A stretch of DNA of 64,000 nt, from contig CAZTUJ010000002.1 of the NCBI GenBank assembly GCA_964616855.1, positions 10,196-74,195 of the forward strand, in the 5' to 3' direction. The translations under genes and the position numbers were made by a program. Within the stretch, counting starts at the first letter, position 1. Every line of letters starts with the position of its first letter. Shown one piece after another: positions 1 to 64,000 of this stretch. The notes under the pieces were generated by a model that saw only the letters and a program-made list of their open reading frames with translations, did not search any database and was not told the DNA's origin. The stretch comes from an uncultured Gammaproteobacteria bacterium. GTDB taxonomy: Bacteria; Patescibacteriota; Patescibacteriia; Patescibacteriales; UBA12465.

Positions 1-920
1 ATTGGTGGTTGCCGGCTTTGTTCTATAAAATTGTGTTGGGTAATTATGAACTACTAGGTACGCCTCGGAGCACTAATCATTTACGCGCCTTCTATTTTAT
101 CGAATCCACTTTCAATCAGTTACTTTGGACGGTTAAAAGCCGGCAGATTACCCAGTTAGAAATTTTCTCACTTTGGCTGGCCAAGATTCTAATTTTCCTA
201 GCTGCCTCTAAAGTGATGATGGCGGTAGAGGCGAAGAAGCGAAACGTGGTAGTTTTTGGTCTACTATTTTTAGTGGCCGTCTCCGCGGCTTTATTCCTAC
301 TTTCTCCGGCTTCGCAAAATTACGTTGCTATTTATGAGAAACACGTTTGTTGGCTATCAGTCTTATTTGCTCTATTGATTGCTGGTTTAGCATTAAAGCT
401 AAAAACCAAACAAGCCGCCGTTTTAATTAGCATTATTCTTATTACCTTTATTCCCTTTAATGCCAAAATTTTAGCAAGCCGTTTTGCTTTTGATCAGGAT
501 CGAGCCCAGAAAACAATTGCTTTGCAGATTAATGAGGCTTATCAACCTGGTGATATCGTGATTGATAATTTTTCCTATGACCGCAGCAATCTCAATTATT
601 ATCTGCGTTCCGATATCTCTGCTTATGGCTTCTATCCTCCGCGTCTGCTTGACTGGCGGCGTGATCCTTACGCTAGTCGTGAGACCCTGGGTTTTTTGGA
701 AAATGAAGCCCAGTCACGTGGCTTTGCGGTTAGCGATCAAGACCGGGAAAGAAAGATGAGATATATTATTAATTCTTCTCAGCCTCAGCGCATCTGGCTG
801 GCTTTTGCGGATTATGAAAATTATCAGATTAAAGCTTGGTTAGAAAAAAATGGCTGGCGGCACGCTCTTTACGCGATTGACCGTTTTTCACCTTTGGATT
901 TATATGTGAAGGAATGGTAA
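1..920 (+). CDS. Multi-pass membrane protein, 5'-truncated by window edge (possibly C-terminal part of a GT-C/ArnT-PMT-like glycosyltransferase)
   Basis: Frame is open to position 1 (the track start at 9 is only a TTG). Several hydrophobic helices are followed by a soluble C-terminal domain. Stop TAA at 918-920. The functional guess is weak. Confidence 0.4.
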   Translation, partial: WWLPALFYKIVLGNYELLGTPRSTNHLRAFYFIESTFNQLLWTVKSRQITQLEIFSLWLAKILIFLAASKVMMAVEAKKRNVVVFGLLFLVAVSAALFLLSPASQNYVAIYEKHVCWLSVLFALLIAGLALKLKTKQAAVLISIILITFIPFNAKILASRFAFDQDRAQKTIALQINEAYQPGDIVIDNFSYDRSNLNYYLRSDISAYGFYPPRLLDWRRDPYASRETLGFLENEAQSRGFAVSDQDRERKMRYIINSSQPQRIWLAFADYENYQIKAWLEKNGWRHALYAIDRFSPLDLYVKEW

Positions 921-932
921 TTTGGGTAAATT

Positions 933-961
933 AAAAAAACACGCTAAGAGCGTGTTTTTTG
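933..961 (+). terminator. Rho-independent terminator
   Basis: A-run, stem cacgc(940-944)/gcgtg(950-954), then T-run 955-960, directly after the stop at 920. Confidence 0.6.
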
Positions 962-985
962 TAAAGACGATAATATTTTAGCAAG

Positions 986-1016
986 CAAAAAGAGGCAAGT
1001 GGGGCCTCTTTTTTTA
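986..1016 (-). terminator. Rho-independent terminator (bidirectional shape) for the minus-strand CYTH-like gene
   Basis: Stem agaggc(991-996)/gcctct(1004-1009) flanked by an A-run and a T-run. It overlaps the stop of the 1014..1697 ORF. Confidence 0.55.
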
Positions 1017-1697
1017 CGCGACGAGTAGTTGCTCTATTTTTGGCTGATGGCCGCGCATTAATAAATGAAGTTTTTCGCTTATCTTTTGGATGATTTCCGG
1101 TATCATCGTTCTCTCTGATCGAAATTCAATTTCATAATAAACTTTTGATAAGCAAAACGTTTGGCCAATCACCAACACTCCCTCTTTGAGGCCGACTTTC
1201 TTTCTAATGGTGTTGGTGAGACCGATAATTTGGATGGGGGCGGAAAGCTTGATTAAAGAAATGCTCCTTTTAATCTCTCCTTCGGGGAGAACCCCTTTAG
1301 TTAGGAGACAAAAATCTTCTAAGCTGATGTGCTGTGACGCCTCCCAATGTTCTTCGCTTTGACAGCTCTTTAATTCTAAGGAGTAAGCTCCATTTTTAAT
1401 ACGGGCGCGGAGGCGCAGCTTCTGTCCATTCAACTGGGCACGTTCTTTTTCGACAGATGTGTCGAGATATATATAGAAAGCTTGCGACCAATCACCCTTT
1501 TCTTGAAAATTTTTGAGAAGCATCTGATACTCCTCCGCACTTATCTCTTTCTTGAAGAGGCAGGGCGGTTTTCCATATTTCTTATCTTTTCTCATGATTT
1601 CTGGGTTTTGGTAGATAATGGTTAGGGAATATATGTTGGGTTTAATGTACGGAACAAAGGTGGTTATTATTTTCCAACAATTTTCAACTTTTGTCAA
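1014..1697 (-). CDS. CYTH-like domain protein (YjbK-like), N-terminal acidic motif degenerate
   Basis: LRLRARIKNGAYSLELK and a C-terminal YYEIEF strand resemble CYTH/YjbK proteins. The expected N-terminal ExExK is replaced by CLFKK. The track start is TTG, and an in-frame ATG at 1595 is an alternative start. Confidence 0.5.
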   Translation of the reverse strand: MTKVENCWKIITTFVPYIKPNIYSLTIIYQNPEIMRKDKKYGKPPCLFKKEISAEEYQMLLKNFQEKGDWSQAFYIYLDTSVEKERAQLNGQKLRLRARIKNGAYSLELKSCQSEEHWEASQHISLEDFCLLTKGVLPEGEIKRSISLIKLSAPIQIIGLTNTIRKKVGLKEGVLVIGQTFCLSKVYYEIEFRSERTMIPEIIQKISEKLHLLMRGHQPKIEQLLVA

Positions 1698-1760
1698 GAG
1701 TAAAGATTGATAGAGCTAGCTGTTTATTAAATATATAGCTAATATTAAATTAATTAGCTG

Positions 1761-2492
1761 TTAATCGGAGAGAATATCTAACAAATCTAAAAATAAGTTA
1801 ATGATATCTAGGTAAATGTTAACCGCGATGTCAACGGCTGTACCCCAGGACTTATCACCCGCCATTTCTTCCAGGCGGTTGAAGTCATAGAGAAGATAGA
1901 GGGTAAAAATTAGAGCTCCTAGGTAGGATTTAATTAAGGAAAACAAGCGAGAGTGGAAAAATAGGGCATTAGAGATGCTTAGGAGGATTAGGGCAATGAG
2001 GGCGATCAAAAGAAAACTACCCAGAAAGCTGAAATTGATGTTAGTAAGAAAGACGGTGCTGGCGGTGGCAAAAATTGCCAGAGCGGTGGCTAATAAGGTT
2101 TGAGAAATAATTTTCCCCCATTCATGATCATCGGGATTGCCGGCTATGGATCTTTCGAATTCCGCTTCTTGCTCGGGACTGATTTTTCCCTTTTCTATTT
2201 TTATCCCCTTACTTTTTAAATATTTCTTTAACATGAATCTTTTTCGATATAATTCAATGGTCGGCCCCATTTGCCAGCCAATCAAAGCGGAAAAAATAGC
2301 CACTAAGATGAGATTGAGTGGGAAGATGTCGGCAAAAAAGACAATGGCAAAGAGAAAAGCAAAGGTACTAATTATTGTTATCCACATTTCTTTTTTAGTC
2401 TCGAATAATTTGTTGAGACGGGAGGTAAAGGCAGTAATTAACAACATGCCGCCAACAATTAAAAAGACGCGCGCAAAGAGCAGGTCGAACAT
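1761..2492 (-). CDS. Bax inhibitor-1/YccA family membrane protein (with internal soluble insertion)
   Basis: About 7 hydrophobic helices and the C-terminal motif NIYLDIINLFLDLLDIL typical of the BI-1/YccA family. Confidence 0.6.
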   Translation of the reverse strand: MFDLLFARVFLIVGGMLLITAFTSRLNKLFETKKEMWITIISTFAFLFAIVFFADIFPLNLILVAIFSALIGWQMGPTIELYRKRFMLKKYLKSKGIKIEKGKISPEQEAEFERSIAGNPDDHEWGKIISQTLLATALAIFATASTVFLTNINFSFLGSFLLIALIALILLSISNALFFHSRLFSLIKSYLGALIFTLYLLYDFNRLEEMAGDKSWGTAVDIAVNIYLDIINLFLDLLDILSD

Positions 2493-2526
2493 AGTTTTTA
2501 AATTATTTTAATTATTTTTTGAAAAC

Positions 2527-2874
2527 TTATTTCACTAAGCCGATTTTTTCTAAAAAAGAAAGAAGAGACTCGCCAAAGGTCGTGCCCTTATTATCTATAT
2601 AACTGGAGCGATATCCCGATTCAATCACGCCGTAGAGGACAATCAAACCCATCAATAGGCCGCCGATAGTAAAAATATATAAGTCCCTTTTTTTACGTGG
2701 TGATAATTCTTTAAAATCTTTTATTAACAAATTAAAATTTCCTCTATATAAAATTAGGAAATAGATAGTAAAAATAAATATAACCAAGACAATAAAAAGG
2801 AGGTAAGGGTTAAAGCCTGTTTTAAATAAGTAAATAGCTGGTCCCTGGATCAACCAATAGGAGGCGTTACTCAT
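2527..2874 (-). CDS. Small membrane protein, unknown function
   Basis: 115-aa ORF with 3 predicted TM helices. It is in an operon-like position with neighbours on the same strand. Confidence 0.5.
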   Translation of the reverse strand: MSNASYWLIQGPAIYLFKTGFNPYLLFIVLVIFIFTIYFLILYRGNFNLLIKDFKELSPRKKRDLYIFTIGGLLMGLIVLYGVIESGYRSSYIDNKGTTFGESLLSFLEKIGLVK

Positions 2875-2925
2875 AAGTTTGGTATTAAAAAGTAAATTTT
2901 ATTCTAGTAACTAATGGCGTTAGTT

Positions 2926-3375
2926 TTATTCCTGTCCCCAGTCTAACAGCTCGGTAAAACGGAGATAAAAGCCGAAGGGATCGACCATGCGAAAGTCTTT
3001 CCATTTATGACCATGGTCTTCCAACTCCGTCAGTTCGCGTGCTAGGTTCTCTGGTAAATTAGCGCGGACTGAATGATATAATTCTTCGATATTATTAACA
3101 CTGACGGTAATACTAAGAGCATAGCCTCTTTTGGTGTCTTGGGGAAATTGTTTAAAAAATGATTGTTGATAGACGCGGTCATCGCCGCCGTAGAAATTAA
3201 GCATGGTTTGACCGAGTTTATCCTTCCTGGTCATGGTCAAATAGCCGAGATGCGTATCATCAATTACATCCTCTAGACTGGTAATAAAGCCTAGTTGAGA
3301 ATAGAAGGCCTTGGCGACCTCCAAGTCAGGAACATGTAATTCTATTACTAGGTTATTTTTTAGAGGATTAAGCAT
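2926..3375 (-). CDS. VOC (glyoxalase/bleomycin-resistance/dioxygenase) family protein
   Basis: The N-terminal LHVPDLEVAKAFYSQLGF pattern and size (149 aa) are typical of the VOC fold. Confidence 0.55.
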   Translation of the reverse strand: MLNPLKNNLVIELHVPDLEVAKAFYSQLGFITSLEDVIDDTHLGYLTMTRKDKLGQTMLNFYGGDDRVYQQSFFKQFPQDTKRGYALSITVSVNNIEELYHSVRANLPENLARELTELEDHGHKWKDFRMVDPFGFYLRFTELLDWGQE

Positions 3376-3577
3376 AGATTTGTAGTTTATTTAATTATAT
3401 CACAATCCTGATATTAGTTAATTGCCGTAAAGCGGGAAAGAGGCTATTATTAAAGGTACAGACCCCTATAACTATATGGCTTGGCATCATATCACAACGC
3501 GCATCTTCGGCTTGTTAGAAATCTGGCTAGCAACCGAAGTTTATCCTCATTTCCCGGTACGAAAGGGTGGTTTTAAT

Positions 3578-4465
3578 ATGGACACCGTTGTTTTAGGCGA
3601 GGATGGGATTATTAAAAGGTATGTTGATCAGAAAGAATTAGACGCTTTTAAAAAGTTAGTGAAAACTGTAAATTTTAAGGAACTTCTGTCTGGTTTTGAA
3701 AAGTTTGAAAAGTCAGTTTTGCCATTTTTTGATAAAAACCCCTTGGACAACCGCCAAGAGTTCATGGAAATCTTCAGGAAATTGTGGGTCCATGAAATTA
3801 CCGCTTTCTTTATCGGCCTTTATACTGAAGACCAAAAGATTATTAATATTATTTCCCGCCTTCGCGGCGCTCGTAGTGCCCAGCACCGGGCAACGGCCGA
3901 ATTTCTACCCAAGCTTTATCGACAGATCGCTAAAGCTAAGGGGATTGAGGTTGATTTACTCAAATATTCTTTACCTGAGGAAATTATTTCTTTAGATTTC
4001 CAGGCCGATATCTTAAAATTACGACGCCATCAATATGTCATTGAAAGCAAGGGTGAAAAAATGCGTTTGTTAACGGGAGTACAAGCTGAAAACTATACAA
4101 AAAAATTCTTAAAAAACACCCGGGAGAATATTGATGAAAATATTTCTGAGATTAAAGGTTCTCCTGCTTTTTTAGGAAAAGTTTCTGGTCGCGTCATTGT
4201 CGTTAAACACGAACAAGAGCTTAAGCTGGTGAAAAAGGGTGATATTTTGGTAGCGCCGATGACCAGGACTTCATTTTTACCGGCTATGAAAAAAGCGGCC
4301 GCTTTTGTCACCGATGAAGGCGGTCTCACTTGCCACGCCGCGATTATTGCCAGAGAGCTCCGCAAGCCTTGCGTGGTTGGCACCAAAATAGCCAGTCAGG
4401 TTCTCAAAAAGGGGATGATGGTTGAAGTTGATGCTAACAAGGGTATGATTAAGATAATTAACTAA
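3578..4465 (+). CDS. PEP-utilising-enzyme mobile (phosphohistidine swivel) domain protein with unknown N-terminal domain
   Basis: C-terminus TDEGGLTCHAAIIARELRKPCVVG closely matches the PpsA/PPDK phosphohistidine swivel motif. No ATP-grasp or PEP-binding domain is present. ATG at 3578 is preceded by aagggtgg; the track ORF extends to 3476. Confidence 0.7.
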   Translation: MDTVVLGEDGIIKRYVDQKELDAFKKLVKTVNFKELLSGFEKFEKSVLPFFDKNPLDNRQEFMEIFRKLWVHEITAFFIGLYTEDQKIINIISRLRGARSAQHRATAEFLPKLYRQIAKAKGIEVDLLKYSLPEEIISLDFQADILKLRRHQYVIESKGEKMRLLTGVQAENYTKKFLKNTRENIDENISEIKGSPAFLGKVSGRVIVVKHEQELKLVKKGDILVAPMTRTSFLPAMKKAAAFVTDEGGLTCHAAIIARELRKPCVVGTKIASQVLKKGMMVEVDANKGMIKIIN

Positions 4466-4470
4466 ATTAT

Positions 4471-5283
4471 ATGGAAAAAGGAATAAGGTTTGGCTTTATT
4501 CGTCACGGTGAAAAAATTAATCCCGAAAAAGAAGAGACTTCTTTAGATTCTTCTAATTTAACAGAAGCGCAGAAACAGAGATGGGCGGAATCGATTGAAA
4601 AATTGGGAATTAAAGACGATCCGCAGATTACTTATGAAAATATGCCACGAATTGAAGAATTAGCGCGGGATATTTTTGAAAGTCTGCCCGATAATTCTTT
4701 AGTTGTTTTTACCTCAACTAATTATCCGCGCACCCGTTTAACCGCTGATCTAATTTCTCAAGCCTTATGCGATTTATCATTTGCCGATGAGGGCAAGAAA
4801 AATATTAGCGTTAGTTTTTTATGGGAAGATCCGAAAAGTACGGAGCCTAGTTTAACTGATATCGGTGATATGAAGGGAGAGTCGGCAGCTAATCAAAGGT
4901 TGATGAGAAATTTAAAAAATGAACAGTATCCCGATGATGATAAATTTGAACGTTACTTGGAGAAAAAAGGAAATATCACCTTTGACCGCGAAGATGAGGT
5001 TTTGCGGCAGGCGGTTAATCTAGATTTGGCCAGCGCGGATTCACAATACAAGCAAAGAGCCACTAGTTTTAAGCAGCAGCTTAAAAATATTGAATCTTTA
5101 TTTAGCGAGAATACGGAGAAGGTTTTTTTCTACATGGTTGGACATCATCCCAACCTTATCACTCTAGACGTCGCCCTTAACGGCCGTACTCATTATGATA
5201 AAGCTGAAGAAATTCCCAAACCATTGTCCCTCTGGGAAGTGGACAGCGGGAAATTAAGAGACTTTGTTGAAGATAAGGACTAA
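4471..5283 (+). CDS. Histidine phosphatase (PGAM-like) superfamily protein
   Basis: N-terminal FIRHGEK (RHG motif) and later MVGHHPN (second catalytic His region). 5-nt gap from the upstream gene. Confidence 0.6.
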   Translation: MEKGIRFGFIRHGEKINPEKEETSLDSSNLTEAQKQRWAESIEKLGIKDDPQITYENMPRIEELARDIFESLPDNSLVVFTSTNYPRTRLTADLISQALCDLSFADEGKKNISVSFLWEDPKSTEPSLTDIGDMKGESAANQRLMRNLKNEQYPDDDKFERYLEKKGNITFDREDEVLRQAVNLDLASADSQYKQRATSFKQQLKNIESLFSENTEKVFFYMVGHHPNLITLDVALNGRTHYDKAEEIPKPLSLWEVDSGKLRDFVEDKD

Positions 5284-5299
5284 TTAGAAAAAAAGATAT

Positions 5300-5330
5300 C
5301 AAAAAATAAGGTTTTAACCTTATTTTTTTG
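5300..5330. terminator. Bidirectional rho-independent terminator between convergent genes
   Basis: ataaggtt/aaccttat stem flanked by an A-run and a T-run. Confidence 0.55.
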
Positions 5331-5339
5331 TAGATATTG

Positions 5340-5864
5340 TTATTTATCCCCCAACAGTAAGTCGCTGTAGGAAACGGAGATTAAATCAGCCTCAGAAATA
5401 TCTAAATCTTTGAGATATTGATGGCATTGCTCTAGCAATTTCTCTTTACCGATATTACCCTCACTATCGATTGCTTCAATTTCCATGAAGGTGCCAAGAT
5501 TTAAGACGGTATCAAGGTGAAATTTAACATTGTCGATGAAATAAATTTCTCTTTTTTTATCGACAATGGTCAGAACTCCGCAGGCGTTAGTAAGAATCAG
5601 CTTTAATGACGATTCTGGCTCTGATTTAAAGAGAATAACATCTGATTGTTTGGGCCCGCCTTTATTTTCGCGCTGGTAATAAATTAGGTAATTTTCAATA
5701 TTACCCTCTCTTAACTTCAGTCTCCCTTTATTTACTTGAAAATAGGTATCGACTTGGTGATCGACTCCTTTAAAGTCAGCGTTATGAGAAATAAGGAAGT
5801 CTCTGATTTTGTCATGGCTTGAAGACTTCGCTTTGATTTCAATATTGATATGTTGTCCGGACAT
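5340..5864 (-). CDS. CYTH domain protein (class IV adenylate cyclase CyaB / triphosphatase-like)
   Basis: N-terminal NIEIKAK strand, RLKLREG, a C-terminal FMEIEAI acidic strand, and a size of 174 aa. Confidence 0.65.
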   Translation of the reverse strand: MSGQHINIEIKAKSSSHDKIRDFLISHNADFKGVDHQVDTYFQVNKGRLKLREGNIENYLIYYQRENKGGPKQSDVILFKSEPESSLKLILTNACGVLTIVDKKREIYFIDNVKFHLDTVLNLGTFMEIEAIDSEGNIGKEKLLEQCHQYLKDLDISEADLISVSYSDLLLGDK

Positions 5865-5882
5865 AATTTTAAATCTATAAAA

Positions 5883-6629
5883 TTATTCAGTCGCCATGAT
5901 GATTTTGCCGCATCCTTTCTCGGCTCCAACTGCTAAATTAATGACCGCATCGATTATGGGTTCATAGGCTGTAATTTCGCTTCCGTCCTTTAATTCCACA
6001 CTTACTAAGTTGCTGTGATTTTGGTTAATTGTTTTTGCCTTACAAGCAGTAACTGCGGATACAACCTTTGTCCAATTCGCGTCGACTAGTGGCCTTTCTT
6101 TTAAAATCTCCTCCACTTCCTCGTAGCCAGAGATAAAAGCATAATTATAGCGGGCGGGAAGGGCAAAATAATAGTTTGCATTGCGACCAAGCTCGGTCGG
6201 TTTTATTGGTGCTGCCGAAACAGCCATCTTTTCTTGTTGAATTAAATTCCACTCTTCAATCGTAAAGATCATGACCGGAATATCTTGTCGGGGATTTTCT
6301 GTAGTCCATTCGGGGTGCCTGATTAGTATTTTAGTACCTTCAAGGGCATTGCTAGTTTCTTCCGAGTCGATTCTTTGCCCACTCCATTTATCCAAGACTA
6401 TGGAATAATTTTTCCAACTGAGCGGTAGCGAAAAAACAAAATCATACTCACTGTTTTGATATTTTACCTCTGTCGGAGTTTCCTCTGTTAAGTCAGTTGT
6501 CGGCACGCTAGCGGGAGGAGTATTTACAATTGGCGACTGTAATTTAGTCGGCTCCTTAAATAAAAGGAAATAGCCGAGCACGATGATAAGGGCGGCCAGC
6601 AGAATTCCAATAATTAATTTTTTATTCAT
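5883..6629 (-). CDS. Membrane-anchored/secreted hypothetical protein
   Basis: N-terminal MNKKLIIGILLAALIIVLGYFLLF signal-anchor, then a Pro/Thr-rich linker. No recognisable domain. Confidence 0.5.
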   Translation of the reverse strand: MNKKLIIGILLAALIIVLGYFLLFKEPTKLQSPIVNTPPASVPTTDLTEETPTEVKYQNSEYDFVFSLPLSWKNYSIVLDKWSGQRIDSEETSNALEGTKILIRHPEWTTENPRQDIPVMIFTIEEWNLIQQEKMAVSAAPIKPTELGRNANYYFALPARYNYAFISGYEEVEEILKERPLVDANWTKVVSAVTACKAKTINQNHSNLVSVELKDGSEITAYEPIIDAVINLAVGAEKGCGKIIMATE

Positions 6630-6762
6630 ATTTTTATTAAATATTAAACAAATTTATATCTATAATTTGAGTATACTCTCTCTGGCTAATAATAGATATA
6701 GCAAAATTATTGTATTGTTAGGTATTTTTATAATTAGCGCGGAGACTAATTGAGGCCATAGT

Positions 6763-7206
6763 TTATAGTTTGCCCTCTTTTATTAAATCAATCGCTGATT
6801 TTCCCGTTTGATTTTTTAAAACTAAACCTTTTTCTTCTAAAACATCATGAATTCTCGCTATCTGTTTTGGGGAGGTGTTAGTGGGAATCTTGTTAACATT
6901 AAAATATTCTATTTTATCCGCTTCTTCGTTTAAAGTTAGTTGCCCGCCGGTAATTTTGCAGATAAAAGAAAAAGCTAATTCGTTTTTTTCGGGTTTATTG
7001 TATACACCAGCCAGTCTTACTATCTCTACATCTAGACCAGTTTCCTCTTTTACCTCGCGCACGGCCCCTTCCCAGGGCGCCTCTCCAGATTCCATGGTGC
7101 CGCCGGGCAAATTCCATAAGTCGTAGTCGCGGCGATGACAGAGTAAGACTTTATTTTCTTCATCAAATATTAATCCAAAGCCGCTAATGGTAAATTGTGC
7201 TTTCAT
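6763..7206 (-). CDS. NUDIX hydrolase
   Basis: Nudix box GGTMESGEAPWEGAVREVKEETGL. Start moved to ATG at 7206 because the longer track ORF overlaps the upstream gene stop (7217). Confidence 0.85.
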   Translation of the reverse strand: MKAQFTISGFGLIFDEENKVLLCHRRDYDLWNLPGGTMESGEAPWEGAVREVKEETGLDVEIVRLAGVYNKPEKNELAFSFICKITGGQLTLNEEADKIEYFNVNKIPTNTSPKQIARIHDVLEEKGLVLKNQTGKSAIDLIKEGKL

Positions 7207-7216
7207 ATAAATAAAA

Positions 7217-7444
7217 TTACTTTTTATCAACTGATTCATTTTTATCGGGATAACAGCAGAGTACATTGTCTAAATATTTAATCCCACAAAAATATTCACA
7301 GATTGAAGTATTTTTAACGGCGCATCTATGAACGTTAGTTTTTTCTGCTTCATTCCAAGGGCATTTTGCTTGCTTCCATGAAGTTTGATCTGCAGAAGTA
7401 AGATCGATGTCCATATTAGCTCCATCTAAGGTGATTGTTTTCAT
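7217..7444 (-). CDS. Small cysteine-rich protein, unknown function
   Basis: 75-aa ORF with 7 Cys (CPW...C...C..FC...CC), 10 nt upstream of the NUDIX gene. Confidence 0.45.
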   Translation of the reverse strand: MKTITLDGANMDIDLTSADQTSWKQAKCPWNEAEKTNVHRCAVKNTSICEYFCGIKYLDNVLCCYPDKNESVDKK

Positions 7445-7502
7445 ATGATTTGGTAATTATCTTTAAATTATACCACGCTGTCTGAAAGGTATAAACTTCT
7501 AT

Positions 7503-7531
7503 CAAAATAGCCCCTAATGGGGGCTATTTTA
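7503..7531 (-). terminator. Rho-independent terminator
   Basis: atagcccc/ggggctat stem with A/T flanks, downstream of the 7578..8660 gene. Confidence 0.6.
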
Positions 7532-7577
7532 GTTTATGATTAAGGTTTTAAGTAAAACATTCGTTCTGGACGCCCTT

Positions 7578-8660
7578 CTATTTGCTAAAAGCTGTAAGTA
7601 GCTCTGAATACTTGTTTTTAATTCTGCACTTGCTGTCTAGTGATCCCTGGAAAGCTACGTCACTACTGTTTATCAGTATTTTACTAACGGCATTTTCGGT
7701 AAATAATAATTTAAGTTTTAGTTCTGAGCTTGATTCGGATTCTCCTAAAGTTTTTCTTTTGAGGCAAGGATCTTGAGATGCATCAATTAAGTCGCTGTAG
7801 TAAGCGAATAACTCTTTAACACTTAAGTTTGGCTTGAAATAATAATTGGTTTCAAGAGAAGTATATTTTGGTATAGAAACATCAGAAATATCATAATTGC
7901 CGGTGGCTATTTCTTCAATTGAGTGCTTGCGGACTAAATATTCAAATTTCCAAGGCGAAACATTATTACTTAAATCATAATTCGCTATTTTTTCTTGATA
8001 GTTTTGACGGAGAGAATCATTAATTACTGTGATGGTTAATATTTTTTGCAAAGTGTCGATGGCATTTTCTTTCATGGCTAGCCCGACTAGATAGGTGATG
8101 AGATTTGTTTGAGATTTTTCAATAGCATCGCCAACGGCCATTACTTTCAGACTTTCCGCTAAAGCCTCTTCCCCTTTTCCGTTTTTAGCCAGCCAAATTG
8201 CCCTTATGCAGTTTAGCTGAGCAGCTTGGCGCCAAGTATTCATCGCAATAATTTCTTGAGACATATCTTTCGGGTCAGCCGTGGCGGGTGATTGAAATTT
8301 TGGCTTTTGGGAGGCATCGGTAAAATATTCTAAAGCTATTTTATTATCACTCAACAAGGCCCCTACCTCAGCATCATCCCAAGTATCGCTAGTAAGAAAG
8401 TCTTTTAGTCGATTTCCGTTTTTAGTCATACTGACGGGAATCGTAATCTCGCTCATTTTATTTAAGTCATAAAATGAATTTTCCGATGGAGATACACTGA
8501 CTGCCGGCAAAATCATTGATGAGTCATCAATCGGTGAGATATCTTTGTTTAAGACTAAAGGTGTGGCAAATATTAATAAGAAGACGAGTAATAGTATCAG
8601 CCATTTGGTAATTTTTGATATCATTAATTTATTTGATGATGTTAAATCTTTAAAAGCCAT
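7578..8660 (-). CDS. Membrane-anchored hypothetical protein (helical extracytoplasmic domain)
   Basis: 360-aa ORF with an N-terminal TM (WLILLLVFLLIFATPLVL). No recognisable motif. Confidence 0.5.
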   Translation of the reverse strand: MAFKDLTSSNKLMISKITKWLILLLVFLLIFATPLVLNKDISPIDDSSMILPAVSVSPSENSFYDLNKMSEITIPVSMTKNGNRLKDFLTSDTWDDAEVGALLSDNKIALEYFTDASQKPKFQSPATADPKDMSQEIIAMNTWRQAAQLNCIRAIWLAKNGKGEEALAESLKVMAVGDAIEKSQTNLITYLVGLAMKENAIDTLQKILTITVINDSLRQNYQEKIANYDLSNNVSPWKFEYLVRKHSIEEIATGNYDISDVSIPKYTSLETNYYFKPNLSVKELFAYYSDLIDASQDPCLKRKTLGESESSSELKLKLLFTENAVSKILINSSDVAFQGSLDSKCRIKNKYSELLTAFSK

Positions 8661-8712
8661 ATTTATAATATTAATTATTTCTACAAAAAAATTATGAAGT
8701 AGGGATTAACTC

Positions 8713-9106
8713 TTAATTTTCCCCTAAAAAACATTTTCCGTCTTTACAGCCGACATCACCGCTGAATTTGCAATAAATATCTGTCGAAACTTTAGAAGAA
8801 TGACTCTTGTAATCGTTGGCATGTTCGGCCAAATAAAATTTATTTATTGCTGTAGGGCAAGCAAATTTGCCATGAAAAGTACAATCATCAGCAACTAAAC
8901 AAAACAACGGATCATTTTTATATAAAGACGCCCTTTCTTCTTTGTTTAGATCGGAAAATAAAATCACGGTTGATTTAACAATAAAGTTATGGGCTTTATT
9001 ATACAAAAAACCGACCCCTATCTAAATATTTACCAAGTAATAAAAAAATAATAATTAAAATAAGGAAAGCTATTAAGCCCTTTTCCCTAAAAGATAATTT
9101 TTTCAT
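8713..9106 (-). pseudogene. Signal-anchored Cys-rich protein split by a 1-nt frame change in a homopolymer (true frameshift or sequencing error)
   Basis: ATG at 9106 encodes MKKLSFREKGLIAFLILIIIFLLLGKYLDRGRFFV* (stop 8999-9001). The 97-aa Cys-rich ORF (8713..9006) has no ATG, only a TTG inside the T6 run (plus-strand a9005-9010). Removing one T fuses the two parts. Confidence 0.5.
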
Positions 9107-9120
9107 AGGAAACATAAACT

Positions 9121-9819
9121 CTAATTTTGCTTTAAAATATAGGCGTAGACTTTGTGTCGGTCGTTAATATAGGCTTGATTTTCATCAAACAAAACAACTT
9201 TTTCAAAATTTCCCGCAGGAATACCTTTTTTACGTAAAGACATATACTCATTGTCAGTTAACTCGCCAAGATAAACCATTTTGCCTTCCCTTACTTTTTG
9301 CTGAAGAATTTTATCCCTTTCTTGTTCTACTAAAAGCCATTCATTGTTGATTTCTTTTTCATATTTAATTCCTATCTCTGTTTGTATTTCTTTTTTTTCT
9401 TCGTCTTGTTCTTTTTGTTCGCGAAAACATATATAACCTTTCACCTCACCATTTTCACCCCAAATAGGAATTGTGCGGACATAGTATTTTTTATGATCTT
9501 GCGCAAAATATACCTTATCAAAGTCATCATCATCAATCATCCCGTTATCTTTATATTTACGAGGGAAATAGCCGAGCTCTTCTATTAATCCGTTATCAGA
9601 TGATTCTTTTAGCCAACGCGATGTAAGATCATTTTTTAATTTAGATTTAATGGGTTGCGCTTCTTTATGTTGTCGTTCAATTAATTCACCCATGCTAAAC
9701 TCTTTAGTTGGCTGATCCAAATTTTTTTGCAAATATTCTTCTGCTGATACTATTTCAATAGCGCTTTCTTTTTCTGTCGCGAAAGGGCTAATATTATTAA
9801 AAGGGTCTTCAATGCTCAT
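9121..9819 (-). CDS. Hypothetical cytoplasmic protein (acidic, Lys/Glu-rich)
   Basis: 232-aa ORF with ATG at 9817-9819. No recognisable motif. Confidence 0.5.
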   Translation of the reverse strand: MSIEDPFNNISPFATEKESAIEIVSAEEYLQKNLDQPTKEFSMGELIERQHKEAQPIKSKLKNDLTSRWLKESSDNGLIEELGYFPRKYKDNGMIDDDDFDKVYFAQDHKKYYVRTIPIWGENGEVKGYICFREQKEQDEEKKEIQTEIGIKYEKEINNEWLLVEQERDKILQQKVREGKMVYLGELTDNEYMSLRKKGIPAGNFEKVVLFDENQAYINDRHKVYAYILKQN

Positions 9820-9890
9820 ATAATCTTAGATTATTAATATATAAGTACTTTTATTATTACATCAAAATAGAAAATATTCAATTAAATCAT

Positions 9891-9921
9891 AAAAAATAGC
9901 CCCTATTTCAGGGCTATTTTT
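9891..9921 (-). terminator. Rho-independent terminator after tRNA-Ser
   Basis: tagccc/gggcta stem flanked by an A-run and a T-run. It shares aaaatagcccct...gggctatttt with the terminator at 7503. Confidence 0.55.
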
Positions 9922-9927
9922 AATCTG

Positions 9928-10014
9928 CGGAGAGGGGGAGATTCGAACTCCCGAAGGGCTTTCACCCTTGCCGCTTTTCGAGAGCGGTACTTTCAACCAC
10001 TCAGTCACCTCTCC
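9928..10014 (-). tRNA. tRNA-Ser (anticodon CGA)
   Basis: Reverse complement folds as a cloverleaf: acceptor GGAGAGG/CCTCTCC, anticodon arm CCGCT-CTCGAAA-AGCGG, long variable arm, T-loop GGAGTTCGAATCTCC. Confidence 0.9.
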
Positions 10015-10018
10015 CTGT

Positions 10019-10729
10019 CTATTTAACTATCTTTTTGATATCAGTTTCTGAGAGTACCCGGTATTTCCCTTGAGGAATTCCGCCTAAGCCCAAGGTACCG
10101 ATGCCGACGCGCTGTAGATCCGAGACTTTCAAGCCCATGCCCGCAAAGAGACGACGGATATGTCTTTTTTTACCTTCACCTAAAGTCACTGCCCAACGAT
10201 CTTCTTCGCGGCGAATGCTTTTGGCCGTCAGGAGCTCACCATCTTCGGAGCGGATACCTTCTTTAGCGCGGGCATATAAATCTCTTTCACTGAGATTCAT
10301 CCGGTCTTCCCCGGCTAGGCGCACTAGATATTTTTTGTCATGGCCGTAGCGGGGATGAGTGATACGATTGGCTAAATCACCGTCATTAGTTAATAGAATC
10401 AAGCCGCGGCTATCTTTATCAAGACGTCCAGCAATAATTAGATTTTGATATTGGGGCGGCAAGAGACTAAAAATATTTTCTTCGTTAGCAAAACGGCGAG
10501 TGGTACAGGTATAGCCTATGGGTTTATTGAAAGCCACTACAATTTTAGCAGCCGCCATCTGGCTATTTATTTTCTGGCCGCGGACCCGGACTTCTTCTGA
10601 GCCTTCCACCATCGCGCCTAGCTCTGCACGCTCACCGTCCACAGTCACTTTCCCGTTACGAATCAAGACTTCGGCTTGGCGGCGGCTAGCTACTCCCGCT
10701 TGCGCTAAATATTTTGTTAGGTAAATCAT
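10019..10729 (-). CDS. Pseudouridine synthase, RsuA/RluB family (S4 domain + catalytic domain)
   Basis: S4 motif LAQAGVASRRQAEVLIRNGKVTVDG and catalytic AGRLDKDSRGLILLTNDG. Start set at ATG 10729, just after the upstream stop at 10731. Confidence 0.85.
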   Translation of the reverse strand: MIYLTKYLAQAGVASRRQAEVLIRNGKVTVDGERAELGAMVEGSEEVRVRGQKINSQMAAAKIVVAFNKPIGYTCTTRRFANEENIFSLLPPQYQNLIIAGRLDKDSRGLILLTNDGDLANRITHPRYGHDKKYLVRLAGEDRMNLSERDLYARAKEGIRSEDGELLTAKSIRREEDRWAVTLGEGKKRHIRRLFAGMGLKVSDLQRVGIGTLGLGGIPQGKYRVLSETDIKKIVK

Positions 10730-10730
10730 A

Positions 10731-12092
10731 TTATTTATGCTTAAGCTTGATAATTCCGAAAACGGCAATCAAGAGCCAGAAGAGGACGGCTAAATCATTT
10801 TTAAAATAGGGGACATCAACGAGACCGTGAATAAAGATGGCACTCATCGCCCCAATCAGTCCTAAGACTAAAGCTCGCTGGGGTTTATCAAGATGTTTCA
10901 GGAGGCGAATGGCTTCATATTGATATCGGGCAATGAGCCACATCATTAGTAGTGCTCCTAAAAAAGTAATCTCCGTCCAAAAATTCAAGAAAATGTTGTG
11001 CGGGTACATGTAGATTTCTACCGGTTGCCAGACTTTCTTTTTATACTCATCATTCCAGACAACTTTGCGATACCAATCCGGATCATCATTCTTTACAAAT
11101 ATTCCTTCTTGATGAAAAGGAGCGACGGCTGTTTGATAATTACTGAGACCAGCGCCGCTAATAATACGCCCGTCTTTAAACATCTCTAAACTCTCGTGCC
11201 ATTGCTGGCGGCGAATCTGGCCACTTAGATCCATCAAAGTCGCTTTCTTCTGGACATATTGCCAAGCGGGAGAATAGAGGCTGAGCACGATAACACCTAT
11301 AGCGGCGGCGCTAAGAGCTAAACGGCGACTCTGTTTATTCGCTAACAAAGCAATAATGAAAGTGCCGCCGGCTAAACCAATGAGGGCCCCTTCGGAACGG
11401 GCAAAAAAGATGGCCGCCAGGGAAGCGAGAATAATCAGGAGCAGTAATATTTTTTTTAGGGCCGTCACTAAATTTGTGCGGCGGGGATAGGAAAAGAAGA
11501 GGGCGCCGAGCAAGAAGATAATGGGACCGAGATAGAGGCCAACGGCGTTAGGGTAGGAAAAGACGGAGGTGACCCGACGCTGGGAAGCTAAGGCCCAAAA
11601 ATCATTAAAGATAAAGAGTCCAGTAAACTGTTGGAAAATAGCGACAGCACTGACAACCGCGGCCGAAATTGCTAAAGGCCACAGGAATTTTCTGTCTGAG
11701 GATTGGCCGCGATTAATAATTACAAGATAGAGCAGGATTGGTTCTAGAAAATAAGCCTTAAAAACACCAAGAGCGGCATTATCAAAGCCGGCGATAGCAA
11801 GGCCGGTCCAAGCGGCGATTAAAATACCGATGATTTCCAATTGATAGGGATATTTACGGCGTCGTCCCTGCCAATCAGAGCGCTTCAGTCTTCGCCAAGG
11901 TTTATCTTGCCAAAACCAGACAGCAAAAATAATGAGAATCATCGCCTCGAGCATGGTTAAGGGAATCGGACCAAGATGGAAGCGGAGGAGATAGGAGGGT
12001 AAGGCGGCTAGCAAAATAAAAAGAGCCCAGTCCAAGCGGAGGACAGCAATGAGAGCGAAGAAAAATAGGCTGACAATCATTAGAAGTTCCAT
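10731..12092 (-). CDS. O-antigen ligase/polymerase-like (Wzy_C family) integral membrane protein
   Basis: More than 10 TM helices and a central FFARSEGALIGLAGG segment typical of Wzy_C proteins. Confidence 0.6.
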   Translation of the reverse strand: MELLMIVSLFFFALIAVLRLDWALFILLAALPSYLLRFHLGPIPLTMLEAMILIIFAVWFWQDKPWRRLKRSDWQGRRRKYPYQLEIIGILIAAWTGLAIAGFDNAALGVFKAYFLEPILLYLVIINRGQSSDRKFLWPLAISAAVVSAVAIFQQFTGLFIFNDFWALASQRRVTSVFSYPNAVGLYLGPIIFLLGALFFSYPRRTNLVTALKKILLLLIILASLAAIFFARSEGALIGLAGGTFIIALLANKQSRRLALSAAAIGVIVLSLYSPAWQYVQKKATLMDLSGQIRRQQWHESLEMFKDGRIISGAGLSNYQTAVAPFHQEGIFVKNDDPDWYRKVVWNDEYKKKVWQPVEIYMYPHNIFLNFWTEITFLGALLMMWLIARYQYEAIRLLKHLDKPQRALVLGLIGAMSAIFIHGLVDVPYFKNDLAVLFWLLIAVFGIIKLKHK

Positions 12093-12142
12093 ATATTTTG
12101 ATTATAGCACGAATTAGCTGGGCGTCTATTCGCTTCTGGGAC

Positions 12143-12183
12143 CAAAAACCGCCCCGTAAAATGGCCTGGCCATTACGGGGCGG
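12143..12183 (-). terminator. Rho-independent terminator of efp
   Basis: 11-bp GC-rich stem ccgccccgtaa(12149-12159)/ttacggggcgg(12173-12183), followed on the minus strand by TTTTT. Confidence 0.75.
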
Positions 12184-12199
12184 CTGGGTGTTTTGCTTC

Positions 12200-12760
12200 T
12201 TAGTTAGCTCTTTCCACGTATTCGCCAGTGTCGGTATTTAAGCGGATAATATCTCCTTCTTCGATAAACATGGGAACGTTAATCATGGCACCAGTTTCCA
12301 GTTCTACTTGTTTGTTGACGTTACCAGCCGAGTTACCTTTTACTCCGGGAGGGGCGGAAACGACTTGGAAGTCCATCTTAATCGGCAGGTCAATGGAAAC
12401 AGGCTTACTATTGAAATAGAGAACGTTAACATCAGTGCCTTCTTTCAAGAATTGGACCTTGTCGCCGATTTCATCAATATGGAGATTGAACTGTTCGTAA
12501 CTTTCATTATCCATGAAGTAAGCTTCGTCCTTATCCTTGTACATGAAATTAGCTTTCTTGCGCTCGGTTTCCGCTTCTTCAGCTTTTTCCGCGCCTTGAT
12601 AGGTGCGTTCCAAGATGTTGCCGTTAATCAAGTTTCGGCATTTTACTTTCAAGACGGCACCGCCGCGGCCCATCTTGTGATGATCAGTCTTTACAATAAC
12701 ATAGGGTTCGTTATTTAAAAGGATGACCTTCCCCATTTTAATTTCATTGAAGTTCAACAT
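12200..12760 (-). CDS. efp: Elongation factor P
   Basis: Full-length similarity to EF-P (186 aa). The tip loop reads HHKMGRGGAV with Arg at position 32. Confidence 0.9.
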   Translation of the reverse strand: MLNFNEIKMGKVILLNNEPYVIVKTDHHKMGRGGAVLKVKCRNLINGNILERTYQGAEKAEEAETERKKANFMYKDKDEAYFMDNESYEQFNLHIDEIGDKVQFLKEGTDVNVLYFNSKPVSIDLPIKMDFQVVSAPPGVKGNSAGNVNKQVELETGAMINVPMFIEEGDIIRLNTDTGEYVERAN

Positions 12761-12785
12761 AAATTACGCTGCTTAGTTTTTAGGC

Positions 12786-12998
12786 TTATTTATGGGTCGG
12801 AGCCAATAAGGCCATCACCCGGGCGCGTTTAATCGCCTGAGTAAGCTTGCGTTGATGCCAAGAGCAGATGCCGGTGCGATCGCCGGGTAAAATCTTCATA
12901 TAGAAGTTAATGAAGCGGCGGAGAGTGCGGACATCTTTATAATCTACATCGAGTTGATTGACGCAGAAAAAGCAGTCTTTTTGTTTCTTGTTGTTCAT
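12786..12998 (-). CDS. rpsR: 30S ribosomal protein S18
   Basis: CFFC...DYKD...LRRFI...ILP.R.TG.C...QR.L..AIKRAR pattern, 70 aa. Confidence 0.9.
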   Translation of the reverse strand: MNNKKQKDCFFCVNQLDVDYKDVRTLRRFINFYMKILPGDRTGICSWHQRKLTQAIKRARVMALLAPTHK

Positions 12999-13022
12999 AT
13001 AGAGTTTTGAGCTTTTAAATTT

Positions 13023-13463
13023 TTAGAAAGGAATATTTTCCACGCGGATTTCTTCTTCTTCGTCAGCGTTGATGACCGGTAATTCTTCTTCTTGGCGTTT
13101 CGGGGCGGGAGTGCCGCTGAAACCTTCATTACTACCGGCGCGATCAAGCATAATCATATTTTCAGCCACAATTTCCGTACGATATCTTTTGACGCCGTCT
13201 TGGCCAGTCCAATCAGTCGTTTGCAAACGACCTTCGATATAGACTTTAGAGCCTTTCTTAAGATACTGTCCGCAGATATCGGCGAGCTTGCGCCAAGCAA
13301 CGATGTTATGGAATTCGGTTTTTTTCTGTTGCTGACCGGCATTATCGGTCCAGGTGAGGCTAGTGGCAACGCTGAAGGAGGCGACATTTTGTCCAGAAGG
13401 AGTATTTCTCATCTCCGGGTCGCGAGTCAAGTTGCCGATGACCATGGCTTTGTTTAAGTTCAT
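13023..13463 (-). CDS. ssb: Single-stranded DNA-binding protein
   Basis: MNLNKAMVIGNLTRDPE OB-fold start and an acidic C-terminal tip ending in IPF. Confidence 0.9.
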   Translation of the reverse strand: MNLNKAMVIGNLTRDPEMRNTPSGQNVASFSVATSLTWTDNAGQQQKKTEFHNIVAWRKLADICGQYLKKGSKVYIEGRLQTTDWTGQDGVKRYRTEIVAENMIMLDRAGSNEGFSGTPAPKRQEEELPVINADEEEEIRVENIPF

Positions 13464-13515
13464 AGTGCTTAGAACTTAACTTTATAAACGCGCTTATAAA
13501 ATTAAGCAAATTAGT

Positions 13516-14034
13516 TTATAAGAGGTCTTTGGCGCTTAAGATGCCTTCTAATTTTTCATCCAAGTCTTTAAGGTCGGTTTTATTGCTCTCGTTCTTTTCA
13601 GTCCGAGGAGCGGACATTCCGGGCTTAGTCATTTTTTCTTTAACCGGTTTTTCTTCTTTCTTGTCATTCTTAGCCGAGGCTTGTTCCTGCTTTTCTTTAG
13701 TCTTTGCTCTTTCCGCTTCTGTCACTACCGGGATGCTGATAATCTGGTGGCGCAAGACTTCTTTGGATAGGCGCAGGGTGCGATCAATTTTAGCGATAGC
13801 TTCTCTTTCCGCATCAAACTCACAAAGGCTGTAATAGCCGTAGTGGTTCTGCTTGATGATGTAGGCTAATTTCTTCTTGCCCCAGAATTCGCGGAAAGCG
13901 ATGCTGGCGCCCTGTTCGGTAACAATGGCTTCTACTTTAGTGATAATAGTCTTCGCTTCGTCTTCCGTATAATTGTTGGGGACGATGAAGAGCAATTCAT
14001 AGCGACTTGGTCCTGATGCTTTGCTTTTAGACAT
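13516..14034 (-). CDS. rpsF: 30S ribosomal protein S6 with Lys/Glu-rich C-terminal extension
   Basis: YELLFIV...W G.KKLAY.I core, in the conserved rpsF-ssb-rpsR order. Confidence 0.85.
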   Translation of the reverse strand: MSKSKASGPSRYELLFIVPNNYTEDEAKTIITKVEAIVTEQGASIAFREFWGKKKLAYIIKQNHYGYYSLCEFDAEREAIAKIDRTLRLSKEVLRHQIISIPVVTEAERAKTKEKQEQASAKNDKKEEKPVKEKMTKPGMSAPRTEKNESNKTDLKDLDEKLEGILSAKDLL

Positions 14035-14229
14035 AATGTAACATAACGGGATTAAAAACGATGTAAGCTAAGCTTAACATTTTTTTAAATTCCCTTAATT
14101 AAACAAAAACCCAAGTATTCTTCAGAATTTGGGCTTCTAAGAATACCTTTAATTCCGTATTATTTAAGAACGGAATTATCCCGGCGCCATCGCCGGAACA
14201 TGGGAAAGATATGATAAATATTTGATTGT
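14035..14229 (-). promoter_or_regulatory. Long structured 5' leader of rpsF-ssb-rpsR with internal terminator-like hairpin
   Basis: Minus-strand hairpins are ccggcg/cgccgg, aattccgt/acggaatt and gtattcttagaa/ttct-gaagaatac. The last competes with gcccaa...ttgggt followed by TTTTTGTTT. A TGATAAATT extended -10 lies at 14236-14244. Confidence 0.4.
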
Positions 14230-14287
14230 GCCCCTAATTTATCATAAAGCTTGAAAAAAAGCAAGAGTTAGGGCATTATGGGGATAT

Positions 14288-15466
14288 ATGGATTATGCTT
14301 TTATTTTAGGAACGCATCCGGCCTGGTCTGTGGCCGAGATTGCTGCCGTTTTAGGAGAGCCAGGCTTGTTTTGGCAAGATGAGCGGATTTTGATTAAAAA
14401 AGACACTGATCTTGTGGCTGATAGCCTGATTAAGCGGCTCGGTGGAGTGTTGAAAATTGGGCAGATTGAGACTTTTGTGCCGATTGATACTCCTTTCCCC
14501 AAGCTAGCCAAGCAATGTGCTCAATTATTAGCCGAGAAAGCCGCTCGGGGCGAGGGTAAACTAGTCTTTGGTCTTTCCGACCAAGGAGTGGGTGGCCGTT
14601 TTGCCGCTGATCGTCTGGGTTTAAATATTAAGAAAGAATTGAAAGCCTTAGATATTTCTTCCCGTCTAGTGACTAGTCGTGAGCGCGAACTTTCCAGCGT
14701 AGTGGTGGGACAGAATAAATTACTGAGTAAGGGCGCGGAATTAATTTTCTTCCGCCATCAGCAAGATTTGTTTATTGTCCGCACGCTGGCCATTCAGCCC
14801 TTTAAAGATTTATCTCGCCGCGACTTCGGTCGGCCGGCGCGTGATGACCACTCTGGGATGTTGCCGCCGAAGCTAGCTCAGATTCTTATTAACTGTGCCG
14901 CTCAGCAGGGTTATGAAGGATTATTACTTGATCCTTTCTGCGGCTCTGGCACCATTATCACCGAGGCGATGTTGATGGGTTATCAGAATTTAATGGGTAC
15001 CGATTTGTCCGAACGAGCTGTCAAAGATAGCCGAGTTAATGCGGAGTGGATTCGGGAATTATATGGTCTGGAGGTGCGTCCTAAATTTCATATTAAAAAT
15101 GCTACCCGTCTTAATCAGTTTCTTAAACCGAAAAGCGTGGATACTATCGTTACTGAACCCTATCTCGGTCCTCAGCGTGGTTTAAATGATGTTGAAGCAG
15201 TTATTGATGAACTTCAAGTTTTATATACCCAAGCATTGAATGATTTCTATCAGATTTTAAAGCCAGGTGGGCGCGTGGCCATGGTCTGGCCGGTATTTTT
15301 TGGAAAAGAATTTATTAAGCCATCTTTAGATAAGTGGAAAATTGTGAGCGCCGTGCCGGAAAAATTTAAACAACTACCTTGGGTGAAATTAACCTATCGC
15401 GATACTTTATTATATCACCGTGAAGGTCAGCGAGTGTGGCGGGAGTTAATTATTTTAGAAAAATAA
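14288..15466 (+). CDS. Class I SAM-dependent RNA (m2G-type, UPF0020/Trm11-RlmL-like) methyltransferase
   Basis: SAM motif I LLDPFCGSGTIITEA and motif IV IVTEPYLGP. An N-terminal non-catalytic domain is present. Confidence 0.65.
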   Translation: MDYAFILGTHPAWSVAEIAAVLGEPGLFWQDERILIKKDTDLVADSLIKRLGGVLKIGQIETFVPIDTPFPKLAKQCAQLLAEKAARGEGKLVFGLSDQGVGGRFAADRLGLNIKKELKALDISSRLVTSRERELSSVVVGQNKLLSKGAELIFFRHQQDLFIVRTLAIQPFKDLSRRDFGRPARDDHSGMLPPKLAQILINCAAQQGYEGLLLDPFCGSGTIITEAMLMGYQNLMGTDLSERAVKDSRVNAEWIRELYGLEVRPKFHIKNATRLNQFLKPKSVDTIVTEPYLGPQRGLNDVEAVIDELQVLYTQALNDFYQILKPGGRVAMVWPVFFGKEFIKPSLDKWKIVSAVPEKFKQLPWVKLTYRDTLLYHREGQRVWRELIILEK

Positions 15467-15476
15467 TTATAAATTT

Positions 15477-16049
15477 ATGGGAGTCATTGATCATTTACCT
15501 GGTGGCGGGGCCAAGTTCCGCACTATGGCTGGTCCTGGTAGTTTTAAGGCTAAACTTAAATCAGCCGTCAAAAATACCAGCACTTTGCGTTCGCTTTCGG
15601 ATAATCAAGATACGATTGTGAAGGCGGTTCGTAAATATGAAACCATGATTCGTAAGGGTCACTTCGGCTTTAATCAGCGTAATTCTGCTCTCAGTCAGAT
15701 TCAGAAGAAAAGTCCGATGAGTTCCAGTGAAAAAATTGTTGTGAAAAAGATTCTTAAACACTTGAGTGAAAATACTACGGTTTCCCATGCTCATGTTAAT
15801 CGAGCGGATGAATTTGAATTAGAGGGTCCGCATTTAGCCAACCAACCTCAACTAGCTAATCGTTCCGGCTTAAGCAGTGTATCTTCACCAGAGGCCGGCG
15901 ATCACGTACTGGAACACCCGATGGTTTCTATCTCTCAAATGCAGCGAGAGCATATTGGTTCTGGTTTAGCGGGTAGACCGGGATCAAGCGGCGGTGCTGG
16001 TGCCCCCAAGAGCCCTAGTCGACCGCCAATGATTCCTTTGTCACGATAG
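15477..16049 (+). CDS. Hypothetical protein with Gly/Pro/Ser-rich tail
   Basis: 190-aa ORF 10 nt after the methyltransferase. No recognisable motif. Confidence 0.45.
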   Translation: MGVIDHLPGGGAKFRTMAGPGSFKAKLKSAVKNTSTLRSLSDNQDTIVKAVRKYETMIRKGHFGFNQRNSALSQIQKKSPMSSSEKIVVKKILKHLSENTTVSHAHVNRADEFELEGPHLANQPQLANRSGLSSVSSPEAGDHVLEHPMVSISQMQREHIGSGLAGRPGSSGGAGAPKSPSRPPMIPLSR

Positions 16050-16063
16050 CTAAGAAGAGTTAA

Positions 16064-16095
16064 TAAAAAAATCCGCCAATTAGGCGGATTTTTTG
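16064..16095. terminator. Bidirectional rho-independent terminator
   Basis: atccgcc(16071-16077)/ggcggat(16083-16089) flanked by A7 and T6, between convergent genes. Confidence 0.75.
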
Positions 16096-16112
16096 TTTTG
16101 CTTCTATTTTAT

Positions 16113-17177
16113 TTATCGGTTAACCAAGAAATTGCAGACATCCCCGTCTTGGACAACATAGTCTTTGCCTTCGGTGCGGATTAAGCCCTGTTCACGTGCT
16201 TTAGCCTCACTGCCGACATTAATGAATTGTTCCCAGTTAATTACTTCGGCGCGGATGAAGCCTTTAATAAAATCGGTATGGATAACCCCGGCTGCTTCCG
16301 GAGCTTTGGCGCCGTTTTTAATGGTCCAAGCTCTGGTTTCGTCGGGGCCGGTGGTAAAGAAAGTGTCTAGGCCTAGGAGTTTATAGGAGGCGGCAATTAA
16401 TTTATCTAAGCCGCTTTGCTTTAGACCGAGCTCCTGGATGTATTCTGCTTGTTCTTCTTCTGGTAGGGCGGCAATTTCTTCTTCCATCTTGACATTGACG
16501 GCAATGATTTCCCCATCAAGTTCCCCTAATTCCGGTATCGTTTCCAAATCGTCGGCGTTTAAGAGATAGATAATCGGTTTAATAGTCAGAAGGTTAAGAG
16601 TTTTAACGAAAGGTAAATCTTCTTCGCTAAAGGTGAGGGCGCGGGCAGCTAAGCCTTGTTCCAAGTGTTGGTAGATTTTATCCAAAATAACCGTTTGGGC
16701 AATCAGCTCCTTATTCCCGCTTTTGCTTTCTTTTCTAGTTTTGTCTAAACGTTTGCCAATACTACCTAAATCAGCTAGGATCAATTCCAGATTAATCGTT
16801 TCTTTATCAGATTTGGGATTAATGGCGCCGCTGACGTGAATGATGTTCTTGTCTTGGAAGTTGCGCACCACCTCACAGATGGCGTCACATTCGCGGATAT
16901 GAGCTAAAAATTGGTTACCCAAACCTTCGCCCTTACTGGCGCCCGCCACTAAACCGGCGATATCGACAAATTCAATCGCCGTCGGGATTACTTTTGCTGG
17001 CTTGGAGACCGCAGCTAGCTTATCTAAACGTTGATCTGGCACCTTAACCACGCCGACATTAGGGTCGATGGTACAAAAAGGGTAGTTAGCGGCTTCAACG
17101 CTTTTTTTAGTGAGAATATTGAAAAGGGTGGATTTGCCGACATTGGGGAGGCCGACGATGCCGATAGAAAGTGACAT
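16113..17177 (-). CDS. ychF: Redox-regulated ATPase YchF (Obg-family)
   Basis: N-terminal GIVGLPNVGKSTLFN, the TGS-like C-terminus, 354 aa. Confidence 0.9.
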   Translation of the reverse strand: MSLSIGIVGLPNVGKSTLFNILTKKSVEAANYPFCTIDPNVGVVKVPDQRLDKLAAVSKPAKVIPTAIEFVDIAGLVAGASKGEGLGNQFLAHIRECDAICEVVRNFQDKNIIHVSGAINPKSDKETINLELILADLGSIGKRLDKTRKESKSGNKELIAQTVILDKIYQHLEQGLAARALTFSEEDLPFVKTLNLLTIKPIIYLLNADDLETIPELGELDGEIIAVNVKMEEEIAALPEEEQAEYIQELGLKQSGLDKLIAASYKLLGLDTFFTTGPDETRAWTIKNGAKAPEAAGVIHTDFIKGFIRAEVINWEQFINVGSEAKAREQGLIRTEGKDYVVQDGDVCNFLVNR

Positions 17178-17271
17178 AGTAATTTTAATTTAAAGGCTGA
17201 GAGTAATAATCTACTACTTGTTTAACAGAATTAAGGATAAAAAGCAATCAGAGGGGGCTGATTTGGGTAAA

Positions 17272-17296
17272 TAAAAAGGGGCCCAAATGGGCCCCT
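17272..17296 (-). terminator. Rho-independent terminator about 95 nt upstream of the ychF start
   Basis: ggggccc(17278-17284)/gggcccc(17289-17295) stem, followed on the minus strand by TTTTTAT. Confidence 0.6.
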
Positions 17297-17659
17297 CTTT
17301 ATTAAATATAGAGAAATAAATAATAGGCCGTGCATTTGAGCCCCAATCCTGGTGAATTGTTTTCTTTTGGCTTTTTGCCAAAGATGTTTTTCCAGGACTA
17401 TTGGAGCTTTGCTAACTTCAAGCTTTTTCTCTTACCAATTCTTTGCGAGAAGTGTTTTTTTTGATTGATTTCGCTAATTTTCAGATAAAAACTTGATAAA
17501 ATTTCTTTTTTAGATTCTATTAAGTCTTTTTCTTCTTTTTGATTAGCGCGATATTCCCGCTCTGTAAGCAATTATGCTGTTCTTTGTCGTGTTAGCTCCG
17601 ACAAATGATCAAGATTTAGTGAAGAGAACTATTTAACTATTACTATTATAGCATGTATT

Positions 17660-17811
17660 TGGGGATAATGCAAGACTAAGGTTAAATTTATAGCAAATAT
17701 TAAATATATTATTTAATATTAGTAAAAATATTGAATAGTTTTCAGCTTTAAGTCTAGGTATTCCTAGACTAAAAATTAATTTTTATACACAGAAAACACA
17801 AGTTATCCACA
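17660..17811. promoter_or_regulatory. Cluster of DnaA-box-like 9-mers flanking a very AT-rich tract
   Basis: TTATCCACA at 17803-17811 is the perfect consensus. TTATACACA at 17783-17791 and the reverse TGGGGATAA at 17660-17668 each have 1 mismatch. The AT-rich stretch runs about 17690-17745. Confidence 0.35.
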
Positions 17812-17842
17812 GTTTTCTCAGATATATTTTTAAGGCTTTAAA

Positions 17843-17888
17843 ACAAAAAGGCTTTAGTCTAAAATAGATTGGACTAAGGCCTTTTTGA
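17843..17888 (-). terminator. Rho-independent terminator after tRNA-Cys (bidirectional shape)
   Basis: 12-bp stem aaggctttagtc/gactaaggcctt (one G.U) with A5/T5 flanks. Confidence 0.6.
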
Positions 17889-17896
17889 GGATTCCG

Positions 17897-17970
17897 AGGC
17901 TCGAGTGGGAGTCGAACCCACGAATGGCAGTTTTGCAAACTGCAGTGTTAGACCACTTCACCATCGAGCC
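17897..17970 (-). tRNA. tRNA-Cys (anticodon GCA)
   Basis: Acceptor GGCTCGA/TCGAGCC, anticodon arm GCAGT-TTGCAAA-ACTGC, T-arm GTGGGTTCGACTCCCAC. Confidence 0.9.
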
Positions 17971-18020
17971 AATTTGATTATCAATATTTTAAAGGATTAG
18001 AGGTAAAAAAGCAAATTTAT

Positions 18021-19058
18021 CTATATTTTTAGATCACAGCGGGCTTTGAGATGGTGATAAGGCAGGAAAGCCTTATCTTTCTTTTTATAATAGCTAAAAT
18101 ATCCGGCAGCAGCAATCATGGCGGCGTTGTCGGTTGTATATTGTCTTTCCGGCAGAATTACTTTTATTTTCGGTAATTTTTCATTAATCTGCGCCTGTAG
18201 TTGCTGGCGTAGGGCGGTGTTAGCGGCTACCCCTCCGGCTAAGACTATGCTTTTCGGCTCATATTTACGGGCGGCCTTAATAGTTTTATGAATTAAGGTT
18301 TCAATAATAGCCTGTTCAAAGGCGAGACAATATTCGGGAATGCGCTGGCGCCAATTCTTATCTTTTTGGAGTTGATAAAGCAGGGCGGTTTTGAGACCAG
18401 AGAAAGAAAAGTCAAAATCAGGAGAGTTAAGCATTGGCCGCGGTAATTCGATGGTGGTGGGGATGCCGCTTTGGCGTTGTTCCTCGGCGTATTTAGCGAT
18501 AATCGGCCCCCCAGGGTAGCTTAGACCCATCATCTTAGCCGCTTTGTCATAAGCCTCGCCCGCGGCATCGTCTCTAGTTTCACCAATAATCTTAAAGCGG
18601 TAGTGCTCTGACATGTAAATCAGGTTGCTGTGACCACCAGAGACCACTAAAGCGAGTAAGGGGAAGCGGGGTGCTTGGGGCTGATTGATAAAGTTGGCGT
18701 AAATATGGCCGATAATATGATGGACAGGAATTAGGGGCTTATTCCAAACTAAGGCTAAGGCTTTAGCACTTTCAACGCCAGCAATTAAGGAAGTCACCAG
18801 TCCCGGTCCTTGGGTGACGGCAATGGCTTTAAGATCATTTTTGGTGATTTTTGCCTGCCGCAAAGCCGCCTCGATGGTGGGGAGGATATTTAAGACATGC
18901 TCCCGGGCGGCAATTTCAGGGATGACTCCGCCATATTGGGCATGGATATCAATTTGAGAAGCGATGACGTTGCTTAAAATCTCCGCTTTTTGACCAGAGG
19001 CCCTTAAAACTGAGGCAGCGCTTTCATCACAACTACTTTCAATACCAAGGATATACAT
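18021..19058 (-). CDS. tsaD: tRNA N6-adenosine threonylcarbamoyltransferase TsaD
   Basis: MYILGIESSCDESAASV start and HHIIGH metal motif, 345 aa. Confidence 0.9.
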   Translation of the reverse strand: MYILGIESSCDESAASVLRASGQKAEILSNVIASQIDIHAQYGGVIPEIAAREHVLNILPTIEAALRQAKITKNDLKAIAVTQGPGLVTSLIAGVESAKALALVWNKPLIPVHHIIGHIYANFINQPQAPRFPLLALVVSGGHSNLIYMSEHYRFKIIGETRDDAAGEAYDKAAKMMGLSYPGGPIIAKYAEEQRQSGIPTTIELPRPMLNSPDFDFSFSGLKTALLYQLQKDKNWRQRIPEYCLAFEQAIIETLIHKTIKAARKYEPKSIVLAGGVAANTALRQQLQAQINEKLPKIKVILPERQYTTDNAAMIAAAGYFSYYKKKDKAFLPYHHLKARCDLKI

Positions 19059-19101
19059 ACCTTCTTATTTTAAGGTTTTTTGAAATTATGGCAAGAATAA
19101 C

Positions 19102-19123
19102 AAAAACCCCTTTTGGGGGTTTC
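19102..19123 (-). terminator. Rho-independent terminator
   Basis: aaacccc/ggggttt stem, followed by a T-run on the minus strand, downstream of 19145..19693. Confidence 0.5.
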
Positions 19124-19144
19124 TGTATTTTTACGGATTACTTT

Positions 19145-19693
19145 TTACTGTAATTGTAATTTAAGTTCGGCGATAGTCATGTCTTTACCAAACACTTTTT
19201 GTACCATGGCTCTTTCTTCGTCATTGTTTCCTAGTTGATCGGCGTCGCTTAGTCCGTATTTGCCCTGCCTCAGGCCGCTTACTAAGTAATAATCAGAGGC
19301 CGTATCTTTGTGTAAAAACAGGAGCACGCGTTCACCAGGCTCAAAATGAGGCCAGTCGGTCGCTGTCATTTCTTTGTTGCCAATAGTTCCGCCTAAAGTT
19401 TTGATATAGATTGTTTTCTTTTTAGCTTCTTTTGTTAATAAATATTTTTCGACCGAGACTTCAGCAATAGTGTAGATATCCTTTTCCTCATTTCTTATCG
19501 TGGAAGCTTCTTCTATGGCTTGAATTGTCTCAACTCGGCCGACTATGATGAGGGACGAGTCGGCGATTAGCGATTTTGAATCTTTTTCGATGAGGACACT
19601 GGTGACCAGGGTGCTTACCGGATTATCTTTGTTAAAAACAAAGAAGCCGATTACCAGGAGCGCTACTACGCTTATGATATATAATGGTTTCAT
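19145..19693 (-). CDS. Secreted/membrane-anchored hypothetical protein
   Basis: N-terminal MKPLYIISVVALLVIGFFVF signal-anchor, 20 nt downstream of the metalloprotease gene. Confidence 0.5.
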   Translation of the reverse strand: MKPLYIISVVALLVIGFFVFNKDNPVSTLVTSVLIEKDSKSLIADSSLIIVGRVETIQAIEEASTIRNEEKDIYTIAEVSVEKYLLTKEAKKKTIYIKTLGGTIGNKEMTATDWPHFEPGERVLLFLHKDTASDYYLVSGLRQGKYGLSDADQLGNNDEERAMVQKVFGKDMTIAELKLQLQ

Positions 19694-19713
19694 ATTAAAA
19701 TTATACCACTTTA

Positions 19714-20244
19714 TTAATATATGGCGTTAATTCCATTAATGTCATCAGCATCCAAGCTTCTTTTTTTAGTTTCACCCGTACTAGTATATCCGTACATAGT
19801 TTTTTCACTATCTTGGCTTGAGTATAAATCGTTTAACACTAGCCAGTGACCAAGTTCGTGGGTAAGTACATTCTGCACATCATAATAGCCCGACTGTCCA
19901 GAAGTTGACCATGGATAGTAAGTGTTGAAGTAAGTATCCGCATCAATTAAGGCGTTACCACTATAGCTAAAGTATGTTACGGCCGGCATGCCATTATTAC
20001 CAGCATATTGAGCGTAGAGTTTATGGTTGTCGCTTCCTACATAAAAATAGAAAGGTGATGTTGGCGCGTTCCAAGTGCTCATAGATCTCGCTATAGGCGT
20101 TATCCAGGAAGCAGGAATACTTGAGTCACCCGAATCTACTGATACAGAAGAAGCGGAACAATGAATACCGCTATATGAGTAAGCATAGGTTTGAACAGGT
20201 ATTAAAAACAAGGAAATAAGAATGATAAGTGGTTTAATTTTCAT
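19714..20244 (-). CDS. Secreted metzincin-type zinc metalloprotease (matrixin/snapalysin-like)
   Basis: HELGHWLVLND zinc motif (HExxHxxxxxD) plus a TMYGY Met-turn. The signal peptide MKIKPLIILISLFLIPVQTYA begins at ATG 20244; the track ORF to 20373 starts with TTG. Confidence 0.7.
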   Translation of the reverse strand: MKIKPLIILISLFLIPVQTYAYSYSGIHCSASSVSVDSGDSSIPASWITPIARSMSTWNAPTSPFYFYVGSDNHKLYAQYAGNNGMPAVTYFSYSGNALIDADTYFNTYYPWSTSGQSGYYDVQNVLTHELGHWLVLNDLYSSQDSEKTMYGYTSTGETKKRSLDADDINGINAIY

Positions 20245-20403
20245 ATTTTTGGATGGTTTTGATGAATAAATCCCGTCGACCTTTAATAAGATCAGGACGC
20301 CTATTATCGTAACATATGGGTGATAACGTCCCGATAACAGGCCAATTGACATATTATAAGAACTCTTATACAATAATTTTGAATTGTAATATTAGATAGA
20401 TAT

Positions 20404-20475
20404 GGTCCCTTCGTCTAACGGTTAGGACACCAGGTTTTCATCCTGGTAACAGGGGTTCGACTCCCCTAGGGACTA
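20404..20475 (+). tRNA. tRNA-Glu (anticodon TTC)
   Basis: GGTCCCTTCGTCTAACGGTTAGGAC..., anticodon arm CCAGG-TTTTCAT-CCTGG, T-arm AGGGGTTCGACTCCCCT. A G1.U72 wobble is present. Confidence 0.85.
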
Positions 20476-20481
20476 CGTAAT

Positions 20482-20514
20482 AAAAATACTCCACAGAAAG
20501 TTGGAGTATTTTTA
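20482..20514 (+). terminator. Rho-independent terminator after tRNA-Glu
   Basis: atactcca/tggagtat 8-bp stem followed by TTTTT. Confidence 0.7.
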
Positions 20515-20628
20515 TTATGCCGGTGCTAGCTGTGGGCACTGAACGGTTTGGAGAGAGTTTGGTTAAAGTCCAGCAGATCGAGGCAGGGTAAATGCCGGAA
20601 AGATTAAATCATAAACCTTGGATTTAGT

Positions 20629-21603
20629 TTATTTTACAAAGATATTAAATAGATAGCCGATGATTATTATATTAATAGTAGTAACGCCAAAGAAATATAG
20701 TAGCAATTTCATCTTCATTACCCTTTTTAAAATTAAGGCTTCGGGCAAAGATAGTCCGACTACAGCCATCATAAAGGCCATAGCTGTTCCCAAGGGAATG
20801 CCTTTTTCCACCAGGGATCTCATAATAGGAATAACACCGACGGCGTTAGAGTAGAGCGGTACAGCCACAATCGTGGCAATTGGTACTGCCAATAAATTGT
20901 CGGCGCTTATATGTTTTTCAAAGAAACCGGCTGGCACAAAACCGTGAATGGCGGAGCCTAAGGTCACGCCTAGTAAAATATAGATAGTAATTTTTTTTGT
21001 CAGAGCGAAGCCTTCATCCCAAAAATTTTTCAACAATTTTCTAAAAGGTATTTTTTCATTTTTTACTTCAATTTTTTGGTTTTGCGTTTTCCAAACATAA
21101 TCCGCTACATATTTTTCTAACTTCAATTTGCTCAAGATAAAACCACTGATCATTCCTAATAAAATTGCCGAGATTACGTATAGTATCGTGATTTTCCAAC
21201 CGAAGAGCCCGGCAAAGAGTACTACTGCCACCTGGTTAACTAAGGGGGAGACAATTAAGAACGATAGGGTTACACCCAAGGGGATGCCGGCTCCTAAAAA
21301 GCCAATAAAAAGAGGAATTGAAGAGCAGGAACAAAATGGTGTGATGGTGCCAAAGATAGCCGCTAAGAAATAATCAAAACCATACCATTTGCGAGAAGCG
21401 AGAAAGTCGCGTAGCTTTTCAATCGGTAAATAATGGCGCAAGATTGCCATGAAATAATTGATAATCAAAAGCAAAATCAATATTTTCAAAGAATCGTAGA
21501 TGAAAAAATTTATACTATCGCCTAAATGCGAGCCTTTTAATAAACCAAATAAGCTATAGGCTATTTGGTCAGCAATGTATTGTAAGGGGTAGAAAATATC
21601 CAT
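20629..21603 (-). CDS. Permease of the UPF0718/ArsP-like family
   Basis: Multi-TM protein with the family-typical TPFCSCSSIPLFIGF motif. Confidence 0.6.
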   Translation of the reverse strand: MDIFYPLQYIADQIAYSLFGLLKGSHLGDSINFFIYDSLKILILLLIINYFMAILRHYLPIEKLRDFLASRKWYGFDYFLAAIFGTITPFCSCSSIPLFIGFLGAGIPLGVTLSFLIVSPLVNQVAVVLFAGLFGWKITILYVISAILLGMISGFILSKLKLEKYVADYVWKTQNQKIEVKNEKIPFRKLLKNFWDEGFALTKKITIYILLGVTLGSAIHGFVPAGFFEKHISADNLLAVPIATIVAVPLYSNAVGVIPIMRSLVEKGIPLGTAMAFMMAVVGLSLPEALILKRVMKMKLLLYFFGVTTINIIIIGYLFNIFVK

Positions 21604-21628
21604 ATTAGTTTAGCATTTACCGTTACAT

Positions 21629-22075
21629 CTATTTAACAATCATAACAATAACTTCTAAATCTTTAGCAAAGGGTAAATTAATTATTCGTTCGTATTCTTT
21701 TTTAAATTCAGCCGGAAGCTTGGCTGCTTCAATGGTCTTAAAATTGAATTTATTATAGAAACTCTCTTTATTTGACTGAGTAAAAAGAAAAATTGGCCGG
21801 GCGGTCTCTTTTGATAATAATTCTTCAACTAGTTTGCTGCCGATGCCTTTGCCCTGATAGTTTTTATTAACCGCTAAACTTGATAATTCTAAGCAGTCGT
21901 CAGTCAGTAGCTTTATTCTCACGCAACCAATCAGGTTGTTGCCCACTTTGGCAATATAGAATTTGCTAATATCAAAATTAGATCTATCTCCCTCTAGCGC
22001 TGTTAATAAATTAAAGATGGCAGGCTCATCTTTGGGACTAGCTTGGGAATAAATAACATTTAGTCTTTTAGTCAT
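21629..22075 (-). CDS. GNAT family N-acetyltransferase
   Basis: Acetyl-CoA motif VNKNYQGKGIGSKLVEELL, 148 aa. Confidence 0.8.
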   Translation of the reverse strand: MTKRLNVIYSQASPKDEPAIFNLLTALEGDRSNFDISKFYIAKVGNNLIGCVRIKLLTDDCLELSSLAVNKNYQGKGIGSKLVEELLSKETARPIFLFTQSNKESFYNKFNFKTIEAAKLPAEFKKEYERIINLPFAKDLEVIVMIVK

Positions 22076-22200
22076 AAATTTGGCGATATAAGGATATTAT
22101 AACACAAAACGCCTCTCACTATGTTTTATTCTAATATTTAGCCAAAGTTAATTAATCTGGTTGCCTTTTGGGTAATTTTTGCATTTTTAAAGCTTATATT

Positions 22201-22229
22201 TTGACAAAATATAATTATTTTGGTAATGT
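22201..22229 (+). promoter_or_regulatory. Sigma70-like promoter upstream of pepD
   Basis: TTGACA (22201-22206), 17-nt spacer, then TGgTAATGT (22221-22229). Confidence 0.4.
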
Positions 22230-22298
22230 CTAGCCAGCCTTTTTAATACTAAATAGGCAGGAAACTCATTCATTCATTAACATCTAAATTATTGTATC

Positions 22299-23780
22299 AT
22301 GACAAAAAATCAGGTCTTACTGGCTGGTCTGGAGCCGGCAGTTTTATGGAACCATTTTGCTACTTTATCAGAAATACCGCATGGTAGCGGTGATGAGCAG
22401 CATTTGGCCGAATTCATCCTTGCCCTGGCGGTGGGGAAGAATTTCTACTCCTACCGTGATGAAGGCGGCAACGTCTTCGTTCGTATTCCCGCCACCGAAG
22501 GTTATGAGAATTATCCTTCGCTTTGCTTTCAATCACACATTGACATGGTTCTGGCAAAAGAAGAACATGTCGAGTCAATTTTCCCTTTGCAATTGCGAAT
22601 TGAAAATGACAAGTTGATGGCAACCGACACTACCCTGGGCGCTGATAACGGTATTGGCGCGTCCGCCATGATGGCGATCATTACTGAATCCACCATTCCT
22701 CACGGACCGCTGGAACTCTTGTTTACCGTCGCTGAAGAAACCGGCATGAAAGGGGCTGAAGCGTTTGACTTCAGTGAACTGGAGAGTCAATTCATCATCA
22801 ACCTCGATTCTGAGGAAGAAAACGTTATTTTCGTTGGTTGTGCCGGGGGTATTCAGGTTCAGGGTGAATTTTCTGGAGTTATGGAAAGACTCAGCCGCAC
22901 CTCTGCGTACGATTGTAAAATGGCCATCAGTTTGACTGGTCTGAGTGGTGGACATTCCGGCCTGAAAATCAGGGAAGGTAAAGCCAACGCCATTAAGGTT
23001 ATGGCTCAGTTGCTGGAAGCCATTGATGGTGACAAATTTGCCATTGTCAGTTTTGATGGCGGCGATTTTGTGAATCAGATTCCGGTAAAATCAGAAGTAA
23101 CCATTATCTTGCTTGATGAAGACCGGGAAGAACTGATGGCGGACATGAAAGAAAAATTGGCTTTTATCGCCACCGATTTTCCGAAAGAAAGCCTGCAACT
23201 GGCTTTTACTTCACTGCCTTTCGTTGACGACGATTATGTCGTTGGCGATGATTATCAGGACCCTCTTCTGGCCGCAATCCTGGCTCTACCGGATGGAGTT
23301 TTGAGTATGGAGCCCTTGGATAACAATATCCTCAGGAGCTCTAACAACGTGGGAGTAATAAAGTCAGATACTTCATCAATTAAGATTGACTGCCTCCTCC
23401 GTTCTTCCTCTCCTGCTCAGATGGAGTATATCCAAAAAATGATTGAGTCGGCCTTTTACCTGGCTTATGCCGGTACAAACATTTTGATGAATTTCCCCCC
23501 CTGGGTGCCGAAGTTTGATTTCAAGCTTTTAACTTTAGTAAAGCAGATGTCACTGGAAGTTTTTGGTGTCGAAGCTAAGGTTGAAAGCATTCATGCCGGC
23601 TTGGAATGTTCCAAAATTGACAGCGCCTTACCGGAAGCGGAAAAGTTATCTTTCGGCCCGCAAATGGGATTGGTCCACACTTCCTCCGAATGGGTTAGCA
23701 TCCCTTCGGTTGCCAAGTTCTGGCAGCTCCTGCTACTGATACTTGAGAGCGGGGGAGTCGTTCAGGAAAAAACTGAGTAA
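22299..23780 (+). CDS. pepD: Aminoacyl-histidine (Xaa-His) dipeptidase PepD, M20 family
   Basis: FATLSEIPHGSGDE, HIDMV, LGADNGIGASAMMAI and FTVAEETGMKGA motifs, 493 aa. GC is visibly higher than the neighbours. Confidence 0.85.
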   Translation: MTKNQVLLAGLEPAVLWNHFATLSEIPHGSGDEQHLAEFILALAVGKNFYSYRDEGGNVFVRIPATEGYENYPSLCFQSHIDMVLAKEEHVESIFPLQLRIENDKLMATDTTLGADNGIGASAMMAIITESTIPHGPLELLFTVAEETGMKGAEAFDFSELESQFIINLDSEEENVIFVGCAGGIQVQGEFSGVMERLSRTSAYDCKMAISLTGLSGGHSGLKIREGKANAIKVMAQLLEAIDGDKFAIVSFDGGDFVNQIPVKSEVTIILLDEDREELMADMKEKLAFIATDFPKESLQLAFTSLPFVDDDYVVGDDYQDPLLAAILALPDGVLSMEPLDNNILRSSNNVGVIKSDTSSIKIDCLLRSSSPAQMEYIQKMIESAFYLAYAGTNILMNFPPWVPKFDFKLLTLVKQMSLEVFGVEAKVESIHAGLECSKIDSALPEAEKLSFGPQMGLVHTSSEWVSIPSVAKFWQLLLLILESGGVVQEKTE

Positions 23781-23860
23781 TTCTCGTATTTGTACCTTTT
23801 AAAAAGCGCGCCGTAATCGACGCGTTTTTTTGTTGTCTTTTACCGCTTTAGGTGCGGGCG

Positions 23861-23869
23861 TGCTATAAT
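23861..23869 (+). promoter_or_regulatory. Extended -10 promoter element (TGcTATAAT)
   Basis: Perfect TGnTATAAT about 30-45 nt upstream of the methyltransferase start codons. Confidence 0.45.
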
Positions 23870-23897
23870 AAAAGTATAAAATTGGCTTAATTATTGT

Positions 23898-24458
23898 TTG
23901 ATTACCTATTTTTTCATGTTTTTTCTAGTTTTTCTATCTTTATTAATCGTTTTTGTCGCCTTTGTATTTTTAGCCATGTTATTGGTGCTGATTTTTGGTC
24001 TGAACATGATTTATGTAAATATTACGACAGCGGTGCCCTGGGCGCGGGTACCGCAGGCTAATTTGGAGCAGATTCTGGCCGAAATCAATTTAGCCCCGGG
24101 GTCCCTACTCTATGATTTGGGTTGTGGGGATGGGCGCTTCTTGTTTATTGCCGAAGAGAAGGGGTTTAAGGCGGTAGGTTATGAACTATCACTTTATCCT
24201 TATTTGAAGACTTTAGCTTCGAAATTTATTAAAAATAGCCAGATACAGATTAGGCATCAAGATTTTTTTAAGCAGAATTTAGGCGCCGCCGATGCCGTCT
24301 TTATTTTTCTCACCGGCTCGGTGATGGCAAAAATCGGCTTGAAGTTAAAGCAGGATTTAAAAGCGGGGACACGAGTAATTTCTTATGGCTTCCTTATTCC
24401 TGGCTGGTCAGTAAAAAAAATTTTAGATACTCATCCCAGTAAGACTTATATCTATTGA
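23898..24458 (+). CDS. Membrane-anchored class I SAM-dependent methyltransferase (paralog 1)
   Basis: N-terminal TM helices, then SAM motif LLYDLGCGDGRFL. Alternative in-frame ATG at 23916. Confidence 0.65.
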   Translation: MITYFFMFFLVFLSLLIVFVAFVFLAMLLVLIFGLNMIYVNITTAVPWARVPQANLEQILAEINLAPGSLLYDLGCGDGRFLFIAEEKGFKAVGYELSLYPYLKTLASKFIKNSQIQIRHQDFFKQNLGAADAVFIFLTGSVMAKIGLKLKQDLKAGTRVISYGFLIPGWSVKKILDTHPSKTYIY

Positions 24459-24470
24459 AGCTTTTCTACT

Positions 24471-24998
24471 ATGTTTTATCTCATTATTTTCTTAGTCCTA
24501 TTTGCTGTTTATTTTATTTTTTTTGTCACTCAGTTCTATTACCTTATCTTTAAAGGCTATGCTCCTTTTGTCTCGACAGATATGAGAACGATTAAAGCAA
24601 TAATTGCTACTCTTGGTGATTTTCAGCCCCAAGTAGTTTATGAATTAGGTTGCGGCCGCGCTTTATTCGCCCAGCGGGCCCAGCGTCGTTGGCTTCAGGC
24701 GCAAATTTACGGCGTGGAAAATTCACTTAGTCTATTTTTACTCGTGCGTCTTGGTTTAAGAATTAGGGGAAGCAGAATTAAATTATTGAAAAAAGATTTT
24801 TTTCAGGTTAATCTAAAAGATGCCGATTTGATTTACTGCTATTTAAATAACGCGACCATGGCAAAATTGGCAGATAAATTAAAATTGGAGTGTCGGTCGG
24901 GAACATTACTAGTTAGCCGTCGTTTTTCTCTGCCCCTTTATATCCCCTATCAGACCATTGTTGTCAGTGGTCAAAAAATCTATTTTTATAAATTTTAG
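24471..24998 (+). CDS. Membrane-anchored class I SAM-dependent methyltransferase (paralog 2)
   Basis: Same architecture as the upstream gene: TM, YAPFVST, then VVYELGCG. 12-nt gap. Confidence 0.6.
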   Translation: MFYLIIFLVLFAVYFIFFVTQFYYLIFKGYAPFVSTDMRTIKAIIATLGDFQPQVVYELGCGRALFAQRAQRRWLQAQIYGVENSLSLFLLVRLGLRIRGSRIKLLKKDFFQVNLKDADLIYCYLNNATMAKLADKLKLECRSGTLLVSRRFSLPLYIPYQTIVVSGQKIYFYKF

Positions 24999-25007
24999 AA
25001 TTAATAT

Positions 25008-25814
25008 ATGCCCAAACGCCCTAAAATTGGCCTCGCTCTTGGTAGCGGCGGCTTCCGTGGTTTTGCTCACATTGGCGTGATGCAAGTATTGCAGGAAAAT
25101 GATATCCCTATTGATTATATCAGTGGTGCCTCCATCGGCGCTTTAGTCGGCGCTTATTTTTCGGTATATTCTGATCTCGGGCCCTTAGAGGAGGCAATAG
25201 TTTCTAACAATAAAAACCAACTGCCGACTTTGTTAGATTTAGGTTTTCGAGCGGGCTTAGTTTCCGGCCGTAAATTTGAAGTTTTTTTAGAGAAAGTTTT
25301 GGGTAGGAGTAGTTTTAATGACTGCCGTATTCCCCTTAAAATTGTGGCCACTGACTTAGTTAGCGGTCAAGCCCAGATTCTAGAACAAGGCAGTTTAGCG
25401 ACAGCGGTTCGGGCTAGTTCCTCGGTGCCTCTAGTTTTTGAACCGGTTAGAAGTCGTAGTCGCCTTTTAGTTGATGGCGGGCTTAGTAATCCCGTGCCCG
25501 TAGATTTATTGCCCAGCATGGGTGCGGATAAAATTATTGCCGTTAATCTTTATAATCGTAATGAATTTATTGATAAGAAATTTAACCTAGCTACAGTGGC
25601 TTTGCGTTCGACTCGAATTGCTGTCCACAATCTTTCCAAACATTCTTTACATGGCGCCGATGTCGTTTTAAATCCGGACACTTCCGCGTTTATGCAGACT
25701 AATCGTTATAAGAAGTATTTTGATCCACCGGTGGCCCGGGCCTTAATTGATATTGGCCGCCGGGAGGCTAAAAAATGTTTACCAGATATTCTTAAAATTT
25801 TAAATAAATCCTAA
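25008..25814 (+). CDS. Patatin-like phospholipase
   Basis: GSGGFRG oxyanion motif, GASIGA (GxSxG) nucleophile and a DGG catalytic Asp motif. Confidence 0.85.
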   Translation: MPKRPKIGLALGSGGFRGFAHIGVMQVLQENDIPIDYISGASIGALVGAYFSVYSDLGPLEEAIVSNNKNQLPTLLDLGFRAGLVSGRKFEVFLEKVLGRSSFNDCRIPLKIVATDLVSGQAQILEQGSLATAVRASSSVPLVFEPVRSRSRLLVDGGLSNPVPVDLLPSMGADKIIAVNLYNRNEFIDKKFNLATVALRSTRIAVHNLSKHSLHGADVVLNPDTSAFMQTNRYKKYFDPPVARALIDIGRREAKKCLPDILKILNKS

Positions 25815-25820
25815 AACGAG

Positions 25821-25848
25821 AAAACCGGGGCTAGTGCTCCGGTTTTTT
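25821..25848 (+). terminator. Rho-independent terminator after the patatin gene
   Basis: aaaaccgg/ccggtttt stem followed by a T-run. It lies inside the spurious 5' extension of the next track ORF. Confidence 0.6.
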
Positions 25849-25875
25849 GCTTATCTGCCTATTTTTTTAGCCTCG

Positions 25876-25884
25876 TGTTATAAT
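25876..25884 (+). promoter_or_regulatory. Extended -10 element (TGtTATAAT) placed for a leaderless transcript
   Basis: Perfect TGnTATAAT ends 6 nt before the A of ATG 25891. Confidence 0.45.
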
Positions 25885-25890
25885 ATACTT

Positions 25891-26928
25891 ATGCGTTATA
25901 AATTTTATACAACCTCGCAGAAAGCTTGGGACGGCATCCTGTCCGCTCTTGATGGTGCTAAAAAGTCAATTTATATTGAGATGTATATTTTTTTAGACGA
26001 CACTAAGCAGACTCATGATTTTTTAGGAAAGCTGAAAGATAAGGCGGCGGCTGGGTTAGAGATTATAATTATTGCCGATGCTTATGGCAGCAGCAGTTTG
26101 AAGGCTAGCGCTGTTTCTGAATTGAGGGCGGCGGGAGTGGAATTTATCTTTTTTTCGCGGTGGTTGAAGCGCACGCACCGTAAGTTGGTTATTATTGATA
26201 ATCAAATTGCCTTTTTTGGAGGTGTTAATATTGAAAATAAGATTCGTCATTGGCAAGATTTACAGATTCGTTTGCGGGGCCGCGTGTTAAAGCCCTTATT
26301 GCGCTCCTTTGCCTATACCTATCAGCAGTGCGGTGGTAAGAATGATAATATCCTTATTCATAGCCGCCTGCCTTTAGTGAAGAAAATAAAATCATGGGTG
26401 ATTGATACTTGGGAATTCGGCGAAGGGCAGTATGATTTAAATAATTATTACCGTCAGAAGCTCGCCGAAGCTACGGAGTCAATTAAAATTGTTACTCCTT
26501 ATCTATTACCGCCTCGTTGGTTGCTCGCTTCTTTGGATGACGCCGTGCGTCGAGGAGTGAAAGTAGAAATTATTATTCCTGAGGATACCGATATCAAACC
26601 TTTGAATCAGATTAACCATATTAATGCCGCGCGCTTGGCCTCGGTGGGAGTAAAATTCTATTTTACTCCAGTCATGAATCACGCTAAGGTAATGTTAATT
26701 GATAGTCGCGAGGCTTTAGTCGGTTCGCAGAATTTAGATATTCTTTCTTTTAATTTTAATTTAGAGTTAGGTGTCTTCTTTGAACAGAAGCAGGCAGTGG
26801 CTGAATTAGAAAAAATTGTTAACCGTTGGCAGGCTGAATCTAGACAATCCGAGCTTCATTTTAAGCGCGTTGGTCTATTCCGTCGCTTGGTAATGGCCTT
26901 TTTCCGTCTGTTTTTTCCATTTTTTTAA
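25891..26928 (+). CDS. Phospholipase D / cardiolipin synthase-like protein (two HKD motifs)
   Basis: HRKLVIID....GG.N and HAKVMLID....GSQNLD motifs. Start set at ATG 25891, because the track start GTG 25834 sits in the terminator loop. Confidence 0.8.
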   Translation: MRYKFYTTSQKAWDGILSALDGAKKSIYIEMYIFLDDTKQTHDFLGKLKDKAAAGLEIIIIADAYGSSSLKASAVSELRAAGVEFIFFSRWLKRTHRKLVIIDNQIAFFGGVNIENKIRHWQDLQIRLRGRVLKPLLRSFAYTYQQCGGKNDNILIHSRLPLVKKIKSWVIDTWEFGEGQYDLNNYYRQKLAEATESIKIVTPYLLPPRWLLASLDDAVRRGVKVEIIIPEDTDIKPLNQINHINAARLASVGVKFYFTPVMNHAKVMLIDSREALVGSQNLDILSFNFNLELGVFFEQKQAVAELEKIVNRWQAESRQSELHFKRVGLFRRLVMAFFRLFFPFF

Positions 26929-26946
26929 ACTATTACCGCTAACTTA

Positions 26947-26977
26947 AAGGGAGCCTGAGCGCTCCCTTGTTTTTTTG
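26947..26977 (+). terminator. Rho-independent terminator
   Basis: aagggagc/gctccctt stem followed by T7. Confidence 0.7.
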
Positions 26978-27030
26978 CTATTTCTCGTGTATACTAAACA
27001 CTATTCAAAAAATAATTTATTCCTTTTTCC

Positions 27031-29505
27031 ATGCTCGAAAATAATATCAAGATCAGAGGGGCGCGTACGCATAACCTCAAAAATATTAATTTAGATTTAC
27101 CGCGCAATCAACTGATTGTCATTACCGGACTTTCCGGTTCGGGTAAGTCTTCTTTGGCTTTTGATACCGTTTATGCCGAGGGCCAGCGCCGCTACGTGGA
27201 ATCATTGTCGGCTTATGCGCGTCAATTCGTCGGCTTAATGGATAAGCCGGATTTTGATTTAATTGAAGGTTTGTCGCCGGCGATTGCGATTGATCAACGG
27301 ACGGTCGGTAATAATCCTCGCTCTACTGTAGGCACGATTACGGAAATCTATGACTATCTACGTCTGCTCTATGCTCGGGTCGGTTGGCCCTATTGTCCTC
27401 ATTGTCATACCCGTCTTAAAAAAATAGAAAAAAATAGTAGTAGCAAGAGTAAGAAAAAATCGGATAATCCCTACCCCTATGCTTGCACCACCTGCAGTTT
27501 TGTCTTAGCTGATTTAGAGCCTAGGCATTTTTCTTTCAATTCTAACTATGGCGCCTGTGCCCATTGTTCTGGTTTAGGCACCAGAACAGAAATAGACCCG
27601 GAGTTAGTTTTTAATTTGAAGTTAAATTTATTACAAGGGGCAATTAAGCCCTTGGCCCACGCCAATCTCGGTCAAAACAGTTCTTTATTTACTCAGTTAA
27701 AAAATCTGGGTGACCGTTATAGCTTTTCCCTGGAAGATCCTTTACAGAACTTAAGTGCTGGTCAGCGAGCTGCTATTTTAAATGGTGATAAGCAGTGGCC
27801 TGGTCTCAATACGGAATTACTTTCTCGTTATGAAGAAACAAAATCTAATTTTGTAAAACAAGAGATTGAAAAGTGTATGCGTTTGGCTGTTTGTCCAGCT
27901 TGCGGCGGCGCGCGCTTAAAGGCGGAGTATTTAGCGGTAAAAATAAAGAATCTTAGTATTGAAGATTTAAGTTCAAAAACCGTTGATGTTTTACGTCCCC
28001 TCTTAGCTGATTGGCTAGAAAATGCCGCCTGGAACGGTTCTCAGTCCATTGTCCAACCGATTTTAAAAGAGATGGTAAAGAATTTAGAATTTTTAGATAA
28101 AGTCGGCTTAGCTTATCTCACCTTAAATCGTCCGGCTGCTAGTCTTTCTGGAGGCGAGGCTCAGCGCATTCGTCTAGCGGCGCAAGTTGGCTCTACTTTA
28201 AGCGGAGTTCTTTATGTCTTGGATGAGCCTTCAGTGGGCTTACATCAACGCGATAATGATAAACTAATCGCGATGTTGAAGAATCTTCGTGATAATGGTA
28301 ATACCGTGATTGTGGTTGAACATGACGCGGCCATGATGCAGGCGGCTGACTATTTAGTTGATGTCGGCCCGGGAGCGGGTGAGCATGGCGGCCAAATTCT
28401 TTTTGCCGGCAAACCAGAAGAAATAAAAGTTTGTCGCCAATCGGTTACAGGCGCTTATTTATCCGGAGCGAAATCCTTGCCTTTACGCACTTCTTTCCGT
28501 GCTGGCAATGGCCAGCATCTTTCCGTTATTGGTGCCAGTCAGCATAATTTAAAAAATATTGATGTCCATATTCCTTTAGGTAAGTTAGTGGCCATTACGG
28601 GTGTTTCTGGTTCTGGTAAATCTACGCTGATGTCCGACATCTTGGCTAATTCTTTGAATAAGAAATTTTATCGGGCCAAAGTAGAGGTTGGTGCCCATCA
28701 GGAAATTAGAGGCTTAGATAATATTGATAAAGTGATTGATATTGACCAGTCTCCTATTGGCCGCACCCCTCGTTCTAACCCAGCGACCTACACCGGTCTT
28801 TATACCTATGTCCGTGATCTCTTTGCCGAGTTGCCGGAAGCGCGTCTAAAACGGCTGACTCCTGGTCATTTTTCTTTCAATGTTTCCGGGGGCCGCTGTG
28901 AGCGTTGTGCTGGTGATGGCGTGATTAAGGTGGAGATGCAATTTCTAAATGATGTCTATCTAACTTGTGAGGCTTGCCACGGTCACCGTTTTCAACAGAA
29001 GATTCTTGATATTAAGTATAAGGATAAGAATATCTACGATGTTTTGAATTTAACCGTTAGCGAGGCTTTAGAATTTTTTCGTGATCAGTCGGCTTTACGT
29101 CAAAAGTTAGCTACTCTGGATGAGGTTGGTCTTGGCTATATTCATTTAGGTCAATCGGCTACTACTTTTTCCGGGGGTGAAGCTCAGCGTATTAAGTTGG
29201 CGACCGAGTTATCCCGTCGGGCGACTGGCCGTACTTTATATATTCTCGACGAGCCGACTACCGGCTTACATTTCGCCGATATCGACCGTTTGTTGAAGGT
29301 TTTAAATATGCTGGTTGATCAGGGTAATACTGTTTTGATTATCGAACACAACCTAGATGTGATTAAAGCAGTTGATTGGGTAATTGACCTTGGCCCGGAG
29401 GGTGGAGAAGGGGGCGGGCGCATCGTGGCAGCTGGCACTCCTCCAGAAATTATCAAGGCTAAAGAGAGCATTACCGGCGCTTACTTAAAAGAATTTTTTA
29501 TATGA
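27031..29505 (+). CDS. uvrA: UvrA-like excinuclease ATPase lacking the UvrB-binding domain (class II UvrA-like)
   Basis: Two ABC modules ([12 protein letters not shown] and [10 protein letters not shown]; LSGGEAQR twice). Only about 26 aa lie between CPHC (aa 122-125) and CTTC (aa 152-155). 824 aa. Confidence 0.85.
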
Positions 29506-29726
29506 GTAAGGAGAAAACTATCAGTTTAGTTTTAATTTCCGTTTTGTCTTTTATCTTTTTAGTGCTGGGCATTTTTGTTTTTATTGTTTTTAAGGCTGAC
29601 TATTTAGATTTCCGGGCCGGTCGTCTTGATAATTTACAAATTTTTAAAGATGCGATTTTACTAGGTTGGTGGCTGGTGCTCTTTTCTCTGATTAAATATA
29701 TTTACAAGCAATCTCGGTCTCAATAA
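29502..29726 (+). CDS. Small two-TM membrane protein
   Basis: 74-aa ORF whose ATG overlaps the uvrA stop (ATGA). Confidence 0.45.
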
Positions 29727-29757
29727 AAAATCCCCCGCACTGCGGGGGATTTTTTTA
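29725..29757. terminator. Bidirectional rho-independent terminator
   Basis: atcccccgc/gcgggggat 9-bp stem flanked by A6 and T7, between convergent genes. Confidence 0.8.
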
Positions 29758-30540
29758 TTTCAACCCTTTTAATTGAGAAGCGATATCGGCTTGTAAATCG
29801 GGGCGGCAGGCGATTAAATCACGACTTTTTAGGTTCCAAGGGCGGCGTTGAAAATCACTGATGGCTGTCCCCGCTTCTTGAGCAATTAAAACGCCGGCGG
29901 CCACATCCCAAGAGCGGGCTCCAGGAATTACTAGGGAATCAAGGCGCCCAGCGGCCACGTAGGCCAGTTCAATAGCAGCACTGCCGAGCTGGCGGCAGTC
30001 TAAGGACTGCATTTTTTGTTTACGGTAATAGGCAAGAGCAAGACGCAGGTCGCGAGGGCTAACGCCATGACAGAAAGTATGGATATTTTTTCCCTTACCT
30101 ATTTTTTTAGGAGCAGACAGGCGCTTACCGTTGAGATAGGCACCCCGGCCTTTAGTGGCCCAGAAAGTTTCTTCTAAAACCGGGGCATAAATTATGCCAA
30201 AAATAAGTTCGTTTTTATAGGCCAGGCCAACGGAGAGGCACCAGAGCGGGTTATGGATGGAAAAGTTAGTGGTGCCGTCGATCGGATCAATTATCCAGAG
30301 ATAATCAGAACTATTCTCACTACGTCCAGACTCTTCTCCTAAGAAAGCGTGATCTGGCCAGACAGCTTTCAGAGAACGGATAATTATTTTTTCCGTTAAC
30401 TTATCTACCGCCGTCACAATTTCGGTGCGACTTTTCATGTTAACCTCTTGGCGTTGGAAATTTTGCCAACTTTTTTTAGCTTTGATACCAGCGGCGGTGA
30501 TAATAGGAGCTAAGACTTTATAATAGTCATCTTTTTTCAT
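29755..30540 (-). CDS. Inositol monophosphatase family protein (SuhB/CysQ-like)
   Basis: WIIDPIDGTTNF and WDVAAG motifs. Confidence 0.8.
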   Translation of the reverse strand: MKKDDYYKVLAPIITAAGIKAKKSWQNFQRQEVNMKSRTEIVTAVDKLTEKIIIRSLKAVWPDHAFLGEESGRSENSSDYLWIIDPIDGTTNFSIHNPLWCLSVGLAYKNELIFGIIYAPVLEETFWATKGRGAYLNGKRLSAPKKIGKGKNIHTFCHGVSPRDLRLALAYYRKQKMQSLDCRQLGSAAIELAYVAAGRLDSLVIPGARSWDVAAGVLIAQEAGTAISDFQRRPWNLKSRDLIACRPDLQADIASQLKGLK

Positions 30541-30553
30541 AAACTGCGCTTGA

Positions 30554-31048
30554 TTAGATATTTTCTAAAATTTTTAATTCTATTTTTTTAGTGTCGGTAT
30601 CCAAAACCGCAAAACAGGCTTTATAGAAAACGCCGCCTAAGGTGCCGGGGTTAGCAATAATTAAATGTTCGTCCTGCTCTAGCCAAGGTTTATGGGTGTG
30701 GCCGTAAAAAATGTAGTCTAACTCGGGTTTTTCCTGGCGCAAGCGGTTTTGGTAATAGGGTTCGTGAATTAGCCCGATTTTTAAACCAGCAATTTCAATT
30801 GCCCCATAGCGACCTAAGAAATTAATATTTTTCCAATTTTTCATTTCACTTTCGTCATAGAGCTCTTGATTGCCGGCAATGATGAAAATTTTTCCAGTGA
30901 AAGTTTCGGCGATGGTGTGGAGAGTGTCGGAATTAGCGAGGTCACCGCAGAAAAGCAGGGTATTAATACCCTGCTTTTGAAGATAGTCAGAGAATGTCCG
31001 CCAGTTGGCTAGATTATCATGGAGATCGGCGGCAATAGCAATCAGCAT
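30554..31048 (-). CDS. YfcE/MJ0936-family metallophosphoesterase
   Basis: AADLHDN, LFCGDL and GHTHKP motifs, 164 aa. Confidence 0.75.
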   Translation of the reverse strand: MLIAIAADLHDNLANWRTFSDYLQKQGINTLLFCGDLANSDTLHTIAETFTGKIFIIAGNQELYDESEMKNWKNINFLGRYGAIEIAGLKIGLIHEPYYQNRLRQEKPELDYIFYGHTHKPWLEQDEHLIIANPGTLGGVFYKACFAVLDTDTKKIELKILENI

Positions 31049-31051
31049 AGG

Positions 31052-31627
31052 TTATTTATCTTTGCGTAAGCGGATTTCGTAAGCCATTTGCTCGAGTTTA
31101 CGTAAGTGGCCACGTGCTTGGTCATATTTAGTGCGGAGATAGCCGGTGAGATCAAAGTCCAGCAAGCTATTCATGATTTCTTCCGCTTTTTCTTTCATTT
31201 CAGCCACACTTTCATATTTACCTTTAGCGGCGCGGTTAGTAGCGAAGCGGACCATTTCTCCGATTAAATCACAGAAGCCACCGAGATAACTGTCGTAGCC
31301 GAGTTGTAGGCCTTTAATCGGGGTGATCTTGTTACCTGAGACAATCATGGAAAGAGTTTTAGCTTCCACATATTCTTCAGCAGCCGCGTGATAGGCTCCT
31401 TCTTCGCGCAGGCGGCTAACACCAAAGTCTTTCTCCATTTTCTTTAAGGTTGCTTCCATGCTGGTTAGTTTTTCAGTGGCGACACTTAGTTCTTCTCGTT
31501 GTAGAGAAAAGATCGTCTTTTTGGCCTGGAAGAGAACATCGTTAGAACGGCTAATAATTTGGCGTCTTTCTATCTCTCTTTTTTGATAATCGGTTTTTAG
31601 TTTCTTGATGAAAACAGCGTTAATCAT
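31052..31627 (-). CDS. Translin/TRAX family protein
   Basis: YDSYLGGFCDLIGEMVRFATN aligns with translin D.EDYL.G...L..EL.R....N. The C-terminal LRTKYDQARGHLRKLEQMAYEIRLR aligns with LRKRYDGLKYDVKKVEEVVYDLSIR. An EEYVEA acidic motif is present. Confidence 0.7.
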   Translation of the reverse strand: MINAVFIKKLKTDYQKREIERRQIISRSNDVLFQAKKTIFSLQREELSVATEKLTSMEATLKKMEKDFGVSRLREEGAYHAAAEEYVEAKTLSMIVSGNKITPIKGLQLGYDSYLGGFCDLIGEMVRFATNRAAKGKYESVAEMKEKAEEIMNSLLDFDLTGYLRTKYDQARGHLRKLEQMAYEIRLRKDK

Positions 31628-31649
31628 AGAATTGTTATTTATTATTTAT

Positions 31650-34600
31650 TTAGATTACTCTGAAAACTTCTTCAAGGCTGGTTTCACCTGCCAGAGCTTT
31701 TAAGACTCCGTCTTGGGCAATAGTGACGGTGCCGTCTTTGATGGCGGCTTGTTCAATGTCGTAGTCAGTGGCACCAGCGTCTTGGATAATCTTTTGGATA
31801 GTGGGATTATTGGAAATGGTTTCGTAGAGACCAACTCGGCCTTTGTAGCCGAGATGTTTGCATTCTTCACAACCAGCACCACGATAGAATTTGAGAGTTT
31901 TAGGTATGCTTACTTCCTTGTTATTGATACTGGCAATGATTTCTTGGACGCGGCGCATAGTTTCTTCGTTGGGCGTGTCTTCTACTTTACAGTGGGGACA
32001 GATGCGTCGGGCTAAGCGTTGGCCGATAGAGAATTCAATAGCATTAGCTAGGGATGATTTTTCTACCCCTAAGCCGGCAAAGCGGGAGATAGCGCCGGCA
32101 GCGCTATTGGCGTGAATAGTGGATAAGACTAAGTGTCCAGTCATAGCCGCCTCAATGGCAATTTTGGCTGTTTCTTCGTCACGGATTTCTCCAATCATCA
32201 TGATGTTTGGATTCTGGCGCAGGAGGGAGCGCATGGCGGCAGCAAAAGTATAGCCATGTTCAGTGTCAATTTGGGTTTGCATGGCGCCGGGTAGTTGATA
32301 TTCAATCGGATCTTCAACGGTAATAATCTTGACGTCCGATTTATTTAATTTATTTAAAATACCATAAAGTGTTGTGGTTTTACCGGAGCCGGTGGGACCG
32401 GTGGTAATAATGATGCCTTTGGTTTTGGTCATGGCCTGGTCTAGCCTTTTTTTGGCAACCGAGGTAATGCCTAAAGTTTCTAAATCTAAAGCCGCGGCCG
32501 AGGTAGAGAGTAGGCGGACAACGATGGTTTCGCCGTAGCCGCCGGCAATAATGGAAAGACGGCAGTCTATTTTTTTACCATGGAGATAAACGCTGAAACG
32601 GCCGTCTAAAGTTGCCCGTTTGATATTGGTGGCAAAGCCGGCTAGGATTTTTACTTCGGAGAGGATGGGTAGATAGCTGGTTTTGGGGAGATCAAGGATG
32701 TCGTGCATGACGCCGTCGATACGGAAACGTACTTTGACGCCGGTTTCGGTTGGTTCGATGTGAACATCACCAGCATCACTGGCGCTAGCCATGCTCATAA
32801 TCAGTTTAATCAGTTCTTTCGAAGGGACGTCACTGAGATTAATAGTTTGGCCGATATTTTTTGTTAAATCTTGAGCACGATTATATTCTTCTTCCGTGAT
32901 TTTAACGCCACGGCCGATAGTTTGAGAAATCACAATGTCATATAATTCATCAACATAGTCAAAGTTGCCGATGACGCGGTAGATTTCATCTAAAGAGGTA
33001 ACACCCTCTAGGCATTTTAAGACGCCGTCTTGCAGCATGGTAATCATGCCGTTTTCAATTGCTTGCTGCAGAATTTTAAAGGAGGGCGCTTTATCAATGG
33101 TTAGCTGTTTAAGGTTGTCATCCATGGTAAAGATTTCGTAGATGCCAATTCTTCCCTTATAGCCGATGTAATTACATTGTTCGCAACCTGCTCCCGCCTT
33201 ATAGATCTTCGGTAATTTAGAGGGGATATCAATATTAGCCTTTGGAGAAATGACGGCTAAGATTCTTTGTACTCTTTCTTCTTCTTCGGGGGTAACGGTA
33301 TGTTCTTGCTGACAATGGGGACAAAGTTTGCGCACTAAGCGTTGGCCGATGACGGCATTAATGGAGGGAACTAAGAAATAGGGCTTAACGCCGATGTCAA
33401 TTAAGCGAGGAATAACGCCGGCCGCATCATTGGTGTGCAGAGTAGAAAGGACTAAGTGGCCGGTGAGTGAAGCCTGGACGGAAATCTCTGCTGTCTCTAA
33501 GTCGCGAATTTCACCAACCATGATGACGTTGGGATCTTGGCGTAAAATAGAACGGAGACCATCCGAAAAAGTATAGCCTTTTTTTGTCTCTACTTGGCTT
33601 TGGTTGATGCCGGCTAATTGGTATTCAATCGGGTCTTCTAAGGTAACAATTTTAGTTCCGGGCTGGTTTAATTTGTTTAAAACGGCGTATAAAGTGGTAG
33701 TTTTACCAGAACCGGTAGGACCAGTGGTGAGAATGAGGCCGTTTGGTTTTTGAATTTCTCGGCGTAAAGTCTCCAGTATTCCTGGGCGGATACCTAAGCC
33801 TTCGAATTCTAAAGAAACGGCTTTGGAATTTAATAAGCGCATGACCACGCTTTCGCCGTAAGCGGTGGGCAGAAAAGAAGAACGGACATCAATTTTTCCT
33901 TCTTTAAGGTGAATAGTATAGCGTCCGTCTTGAGGTTTGCCGGTTATATTAATCTTTACCCTGGCTAGTATTTTCATGCGAGTGACAATCTTTTTCCATT
34001 TATCCCGGTCAACTTTGGCTGCTTCTTGTAAAACACCATCAATACGGAAACGAATGGCCACGCCATTTTCCTCGGCTTCTATATGGATATCGCTCGAGCC
34101 AGTTTTAATGGCCGCCGCTAAAATCAGAGTGACGATGTCGCTGACATTAACTTCATTAATTTTGTCATTGAGATTTTTATAACTAGCAATGTCTTGTTTA
34201 AATTTTTCTAAATTTTCCGCGGTGATTTCCACACCGGAATCATATTTTTTTATTTTTGGTACGGCTTTATAGGCCTCAAAAGCTTGGTTGAGACTATTTT
34301 GGGAAACAAGGTAGAGTTTAGCATCGGTAAAATACTGTTCATTTAGTCTTTGAATTTCATCAGCGATTTCTGAGCTCGGTTCAACGCAGGCAACGCGAAC
34401 ATTTTTGCCGTCATAAAAAAAGCAGACAGCGTTTAAAAAGCGCGACTGCTCTTCCGGAATGAGCACTAAAGCTTCGGGGCTAATGGGAAAGCCGAAGAGA
34501 TTAACATAAGGCAAGCCGATAGCCGCAGCTCTTTTTTCCGTTTGTTTTTCAATTTCTTTTAATTTGATTTCGGTTTGCTTTTTAGCAAATTTGCCCTGGA

Positions 34601-34664
34601 TACTATCTTCATCGCTGGCGGAAGCATGGTCAATCAAATTTTCAATAGAAGCAACATCGCTCAT
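31650..34664 (-). CDS. Tandem-duplicated PilB/GspE-type (T2SSE) secretion/pilus ATPase
   Basis: An N-terminal T2SSE_N-like region is followed by two complete modules. Each has GPTGSGKTTT, DPIEYQL, GEIRD, GHLVLST.H and a CPHC...CE.C..GYKGR cluster. Confidence 0.9.
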   Translation of the reverse strand: MSDVASIENLIDHASASDEDSIQGKFAKKQTEIKLKEIEKQTEKRAAAIGLPYVNLFGFPISPEALVLIPEEQSRFLNAVCFFYDGKNVRVACVEPSSEIADEIQRLNEQYFTDAKLYLVSQNSLNQAFEAYKAVPKIKKYDSGVEITAENLEKFKQDIASYKNLNDKINEVNVSDIVTLILAAAIKTGSSDIHIEAEENGVAIRFRIDGVLQEAAKVDRDKWKKIVTRMKILARVKINITGKPQDGRYTIHLKEGKIDVRSSFLPTAYGESVVMRLLNSKAVSLEFEGLGIRPGILETLRREIQKPNGLILTTGPTGSGKTTTLYAVLNKLNQPGTKIVTLEDPIEYQLAGINQSQVETKKGYTFSDGLRSILRQDPNVIMVGEIRDLETAEISVQASLTGHLVLSTLHTNDAAGVIPRLIDIGVKPYFLVPSINAVIGQRLVRKLCPHCQQEHTVTPEEEERVQRILAVISPKANIDIPSKLPKIYKAGAGCEQCNYIGYKGRIGIYEIFTMDDNLKQLTIDKAPSFKILQQAIENGMITMLQDGVLKCLEGVTSLDEIYRVIGNFDYVDELYDIVISQTIGRGVKITEEEYNRAQDLTKNIGQTINLSDVPSKELIKLIMSMASASDAGDVHIEPTETGVKVRFRIDGVMHDILDLPKTSYLPILSEVKILAGFATNIKRATLDGRFSVYLHGKKIDCRLSIIAGGYGETIVVRLLSTSAAALDLETLGITSVAKKRLDQAMTKTKGIIITTGPTGSGKTTTLYGILNKLNKSDVKIITVEDPIEYQLPGAMQTQIDTEHGYTFAAAMRSLLRQNPNIMMIGEIRDEETAKIAIEAAMTGHLVLSTIHANSAAGAISRFAGLGVEKSSLANAIEFSIGQRLARRICPHCKVEDTPNEETMRRVQEIIASINNKEVSIPKTLKFYRGAGCEECKHLGYKGRVGLYETISNNPTIQKIIQDAGATDYDIEQAAIKDGTVTIAQDGVLKALAGETSLEEVFRVI

Positions 34665-34741
34665 AGCGGCTTAATTAATAGCCGCAGTCAGTCCGCCGAA
34701 AACTCGGCAGCCTTGGCCGCGGCTAAGAAGAGATTTGAAAT

Positions 34742-35713
34742 TTAGCGTTTGCGCTGGAAGATTCGCTCCAGTTTGCTGCGCCCTTTTTTCTCTTGCAAAT
34801 GCAGGTAGAGCCCGGTCCAGGCGGAGATTTGAAAGCTGTTTAAGATGGAGGCGGCGACAATCATGGTGCTGATGGTAAGGATGAAGCTGAGAGCGGTAAG
34901 GATGGGGGCGTATATTTGGAGAGATAAAATCAAGAGCGGCAAGAAGAAGAGGAAGATGGCAGCGATGGTTACAACACCGACGGCAAAATTGATTAAAAAG
35001 AGGAGGAGGGCCATTTCCAAACTGACCAGCCAGTTTTTTTGGAAAAGATTTAAGCCTTTAGCAATTGAAGATACAAAACTTCGGCCTTCTAAGACGCGAG
35101 CGGCAATGGCATATTTAATGATAAGAGCAATGGATAGAGAGATGGGTACGAAAATTATGAAGAGTAAAGTGTAGGCTAGGGCTAAGGCGGCGGTATCAGT
35201 AATTAATAAGAAAACTAAGGGTAAGCTGATAATAAAGAAGCTGAGGGTAATAACAATATTGTTAGTGATATTTAAAGCCAGTACTCTCCAAAAATGTTTG
35301 CGACCAGCCAGCAAGCCTTCGCTGATACTTAAATCTTCTCTTTTCTTTTTACTAAGAATGATGCGAGCGCTTTGTTCAACTAAAGCCGCTTGGGAAGTGA
35401 TGGCTAAATAGGCCATGACTACCACTAAGGCTAAGACTAAGAAAGCAACGCTGAGAATTGACCATAGGAGAGACGGGTTTGTAGAGGCTAGTTGGTGTAT
35501 CCCCTGGTAGAAGTTGGGATCGAAGAGACTGTAAAAGATGAAGAAGCCAGTGCTGACAAAGCTTCCTCCCGGATTATTATTCAATCCTTGAGCAATAATC
35601 TGGTACTCTCCACCAATTGCCGTTAAAGAGGCAAAGATTCCGAAGAACCAAAGGTGGCGATAACGCTTGGTGATGTTCCAAGCTTGTTTGAGAAAAAAGC
35701 GGTAGGAGAACAT
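34742..35713 (-). CDS. Multi-pass membrane protein, unknown function
   Basis: 323 aa with about 6 TM helices, 77 nt upstream of the PilB-like gene on the same strand. Confidence 0.5.
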   Translation of the reverse strand: MFSYRFFLKQAWNITKRYRHLWFFGIFASLTAIGGEYQIIAQGLNNNPGGSFVSTGFFIFYSLFDPNFYQGIHQLASTNPSLLWSILSVAFLVLALVVVMAYLAITSQAALVEQSARIILSKKKREDLSISEGLLAGRKHFWRVLALNITNNIVITLSFFIISLPLVFLLITDTAALALAYTLLFIIFVPISLSIALIIKYAIAARVLEGRSFVSSIAKGLNLFQKNWLVSLEMALLLFLINFAVGVVTIAAIFLFFLPLLILSLQIYAPILTALSFILTISTMIVAASILNSFQISAWTGLYLHLQEKKGRSKLERIFQRKR

Positions 35714-35830
35714 AAAATTGTGTTAATTTAGCTAATATAATAAAGCTAAAACCTTAACCATTTTCAATTGAAAAATTCGGCTAGGTTTGCTACTATTATA
35801 ACATATTTAATAAATTATTACCAAGCATTT

Positions 35831-37060
35831 ATGCCTAAAGCACAGATTGACCAGCAAGCTATCGGGGAAATTTTAGAGAGAGGCGTTGAAAAAATTTATC
35901 CCGGACGGGCGGAATTAGAAAAAAAACTCAAAGCGGGTCAGGTTTTGCGTTTATATTGTGGCTTTGACCCCAGTGCTAATTCCTTGCATGTTGGTAATGC
36001 TATTGCCTTGGCTAAACTGGCACAATTTCAACGCTTAGGGCATAAGGTTATCTTTTTGGTCGGTGGCTTTACGGGGATGATCGGTGATCCTACGGGCAAA
36101 GGGACGGCGCGGAAAAAATTGAGCAGAGAAGAAGTAACAGCAAATTCTTTAAATTTTCAAAAGCAAGCCGCGGCTTACCTTGATTTTACCGGTAATAATC
36201 CGGCAGAAGTAAAATATAATAATGATTGGCTGGATCAGCTTAGCTTTAAAGATTTAATTGAGCTTTCTTCTCATTTTACGGTTCAGCAAATGATTCAGCG
36301 CGATATGTTCCAGAAACGTTTAGAAGAAGAAAAGCCAATTTTTCTGCATGAATTTTTATATCCTCTCGCCCAAGCTTATGATAGCGTGGCCTTAGATGTT
36401 GACGTTGAAGTCGGCGGCAATGATCAGATGTTTAACATGATGTGCGGTCGAGATTTATTGAAGACGACAAAGAATAAGGAAAAAAGCGTCTTGACCATGA
36501 AATTATTAACTGATAGTGAGGGCAAGAAAATGGGTAAGAGCGAGGGCAATATTGTCTTTTTAAATGAAAAAGCAGAGGATATGTATGGTCAAGTAATGTC
36601 TTGGCCGGATGGTGTTTTAGCTTCCGCTTTTGAACTCTGTACTTTTATTCCCTGGGAGGAAGCTAAAATTTTAGGCCTTAGTCTTAAAGAAGATAAAGCT
36701 AATCCGCGTGATCTGAAGATGCGCTTAGCTTTTGAGATTACCAAGATTAATCACGGTGAGCAGGCAGCCACGGCAGCCCAGGATTATTTTATTCGGACAG
36801 TTCAAAATAAAGAAATGCCTACAGATATTGAATCGAAAAGCTTGGCCGCTGGTCAGTATAAGGTTATTGATCTTGTAGTTGCTCTTGGCTTAAGTGCTAG
36901 CCGGAGTGAAGCTCGACGTTTAATTGAACAAGGGGGAATTAAAATCGGTTTTGGCCAAGATTTAGTCGCTATTGATGATAGCCAAGAGGAGCTTGAAGTT
37001 AAATCAGGATTAATTGTTCAACGTGGGAAGAGACAGTTTATAAAAATTACTACGGTTTAA
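35831..37060 (+). CDS. tyrS: Tyrosyl-tRNA synthetase
   Basis: HIGH-type motif (SLHVGN), KMGKS and a C-terminal S4-like domain. ATG at 35831; the track TTG 35768 extension is unsupported. Confidence 0.9.
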   Translation: MPKAQIDQQAIGEILERGVEKIYPGRAELEKKLKAGQVLRLYCGFDPSANSLHVGNAIALAKLAQFQRLGHKVIFLVGGFTGMIGDPTGKGTARKKLSREEVTANSLNFQKQAAAYLDFTGNNPAEVKYNNDWLDQLSFKDLIELSSHFTVQQMIQRDMFQKRLEEEKPIFLHEFLYPLAQAYDSVALDVDVEVGGNDQMFNMMCGRDLLKTTKNKEKSVLTMKLLTDSEGKKMGKSEGNIVFLNEKAEDMYGQVMSWPDGVLASAFELCTFIPWEEAKILGLSLKEDKANPRDLKMRLAFEITKINHGEQAATAAQDYFIRTVQNKEMPTDIESKSLAAGQYKVIDLVVALGLSASRSEARRLIEQGGIKIGFGQDLVAIDDSQEELEVKSGLIVQRGKRQFIKITTV

Positions 37061-37062
37061 TT

Positions 37063-38751
37063 ATGTATTTATCCGATTTAAAAGGTAAAATTGCTTCTTT
37101 ATTGGGGGTTGACCCTCTGGATTTTGTTTATCCCCCTTTACCAGAGTTGGGAGATTTAAGTTTGCCTTTATTTAATCTAGCTAAGAGCCAGGGAAAAAAT
37201 CCGGCCCTTTTAGCGCAGGAGCAGGCGGAGATTATGGCCAATCTTCCTGAGGGTCCAGATTTATTTTTGAGCGTTAAAGCGGTTGGTCCTTATTTAAATT
37301 TTTTCTTAGCTCCGGCTGCTTTTTTGCAGGGAACAATTAGTGACATACAGCAGGCTGGCAAAAATTTTGGCAGTTCTAAGGCTGGTCAGGGTCAGAGGGT
37401 CATGCTGGAATATTCCAATGCTAATACCCACAAAGAATATCACGTTGGTCACCTCCGTAACTTATTCTACGGTGACGCGGTTCAGAAGACCTTACAATTT
37501 AATGGCTATCAGGCGATTCCGGTTTCTTATATTAATGATTTCGGTATCCACGTCGCGAAGACGCTTTGGAACTGGCAGCGCCATCCAGAGTATGCTCAGG
37601 CTTCTGGTCCTAAGGGAAAATTGTTGGGTGATTGTTATAGCACCGCTAATCAGAATATTGGGGATAGTCAAGAAGCTAAAGCGGAGGTGAGCGCCACTAT
37701 GAAGGCAATTGAAAGTCGGCAAGGGGAAATTTATGAACTTTGGCAGGAGACTAGAAAGTGGAGTATTGCCTATTTTGACGAAATCTATCAGCGTCTTGGT
37801 ATTAAATTTGAACACATCTTTTATGAAAGCGAAGTCATCGCCGACGGCTTGAAAATTACCGAAGAATTATTAGCGCGAGGGGTGCTTATTAAAAGTCAGG
37901 GGGCGATAATTGCTGACTTAGAGGCTTATAACCTGGGCGTGCTCCCGATTATTCGTTCGGATGGCACCGCTCTTTATCCGGTAGCCGATTTAGCGCTAGC
38001 TAAATTAAAGTTTGTGGACTATAAACTGCAGGAATCTGTTTACATTGTCGACATTCGGCAAGGTCTTTATTTTAAGCAATTAGCAAAAATTTTTGAATTA
38101 GCCGGTGAAAAATTTAAAATCAGTCATCTCGGCTATGATTTTGTGACTCTAAAGAACGGCATGATGTCTTCGCGTAGCGGCAATGTTATTACCTATGACC
38201 AATTATTTACCGAAGCTTTAACCCGGGCACAAAAAGAAGTGTCAAGCCGTCATCAAGATTGGAGCGAAGAAAAAATCCAAGGGGTAGTAGAAAAATTAGC
38301 GATTGCTGCCTTAAAGTTTGAGATGTTGAAGGTTAGTGCTGACAAGGTGATTACTTTTGATATGAATGAAGCCTTGCGCTTTGACGGCTTTACGGCCGCC
38401 TATCTCCAATATACGGGTGCGCGCTTGGCCAGTTTAGTGCGCAAGTCAGCAGTTATCTCTAGTTCTCTTGATTATCAGCTTTTAGCTCATCCCAAAGAAT
38501 TAGCCCTAGCCTTATGTTTACAACGTTTTCCGGAAATTATTTTAAAGGCAGGCGAACAGCGCGATGTTTCCGTAATTGCCCGTTATTTGTTTGAGTTAGC
38601 TCAGGCTTTTAATGATTATTATCATGAAGTTCCGGTTTTGAAAGCGGCCGCACCTTTGGCGGCCGCACGTTTAGCTTTATTGGCTTCAGTGCGTCAAGTT
38701 TTAGAAAATGGTTTTGATCTGCTCGGTTTATCTTATTTGGAAGAAATGTAG
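37063..38751 (+). CDS. argS: Arginyl-tRNA synthetase
   Basis: HVGHLRN motif and a DALR anticodon-binding C-terminus ending in EEM. 2-nt gap from tyrS. Confidence 0.9.
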   Translation: MYLSDLKGKIASLLGVDPLDFVYPPLPELGDLSLPLFNLAKSQGKNPALLAQEQAEIMANLPEGPDLFLSVKAVGPYLNFFLAPAAFLQGTISDIQQAGKNFGSSKAGQGQRVMLEYSNANTHKEYHVGHLRNLFYGDAVQKTLQFNGYQAIPVSYINDFGIHVAKTLWNWQRHPEYAQASGPKGKLLGDCYSTANQNIGDSQEAKAEVSATMKAIESRQGEIYELWQETRKWSIAYFDEIYQRLGIKFEHIFYESEVIADGLKITEELLARGVLIKSQGAIIADLEAYNLGVLPIIRSDGTALYPVADLALAKLKFVDYKLQESVYIVDIRQGLYFKQLAKIFELAGEKFKISHLGYDFVTLKNGMMSSRSGNVITYDQLFTEALTRAQKEVSSRHQDWSEEKIQGVVEKLAIAALKFEMLKVSADKVITFDMNEALRFDGFTAAYLQYTGARLASLVRKSAVISSSLDYQLLAHPKELALALCLQRFPEIILKAGEQRDVSVIARYLFELAQAFNDYYHEVPVLKAAAPLAAARLALLASVRQVLENGFDLLGLSYLEEM

Positions 38752-38795
38752 TCTGCCAATATTTTAATTTTATTCAATAATTATTCTTAAAAGAT

Positions 38796-40169
38796 ATGGA
38801 ATCAAACGAAGTTAATGAACAGCTGATGGAAAAGATTGTTTCTTTAGCAAAGCGGCGGGGCTTTATTTTTCCGGCTTGTGAGATTTATGGCGGCTTTGGT
38901 AGTAGCTATAGCTATGGTCCTTACGGCTTAGCCTTAAAGAATAATATTAAGGCTCTCTGGTGGCGCCGTTTTGTTAGTAATCGCGATGAAGTTTATGGCA
39001 TTGATGGCCCGATTATTCTCCACCCGCGTTTGTGGCAAGCCAGTGGTCATACGGATGGCTTCAACGACGCGATGGTGGATTGTAAGAAATGTAAAAAGAG
39101 ATTTCGAGCTGATCATATTGTCGAAGAAGCGACCGGCGAAGATCTTGAGGGTGACTTAGATAAGTTAAACGCCGCTTTAACTGGTATTGCTTGTCCGGCT
39201 TGCGGGGCTAAAACTTGGACCGAAGCCCGTTTCTTGAGCTTGATGTTTAAGACGGAGATGAACGGTGTTGCCGAAGCGGTTTATCTACGTCCAGAAACGG
39301 CTGGCGCCATTTTTGTAGAATTTAATAACATCCTAGATACGATGCGACCGAAGTTGCCTTTTGGTATCGCTCAAATTGGTAAGGCTTTCCGTAATGAAAT
39401 TGTGACTGGGAATTTTATTTTCCGCGTGCGCGAGTTTGAGCAGATGGAAATTGAATATTTTTTCGATCCGGAACAGGATTGGCAGGAGTTATTTGAATAT
39501 TTATTATCCGAACAGGAAGCTTTCTGTTTAGATTTAGGATTGTCCGCCTCTTCTCATCGTCGCTACGAGCACCCTCAGGAGAAGTTGTCTCATTATTCTA
39601 AGAAGACCGTTGATATTGAATATAATTTTCCTTTTGGCACCAAAGAACTTTTTGGCTTAGCTCATCGTGGTGATTTTGACTTAAAGAAGCATGCGGAATT
39701 TTCCGGGCAGAAGTTAGAATATTTTGATCAACAGGCCGCTCGTCGTTTTGTTCCTCATGTTTTAGAGCCGACTTTTGGTGTTGATCGCGCCCTTTTGGCC
39801 ACTTTACATGCTGCTTACAAGGAAGAGAAGCTAGAGGGCAATGAAGAGCGGGTAGTTTTAGCTTTGCCTTTTGCTTTAGCTCCGGTTAAAGTAGCCGTGT
39901 TCCCACTGTTGAAGAATAAGTCGGAGCTAGTGGCAAAAGCCCGGGAGATATATAACGATTTGCGTCCTTTATTTGCTTGTGAGTTTGATGATAATGGCAA
40001 TATTGGCAAGCGCTATCGTCGTCAGGATGAAATCGGCACCCCTTTTTGTTTGACGGTTGATTTTGATACTTTAGAAAATGGAGAAGTGACGGTGCGCGAT
40101 CGGGATAGTATGCAGCAGGTAAAAATAAAAGCAGATGAGATTAAAAGTTTTTTTCAAGGAAAGTTTTAA
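38796..40169 (+). CDS. glyQS: Glycyl-tRNA synthetase (dimeric class II type)
   Basis: KRRGFIFPACEIYGG start, class II motifs and an anticodon-binding C-terminus, 457 aa. Confidence 0.9.
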   Translation: MESNEVNEQLMEKIVSLAKRRGFIFPACEIYGGFGSSYSYGPYGLALKNNIKALWWRRFVSNRDEVYGIDGPIILHPRLWQASGHTDGFNDAMVDCKKCKKRFRADHIVEEATGEDLEGDLDKLNAALTGIACPACGAKTWTEARFLSLMFKTEMNGVAEAVYLRPETAGAIFVEFNNILDTMRPKLPFGIAQIGKAFRNEIVTGNFIFRVREFEQMEIEYFFDPEQDWQELFEYLLSEQEAFCLDLGLSASSHRRYEHPQEKLSHYSKKTVDIEYNFPFGTKELFGLAHRGDFDLKKHAEFSGQKLEYFDQQAARRFVPHVLEPTFGVDRALLATLHAAYKEEKLEGNEERVVLALPFALAPVKVAVFPLLKNKSELVAKAREIYNDLRPLFACEFDDNGNIGKRYRRQDEIGTPFCLTVDFDTLENGEVTVRDRDSMQQVKIKADEIKSFFQGKF

Positions 40170-40200
40170 GAGTAGATCAGTTTACAATAATATTTTTTCC

Positions 40201-40225
40201 AAAGAGAGCCGCTGGCTCTTTTTTG
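40201..40225 (+). terminator. Rho-independent terminator of glyQS
   Basis: agagcc/ggctct stem followed by T6. Confidence 0.65.
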
Positions 40226-40254
40226 GTGCTTGTTAATTTTTTTTCGAAAAACTA

Positions 40255-40283
40255 TTGCTATAAAATAAGAGAGGGAGTATAAT
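40255..40283 (+). promoter_or_regulatory. Sigma70-like promoter of the Lys-rich protein gene
   Basis: TTGCTA, 17-nt spacer, then TATAAT. Confidence 0.55.
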
Positions 40284-40376
40284 AATAGTATTAAGTTAAA
40301 AATTATTTTTAAAAAGATTATTTTAATTTTTTTAAAAAATATAAATGGGAAATTTCCCAGAAAGGAGGTGAGTAAT

Positions 40377-40559
40377 ATGGCTACTGCAAAAAAAGCTGTT
40401 AAAAAAATCGTTAAGAAGGTTGCCAAGAAGACCGTCAAAAAAGCGGTGAAGAAGGTTGTGAAGAAAGCTGCTAAGAAGGCGACCCCTAAGAAGACCGTCA
40501 AAAAAGCTGTGAAGAAGGTTGTGAAGAAAGCTGTGAAGAAGGTCTCCAAAAAGAAATAA
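40377..40559 (+). CDS. Lysine-rich histone H1/Hc-like basic protein (KKAVKK repeats)
   Basis: 60-aa ORF made almost entirely of K/A/V repeats. A strong SD GGAGG (40364-40368) lies 8 nt before the ATG. A 46-nt internal direct repeat is present. Confidence 0.65.
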   Translation: MATAKKAVKKIVKKVAKKTVKKAVKKVVKKAAKKATPKKTVKKAVKKVVKKAVKKVSKKK

Positions 40560-40591
40560 AACTTTTGTTTTATTGATTTTGAAAATTATAC

Positions 40592-40618
40592 AAAAGCCGC
40601 CCGTAAGGGCGGTTTTTG
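40592..40618 (+). terminator. Rho-independent terminator
   Basis: gccgccc/gggcggt stem with gtaa loop, followed by T5. Confidence 0.75.
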
Positions 40619-40682
40619 TATAGGGAGAGCCTTTATTTCCTTTTTAGTCTGGTCTTAAGGGCTGCGTGCTATTATTACTAGC

Positions 40683-41516
40683 ATGAAATTATTTTTTATT
40701 TTATTAATTAGTTTTTCTCTTATTATAATCTGGACTTCCCTTGAGCGTTTTTCTGCACGAGCGGAAGTAGTTTTTTTTGATGTCGGCCAAGGTGATTCTT
40801 TTATTCTAAAAACCCCGACAGGTAAATTAATTTTAGTTGACGGTGGCCCTGACTGGTCGACTCTTTTTGGTCTTGGTCAATATTTGCCTTGGCAGAAGCG
40901 GACAATTGATTTGCTTATTCTCAGCCATAGCCACGAGGATCATCTTTCCTCTTTGCCAGAAATTGCCAGGCGCTATCAAATTAAGCATGTTTTTCTGCCC
41001 GCTTCTTTACATGGCGCCGCCGCTGAGGAATTATTATTAGTCCTCGAAAATCAGGGGAGCACGATTATCTATCCTCAAGAGCCGGCTTGTCTGGATTTGG
41101 AAGCTGATTGTCGTTTATGTATTTTTCCGCCTTCTTCAGAATTTTTGTCGAGCAGTGACGAAAATGATTTTTCTTTGGCCGTTAATTTTATTTGTGATGG
41201 ATTGTCACTAGCGGCTACGGGCGATGCTGGCGTAAAAAGAGAGCAGAGTTTATTGGCTTCAGGTTTTATCCAGGCGGTGCAAATTTTAAAAGCTGCTCAT
41301 CATGGTTCGATTTCGGCTAATAGTCTAGAATTTTTACGGGCATTGGCCCCGGAGGTGATGGTGTTTTCGGTTGGAGAAAACAATCCCTATGACCATCCCA
41401 GCCCTGAAGTTATTAACAGGGCTGGGGCGGAAGGTATCGAAATTAGGTGTACAGATCAAGATGGTGAATTATTATTTTATTCTAATAATAGCGAATTATA
41501 TTTAAAAGATAACTAG
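40683..41516 (+). CDS. Stand-alone ComEC-type metallo-beta-lactamase domain protein with N-terminal TM
   Basis: VVFFDVGQGDSFIL, LILSHSHEDH and AAHHGS motifs. The ComEC competence channel domain is absent. Confidence 0.75.
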   Translation: MKLFFILLISFSLIIIWTSLERFSARAEVVFFDVGQGDSFILKTPTGKLILVDGGPDWSTLFGLGQYLPWQKRTIDLLILSHSHEDHLSSLPEIARRYQIKHVFLPASLHGAAAEELLLVLENQGSTIIYPQEPACLDLEADCRLCIFPPSSEFLSSSDENDFSLAVNFICDGLSLAATGDAGVKREQSLLASGFIQAVQILKAAHHGSISANSLEFLRALAPEVMVFSVGENNPYDHPSPEVINRAGAEGIEIRCTDQDGELLFYSNNSELYLKDN

Positions 41517-41551
41517 ATTGCTGGATTATTTTTTCCTTGTGGACAAAACGC

Positions 41552-41580
41552 TTGACAAAGTGTTTTTTACGTGATATAGT
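41552..41580 (+). promoter_or_regulatory. Near-consensus sigma70 promoter of an ncRNA
   Basis: TTGACA (41552-41557), 17-nt spacer, then TGaTATAGT (41572-41580). Confidence 0.6.
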
Positions 41581-41586
41581 AATTGG

Positions 41587-41755
41587 TTGCTTAAAAAGAT
41601 AAAGGCCGTTTGAAACGGGTCAGGCACGACAAGCATGGGGACTTTCTTACTAGGGTTTTTTGGGCCTACCATTACCGCTTTAAGGCGTTAGTGGTGGGCT
41701 CGGCAATTCCTAGAAGAAATTTTCTTGCCTACCCGTTTGAGACGGTCTTTTTTAT
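41587..41755 (+). ncRNA. Rod-shaped structured ncRNA (6S-RNA-like architecture; identity unproven)
   Basis: It has its own promoter. The closing helix 41603-41625/41727-41748 is about 22 bp, the middle helix 41642-41654/41709-41720 and the apical helix 41664-41678/41685-41699. An asymmetric internal loop reads ACGACAAGCAU. It ends in T6. No ORF is present. Confidence 0.55.
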
Positions 41756-41787
41756 TACCAGAACCATTTTCTTATTTTTATTTTAAA

Positions 41788-41819
41788 ATAAAAGACCTCG
41801 CGATTGCGAGGTCTTTTTT
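41788..41819 (-). terminator. Rho-independent terminator of the VanW gene (bidirectional shape)
   Basis: agacctcgc/gcgaggtct 9-bp stem with A/T flanks. Confidence 0.75.
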
Positions 41820-41833
41820 GTAATCAAGGTAAT

Positions 41834-43663
41834 TTATTCAGTGGTGCTGGTCGCGGTGCTGGGAATGGTAGTGCTAGCGGTACTAGTGGCAGCACTTGAG
41901 CTAGCGGTTTTTCCGACTAAGCAGACTTCTTGCCAGGGAACATAGTGGGAACTAAAGCGTCGAGTTTGTTCTAGAGGTGAGGAAGTCGCCCCCTCGGGAT
42001 AGATGACGGTATAGTCGAAATAGGCGTCGGCCCCATTATGCGCTCTTTCGGTGCACTTTTTTTCGCCTGGCTTTAAGTCTTCGGTTTCAATTATCTTTGT
42101 GTCCGCCGGTTTGACGATGTTATAGACCACAGGGGTAGTGGTGGTGACGAGGCGTCCATCTTTTGTTCCCCAGAAGTCAAAATAGACATCATCTTTTTCT
42201 ATCCTGCTCTGGATGAGAATGCTTTTGTTAGTATCATTAACGAAGCGGACATCGGGGGAGGGATCATAAATTGCCGCATCTGTCCCCGCCGGCTCGTAAT
42301 AGGAAACGCGGTAAGAGTGGTTACGTCGGGCGGTAATGGGTAAACCTGAACCAACGGCAGCTCGGAAGACAGTTGTACCAATTTGGCAAAGACCGCCGCC
42401 ATATTCAGGGATGGTTTTATTGCCCTTAATTACTAATTCGGGCAAATAGCCGGCAGCGGCATCAATTTCCCCTAAAGCGGTAACTAAAGAAAATTCTTCT
42501 CCTGGCCGAATTACTAAACCGTGGACAGCGGCTGCTCCGACAGCGATATTGTGGCGACGATTTTTAGGCGAGCCGGCAAAGTTGGAGTGGCCAGTGCCAA
42601 CGATTTCTTTAATATCAAAGTCTTCAGCCGCAGCGGGAGGAGTTATTTTGCTGATTAGTTCAACATTCTTCTCTTTTACCTCGGTATTTTTATAGGTTTC
42701 AATAATAACCTGAGCGCTACTGGTAGCATCTAGTTCGTAGCCGTCAGTCCCTAGTTGCCAGCTGGACACTTTATTATCTTTAATTTCGAAGCGCGGGTCT
42801 TGGGGGGCAACATTAATTATTGGCGCTATTTTTTCGTTGAGGTATTTAGCTACTCGCTCAGAGTTAAAATCAAGTTTTAATTTTTCTCCCTCTTTTTTCA
42901 CTGACAGCCAAGAAGATATTTCTTCACGGCTAACGGGCCAGCTTTTATCTTTGAAATTTAATTTTAAAGGAGTGGCACTGAGGGCGCTGGCTTCCTGCTC
43001 TAAACCTTTTAAATCACGGCTATAGATAGTCGGGTATTCAGTCTTGGTTTTTATTGTAATGGGGCTATTATCTAAAGCCGCCAATTTTTGTTCGATGTTT
43101 TGAAATAATTCTTCCCAATCTACGGTTTTTCCCGGTCGCTCGGTACTGATTTCAATCTTTTTATCAGTGAAAGTAAAAGCGGCATCGACGGCGGGGTTAA
43201 GGCTGGCGGGAAAAGCCTCAGTGAGTCTATCTTTAATATTATTTTTTTCTAAAGAGAAGCTGGCAGGGATTATAATGCTAGGGCTTCCTTGCAGTCGCCA
43301 CCACCAGCGTCTGATCGGTCCTGGTCGTCTTTGGTTTTGGAGAGCGCTGGCGATTTGATCGGGATTATAGTGGAAGTTAGGACTGGCCATATCAGCATCA
43401 AAAGAGACTTCAGTGGCACTGAGATTAAAGTTATCACCACCATAATTAAAGCTAAGGCCTTCAGTCTCTATTTTTTGATAGCGCGCTTGTATCTGCGCCA
43501 TTGCCTCTTCCGTGCTTAGCCCACTAATATTAACCGTCCCTACATAAAGGCCGTCGCGTAGGTTTTGATTAGGGCTTTGTCGGTATTCAAAGAAGACGAC
43601 TAAAAACAAAAAAACCACCAATACGGCGATCGTGGCGATTATGATTATTTTCGGTTTTTTCAT
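41834..43663 (-). CDS. VanW family protein, membrane-anchored
   Basis: VanW core GGGLCQIGTTVFRAAVGSGLPITARRNHSY. TM after ATG 43663 (MKKPKIIIIATIAVLVVFLFLVVF). Ser/Thr/Ala-rich tail. Confidence 0.8.
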   Translation of the reverse strand: MKKPKIIIIATIAVLVVFLFLVVFFEYRQSPNQNLRDGLYVGTVNISGLSTEEAMAQIQARYQKIETEGLSFNYGGDNFNLSATEVSFDADMASPNFHYNPDQIASALQNQRRPGPIRRWWWRLQGSPSIIIPASFSLEKNNIKDRLTEAFPASLNPAVDAAFTFTDKKIEISTERPGKTVDWEELFQNIEQKLAALDNSPITIKTKTEYPTIYSRDLKGLEQEASALSATPLKLNFKDKSWPVSREEISSWLSVKKEGEKLKLDFNSERVAKYLNEKIAPIINVAPQDPRFEIKDNKVSSWQLGTDGYELDATSSAQVIIETYKNTEVKEKNVELISKITPPAAAEDFDIKEIVGTGHSNFAGSPKNRRHNIAVGAAAVHGLVIRPGEEFSLVTALGEIDAAAGYLPELVIKGNKTIPEYGGGLCQIGTTVFRAAVGSGLPITARRNHSYRVSYYEPAGTDAAIYDPSPDVRFVNDTNKSILIQSRIEKDDVYFDFWGTKDGRLVTTTTPVVYNIVKPADTKIIETEDLKPGEKKCTERAHNGADAYFDYTVIYPEGATSSPLEQTRRFSSHYVPWQEVCLVGKTASSSAATSTASTTIPSTATSTTE

Positions 43664-43673
43664 AGCGGTATGC

Positions 43674-43862
43674 TTAATTATCCATACGTAAGAGCTCATT
43701 GAGCAGGCCGGCTTTGTCGGTGCCGATGGAAAAGTTTAATTTTTGTCCGATTTCAGGAATTTGGGGAAGCTTTTCTTTTGGCCAATAGATAATATTTTTT
43801 TCTTGATCTTGGAGAATTACTTGATCATCGCTAAAACCAGCGACTGTTAATTCATAATTCAT
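43674..43862 (-). CDS. Small hypothetical protein (possibly DUF3006-like)
   Basis: 62-aa ORF from ATG 43862, 1 nt after the hsp20 stop and 10 nt before the VanW start. Confidence 0.4.
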   Translation of the reverse strand: MNYELTVAGFSDDQVILQDQEKNIIYWPKEKLPQIPEIGQKLNFSIGTDKAGLLNELLRMDN

Positions 43863-43863
43863 A

Positions 43864-44280
43864 TCAGCCTTTAAAATTAATCTCAATATTTTCTGGGTTA
43901 ACCTTAATTAAGGTTACAGTTAAAACGCCATTTTCTAAATTGGCTTCGACTTTGCGGCTATCAACTTCCGCCGGTAAAATAATGGAGCGAGAGAAGGGTC
44001 CCCAGTAGCACTCACGATAAAGATACTGTTCTTCGGCGACCGCTTGCGGCTGCTTCCTGGTGCCGTGAATAGTTAATAAATCATGGTGCAAAGAGACTTT
44101 GAGGTCTTCCGGCTTAGCGCCGGCAATCGTCGATTGAATGACGATTTTTTTATCGGTATGATAAACATCAACCGACAATTGACCTTCGGAGACAGCCTCC
44201 TTCTCCATCCAGTCACTAATGGCCGAAGTATCTTCGGCAGTGACGAGATGGCGCTGGCGTCCGGAAAAAAAATTTAACAT
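43864..44280 (-). CDS. Hsp20/alpha-crystallin small heat-shock protein
   Basis: Alpha-crystallin domain with LPAEVDSRKVEANLENGVLTVTL. Confidence 0.85.
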   Translation of the reverse strand: MLNFFSGRQRHLVTAEDTSAISDWMEKEAVSEGQLSVDVYHTDKKIVIQSTIAGAKPEDLKVSLHHDLLTIHGTRKQPQAVAEEQYLYRECYWGPFSRSIILPAEVDSRKVEANLENGVLTVTLIKVNPENIEINFKG

Positions 44281-44298
44281 AAGATGAGAAAAATAATG

Positions 44299-44372
44299 TG
44301 GGCCCGACCCGACTCGAACGGGTGACCTTTACGATGTCAACGTAACGCTCTAACCAACTGAGCTACGAGCCC
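44299..44372 (-). tRNA. tRNA-Val (anticodon GAC)
   Basis: GGGCTCGTAGCTCAGTTGGTTAGAGC..., anticodon arm TTACG-TTGACAT-CGTAA. Confidence 0.9.
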
Positions 44373-44382
44373 TTATTTCCTT

Positions 44383-44411
44383 ATTATATTGTATAGGTGC
44401 GAACTTGGCAA
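44383..44411 (-). promoter_or_regulatory. Sigma70-like promoter in front of tRNA-Val
   Basis: On the minus strand: TTGCCA, 17-nt spacer, TATAAT, ending 10 nt before the tRNA 5' end. Confidence 0.5.
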
Positions 44412-44443
44412 TATTAACGGCTGACTTGCGCGTGTTTTTTCGG

Positions 44444-44517
44444 TGCGCCTAGATGGACTTGAACCATCGACCCCCGCTTTATAAGAGCGGTGCTCTAACC
44501 ACCTGAGCTATAGGCGC
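44444..44517 (-). tRNA. tRNA-Ile with UAU anticodon (gene TAT)
   Basis: GCGCCTATAGCTCAGGTGGTTAGAGC (Ile-like body), anticodon arm CCGCT-CTTATAA-AGCGG, T-arm GATGGTTCAAGTCCATC. Confidence 0.8.
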
Positions 44518-44587
44518 CGGCGGCGGAGAGAAATAGCGGGAGCATTCTCGTCTTTTTCTCCTCTGTGAATCTTTACTTGTTATATCA

Positions 44588-45757
44588 TTAGGCGAAGTTT
44601 TTATCAAGTTTTTCTTTAATTTTGGGAATAAGCGTGCTAGTCCATTCGGCAGGATTGATATTAATGACGGCGCTGGCATTTTTGGCCGTGCCGTTAGCTT
44701 GGTAGGCTTTGAGAATTTCTAAGGCAGAAATTCCCTTGGCGGCATAAGCGTTGATTTCAATCGTTTGTTTGGCGGTATCAGCCAGAGCAATTAAAATTAA
44801 TTTAGCTTCGGGGATACTAGCGATTATTTCTTCAACAATTTCACCGAGATCAACATTTTCTTGTTTCAAGGTTTTAGCTTCTTCGTCGCTCAGCAGTGAC
44901 CAGATTAGGCGTTTATCTGTCTCTGCCTGGAGACCATTTAAAATTTTTCCCCAGGATTTAAGAACAGAGAGCGGGCGGGAGCGATAGAGTTGATTAATAA
45001 TTTCTTCTCGGCGCGCACCCAAGCCAATCAATTTTGAACTAGTGAGGAGAGTGCGAGGAGTGAGGTTAGCGCTTTTGTAATTTTTAGTTTTGCTGATGAT
45101 GCCAGCTAGTAAGCAGGTAGCAATATCTTCATCAATAATTTTTTCACCCTGTTGTTTGAGAAGATTAAAGATTATTTCCGCGGTAGAGACTACATTAAGA
45201 TCAAGGTAGTTGATTTGGCCATATTCTTCGTTGCCGGCCTGGTGATCAATGTTGATGATAGTGGTTTTATAGAAGAATTCGACGTTATTGTCGTAAATTG
45301 CCGCTAAAGATTCTAAGTCAGGAGTATCGATGGTAAAAATTAGGTCGTATTTAAAGCCGCTGGAAGAAGAGCTAATATCTTCGGCGCTGAACCAGCCCTT
45401 CTCCGGGGAGATGATGAAATTCAATTTTTTTTCATCAACGGTGTATTTAATCTGATTAATGGTAGTTTGGCTGATATCAAGTGAGACAATGAATTTACGT
45501 AAATTTTTAAGGGAGGTTTTAATCTCGGCGTAGGCCGGTAGAAAGCTCCAAGCGGCGGCCGTCTTTTGCTTAGGACTGTTTTCATCTTCTAAATAAGAAG
45601 CTACTTCTACATTTTTACCAATTTTCTTTAAGAACAAAAATAAAGCGAGGGCGGAGGCCACCGCATCGCCGTTCCAGTCAGCGTTAAAGGCAATCAGAAT
45701 GTTTTCTGATTTCTCCAGCTGTTTGGCAATTTGTTGTTCTAAATTAAGCATTGACAA
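44588..45757 (-). CDS. DHH/DHHA1 phosphoesterase family protein (NrnA-like) with altered catalytic motifs
   Basis: NrnA-like length and layout. Motif I reads NGD instead of DGD, and motif III reads DHQ (45239-45247) instead of DHH. Confidence 0.6.
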   Translation of the reverse strand: MSMLNLEQQIAKQLEKSENILIAFNADWNGDAVASALALFLFLKKIGKNVEVASYLEDENSPKQKTAAAWSFLPAYAEIKTSLKNLRKFIVSLDISQTTINQIKYTVDEKKLNFIISPEKGWFSAEDISSSSSGFKYDLIFTIDTPDLESLAAIYDNNVEFFYKTTIINIDHQAGNEEYGQINYLDLNVVSTAEIIFNLLKQQGEKIIDEDIATCLLAGIISKTKNYKSANLTPRTLLTSSKLIGLGARREEIINQLYRSRPLSVLKSWGKILNGLQAETDKRLIWSLLSDEEAKTLKQENVDLGEIVEEIIASIPEAKLILIALADTAKQTIEINAYAAKGISALEILKAYQANGTAKNASAVININPAEWTSTLIPKIKEKLDKNFA

Positions 45758-45873
45758 AGGCTATATTTCTAAGTTTTTTTCTAAGCCTGACCATTCAATA
45801 TATAATTATTTTTTGCTAGAGTCAAGGCAATTTGCGGTTGACGCAAAGCCATATTTTTGGTAATTTAAAAGGT

Positions 45874-48507
45874 ATGAAAAACGAATTGGCTAAAACCTAT
45901 AACCCCGCCCTTTTTGAGGATGATATTTATCAAAAATGGGAAGATTCTGGATTTTTTAATCCGGATAATTTAGCTCTATCCACTGATGCACCCGCTTATA
46001 CTATTATTCTTCCTCCGCCTAATATTACCGCTAAATTGCACTTAGGTCACAGTGCGATGTTGGCCATCGAAGATATGATGGTGCGTTATCGTCGCCAGAA
46101 TGGTTACCGGGCTTTATGGTTACCGGGGACAGACCACGCCGCTATCGCTACTCAGAATATGGTGGAAAAGAAGCTGTTTGCGGAAACAGGCAAAACTAGA
46201 CACGATTTAGGCCGGGAAGCCTTTTTAGCAGAAGTACACAAGTTTGTGGCTGAGACCCAGGCGACGATTCTTAATCAAACTCGGAAAATGGGAGCTTCTT
46301 TAGACTGGTCTCGCCTCGCTTTTACCTTAGACGAGCCTCGTCAGCAGGCGGTTCAGAAAATGTTTTTAGATATGTACCGCGAAGGCGTTATTTATCGCGG
46401 TGAGCGTATTGTCAATTGGTGCCCGCGCTGTCATTCGACTTTAGCGGACGATGAAGTGGAATATAAAGAGCAGAAAACTACGCTTTATACATTTAAATAT
46501 AGCGCTGATTTTCCGATCGCCATTTCTACGACCAGGCCAGAGACAAAATTAGGGGATACAGCTGTGGCCGTTAATCCTAAAGATGAACGTTATCGTCAGT
46601 ATGTCGGACAAGAATATATTGTCGATTTTTGCGGTCAAGAATTAAACATTAAAATTATTGCTGATCGCAATGTAGAAATTGATTTTGGCACCGGTGCTTT
46701 AGGGGTAACGCCGGCACACTCCGCGGTCGATTGGCAAATGGCTGAAGCTCAACAATTACCTAAAATTAAAGTTATTGATGAAGATGGTAAAATTCGGGAA
46801 GGATTTCAAAATTACTCTGGCTTGAGCGCTCTTGTTGCTCGAGAAAAAATAGTGGCTGATTTACGAGCACAGAAATTAATTATCAGTGAAGAGGAAATCA
46901 TTAATAATCTTTCCTGTTGCTATCGTTGTGATAGTCCGATCGAACCACTACCTTCCCAGCAGTGGTTTATTGCCGTTGATAAACCTTTAGATCGTTTGCA
47001 GGGCAAATCTCTGAAACAAGTAGCGATTGCGGCCGCGGCCGAAGGGGAGATTAAATTTTTACCAGAACGTTTTAATAAACGCTATCTTGATTGGATGGAA
47101 AATTTGCACGATTGGTGTATTTCCCGTCAAATTTGGTTTGGTCACAGTATTCCTGCCTGGTATCGGGGAAAAGAGATTTTTGTCGGCTCAGAAGAACCAG
47201 AGGGGGAAGGCTGGCAAGCGGACAGGGACACCCTTGATACTTGGTTTTCTTCGGGGATGTGGTCTTTTTCAACTTTAGGCTGGCCGGATAATTTTAAGGA
47301 TGGGATTAAGAGCGGCGATTTAGCTCGTTTTCATCCTACTCAAGTGCTTGAAACCGGTTATGAAATTCTTACTCTCTGGGTTTCGCGCATGGTGATGATG
47401 TCTTTTTTTGCTTTAGGAGAAAAACCTTTCTCTCAAGTTTATTTGCACGGCACCATTTTAGATAAAGCGGGAAAGAAGATGTCGAAATCTAAAGGTAACG
47501 GCGTCGATCCCTTGGAAGTAATTAATCTCTATGGCGCTGATGCGGTACGCTTGTCTTTATTGATGGGGGCAACCCCTGGCAATGATTCTCGTTATAGTGA
47601 AGAGAAAATTGAGGCAAAACGTAATTTTATCAATAAACTATGGAATATCTCCCGCTTTATCCTTAACGACTTGGATGATGAGGTTTTAGCTGTTCCAGCA
47701 ATGGTTTTACCAACAGCGCAGACTTTGGCGGACCGCTGGATATTGGGAGAATTACTTAACACTAGAAAGTCTGTAGACGCCGCCTTGCTTAATTCGGAGT
47801 TTTCTGTAGCGGCCGAAACTCTTTATGATTTCACTTGGAATAAGCTGGCGGACTGGTATTTAGAAATTGCTAAAGTAGAAAAAAATAAGGAGGTCATCTT
47901 AGTTTACCTTTTAAAAAACCTGCTAATCATGTGGCACCCCTTTATTCCTTTTGTAACTGAAGCCATTTGGCAGAGCTTTAATACTTCTTCGCTGATTGTT
48001 GAGCAATGGCCACGGTGGTCAGAAAAAGAACTTAAGGATATAAGACCATTGGCAAATAACAATGACTTTCTCTTTGTGCAAGAGAGTATTGTGGCTATTC
48101 GTAACGCTCGTAGTGAGAATAAGATTGAGCCGGCGCGGAAAGTCAGAGCTTTAGCCATGGGTGAGCGAGCCGAGCTTTTAGTTGCGCAAGCGCCTTTATT
48201 AATTTCTTTGCGTACAGGTTTAGAGTCTTTGTTCAAAACCGACCAAGCGCCAACAGAGGCGGCAATTAAAATCGTTCTTGGTGGCACCGAGCTTTATTTA
48301 TTAGGGGCGGTTGATCCAGAAAAAGAGCGCGCTCGTCTCAATAAAGAAAAAGAAAATTTAGAGAAATTAATTACTAGCTTGTCTGCTCGTTTGGAAAATC
48401 AAGAATTTATTGCTCGCGCCCCGGAGGCTATTGTTAAAGTTGAACAAGAAAAGCTGGCCCGTTATCGGGTGGAGCTGGAAAATATTAATATTGTCCTTAA
48501 AGCTTAA
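45874..48507 (+). CDS. valS: Valyl-tRNA synthetase
   Basis: PPPNITAKLHLGH (HIGH) and KMSKSKGN motifs plus a C-terminal coiled coil. ATG at 45874. Confidence 0.9.
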   Translation: MKNELAKTYNPALFEDDIYQKWEDSGFFNPDNLALSTDAPAYTIILPPPNITAKLHLGHSAMLAIEDMMVRYRRQNGYRALWLPGTDHAAIATQNMVEKKLFAETGKTRHDLGREAFLAEVHKFVAETQATILNQTRKMGASLDWSRLAFTLDEPRQQAVQKMFLDMYREGVIYRGERIVNWCPRCHSTLADDEVEYKEQKTTLYTFKYSADFPIAISTTRPETKLGDTAVAVNPKDERYRQYVGQEYIVDFCGQELNIKIIADRNVEIDFGTGALGVTPAHSAVDWQMAEAQQLPKIKVIDEDGKIREGFQNYSGLSALVAREKIVADLRAQKLIISEEEIINNLSCCYRCDSPIEPLPSQQWFIAVDKPLDRLQGKSLKQVAIAAAAEGEIKFLPERFNKRYLDWMENLHDWCISRQIWFGHSIPAWYRGKEIFVGSEEPEGEGWQADRDTLDTWFSSGMWSFSTLGWPDNFKDGIKSGDLARFHPTQVLETGYEILTLWVSRMVMMSFFALGEKPFSQVYLHGTILDKAGKKMSKSKGNGVDPLEVINLYGADAVRLSLLMGATPGNDSRYSEEKIEAKRNFINKLWNISRFILNDLDDEVLAVPAMVLPTAQTLADRWILGELLNTRKSVDAALLNSEFSVAAETLYDFTWNKLADWYLEIAKVEKNKEVILVYLLKNLLIMWHPFIPFVTEAIWQSFNTSSLIVEQWPRWSEKELKDIRPLANNNDFLFVQESIVAIRNARSENKIEPARKVRALAMGERAELLVAQAPLLISLRTGLESLFKTDQAPTEAAIKIVLGGTELYLLGAVDPEKERARLNKEKENLEKLITSLSARLENQEFIARAPEAIVKVEQEKLARYRVELENINIVLKA

Positions 48508-48525
48508 GCTTGAGGTAAAACGACT

Positions 48526-48912
48526 ATGACCTTAAAAAATTATTTAATTGTGATGAGCACTATGACCGCACTCTGCTGGGGTATCTTTATTCTAATGCTT
48601 AATCTTATTGACCCCACTGAGACTAATTGGCTCGGTTTTATGCTTTTCTATGTCGCTTTATTTTTAGCCCTTTCTGGAACGGCGGCTCTGGTCGGTTTTA
48701 TTATCCGTTTTGTGGCTCTGCGTCGTGAGTTGGCTTTTTATGCCGTGGCTACCGCCTTTCGCCAGTCATTCCTCTTCGCTTTATTTATGGTTATCTCTCT
48801 ATTTTTATTATCAGCCAATCTCTTTACCTGGCTAAACGTCAGCCTCTTGTTAATTATTTTTATGATTTTAGAACTTTTTGTAGCTAGTTATAAAAAGAGT
48901 CGTTTAAATTAA
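48526..48912 (+). CDS. Small four-TM membrane protein
   Basis: 128-aa hydrophobic ORF 18 nt after valS. Confidence 0.5.
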   Translation: MTLKNYLIVMSTMTALCWGIFILMLNLIDPTETNWLGFMLFYVALFLALSGTAALVGFIIRFVALRRELAFYAVATAFRQSFLFALFMVISLFLLSANLFTWLNVSLLLIIFMILELFVASYKKSRLN

Positions 48913-48965
48913 TATTTAAAACAAGCGACAGAGACATTGTATATAAATACGACTAAGAATTATTT

Positions 48966-49994
48966 ATGAAAGACAAATTAGAAAAATTAAGAGCTGATTT
49001 TCTCGCTAACCTTGAGGCCATTCAGGATCTCCCGTCTTTACGCGACTTAGAATTAAAGTATCTTTCTCGCAAAGGGGAGTTGAGTGCTCTGATCGGTGGT
49101 TTAAAAGACTTAAGTATTGATATCCGACGGGAGGCCGGCGAATTTGCTAATGTTGTGAAGCAGGAATTGCAGACGCGTTTTAATGAAATTAAAGATAGCT
49201 TAGAAAAAAAGACCGATTCGACCGCGTATGTTGATGCCACTATTCCTGGAGAAAAAATTGAAAGTGGACATTTGCATCCTTTATCTTTAGTACGGCGGGA
49301 GTTAGAGGACTTTTTTGCTACTTTGGGCTTTACCGTTATGGATGGACCAGAAATTGAAAGCGAATTTTATAATTTTGAAGCTTTAAATGTTCCCCCGCAT
49401 CACCCAGCACGCGATATGCAGGATACTTTTTATGTAGACGTAAAGAATAAACAGGGTGAATATGATTTAACTATGCGCACGCAGACGTCTAATACTCAGG
49501 TCCGAGCCATGCAGAAGTACGGAGCCCCCTTAAAAGTGATTATGCCGGGAAGAGTGTTCCGGAGCGAGGCGACAGATGCCCGTCATGAACACACTTTTTA
49601 TCAACTTGAGGGCGTGATGATTGATAAAAATATCAATTTTGCACACATGAAAAGTATTTTAGAGGCTGTTGGTCAAAAGTTATATGGCCCGGAGACAAAA
49701 TTACGCATGCGTCCTAAATTTTATCCTTTCGTTGAGCCTGGCTCCAATGGTGAATATACTTGTTTTTTATGCCAAGGACAGGGCTGTCGTGTTTGTAAAC
49801 ATTCTGGCTGGTTGGAAATTTTAGGTTGTGGTCTAATTCATCCCTCGGTGTTAATGGCGGGCGGAATTGATCCGGAACAATATTCTGGTTTTGCTTTCGG
49901 CTTTGGTTTGAATCGTTTAGCGATGTTAAAATACGGAATTAACGATATTCGTCTTTTTAACGGGGGCGATTTGCGCTTTTTGAAACAATTTTAA
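48966..49994 (+). CDS. pheS: Phenylalanyl-tRNA synthetase alpha subunit
   Basis: Class II motifs (HPARDMQDTFY, GRVFRSE, GFAFGFGLNRL). Confidence 0.9.
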   Translation: MKDKLEKLRADFLANLEAIQDLPSLRDLELKYLSRKGELSALIGGLKDLSIDIRREAGEFANVVKQELQTRFNEIKDSLEKKTDSTAYVDATIPGEKIESGHLHPLSLVRRELEDFFATLGFTVMDGPEIESEFYNFEALNVPPHHPARDMQDTFYVDVKNKQGEYDLTMRTQTSNTQVRAMQKYGAPLKVIMPGRVFRSEATDARHEHTFYQLEGVMIDKNINFAHMKSILEAVGQKLYGPETKLRMRPKFYPFVEPGSNGEYTCFLCQGQGCRVCKHSGWLEILGCGLIHPSVLMAGGIDPEQYSGFAFGFGLNRLAMLKYGINDIRLFNGGDLRFLKQF

Positions 49995-50001
49995 AATTAC
50001 T

Positions 50002-52422
50002 ATGTATTTATCTTTCAATTGGCTTAAAGATTTTGTCAAAATACCTAAGAACTTCAGCCCCGAAGAGTTGGCGGAATTATTAACGATGCATACCGTTGAG
50101 GTCGAGGGCTGGCAGGCGCAGAGCAAGCTTTTTGATAAAGTGGTAGTAGGTAAAGTTCTGGCAGTCTCTCCTCATCCCAACGCTGATCGTTTGCGTTTAA
50201 CTAAAGTAGATGTGAAAAAAGAAACGCTTGATATTGTCTGCGGCGCACCGAATGTGGCGGTTGGACAGCGGGTACCAGTAGCTCTTATTGGTGCCAGCCT
50301 GCCCAACGGTTTAGTTATTAAAGAGTCGGAAATCCGCGGAGAAAAATCTTTTGGCATGATTTGTGCGGAAGATGAATTGGGCTTGGGGCAGAATCATGAA
50401 GGGATTATGGTATTAGCCAACCATGCCAAGGTCGGACAGAGTTTTGCTGATTATCTTGGTTTAAATGACATCATTTTTGAAATTGATAATAAATCTTTAT
50501 CTAATCGGGGTGATTTATGGGGACATTACGGTCTCGCTCGAGAAATTAGCACTTTATTAAAAACATCTTTACGTTCTTATCTAGCAGAAGTTCATAAGTC
50601 TCCGGCCGTCAAAGGCAAAGAGCATTTCCCAGTTAAAGTTGAAGATAAGAAAGCCTGCCCGCGTTATTTAGCGGTGAAAATTAATCATGTAAAGATGATG
50701 GATTCACCTCGTTGGCTGAAAGAACGCTTAGTGGCAGTCGGCGCCCGCCCCATTAATGCCTTAGTTGATATTACTAACTACGTCATGCTTGAATCAGGGC
50801 AGCCCCTACATGCTTTTGACGCTAAGGATATTAAAAAGATTAGCGTTCGTTTGTCTAAGCCCGAGGAGAGCTTAGAAACTTTAGACGGTAAGGAGCGCTT
50901 ATTGCCACCAGAAACAATTATTATTACCGATGGTAGTGAACCTTTAGCTATCGCTGGTATCATGGGTGGGGCAAAGAGCGCCATTAATGAAAATACCACC
51001 AGCATTATTTTAGAGGTTGCTAATTTTGACGCCGTTTTAGTGCGCAAAGCTTCTCAGCTTTTAAATTTACGCACGGATGCTTCTATGCGCTTTGAGAAAA
51101 CCTTAGATCCGCTTTTGCCATCTTTAGTTTGGCAAAGAGCTTGGCAGTTGATTAAAGAATTAATGCCGGAGGCAGAGTTAGCGGGTGTGCCTACTGATAT
51201 AGTTAATTTTAAAGTGGAGCCGGAACCAATTAATGTTGATTTTTCTTGGTTGAAGAAAAAATTAGGGAAAGAAGTTAGCCGTCGAGATACTATTAATATC
51301 TTAGTGCGTCTGGGTTTCGGGGTAACGGTTAATAAAAATATCCTAGCAGTAACGCCGCCGAGCTGGCGAGCCGTTAAAGACGTCACGATTAAGGAAGATA
51401 TCTTGGAAGAGGTAGCTCGTATCATTGGCTATAATAATATTCCCGCTCTCGCACCGATTGCTGCCATGTCTTTATTGCCGGAAAATCACGAATTGCAGTT
51501 AGAAAGAAAAATTCAAGATATTTTAAGCGGGGCTGGAGGCCTTCATGAAGTTTACAATTATTCTTTTGCCAGCGAGGCTTTACTATCTAAATTAAATTTT
51601 GATGCCAGTCGTCATCTGCGCCTGGCTAATCCGATTTCAGAACAGCACGTTTATCTTCGTCAAAGCTTGCTTCCTGGCTTATTGCAAAATGTCCGCTTAA
51701 ATCAATTTAATTATCAACATTTTGGCCTGTTTGAAATGGGAAGAATTTTTTTATCTTTACCAGGAGAGTATTCCAAAGATGCTAAGGGCGATTTTCTGCC
51801 TTATCAGGGAAAGCGCCTAGGATTGATGTTTGCCGGACCCGATAGCGTGGCTGTTTTTAGTCATGCTAAAGGGATTGTAGATTTACTATTTGCTTCTTTG
51901 TGGCCTCAAGCAGTGTTAGAATTTACTGCTTTAGAAAATGCACCGGCTTGGTCTCAGGCTAATCAGGCAGCGGCTGTTTATTGTGGTGGTAAAGATCTGG
52001 GAGTTATTGGCTTAGTGTCTAATAAATTATCCAGTTCTTTAGGATTGAAGCTGAGTGCAGTTTTTATAGAGCTAAATTTCCAGGAACTTTTGTCTCTTTA
52101 TACCTTATTACCGGCTCGCCAATATCAAGAAACTTCTAAGTATCCCGCCATCGTGCGTGATTTAGCTTTTGTTGTTAATGAAAAAGTATTATATAATGAT
52201 TTTTGGAGAGTCTTAGCCGACTTTCATCCTTTAATCAGCCGGGCGGAATTATTTGACATCTATCAGGGCGGTGCCTTGGGTGAGGATAAGAAGAGCTGGG
52301 CTTTTCATATTACTTATCAAGCGAGCGATCGGACTTTGACGGCCGAGGAAGTTGATTTGATTCAGACTGACTTAATTCAGCGTTGCCATAGTCAATTCGA
52401 TTCACAAATTAGAGATTTTTAA
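50002..52422 (+). CDS. pheT: Phenylalanyl-tRNA synthetase beta subunit
   Basis: MYLSFNWLKDF start, tRNA-binding OB domain, B3/B4, B5 and FDX-ACB domains, 806 aa. Confidence 0.9.
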   Translation: MYLSFNWLKDFVKIPKNFSPEELAELLTMHTVEVEGWQAQSKLFDKVVVGKVLAVSPHPNADRLRLTKVDVKKETLDIVCGAPNVAVGQRVPVALIGASLPNGLVIKESEIRGEKSFGMICAEDELGLGQNHEGIMVLANHAKVGQSFADYLGLNDIIFEIDNKSLSNRGDLWGHYGLAREISTLLKTSLRSYLAEVHKSPAVKGKEHFPVKVEDKKACPRYLAVKINHVKMMDSPRWLKERLVAVGARPINALVDITNYVMLESGQPLHAFDAKDIKKISVRLSKPEESLETLDGKERLLPPETIIITDGSEPLAIAGIMGGAKSAINENTTSIILEVANFDAVLVRKASQLLNLRTDASMRFEKTLDPLLPSLVWQRAWQLIKELMPEAELAGVPTDIVNFKVEPEPINVDFSWLKKKLGKEVSRRDTINILVRLGFGVTVNKNILAVTPPSWRAVKDVTIKEDILEEVARIIGYNNIPALAPIAAMSLLPENHELQLERKIQDILSGAGGLHEVYNYSFASEALLSKLNFDASRHLRLANPISEQHVYLRQSLLPGLLQNVRLNQFNYQHFGLFEMGRIFLSLPGEYSKDAKGDFLPYQGKRLGLMFAGPDSVAVFSHAKGIVDLLFASLWPQAVLEFTALENAPAWSQANQAAAVYCGGKDLGVIGLVSNKLSSSLGLKLSAVFIELNFQELLSLYTLLPARQYQETSKYPAIVRDLAFVVNEKVLYNDFWRVLADFHPLISRAELFDIYQGGALGEDKKSWAFHITYQASDRTLTAEEVDLIQTDLIQRCHSQFDSQIRDF

Positions 52423-52448
52423 TTTAACCAAACATATAGGAGGGATTT

Positions 52449-52802
52449 TTGCCTTCTTTATGGCATAAATTTATGTTTGAAACTTCACGAGACATTCTTA
52501 ATTGGGTATTAGCGGCTTCCGCTGGTGCGCTCGCTTTTTTTCTCTGCTGGTCTTTATATTATTTTATTGCCAGCGCTCAACGTATTTTCCGTCTCATCAA
52601 GCATGTTGAGCAGGGAGTAGCTAAGGCTGAAGCTCTGTTAGACTTAATTAAGGATAAAATTTCTGGTAGTGCTTCTTATTTAATGATTCTTGGAGAAATC
52701 TTGAAGCGGGGCGTCGAATTTGCTAAATCTAAGCGTCGTCGCAATGATGATGATTTTGACGATGAAGATGAACCAGTCAAGTCTAAAAAGAAGAAGAAAT
52801 AA
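52449..52802 (+). CDS. Hypothetical membrane protein with acidic/Lys-rich tail
   Basis: TTG start 5 nt after GGAGG (52439-52443), one TM. An alternative ATG lies at 52473. Confidence 0.45.
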   Translation: MPSLWHKFMFETSRDILNWVLAASAGALAFFLCWSLYYFIASAQRIFRLIKHVEQGVAKAEALLDLIKDKISGSASYLMILGEILKRGVEFAKSKRRRNDDDFDDEDEPVKSKKKKK

Positions 52803-52824
52803 ATATTTAATTATTTTGTCTACC

Positions 52825-52852
52825 AAAAAACCGCTGTTATAGCGGTTTTTTT
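52825..52852. terminator. Bidirectional rho-independent terminator
   Basis: ccgct/agcgg stem flanked by A6 and T7, between convergent genes. Confidence 0.65.
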
Positions 52853-52856
52853 GTGC

Positions 52857-53198
52857 TTACTCTTCATCGTAATAAGGGTCGTGGGCAGTGGCAGGATCAT
52901 TGACGATTTTGTTTTTATTTAATTTCCGTCGGAGTAATCGGGGTAGAAAATTTTGGAGAGAGAACTCTTTTGTTGCTTTTACCGAGGTGGTATTTATCGG
53001 TTGGCTGAGATTTGATGGCTGTTCTGATTTTTTTACTTCTGCTTGTAAGGCTGATCGTAGTTCTTCAATTTTTTCTTCTTGATTGCTGGGCGGTAAGGCT
53101 ACCTCCTGATAGCTCTCTTCATTATTTTCTTCAGGAGCGGTTGTTTGAAGGTTTTTTTGTTTTTCTTGAGATGTAAAAATCTCTTTATCAATTGTCAT
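52857..53198 (-). CDS. Hypothetical protein
   Basis: 113-aa ORF downstream of topA on the same strand. No motif recognised. Confidence 0.4.
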   Translation of the reverse strand: MTIDKEIFTSQEKQKNLQTTAPEENNEESYQEVALPPSNQEEKIEELRSALQAEVKKSEQPSNLSQPINTTSVKATKEFSLQNFLPRLLRRKLNKNKIVNDPATAHDPYYDEE

Positions 53199-53233
53199 AT
53201 TTTTAATGATAAAATAATGTTTATTGATAGTTT

Positions 53234-55462
53234 TTAAGCTTTGTAGCCACAGCCTTTATCGCTGCAAACGATCTCGCCATCTTTGTTATTTACCAAGAGT
53301 GAGTCGCAGTCGGGGCATTTTTCTCCAGTCGGTTGACCCCAATAAGCATTTTTACAATCGGGGTAGTTATTACAAGCGTAAAAGGCGCCGCGCTTGCTGA
53401 ATTTTTTAACAATCTTGCCGATTTTGCAGGCAGGGCAGACAATTTCTTTGCCTTCACTTTTGCCATCGCTGATGTTTTTAATGTTTTTACATTTGGGATA
53501 GGCGCCACAAGCCAAGAAGGGGCCATATTTCCCAGAACGGACCTTCATTTCGGCGCCACATTTATCACAGGCAACGCCTTGATATTTTTCTTGCAGGGCG
53601 GCTAGGGCAGGGTCGTCTTTTTTTTCACTAGTGGCACCGCCACCAAGCTTTTTAATGTTACGGCAATCAGGAAAACCGCTACAAGCTAAAAATTTACCAT
53701 AGCGTCCGGTTTTAATAATCATAGGCGCTCCACATTTGTCGCAAATTTCTTGGGATTGTTCTTCGGGCATAATGTCGCTTTTTTTAATATCTTCGTATTT
53801 TTTTTCTAAATTGCTATGAAAGTCTTCGTAAAAATCGGCGATTACCGGCTGCCAGGGTTTACTGCCTTCGGCGACTGCGTCCAGATTGTTTTCCATGTCG
53901 GCCGTAAAGTTATAGTCTACAATCTTGGGAAAATGTTCAACTAGTAAATCATTAACGACGAAGGCAATGGGGGTGGGCTGGAGGCGCTTGTCTTCATTAC
54001 GCTCTACATAGTTGCGGACAATAATGGTGTTAATGGTAGGAGCATAGGTAGAAGGACGACCAATACCGTATTTTTCTAAGTCTTTAACGAGACTGGCGTC
54101 ACTGTAGCGGGCGGCGGGTTTGGTGGCGTGCTGCTCGGTTTCTATTTTTTTAAGCTCAACCTTATCTGCTTCTTTTAGGGCGGGTAATTCTTGCTCTGCG
54201 GTTTTTTCGGGATATATTTTTAGATAGGCATCAAAAAGTAATATTTGTCCCGAGGCGCGGAAGATATGTTTTTGACCATTATGGCAGAGGGCTTCGGTAT
54301 CGATGGTAGTAGCACTGAATTTAGCGGCCGGCATTTGCGTGGCTAGACTTCTTTGCCAGATTAGTTTGTAGAGGCGATAAGCGTTCCGGTCTAATTTTTC
54401 TTTAAGATCGTCAGGATGGCGATCGGCCACTGTTGGGCGGATAGCTTCATGGGCTTCCTGGGCATTTTTCCCTTTAGTCTTAAAGACTCGCGGCGATTCT
54501 AAAATATAATCTTTTCCTAGAGTTTTATTGAGATATTCTTTGGCGTCGATTAAGAATTGGGCGGAGAGATTCAGAGAGTCAGTACGCATGTAAGTAATGA
54601 AACCTTGTTCATATAACTTTTGGGCGACCGTCATTGTCTGCTTAGCGCTGAAACCAAGGTGACGATTAGCGCCTTGCTGTAAGGTGGAGGTGGTAAAAGG
54701 CGCTCCTGGGTTTTTGCTGACTGTTTTTTGTTCAATTTTAATTATCGTCCAAGTGGCGTCGCTACTTTCTTCTTTTACTTTTGTGGCCAGGTCAGCGTCG
54801 ATATCTAATTTATCAAAAGTTTTTCCATTAAGACGGAAAAGATTGGCGGCGTAGGCGATGCTGTTTGTGCCTCCTTGTAGTTGCGCGGTGATAGTCCAGT
54901 ATTCTTGAGATTTAAAAGCTTGAATTTCTCTTTCTCTTTCCACAATTAAGCGGATAGCGACGCTTTGAACGCGCCCAGCTGATAAACCCTTCGCTACCTT
55001 TTTCCAAAGGAAGGGAGAAAGCTCATAACCGACGAGGCGATCAAGAACGCGGCGCGCTTGTTGGGCGTCTACTAAATCTTGATTGATGTGGCGCGGATGC
55101 TCTAAAGCTTCTAAAATTGCATTTTTGGTAATTTCATGGAAGACTATCCGCTGAGTTTTGCTGGCATCTAGTTTTAGTACTTGGGCCAGGTGCCAGGCAA
55201 TGGCCTCTCCTTCGCGGTCTTCGTCGGAGGCGAGAATAATAGCGCTAGCTTTAGCGGCCGCTGCCTTTAAGGTACTTACAGTTTTTTTGGCCTTTAGAGG
55301 GGTGACATATTTAGGGGTAAAATTGTTGGCGATATCGATACCCATCTCTCGAGCCGGTAAGTCGCGCACATGGCCAAAAGAAGAATCTACGCGATAATCT
55401 TTATTTAAAAACTTACTAATAGTTTTAGCTTTGGTGGGTGATTCAACAATGATGAGTTTCAT
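53234..55462 (-). CDS. topA: DNA topoisomerase I with C-terminal zinc-ribbon repeats
   Basis: Toprim start MKLIIVESPTKAKTI, the catalytic GFITYMRTDS region and several CxxC...CxxC repeats. Confidence 0.9.
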   Translation of the reverse strand: MKLIIVESPTKAKTISKFLNKDYRVDSSFGHVRDLPAREMGIDIANNFTPKYVTPLKAKKTVSTLKAAAAKASAIILASDEDREGEAIAWHLAQVLKLDASKTQRIVFHEITKNAILEALEHPRHINQDLVDAQQARRVLDRLVGYELSPFLWKKVAKGLSAGRVQSVAIRLIVEREREIQAFKSQEYWTITAQLQGGTNSIAYAANLFRLNGKTFDKLDIDADLATKVKEESSDATWTIIKIEQKTVSKNPGAPFTTSTLQQGANRHLGFSAKQTMTVAQKLYEQGFITYMRTDSLNLSAQFLIDAKEYLNKTLGKDYILESPRVFKTKGKNAQEAHEAIRPTVADRHPDDLKEKLDRNAYRLYKLIWQRSLATQMPAAKFSATTIDTEALCHNGQKHIFRASGQILLFDAYLKIYPEKTAEQELPALKEADKVELKKIETEQHATKPAARYSDASLVKDLEKYGIGRPSTYAPTINTIIVRNYVERNEDKRLQPTPIAFVVNDLLVEHFPKIVDYNFTADMENNLDAVAEGSKPWQPVIADFYEDFHSNLEKKYEDIKKSDIMPEEQSQEICDKCGAPMIIKTGRYGKFLACSGFPDCRNIKKLGGGATSEKKDDPALAALQEKYQGVACDKCGAEMKVRSGKYGPFLACGAYPKCKNIKNISDGKSEGKEIVCPACKIGKIVKKFSKRGAFYACNNYPDCKNAYWGQPTGEKCPDCDSLLVNNKDGEIVCSDKGCGYKA

Positions 55463-55502
55463 AATTTGTCTCTTTATCGCTTTTTTGTTTTCTAATATAC
55501 TT

Positions 55503-55530
55503 AGTGTACTATTTACGGGGCTGGTGTCAA
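55503..55530 (-). promoter_or_regulatory. Sigma70-like promoter of topA
   Basis: On the minus strand: TTGACA, 16-nt spacer, TACACT. Confidence 0.45.
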
Positions 55531-55565
55531 GCTATTGGCAGATAGAGCTTTTTCTTGCCTTGTGA

Positions 55566-56447
55566 TTACAGCTTTATCGGAAAATTTTTAATATTGTTGA
55601 TTGGTTGAGCTCCTTCTTGGATGAGAACACGACAGCCGGCCGTTTGAGGAGTTAAGCTTTTACCGGGCGCAGCATATAATTCTTTGCCTAATTTTTGCGC
55701 CCAGCGAGCGGTACGCATTGAGCCGGAATCAAGTTTTGCTTCTAATACCAAGACTTTTTCGGCTATGGCCGCTATTAGGCGGTTACGTTGAATAAAGTTA
55801 GCGGCCAGAGGGCGAGCTGAAGGTGGATATTCAGATAAGATTAAACCCCCTTGTTGGATGATGGCAGTAACTAAATTTCTGTTAGCGTTTGGGTAGATAT
55901 AATCTAGGCCTGACCCTAATATTGCCAGGTTATAAGCATTATGTTCAAGACTAAGGCGATGGGCGAGAGCGTCTATTCCTAGGGCTAAACCGCTAGCCAA
56001 CCCGTAGCCTTGTTGGACAAGGAGCGGTATTAATTTTTTAGTGAGAGTTAGGCCGTAGGAACTTGGTTGGCGTGACCCAGTGACACTGATAATTTTTATA
56101 TCCTTTTGCCACTTACCCCGAGCATAGAGCAGTAGCGGGGCGTCGGCAAGTTGATGAAAGGTCTTGGGATAGTTAGGGTTTTGCTGACTGATTAGAAAGG
56201 TGCGGCTGACGTCGAGATATTTTTGGAGTTTAGGCGGAGAAAATAGTTTTTTCTTTTCTTGCCAGATTGCTTGTATTTTTAAAGATATCCCGGCCTCTTG
56301 CCATAGTTCTGTCTTTGCCCGCCAGACCTCTTCCCAGGAGCCGCTGAGGCCCCTGAGAGTGTTTAGTCTTTTCGGTCCCAGACCGGGTAAAGCGCTTAAA
56401 GCTGCTAAGAATAGTTCTTCAGTTTGGCGATAATAAGGCCTTGACAT
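55566..56447 (-). CDS. dprA: DNA processing protein DprA (Smf)
   Basis: Rossmann-like core VTGSRQPSSYG...GLALGIDALAH. The conserved dprA-topA order is present. Confidence 0.85.
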   Translation of the reverse strand: MSRPYYRQTEELFLAALSALPGLGPKRLNTLRGLSGSWEEVWRAKTELWQEAGISLKIQAIWQEKKKLFSPPKLQKYLDVSRTFLISQQNPNYPKTFHQLADAPLLLYARGKWQKDIKIISVTGSRQPSSYGLTLTKKLIPLLVQQGYGLASGLALGIDALAHRLSLEHNAYNLAILGSGLDYIYPNANRNLVTAIIQQGGLILSEYPPSARPLAANFIQRNRLIAAIAEKVLVLEAKLDSGSMRTARWAQKLGKELYAAPGKSLTPQTAGCRVLIQEGAQPINNIKNFPIKL

Positions 56448-56478
56448 AAGGGATATTTTTGTTTAAGCTAAAGAGTCA

Positions 56479-56582
56479 AAAACCCCCTTGATTGCTTGTA
56501 CAAGTGCTTTAGCGCGCGTTCACTTTCCTCCTAGTGAGTGCGTGCTTACCAAGCTTTTTGTATAAGCAATCAAGGGGGTTTT
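56479..56582. repeat. Long near-perfect inverted repeat forming a ~105-nt hairpin
   Basis: Outer arms 56479-56504/56557-56582 form about 26 bp with one G.U. The inner stem is 56512-56524/56533-56545. The apical loop 56525-56532 is TTCCTCCT (minus strand AGGAGGAA). T-runs are present on both strands. Confidence 0.7.
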
Positions 56583-56594
56583 ATTGTAGAAAAA

Positions 56595-57161
56595 CTATTT
56601 ATTTTGATGAGTTTCTGTCACCAAGGCTTGCAAGCCGGCGCTCATCGCTTCTTCTAATATTTCTAGTTCGTCTTTTTCAAATCTTTGTAAAACAAATTTA
56701 TCAGCTGGGATAGGGTTATGGAGAGCTTCGGTTTTGATGCCGAGACGCAGACGGGTAAATTGTTGAGTCTTCAGACGATTAATAATCGATTGAATGCCTT
56801 TATTACCACCACTGCGGGAATCATGGCTGATTTTCCACGAACCTAATTTTAAATCTAAATCATCTTGAATAACAAAAAGAATTTCATTTAAATTTTGATC
56901 CTTTTTTAAGAGACAGCCGAATTGCCGGGCCAGTAGTTGATAGTAGCGGAGAGCACTATAGACGCTATCACCAGAATTATTCATAAAACTCAATGGCTTC
57001 AGATATAAAAAACCGCCGCTCTCTTTAATTAAGGCGTTGAATTTTTTTTCTTGGCGCCAGCCTTCAGCTCCAGCTAGGCGGTCTAAGGCGAGCCAGCCGG
57101 TGTTATGTCGCGTTAAGGCGTATTTGTCGCCGGGATTACCCAGGCCGATAATTATTTGCAT
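56595..57161 (-). CDS. pth: Peptidyl-tRNA hydrolase
   Basis: MQIIIGLGNPG...YALTRHNTG start. ATG at 57161. Confidence 0.9.
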   Translation of the reverse strand: MQIIIGLGNPGDKYALTRHNTGWLALDRLAGAEGWRQEKKFNALIKESGGFLYLKPLSFMNNSGDSVYSALRYYQLLARQFGCLLKKDQNLNEILFVIQDDLDLKLGSWKISHDSRSGGNKGIQSIINRLKTQQFTRLRLGIKTEALHNPIPADKFVLQRFEKDELEILEEAMSAGLQALVTETHQNK

Positions 57162-57226
57162 AAAGTCTTGGTGTAAGCAATTTATATTATAGCGCATTCA
57201 GGCTTAAAAGACGATAAAATAAAAAT

Positions 57227-57248
57227 AAATCCGCCATTAAGCGGGTTT
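57227..57248 (-). terminator. Rho-independent terminator of der
   Basis: aaatccgc/gcgggttt stem followed by a T-rich run on the minus strand. Confidence 0.5.
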
Positions 57249-57260
57249 ATTTTTTTATTT

Positions 57261-58652
57261 CTAAGTTTCGCGAACGCCGTGCTTTTTCTTATTCTTGATC
57301 ACATGCATGCGGACGGGTGTACCGATGAAGTCGTATTGTTCGCGCAGTCTATTTTCTAAAAAGCGGACATAGGAGAAGTGTAAATCGTCGCGGGAGCCGA
57401 TGCGGACGGTGAAAGCCGGGGGGTTGTATCGTTTCTGCGCAATCTCATAAATATGAGGCGCTTTAAGACCTTTGCCCTTGGCAGGAAGATGGACTTTCAC
57501 TACGCGACTCAAAAATTTCTTTAATTGAGTTTCGCTGATTTCTGTTTTCCTGGCGGCCGCTACTTCTAGGGCAACGTCTAATATTTTATTTACTTTTGCA
57601 CCTGTTTTTGCGGAGACAAAAATAATTGGCGCCCAAGTCGCAAAAGGAAGTTTTCCTTGGACAGTTTCTTGCCAGTGTTTCTGATCCTTTACTTCAATCT
57701 TATCCCACTTATTAGCAATGATAATTAAGCTTTTATGTCTCTCCACAATCTCTTCTACCATTTTAGCATCTTGATGGGTGAGGCCTTCACTAATATCTAA
57801 AACGAGTAAGGCAATATCTGCTCTTTGCAGAGATTGTAGAGACATGGCGATGCCTTCTTTTTCTAAGCCCTTGCCTTTGTGTCCATGTCGAGAAATGCCG
57901 GCGGTATCAATGAGGCGGATAATTTTATCTTTATGTTCTAATTCCGTGTCTTGTGATTCGCGGGTAGTGTGCGGCTGATCGCTAACAATAACGCGTTGGT
58001 AGCCTAGGAGTGAGTTGAGCAGGGAGGATTTACCGACATTAGGTTTGCCGACGATGCATAAGCGGGCGGCAATTTCTTTATTATCTTCCGCGTCATCATC
58101 AAGGGCGGCTTGAATCTTAGCGAGGACAACATCAAGGAGATCGCCGGTGCCAGCGCCAGTTTGAGCCGATAGGGTTAAAGGTTCTCCTAGTCCGAGTTTG
58201 TTAAAGGCTAGTGCTTCTGTACGCCATTTGCCACTGTCGATTTTGTTAACTACTAGTAAGGTTTTTTTAGAATAATCAGGATGCTGGCGGAGCGCTTTGG
58301 CGAGAGTCCGGTCTTCGGTCGTGAGGCCGGCCTTACCATCAACAATGAAGAGTAGTAATTTAGCTTCGGAGAGGTAGTTTAAAGCTTGTTGTTGAGACAT
58401 TGAGTCGATGTCGGGCGTAATTTTTTTGCGGCCATTAATAAAGCCAGCATCAATTAAGCCGGCAGTATCGACTAAGCGGAAAATTTTCCGGTTCCAGCGC
58501 ACTAGACCGAGGTTACAATCGCGAGTCGTGCCCTCGATATCAGAAACTAAAGCCTGGCGTTTTTCAATGAGGCGGTTAAATAGCGTTGATTTACCGACAT
58601 TGGTACGTCCGCAAATCGCGACGATGGGCAAGTTGTCTTCATGTTTTTTCAT
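57261..58652 (-). CDS. der: Ribosome-associated GTPase Der (EngA), two G domains + KH-like domain
   Basis: GRTNVGKSTLFN and GKPNVGKSSLLN P-loops. Confidence 0.9.
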   Translation of the reverse strand: MKKHEDNLPIVAICGRTNVGKSTLFNRLIEKRQALVSDIEGTTRDCNLGLVRWNRKIFRLVDTAGLIDAGFINGRKKITPDIDSMSQQQALNYLSEAKLLLFIVDGKAGLTTEDRTLAKALRQHPDYSKKTLLVVNKIDSGKWRTEALAFNKLGLGEPLTLSAQTGAGTGDLLDVVLAKIQAALDDDAEDNKEIAARLCIVGKPNVGKSSLLNSLLGYQRVIVSDQPHTTRESQDTELEHKDKIIRLIDTAGISRHGHKGKGLEKEGIAMSLQSLQRADIALLVLDISEGLTHQDAKMVEEIVERHKSLIIIANKWDKIEVKDQKHWQETVQGKLPFATWAPIIFVSAKTGAKVNKILDVALEVAAARKTEISETQLKKFLSRVVKVHLPAKGKGLKAPHIYEIAQKRYNPPAFTVRIGSRDDLHFSYVRFLENRLREQYDFIGTPVRMHVIKNKKKHGVRET

Positions 58653-58662
58653 GGCTTTATTT

Positions 58663-60186
58663 TTAATTATTTTCTTGGCCGGTGATTAGAATAAAATCCG
58701 GACGGTCAGAACTGTTCTTGTAGGTTTCTAACCAAGAGGGAGCGTCATAGGCGAGGCTGGCTTTAGCGGCGGCTTTGAGCACTTCTAAGGCTTGTAGTTC
58801 CTTACCGTAACTTAAATCATAAATAATAGCAGCTTCGTATTCGCGCGTGGGAGCATTGGCTGTTTCCACAATGCGGAAGCCATATTGTTGGAGGGTGCCC
58901 GCCGTTTTAGCGGCTAAACCACTAATCCAGGTGCCGTTGAGTACGGCGACCTTCACTTCGCCTTCAATTTTTTCAATTTTTATATCTTCCTTTTGTTTCT
59001 CTTCCTCTTCATTTTTTTTAGTGGTAGGCTGATCGTTTTTTTCAGTATTAGTTGAAAGATTATTATTTTCACTGACGCCGAAAATATTTTGAACCATATT
59101 CTTTATTTCTTGAAAGTTGCCGGTTTGTGGAATGAGAATATAAGCACCTTCATCGCCGCGACTAGACATTAATAACCCATCGGGGCCGTCGCTCAGAACC
59201 TTATTAATAATCTGACTACGATCAATATCTTTATAGTCGTTCCACAGTTTAATCATTTCCCAAACATCAAGATTAGTTTTAATGTTGCGGTTTAATTCCG
59301 AGATAATGCGGCTGACCATTCCTGGTTTTAAGAGAGTGTTGCGGGATAATAGTTTTGCTTTCACTGCTTCTAGAATTAATTGTTGACGGCGAGCACGGGC
59401 AAAGTCGGAGCCTTCAGCGCCGCCAGCGTGGCGGCTGCGAGCGTATTTTAGTGCCAGTGATCCATCCATGTGCTGCTGTCCCTGTTCAATATGTAGGTGT
59501 TCATAGCGGGCATAATAATCAGGGTTGTCTTCCTGCCCACGGATGGGATAGCTATAATCGTCTAAGGTATTTTCGACATTGACATCTACTCCACCCAGTT
59601 CATCAATAATTTTTACAAAACCATCAAAATCAATGCGCAGGTAATAATTTATTTCCGTGCCTAAAATAGAGCTTAGGGCGGTAGTCATGGCCGGACCGCC
59701 GCTATTTTCTTCTTTAGCTTCAGCAAGAGCGTGAATAGAATTAACTTTGCGCCAGGAGCCGTTTTCAGTAGGAGCAGTTAAGTCGCGAGGAATAGAAATC
59801 ATGGCCGCTTGTTTAGTGGAAGGTTTTAAGCTGACCAACATGATGGTGTCAGCTAGATAGCCGCCTTCATGATTGGCCCCGCCCATACCTAAAAGCAGAA
59901 TGTTAACGCGGTCTTCATCTTCTCCTTGGAGGGTATTGTCGCCATTTTCAGTCAGGTGGGTCACTCTCCCCCAGAAAGTATTATTTACTAACCATTGATT
60001 AGCACTTTGGCTGGACATGATTACTTTTCCAGAAAAAACTAAGGCTAAAACAACTAAAGTAATGAAATAATTTTTGGCCTTGCGGCGCTTCTTAATGGCG
60101 GCTAATATTTTTTCTTCTTCTGCTTGTTTGGCTAGGGTTTGACTTTCTTGGTCTGTTTCTTCTAATTTTTGCTTAAAATCAATCAT
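58663..60186 (-). CDS. LytR-CpsA-Psr (LCP) family protein with C-terminal LytR_C-like domain
   Basis: TM, then VNILLLGMGG...ADTIMLVSL...ISIPRDL. ATG at 60186. Confidence 0.8.
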   Translation of the reverse strand: MIDFKQKLEETDQESQTLAKQAEEEKILAAIKKRRKAKNYFITLVVLALVFSGKVIMSSQSANQWLVNNTFWGRVTHLTENGDNTLQGEDEDRVNILLLGMGGANHEGGYLADTIMLVSLKPSTKQAAMISIPRDLTAPTENGSWRKVNSIHALAEAKEENSGGPAMTTALSSILGTEINYYLRIDFDGFVKIIDELGGVDVNVENTLDDYSYPIRGQEDNPDYYARYEHLHIEQGQQHMDGSLALKYARSRHAGGAEGSDFARARRQQLILEAVKAKLLSRNTLLKPGMVSRIISELNRNIKTNLDVWEMIKLWNDYKDIDRSQIINKVLSDGPDGLLMSSRGDEGAYILIPQTGNFQEIKNMVQNIFGVSENNNLSTNTEKNDQPTTKKNEEEEKQKEDIKIEKIEGEVKVAVLNGTWISGLAAKTAGTLQQYGFRIVETANAPTREYEAAIIYDLSYGKELQALEVLKAAAKASLAYDAPSWLETYKNSSDRPDFILITGQENN

Positions 60187-60314
60187 AAATATTAAAAAAT
60201 CCAATGACCGGAGGGCCTTGAATAAAACTCATTTTTTCTGCCTTTATTATAGTTATATTTGCCTTTTTTAGCAACCGCACAAAAAAACCGCTTTTTAGGC
60301 GATTTTTTTGATGA

Positions 60315-60389
60315 TGGTCGGGCTGCCCGGAATTGAACCGGGATCACACGCACCCGAAGCGTGTATAATAGCCTTTATACCACAGCCCG
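60315..60389 (-). tRNA. tRNA-Pro (anticodon CGG), CCA encoded
   Basis: Acceptor CGGGCTG/CAGCCCG, anticodon arm CACGC-TTCGGGT-GCGTG, T-arm CCCGGTTCAATTCCGGG, 3' ACCA. Confidence 0.85.
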
Positions 60390-60407
60390 TGGTTTCTGGA
60401 TCAGGGG

Positions 60408-60480
60408 TGGACTTGAGGGGACTCGAACCCCTTACCTCTGCAATGCGAATGCAGCGCTCTACCAGATGAGCTACAAGCCC
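60408..60480 (-). tRNA. tRNA-Ala (anticodon CGC)
   Basis: Acceptor GGGCTTG/CAAGTCC with the G3.U70 identity pair, anticodon arm CTGCA-TTCGCAT-TGCAG. Confidence 0.9.
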
Positions 60481-60494
60481 GGGATGCGAGATTG

Positions 60495-60565
60495 TCGGGG
60501 TGCCGGGAATTGAACCCGGTCTACATGCACCCCATGCATGCGTACTACCGGTATACTACACCCCG
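60495..60565 (-). tRNA. tRNA-Pro (anticodon GGG)
   Basis: Acceptor CGGGGTG/CACCCCG, anticodon arm CATGC-ATGGGGT-GCATG, T-arm CCGGGTTCAATTCCCGG. Confidence 0.85.
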
Positions 60566-60583
60566 AAAAAACACGATAGCAAT

Positions 60584-60612
60584 AGTGTAAAGATATTTTG
60601 GGGAGAAGTCAA
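60584..60612 (-). promoter_or_regulatory. Sigma70-like promoter of the Pro-Ala-Pro tRNA cluster
   Basis: On the minus strand: TTGACT, 17-nt spacer, TACACT, about 18 nt before the first tRNA. Confidence 0.45.
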
Positions 60613-60728
60613 ATTTTTAGGGCAGGGTTAATTTTAATCTCAGATGGCTTTAAATAGAGAAATTATTAGAGATTTTAATCTTATATTAAAGTAATTATTT
60701 TTTTCAAAAAAATTTAGATTTTCGGCTT

Positions 60729-60757
60729 TTGACTTCTTCTTCTGCTTTTGCTATATT
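60729..60757 (+). promoter_or_regulatory. Sigma70-like promoter of the T-box leader
   Basis: TTGACT, 17-nt spacer, then TATATT. Confidence 0.55.
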
Positions 60758-60763
60758 GTCTTT

Positions 60764-61045
60764 ACTTCCTTAATAAACTTAAAATCTAAATTTATGTCCC
60801 GAGGCTTTTGCTTTCGGGGTTGGGCATAAATATTGACCGACAGCGGTCAAAGATGATGGTTGCGCTAGTGACTATCCGGCTTCCTCCGTAATCACAGGAT
60901 AAGTGTTGTCGCCCCCTAAGGGTGGAGACACTAAAGAGGTCTGCTTAATTAAGCGGGCAAGAAAGGTGGCACCGCGGGAAATCCCGTCCTTTCTGCTAAA
61001 TTATTTAATAATGATTTGGCGGCAAAGACGGGATTTTTTATTTAC
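60764..61045 (+). promoter_or_regulatory. T-box riboswitch leader (tRNA-Trp predicted) upstream of trpB-trpS
   Basis: T-box sequence AAAGGTGGCACCGCGGG. The antiterminator is GAAAGG[UGGCACC]GCGGG-AAAU-CCCGU-CCUUUC (60961-60993). The competing terminator is aaatcccgtc(60979-60988)/gacgggattt(61027-61036) plus T6. Confidence 0.8.
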
Positions 61046-61153
61046 CCAAAGCACTAATATGAAATTTTATTTATTCTACAATCGCTCTTCGGAATATTGG
61101 CGCCGCTTCTGACGCGGAGATTTTTATTAATAAAATTATTTAAATTAAAATAT

Positions 61154-62380
61154 ATGAACAACGTTAAATATAAGAATTTACCTGATAATAAAGGCTTTTA
61201 TGGTAATTTTGGGGGTAGATTAGTTCCACCAATGCTAGAAAAAGCTTTGCAGGAAGTGGAAGATGGATTTCGAGAAATAAAAAACGATGCTAGCTTCCAA
61301 GCAGAATATGCGCGTTTGTTAAAAGATTTTGTGGGCCGCCCCTCACCTCTATATCACGCCCGCAATCTTAGCCAGGAGTTAGGTGGCGCCCAAATCTATT
61401 TCAAGCGGGAAGATTTAAATCACACCGGCGCCCATAAAATTAATCATTGTCTCGGTGAAGCTTTGTTAGCTAAGCGTTTAGGTAAGAAAAAAGTGATGGC
61501 AGAGACTGGTGCCGGTCAGCACGGCGTGGCTTTGGCTACAGCCGCTGCTGTTATTGGCTTAGAATGTGAAATTCACATGGGCGAGATTGATATTGCCAAA
61601 CAGGCGGATAATGTTAAACGGATGCGTTTGTTGGGGGCGAAAGTGGTGCCAGTGAGCGCGGGTGGACGCTCTTTGAAAGAAGCGGTTGATAGTGCTTTTG
61701 GAGTCTATCTCCAAGAATATGAAACTACCTTTTTTGCGATTGGTTCCGTGGTCGGCCCCCATCCCTATCCTGAGATGGTTGCCTATTTCCAGAGTATTAT
61801 CGGTCGGGAACTGCGGCAACAAGCGCAAGAGAAACTTGGCCGTCTGCCCGATATTCTTATTGCCTGTGTTGGCGGCGGTTCTAATGCACTCGGTCTCTTT
61901 CATGATTTTTTGGATGAAGATTCGGTGCGCTTAATTGGCGTTGAACCGAGCGGAAAGGGTTTGGAGAGCGGTCAGCACGCCGCTACTTTGACTTTAGGCA
62001 AGCCAGGAGCGATTCACGGCATGCAGACTTACGTCCTGCAGACAGAGGCGGGCGAACCAGCGCCAGTACATTCCATTGCCTCAGGTCTAGACTATCCTGG
62101 TATTGGTCCCGCTCATGCTTTTTTCAAAGAAAGCGGTCGGGTTGAATATGTGAGTGCAGATGATAGGGAAGCGGCTAGCGCTTTTGTGCGCACCAGCCAG
62201 CGCGAAGGTATTGTTCCCGCTCTGGAAAGTTCCCATGCTTTAGCTCATGCCTATCGCCTAGCTTCGACTTTAAAGCCCGAACAGGTGATAGTGGTTAATA
62301 TGTCCGGCCGGGGCGATAAAGATATTGACTTTGTGGCCCAAGAATTTCCGGAAATTGCTTTTGATTCGGGATTAAAGTAA
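61154..62380 (+). CDS. trpB: Tryptophan synthase beta chain (no adjacent trpA)
   Basis: HTGAHKINH (PLP lysine), ETGAGQHG and GGGSNA motifs. ATG at 61154; the track TTG 61097 extension is unsupported. Confidence 0.9.
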
Positions 62381-62408
62381 AATATTAGTAAGTATTAATC
62401 TTATCCTT

Positions 62409-63398
62409 ATGAAACAAGTAAAAACCATCTTTTCCGGAGTTCAGCCCAGCGGCAATCTCACGATTGGTAATTATATTGGTGCCATCAGCCAGTGGGTAGA
62501 TATGCAAGCCTACAATAATTGTATTTTTTCCATTGTTGATTATCACGCTATCACCGTTAAGTATCAGCCGGAAGAGTTAAGAAAAAGAATCTTGGAAATT
62601 ACCAAGATTTATTTGGCCGCTGGCATTGACCCAGAAAAATCCATTATTTTTCAGCAATCGGCTGTTCCAGAGCATACGGAGCTAGCATGGGTTTTAGGTT
62701 GCTCCGGCTCTTATATTGCTGACTTAAAAAAGATGACACAGTTTAAGGATAAGGCTGGAGAAAAGCAGGATGCTGTTTCTGTTGGCTTATTTACTTATCC
62801 CGTTTTAATGGCCGCTGATATCTTATTATATGACACCCAGGCCGTACCGGTGGGCGATGACCAGAAACAGCACGTTGAGCTAGCGCGTGATATTGCCAAG
62901 CGCTTTAATAATGAATATGGTCTAGTCTTTGTAATTCCAGAGGCAGTGGTGCGTAAAGAAGGGGCACGTATTATGAGCTTGAATGATCCTTTAAAGAAGA
63001 TGTCAAAAAGTGATAGTAATATCAATAGTTACATTTCTCTGCTTGATGATGTTACGGTCGCTAAAAAGAAAATCATGAAAGCAGTGACTGATTCCGGCAC
63101 AGATATTGACTATGATCCGGTTGAGCGTCCCGCCTTGGCTAATCTTCTTACTATCTATGCCGCCTTAGGCAATCGTCAGATTCCGCGCTTAGTTAAAGAT
63201 TATGCGGGTAAGGGTTATGGCGATTTCAAAAAAGATTTGGCCGAGGTGGTGGCTAAGTTTTTAACTGATTTCCAAAATAAATTTAACAGCATTAGCGATG
63301 AGGAGGTTTTTGCGGTTTTGGAGAACGGTCGCCAACAAGCAGCAGCACTAGCTCAAGCAAAAATGGAAAAGATCAGGCAGGTAATTGGCGTGAGATAG
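62409..63398 (+). CDS. trpS: Tryptophanyl-tRNA synthetase
   Basis: FSGVQPSGNLTIGNY (HIGH-type) and KMSKS motifs, 329 aa. Confidence 0.9.
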   Translation: MKQVKTIFSGVQPSGNLTIGNYIGAISQWVDMQAYNNCIFSIVDYHAITVKYQPEELRKRILEITKIYLAAGIDPEKSIIFQQSAVPEHTELAWVLGCSGSYIADLKKMTQFKDKAGEKQDAVSVGLFTYPVLMAADILLYDTQAVPVGDDQKQHVELARDIAKRFNNEYGLVFVIPEAVVRKEGARIMSLNDPLKKMSKSDSNINSYISLLDDVTVAKKKIMKAVTDSGTDIDYDPVERPALANLLTIYAALGNRQIPRLVKDYAGKGYGDFKKDLAEVVAKFLTDFQNKFNSISDEEVFAVLENGRQQAAALAQAKMEKIRQVIGVR

Positions 63399-63430
63399 AG
63401 TTTACTCGGTTAAAACATTATTTAGATACA

Positions 63431-63460
63431 AAAAAAGAGGGGTAATATTTCCTCTTTTTT
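63431..63460 (+). terminator. Rho-independent terminator of trpS
   Basis: agagg/cctct stem flanked by A6 and T6. Confidence 0.5.
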
Positions 63461-63531
63461 CTGTAAAATATTAAAGGATAAGCCTAAAAATATTTTAGGC
63501 AAATCGATTACTTTATATTTATTATTTGTAT

Positions 63532-64000
63532 ATGAATATTTTTCGTCATTTACAAATTAAAGGAGGTAAACAAAGAACGTTACTTTATTTTTTATTGGTA
63601 TTTGTAGCTTTATTTGCAGTTTTCTCATTAGTTAATCCTTGGCGCCAGTTGTATTTAAGTAATTTAAATACCGGTTTGAGCAATACTTTCGTTTTTTGGT
63701 CGGTATCAATTTGGCTGTTAGTAATTCTATGTTTTTATTTATTCTTCTTTAAAAAGAGGATTATTTTTTCTTTCCCCCTATTATTGGCTGTTTTTATTGC
63801 CTTAAGCTTGTCTTTATCTTTACTCCTGCCTTTAACTTCTAATGATTTATATTCTTACGTCTACCAGGGAAGGGTGTGGTCTGTTTTTGGATTGAATCCT
63901 TATGTTCATACTTATAGTTCCTTGTTTCAAGATAATTTTTCCCCTGTTCTAAATAATTATTGGAGTTTTAGAACAAGCCCTTATGGCCCCTTATTTACCG
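63532..64000 (+). CDS. GT-C-type membrane glycosyltransferase-like protein (DUF2029/GT87-like), 3'-truncated by window edge
   Basis: Not in the ORF track because it has no stop. The ATG at 63532 opens a frame that runs to 64000. TM helices are followed by SNDLYSYVYQGRVWSVFGLNPY, resembling the first-loop motif of DUF2029-type GT-C enzymes. Confidence 0.55.
   Translation, partial: MNIFRHLQIKGGKQRTLLYFLLVFVALFAVFSLVNPWRQLYLSNLNTGLSNTFVFWSVSIWLLVILCFYLFFFKKRIIFSFPLLLAVFIALSLSLSLLLPLTSNDLYSYVYQGRVWSVFGLNPYVHTYSSLFQDNFSPVLNNYWSFRTSPYGPLFT

Follow-up and report, generated by a model that had tools for sequence, protein, structure and literature searches.

The locus and the predicted transcript

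The 64-kb window—that is, the whole stretch of DNA analysed here—contains an ORF-free gap of 317 bp (41517-41833) between a gene of the MBL/ComEC type on the forward strand and a VanW gene on the reverse strand, its length and its neighbours being those given in the preliminary description of this DNA. The gap carries the promoter TTGACA-17-TGaTATAGT (41552-41580), which agrees with the consensus at 11 of 12 positions and includes the TG of an extended -10 element; its -35 hexamer is invariant in the homologous loci L001, L003, L005-L007, L010, L018 and L024. From the sequence we infer a transcription start around 41586-41588, 6-8 nt past the -10 element, and the predicted RNA covers ~168 nt (41586-41753, forward strand). 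The features, with helices given as 5' strand/3' strand, are the following:

40683-41516, forward: MBL/ComEC-type ORF (metallo-beta-lactamase), left border of the gap
41552-41557, forward: -35 hexamer TTGACA (promoter matching)
41572-41580, forward: extended -10 element TGaTATAGT (promoter matching)
41586-41600, forward: predicted single-stranded, A-rich 5' leader (promoter geometry)
41601-41626, forward: 5' strand of the closing helix, P1 plus P1b (fold, covariation)
41601-41611/41740-41750 and 41613-41620/41731-41738, forward: P1 (fold)
41622-41626/41726-41730, forward: P1b, AGGCA/UGCCU (fold)
41627-41636, forward: 10-nt 5' bulge CGACAAGCAU, zero nt opposite, A41626 just before it (fold, relatives)
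41637-41655, forward: 5' strand of P2, P2a plus P2b (fold, covariation)
41637-41641/41721-41725, forward: P2a, GGGGA, 5 bp, rich in G.U (fold)
41643-41648/41714-41719 and 41650-41655/41708-41713, forward: P2b, UUUCUU and CUAGGG (fold)
41656-41659, forward: 5' side of a small U-rich internal loop (fold)
41660-41703, forward: apical region P3 as a whole (fold, relatives)
41660-41674/41689-41703 and 41676-41679/41684-41687, forward: apical helix P3, 15 + 4 bp, loop UUAA (fold)
41704-41725, forward: 3' side of the internal loop and 3' strand of P2, including the conserved AAAUUUUCU (fold, relatives)
41726-41750, forward: 3' strand of P1b (UGCCU) and P1 (fold, covariation)
41748-41753, forward: U-tract of six T, tail of the intrinsic terminator and predicted 3' end, abutting the closing helix
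~41788-41819, reverse: terminator hairpin of the convergent VanW gene, outside the RNA and bounding the unit (fold, relatives)
41834-43699, reverse: VanW ORF, right border of the gap

The RNA folds into one unbranched hairpin of 64 bp, including 13 G.U pairs. The free energy of the forward strand over 41580-41760 is -83.0 kcal/mol (z = -8.82), with none of 200 shuffled sequences as stable, in contrast to only -54.8 kcal/mol (z = -4.46) for the opposite strand; the G.U pairs, through which the forward strand is 28 kcal/mol more stable, thus mark it as the sense strand. The covariance model likewise gives ~195 bits on the sense strand versus ~55 bits on the antisense strand. The terminator of the VanW gene is a separate 12-bp hairpin of -19.4 kcal/mol, where terminator-type Rfam models give sub-threshold matches, and in L001 and L003 it is preserved through compensatory changes. 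The elements that the preliminary description had put forward—the near-consensus promoter, the single long irregular hairpin, the closing helix running into TTTTTT and the separate VanW terminator at 41788-41819—were all recovered, each lying no more than a few bases from its stated position, and the structure goes far beyond what chance would give. Helix P2a was missing from its list of helices.

A family of RNAs in Patescibacteria

Falkowbacteria, Uhrbacteria and other Patescibacteria carry the same RNA at syntenic positions. It was also found in at least 120 metagenome contigs, the bulge being identical in all; it should be noted that these members were chosen by an exact 19-mer of the core, so that their core identity is uninformative and the unbiased support for invariance is limited to 13 protein-anchored loci. 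In the latter, located via neighbouring proteins independently of the RNA sequence, the bulge is identical in 13/13 members.

Among nine syntenic homologues, compensatory changes are seen at 13 of 58 pairs, and in a set of 64 non-redundant members 44 of the 58 pairs have changed on both sides (18/24 in helix 1 and 12/17 in helix 2). In the same set 93.4% of the cells are paired, as compared with 82.3% in shuffles, none of the 500 shuffles attaining any of the observed covariation measures; when the 3' pairing partners were slid by 1-3 columns as a control, pairing was 40-63%. Examples are the replacement of AGGC/GCCU by AGAC/GUCU in second copies, and the compensatory change of 41608 G>A paired with 41743 C>U in L003. 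The helices first described in a single sequence are thus conserved in relatives with compensatory changes. Concerning the flanks, a promoter of the form TTGACA-N16-18-TGnTAnnnT lies upstream in 101 of 106 family members (perfect TTGACA at the equivalent place in 98, the TG of the extended -10 element in 99); downstream, 90 of the 106 have a T-run after P1, the sequence of the 5' leader varying in distant members. With promoter and terminator conserved family-wide and strong covariation, the earlier view of a self-contained, independently transcribed unit is borne out.

The core common to the family consists of the AGGC/GCCU clamp, the 10-nt bulge and a G.U-rich helix, GGG(G)A/UUUCU. Within P2a, the wobble pairs remain G.U in 61/64, 61/64 and 64/64 members, the strengthening change U>C being found in only 3/64, 3/64 and 0/64, respectively. 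The core is invariant although the adjacent MBL protein is only 33-55% identical, and the window RNA is 97-98% identical to its counterparts in L001 and L003, loci in which the adjacent MBL gene is only 70-75% identical at third codon positions; this points to purifying selection on the RNA. The apex ranges from ~10 bp to more than 100 nt (the distance from motif to motif being 25-276 nt), with covariation within it. Since the apex is variable, the bulge identical and the wobble pairs of P2a kept, function probably resides in the core rather than in the apex. The family has a modal length of ~144 nt and a range of ~89-306 nt; members of 89-112 nt have apical arms of ~10 bp, and the shortest, of ~89 nt, lies between two tRNAs. 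The common 144-nt form ends in a short GGC/GCU apical hairpin, and P3 of the window copy is a lineage-specific extension inserted into the loop of that hairpin; in the common form the region of the internal loop is largely pairable.

Two further structural ideas were rejected. Pairing of UGCUU in the 5' leader with AAGCA of the bulge into a pseudoknot was dropped, the leader not being conserved in L007, L010 and L024. The palindromic strands of P1, considered as a conserved switch, are confined to the sub-clade of the window and absent in the Uhrbacteria-type and rRNA-linked members.

With models R1 and R2 the window copy obtains 195 and 140 bits, respectively, both values being partly so by construction, as the R1 alignment includes this copy and R2 was built from members recovered by R1. 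Near MBL genes of 74 other genomes the broader model R2 yielded no further homologues. The covariance model and the 13-mer CGACAAGCAUGGG together offer a simple marker for genome annotation and for mining metatranscriptomes.

As regards genomic context, the RNA lies between convergent genes in 83 scored placements. The convergent downstream gene is VanW at about half of the loci and a DAGK-like gene at about a quarter, and the upstream neighbour encodes RNase J, an MBL protein, ClpP or a PHP-type protein. The RNA is lacking at the VanW locus in three of four genomes reached via homologues of the window's VanW and present at four of four further Uhrbacteria VanW loci; we read the placement beside VanW or the DAGK-like gene as inherited gene order. 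A functional tie to the flanking genes was discarded, RNase J alone being RNA-related among the neighbours. Some genomes have tandem or paralogous copies, and some copies directly follow 23S-5S rRNA or sit within an array of tRNA genes, these paralogues and placements lending the family a housekeeping flavour. The viral contigs and phage genomes searched contained no match, so a phage or mobile origin was set aside, as was a MITE- or REP-like repeat, given also the single copy in the 64-kb window and the conserved placement by VanW or the DAGK-like gene.

At the gathering score, Rfam 15 returned no family matching this RNA in the window, and the segment 41480-41860 gave no match to 6S, SRP or Y RNA at E <= 10. 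There was likewise no 6S match in 15 + 4 member loci at the gathering score or in nine further members at E <= 1. Membership in a known Rfam family was rejected, the window and 28 member loci producing only tRNA/rRNA matches or terminator-driven noise. No family thus matched, in this Infernal/Rfam comparison, the window copy or 24 other members, and a different or undescribed RNA class—the fallback of the preliminary description—fits.

Comparative sequence evidence thus establishes a small-RNA gene with its own strong sigma-70-type promoter and with the closing helix and U-tract as terminator, the predicted product being a stable, structured and trans-acting RNA of ~168 nt. On the same basis, this RNA is a member of a widespread, very strongly conserved and uncatalogued family in Patescibacteria of the Falkowbacteria/Uhrbacteria type.

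Proposed mode of action and alternative explanations

The explanation we prefer, held as a whole with slightly less than even confidence, joins the gene of a new RNA family to an RNP scaffold or decoy that would act via its bulge and stand outside 6S. The rod would be a rigid, nuclease-resistant handle, and the bulge with the adjoining wobble helix would give a conserved partner in the cell a sequence-specific place to dock, the RNA acting as scaffold or decoy and not through extensive base pairing. The closest working analogue would be 6S RNA, a promoter-mimicking decoy of RNA polymerase with a 5' central bulge; in vitro, truncated 6S-1 RNA is still functional when its arms are short (PMC8876501). 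A 6S-like mode of action may apply, and the RNA polymerase holoenzyme would be the leading single candidate for the partner, if a doubtful one. We consider it evenly balanced whether the RNA is a new class unrelated to 6S, SRP and Y RNAs, i.e. a Patescibacteria-specific housekeeping RNP or regulatory principle. It should be pointed out that an accessible, invariant 10-12-mer would also be expected of a base-pairing seed, which counts against a docking-only view.

The RNA could instead be a true, highly divergent 6S RNA, which we regard as rather unlikely. The sigma-A holoenzyme would then bind the rod as a mimic of an open promoter, the weak G.U/A-U helix beside the bulge would melt and complete the bubble, and a short pRNA templated by the bulge and the 5' strand of P1b/P1 would refold the RNA and release the enzyme. 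The size, the rod shape with its imperfectly paired closing and apical stems, and the large bulge in the 5' strand fit the definitions of 6S RNA (PMC8414754; PMC8876501), the rod of ~160-200 nt having its counterpart in ~168 nt and 64 pairs. The strong housekeeping promoter is conserved across the family; the bulge and its 5' flank, where the pRNA template would be, are the most conserved part; the helix P2a/P2b beside the bulge, with 3 G.U and 8 A-U pairs among its 12 bp, opens easily and has conserved wobble pairs; and two paralogues occur in some genomes, as do 6S-1 and 6S-2. Literature searches for 6S and other ncRNAs in CPR/Patescibacteria gave nothing relevant, and since no paper found there joins 6S RNA and the candidate phyla radiation, the 6S slot may be unfilled. 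Against this, the Rfam 6S models match neither the window copy (E <= 10) nor other members, and members of 89-112 nt have apical arms of only ~10 bp. The core is invariant across orders, while sequence identity among 6S RNAs is 'limited' (PMC8876501). Their -10-like recognition element lies in the unpaired 3' strand facing the bulge (PMC8876501), whereas here 0 nt face the bulge and the adjoining pairs are backed by G.U<->G-C changes. The 3'-strand hairpin of the 6S type is not conserved either, any such hairpin facing the bulge being weak and inconsistent (median -1.75 kcal/mol; <= -2 in 28 of 64 members). As for pRNA, the hallmarks—described in only some lineages—are a purine start and GG at positions 4-6 (PMC8414754). 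The bulge together with its 5' flank has the complement 5'-AUGCUUGUCGUGCCUGACCC; a putative pRNA from the bulge would be 5'-AUGCUUGUCGUGCCU or 5'-GUGCCUGACCC, without GG at positions 4-6, and one complementary to 41613-41636 would start with 5'-AUGCUUGUCGUGCC or 5'-GUGCCUGACCC, GG being absent from the first 10 nt for any start within the bulge. The preliminary description had judged 6S RNA the best fit; taken as membership this did not hold, there being no Rfam 6S match at E <= 10, no 3' bubble and no GG in the putative pRNA, and the window RNA is outside the 6S family as currently defined.

In a base-pairing (antisense) RNA, improbable in our estimate, the bulge would be a seed. Its target would be either helix 34 of the 16S rRNA, on the 5' strand (E. 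coli 1054-1065), the RNA serving as a chaperone of assembly or as a small-subunit regulator, or an mRNA start region containing the seed complement CCCCAUGCUUGUCGU. The stretch ACGACAAGCAUG, which coincides almost exactly with the unpaired bulge, is Watson-Crick complementary at 11 of 12 positions to CAUGGUUGUCGU in the 16S rRNA of the carrier contigs L108 and L173, a level reached by 9 of 2000 shuffled 12-mers against 16S + 23S + 5S. Invariance of the seed would follow from that of the universal rRNA target, and some copies adjoin rRNA operons. The observation is, however, post hoc, its p of ~0.005 being uncorrected for the search over possible targets; the G.G mismatch in the middle of the duplex never varies, even though one substitution would abolish it; the 16S rRNAs of L108 and L173 have an intact helix 34, and no recurrent mRNA match was present in the ~1.5 Mb searched. 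The seeds of antisense RNAs usually lie in hairpin loops, and trans-acting RNAs of this kind are not known from bacteria. The specific proposal that the bulge pairs with this helix and acts on the assembly or function of the small subunit, as a counterpart of snoRNA-type chaperones, is very improbable. Still less credible is an aberrant SRP (4.5S) or Y-RNA-like RNA: a rod hairpin of 85-170 nt resembles 4.5S RNA, and the core includes AGG...AGCA, which are the letters of the SRP symmetric loop (E. coli 4.5S). There is, however, no Rfam SRP or Y RNA match at E <= 10, and the conserved domain IV of SRP RNA, with its GNRA loop, is located at the hairpin tip, whereas in the new RNA the tip varies most and tolerates 50-200 nt of inserted sequence. 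As AGGC is paired with GCCU and covaries to AGAC/GUCU, the SRP-like local fold cannot form; its flanks, moreover, are not complementary.

Covariation together with promoter conservation has effectively refuted the idea that the locus makes no functional RNA and represents a DNA palindrome, a bidirectional terminator or insulator, a mobile inverted repeat or a small protein gene. The location between convergent genes in the 83 scored placements would favour such a reading, and the closing helix with its A-run and T-run could terminate in both directions. Nevertheless, a near-consensus promoter belongs to 101 of 106 members, VanW has its own terminator, the forward strand is the more stable by 28 kcal/mol through its 13 G.U pairs, an invariant 10-nt bulge would have no role in a terminator, and a 64-bp rod exceeds what a terminator needs. 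The single copy, syntenic, unrepeated in the window and absent from viral contigs and phages, speaks against a mobile repeat. Two mechanical ORFs overlap the RNA (41526-41672, reverse; 41610-41786, forward), yet the substitutions are compensatory in the RNA, and the inserts (52-57 nt, among others) vary in length by steps that are not multiples of three, which excludes a conserved ORF; a small ORF from the AUG of the bulge was rejected on the same two grounds and for want of a Shine-Dalgarno sequence.

Significance and comparison with known RNAs

A large part of bacterial diversity belongs to the Patescibacteria (CPR), whose genomes are tiny; most of them have yet to be cultured, and their ncRNAs are barely known. 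In such reduced genomes, the invariant core and the near-perfect promoter suggest that the RNA is likely to be abundant and important. Were it the equivalent of 6S, the principle of promoter mimicry would extend to a shape without a strand resembling the non-template one, and a gap in the distribution of 6S RNA would be filled; if not, a major lineage would possess a new housekeeping RNP, possibly a ribosome-directed RNA.

With 6S RNA (ssrS; RF00013, and 6S-Flavo, RF01685) the new RNA shares a stand-alone, strongly promoted gene with a product of ~170 nt, an unbranched rod whose closing and apical stems are broken by small loops, a large mid-rod bulge on the 5' strand (here of 10-11 nt and invariant), the most conserved sequence at and 5' of this bulge, and paralogues in some genomes. 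It differs in leaving the covariance models RF00013 and RF01685 unmatched, in having neither an unpaired 3' strand of a central bubble nor a 3' hairpin facing the bulge, in a cross-order invariance of the core unusual for 6S, and in natural members down to ~89 nt. The SRP/4.5S RNA (RF00169, RF01854) is likewise a simple rod of ~100-170 nt with paired 5' and 3' ends and of housekeeping type; the one member of the new family embedded among tRNAs would be released by tRNA-processing enzymes. The conserved element of SRP RNA is formed by the domain IV loops and the GNRA tetraloop at the tip, whereas that of the new RNA is a one-sided bulge near the base, its tip being hypervariable, and RF00169 and RF01854 are unmatched.

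Ms1, an actinobacterial RNA of ~300 nt, binds the core enzyme of RNA polymerase. Such RNAs serve here as a precedent for a lineage-specific polymerase-binding RNA, the comparison not extending to sequence or structure. Ms1 and other polymerase-associated RNAs are lineage-specific, abundant RNAs that replace or complement 6S and are unrelated to it in sequence (PMC11077062). Finally, phylum-restricted orphan structured sRNAs are known from comparative genomics (motifs of PMC2864571 and PMC5737381); like them, the new family was found by conservation and covariation, is confined to one lineage and has a promoter and a terminator, but in contrast to these motifs, which are in Rfam and none of which matches, it stands out by its unusually invariant core and very strong conservation of the promoter.

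Locus and fold of the RNA in the window

The host genome, judging from its sequence, belongs to the CPR/Patescibacteria; the flanking proteins have homologues under names such as Patescibacteria, Falkowbacteria and Parcubacteria, and the window, with ~40% G+C, carries many aminoacyl-tRNA synthetase genes. The rod-shaped RNA, of a predicted ~168 nt (41586-41753, + strand), occupies an ORF-free gap of 317 bp (41517-41833) between a metallo-beta-lactamase (MBL)/ComEC-type gene and a VanW gene. It is preceded by the promoter TTGACA-17-TGaTATAGT (41552-41580), which matches the consensus at 11 of 12 positions and possesses the extended -10 TG. The predicted fold of the + strand of 41580-41760 is a single hairpin without branches, at -83.0 kcal/mol (z = -8.82; 0/200 shuffles as stable), whereas the best fold of the - strand is at -54.8 kcal/mol (z = -4.46); the G.U pairs of the window copy, 13 of 64, would read as C.A mismatches on the other strand.

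Features of the RNA locus (helices P1 to P3, from the closing stem to the apex, as in the predicted fold)
40683-41516, + strand: MBL/ComEC-type gene, left flank of the gap
41601-41611/41740-41750 and 41613-41620/41731-41738, + strand: helix P1
41622-41626/41726-41730, + strand: helix P1b
41627-41636, + strand: bulge CGACAAGCAU, 10 nt, opposite strand empty
41637-41641/41721-41725, + strand: helix P2a, GGGGA/UUUCU, short and G.U-rich
41643-41655/41708-41719, + strand: helix P2b
between P2b and P3, + strand: small U-rich loop
41660-41679/41684-41703, + strand: helix P3
41748-41753, + strand: T-tract of six T, after the closing helix
~41788-41819: VanW gene's own terminator, a 12-bp hairpin separate from the RNA
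41834-43699, - strand: VanW/PG_binding_4 gene, right flank of the gap

The gap, promoter, hairpin, T-tract and separate VanW terminator of the preliminary description all proved accurate, and so did its helices, except that the short P2a had been omitted; the feature it described is real.

Three further elements were observed in the window. A stretch of ~26 nt (ATTACCAGAACCATTTTCTTA..., ~41754-41779) between the U-tract of the RNA and the VanW terminator is found in the window only, being missing from the otherwise near-identical contigs L001 and L003. The ORF 40368-40559 (+ strand) would encode 63 residues, Lys/Ala/Val-rich and histone H1-like; it consists of 12-nt periodic repeats, a 63-nt unit recurring seven times with overlap, and has no Pfam match; L001 and L003 have a 60-61-aa ORF at the equivalent place. 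A second long hairpin (56479-56582, - strand; 25-nt arms, 96% complementary; 153-nt fold of -53.1 kcal/mol, z = -7.2), lying between the minus-strand ORFs 55566-56447 and 56595-57197, had no Rfam match at gathering score and may be another structured RNA or leader.

A covarying RNA family absent from Rfam

The Rfam scan proposed in the preliminary description (Rfam 15, 4227 models) returned only tRNAs for the whole window at gathering score, and at E <= 10 the sole matches on 41480-41860 were terminator-driven, on the VanW terminator. No Rfam family overlapped the RNA in 15 + 4 member loci, nor in nine small loci at E <= 1, so that the window copy and these other members alike are without a family match; this supports the fallback suggestion of a different or undescribed class. 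There is no second copy of the element within the window, and it was not found in viral contigs or phage genomes. The RNA represents a new, widespread and strongly constrained family of Patescibacteria.

Concerning the closest relatives, L001 and L003 share the gene order of the window and an MBL protein 84-85% identical; their RNA is 97-98% identical, as against only 70-75% for the MBL gene at third codon positions, the differences in the RNA being a compensatory G-C to A-U pair (41608/41743), two A-U to G.U changes and one in a loop. Directly downstream of an MBL homologue, the RNA occurs in 6 of the 80 GTDB species representatives possessing such a homologue (L005, L006, L007, L010, L018 and L024, two of them Falkowbacteria), all with an invariant 27-mer, ACGGGUCAGGCACGACAAGCAUGGGGA, despite MBL proteins only 33-55% identical. 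Among the 13 members found via neighbouring proteins—these eight together with L206 and the Uhrbacteria-type L209-L212—CGACAAGCAUGGG is kept in all, the sole core differences being GGG for GGGG (L209, L210) and, in L212, a missing A just ahead of the bulge. Scanning metagenomes for the 19-mer AGGCACGACAAGCAUGGGG yielded at least 120 contigs, almost all of those listed being recognised, on the motif strand, by R1, the covariance model built from an alignment including the window copy; it should be noted that the identity of their core is uninformative, as they were picked by that exact 19-mer. In 74 further genomes, the broader model R2, derived from members recovered by R1, gave no match close to the MBL genes; the range known so far is accordingly that of Falkowbacteria/Uhrbacteria-type Patescibacteria, rather than the CPR as a whole. 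An exact 19-mer match at L192:4355, on an apparently non-patescibacterial, high-G+C contig with a transposase, is recognised by neither model and is probably chance or fragmentary.

The preliminary description had named covariation in relatives as a check, and it is present. In the 64 non-redundant members, the alignment of which was fitted to the model and favours the structure somewhat, standard pairs fill 93.4% of cells against 82.3 +/- 0.4% in shuffles, and both sides have changed at 44 of 58 pairs, in all three helices (18/24, 12/17 and 14/17); the observed values of five covariation measures were reached by 0/500 shuffles. That the signal is real is indicated by RNAalifold on nine MAFFT-aligned sequences, which gave 58 pairs, 13 with compensatory changes, and by the fall of pairing to 40-63% when the 3' partners are slid by 1-3 columns.

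Consensus of the 64 members, 5' to 3'
closing helix; cGGg..AGGC; ACGACAAGCAU; GGGGA-uuuu; variable region; aaa.UUuCUUGCCU.cCCg; rest of the closing helix

Among the matches listed, the distance from the 5' core to the 3' UCU(U)GCCU is 25-276 nt (mode 53-57 nt), giving RNAs of ~89 to ~306 nt, most commonly ~144 nt; in the sub-clade of the window copy, the apical loop has, relative to the common form, a 15-bp helix inserted. The three G.U pairs of P2a remain G.U in 61/64, 61/64 and 64/64 members, although a U to C change would strengthen the helix, so that either wobble geometry or weakness is under selection.

Transcription unit and genomic context

The self-contained unit claimed for the window is conserved: TTGACA (at most one mismatch)-N16-18-TAnnnT precedes 101 of the 106 members with enough upstream sequence (perfect TTGACA in 98, extended -10 TG in 99), and a T-run follows P1 in 90. 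Members adjoining rRNA operons have kept a promoter of their own, and their terminator is likewise a separate one. The shortest member, ~89 nt (L089:2431-2519, - strand), is without a promoter and sits between two tRNA genes of an array of >25 tRNAs within ~3.3 kb, so that its release would need tRNA-processing enzymes. Tandem copies stand behind one promoter in L105 (1653 and 1787, reverse strand) and L124 (8153 and 8290), the second copy showing another compensatory change, from AGGC/GCCU to AGAC/GUCU. In L181 there are two divergent copies 222 nt apart, one Uhrbacteria-type and one Falkowbacteria-type, and in L140 a second, shortened copy 1.3 kb away that looks degenerate.

Usually, and in 83 of the placements scored, the RNA has the direction of its upstream gene and converges with the gene downstream. 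Upstream lies RNase J (~30 loci), MBL (~24), a PHP-type gene (~20) or, in Uhrbacteria, ClpP. Roughly half of the loci have VanW downstream, combined with a wide variety of upstream genes, and roughly a quarter have a DAGK_cat-like protein there. The RNA is present at 4/4 Uhrbacteria VanW loci. Of four loci reached via homologues of the window's VanW, three (L205, L207 and L208, contigs of ~0.4-0.9 Mb) are without it; VanW there abuts yidC in the origin region (yidC-yidD-rnpA-rpmH and dnaA-dnaN), so the RNA is elsewhere or absent in those genomes, and its adjacency to VanW is not universal even in close relatives. The placement is read as inherited gene order, not as a functional operon.

Candidate partners and comparison with 6S RNA

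A DNA palindrome, a mere terminator, a mobile element and a small ORF are each contradicted by strand asymmetry, promoter conservation, single-copy synteny, compensatory substitutions and non-triplet indels. An SRP RNA can be excluded: the conserved domain of SRP RNA is apical and GNRA-capped, but here the apex is hypervariable, and the core letters AGG...AGCA are held in a different, covarying fold. An alternative of low probability is that the bulge pairs with the 5' strand of 16S rRNA helix 34 (E. coli 1054-1065). With the next G (ACGACAAGCAUG) it is Watson-Crick complementary at 11 of 12 positions to CAUGGUUGUCGU, a stretch of the 16S rRNA on two contigs that carry the RNA, a match against 16S + 23S + 5S equalled by only 9/2000 shuffles of the 12-mer. 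The match was noticed post hoc, its central G.G mismatch is invariant, and helix 34 is intact in the carriers' 16S rRNAs. In L108 and L173, the match lies around CATGGTTGTCGTCAGCTCGTG; read the other way, the bulge resembles the 3' strand of helix 34, GACGUCAAAUCAGCAUGG.

RNA polymerase appears the most likely partner, the RNA perhaps being a docking or decoy molecule that acts in trans via its bulge and wobble helix. 6S RNA, which binds this enzyme, is described as rod-shaped and ~160-200 nt long: it has a closing stem, an apical stem that includes a -35-like region, a large central bulge on the 5' side where the product RNA (pRNA) starts, and a 3' bubble strand bearing a -10-like element, or else a hairpin; its members share limited sequence identity (PMC8414754, PMC8876501). 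As a statement of membership, the earlier view that 6S fits best is not supported: the family has no 6S covariance-model match and no nucleotide opposite its bulge, a conserved 3'-strand hairpin sought there in the family was not found, and the would-be pRNA, 5'-AUGCUUGUCGUGCCU, lacks the GG hallmark. Unlike 6S, it also has a core invariant across orders and natural members of 89-112 nt. Small size alone is not decisive, since 6S-1 RNA retains its cycling in vitro when its arms are cut short (PMC8876501). The RNA is not filed as 6S. A 6S-like mechanism, in which polymerase could melt the A-U/G.U-rich 12 bp beside the bulge into a two-sided bubble, is the leading specific candidate, albeit a tentative and rather doubtful one; features common to the family and 6S are the rod and its two arms, a 5' bulge, conservation concentrated at and 5' of that bulge, a strong promoter and occasional paralogues.
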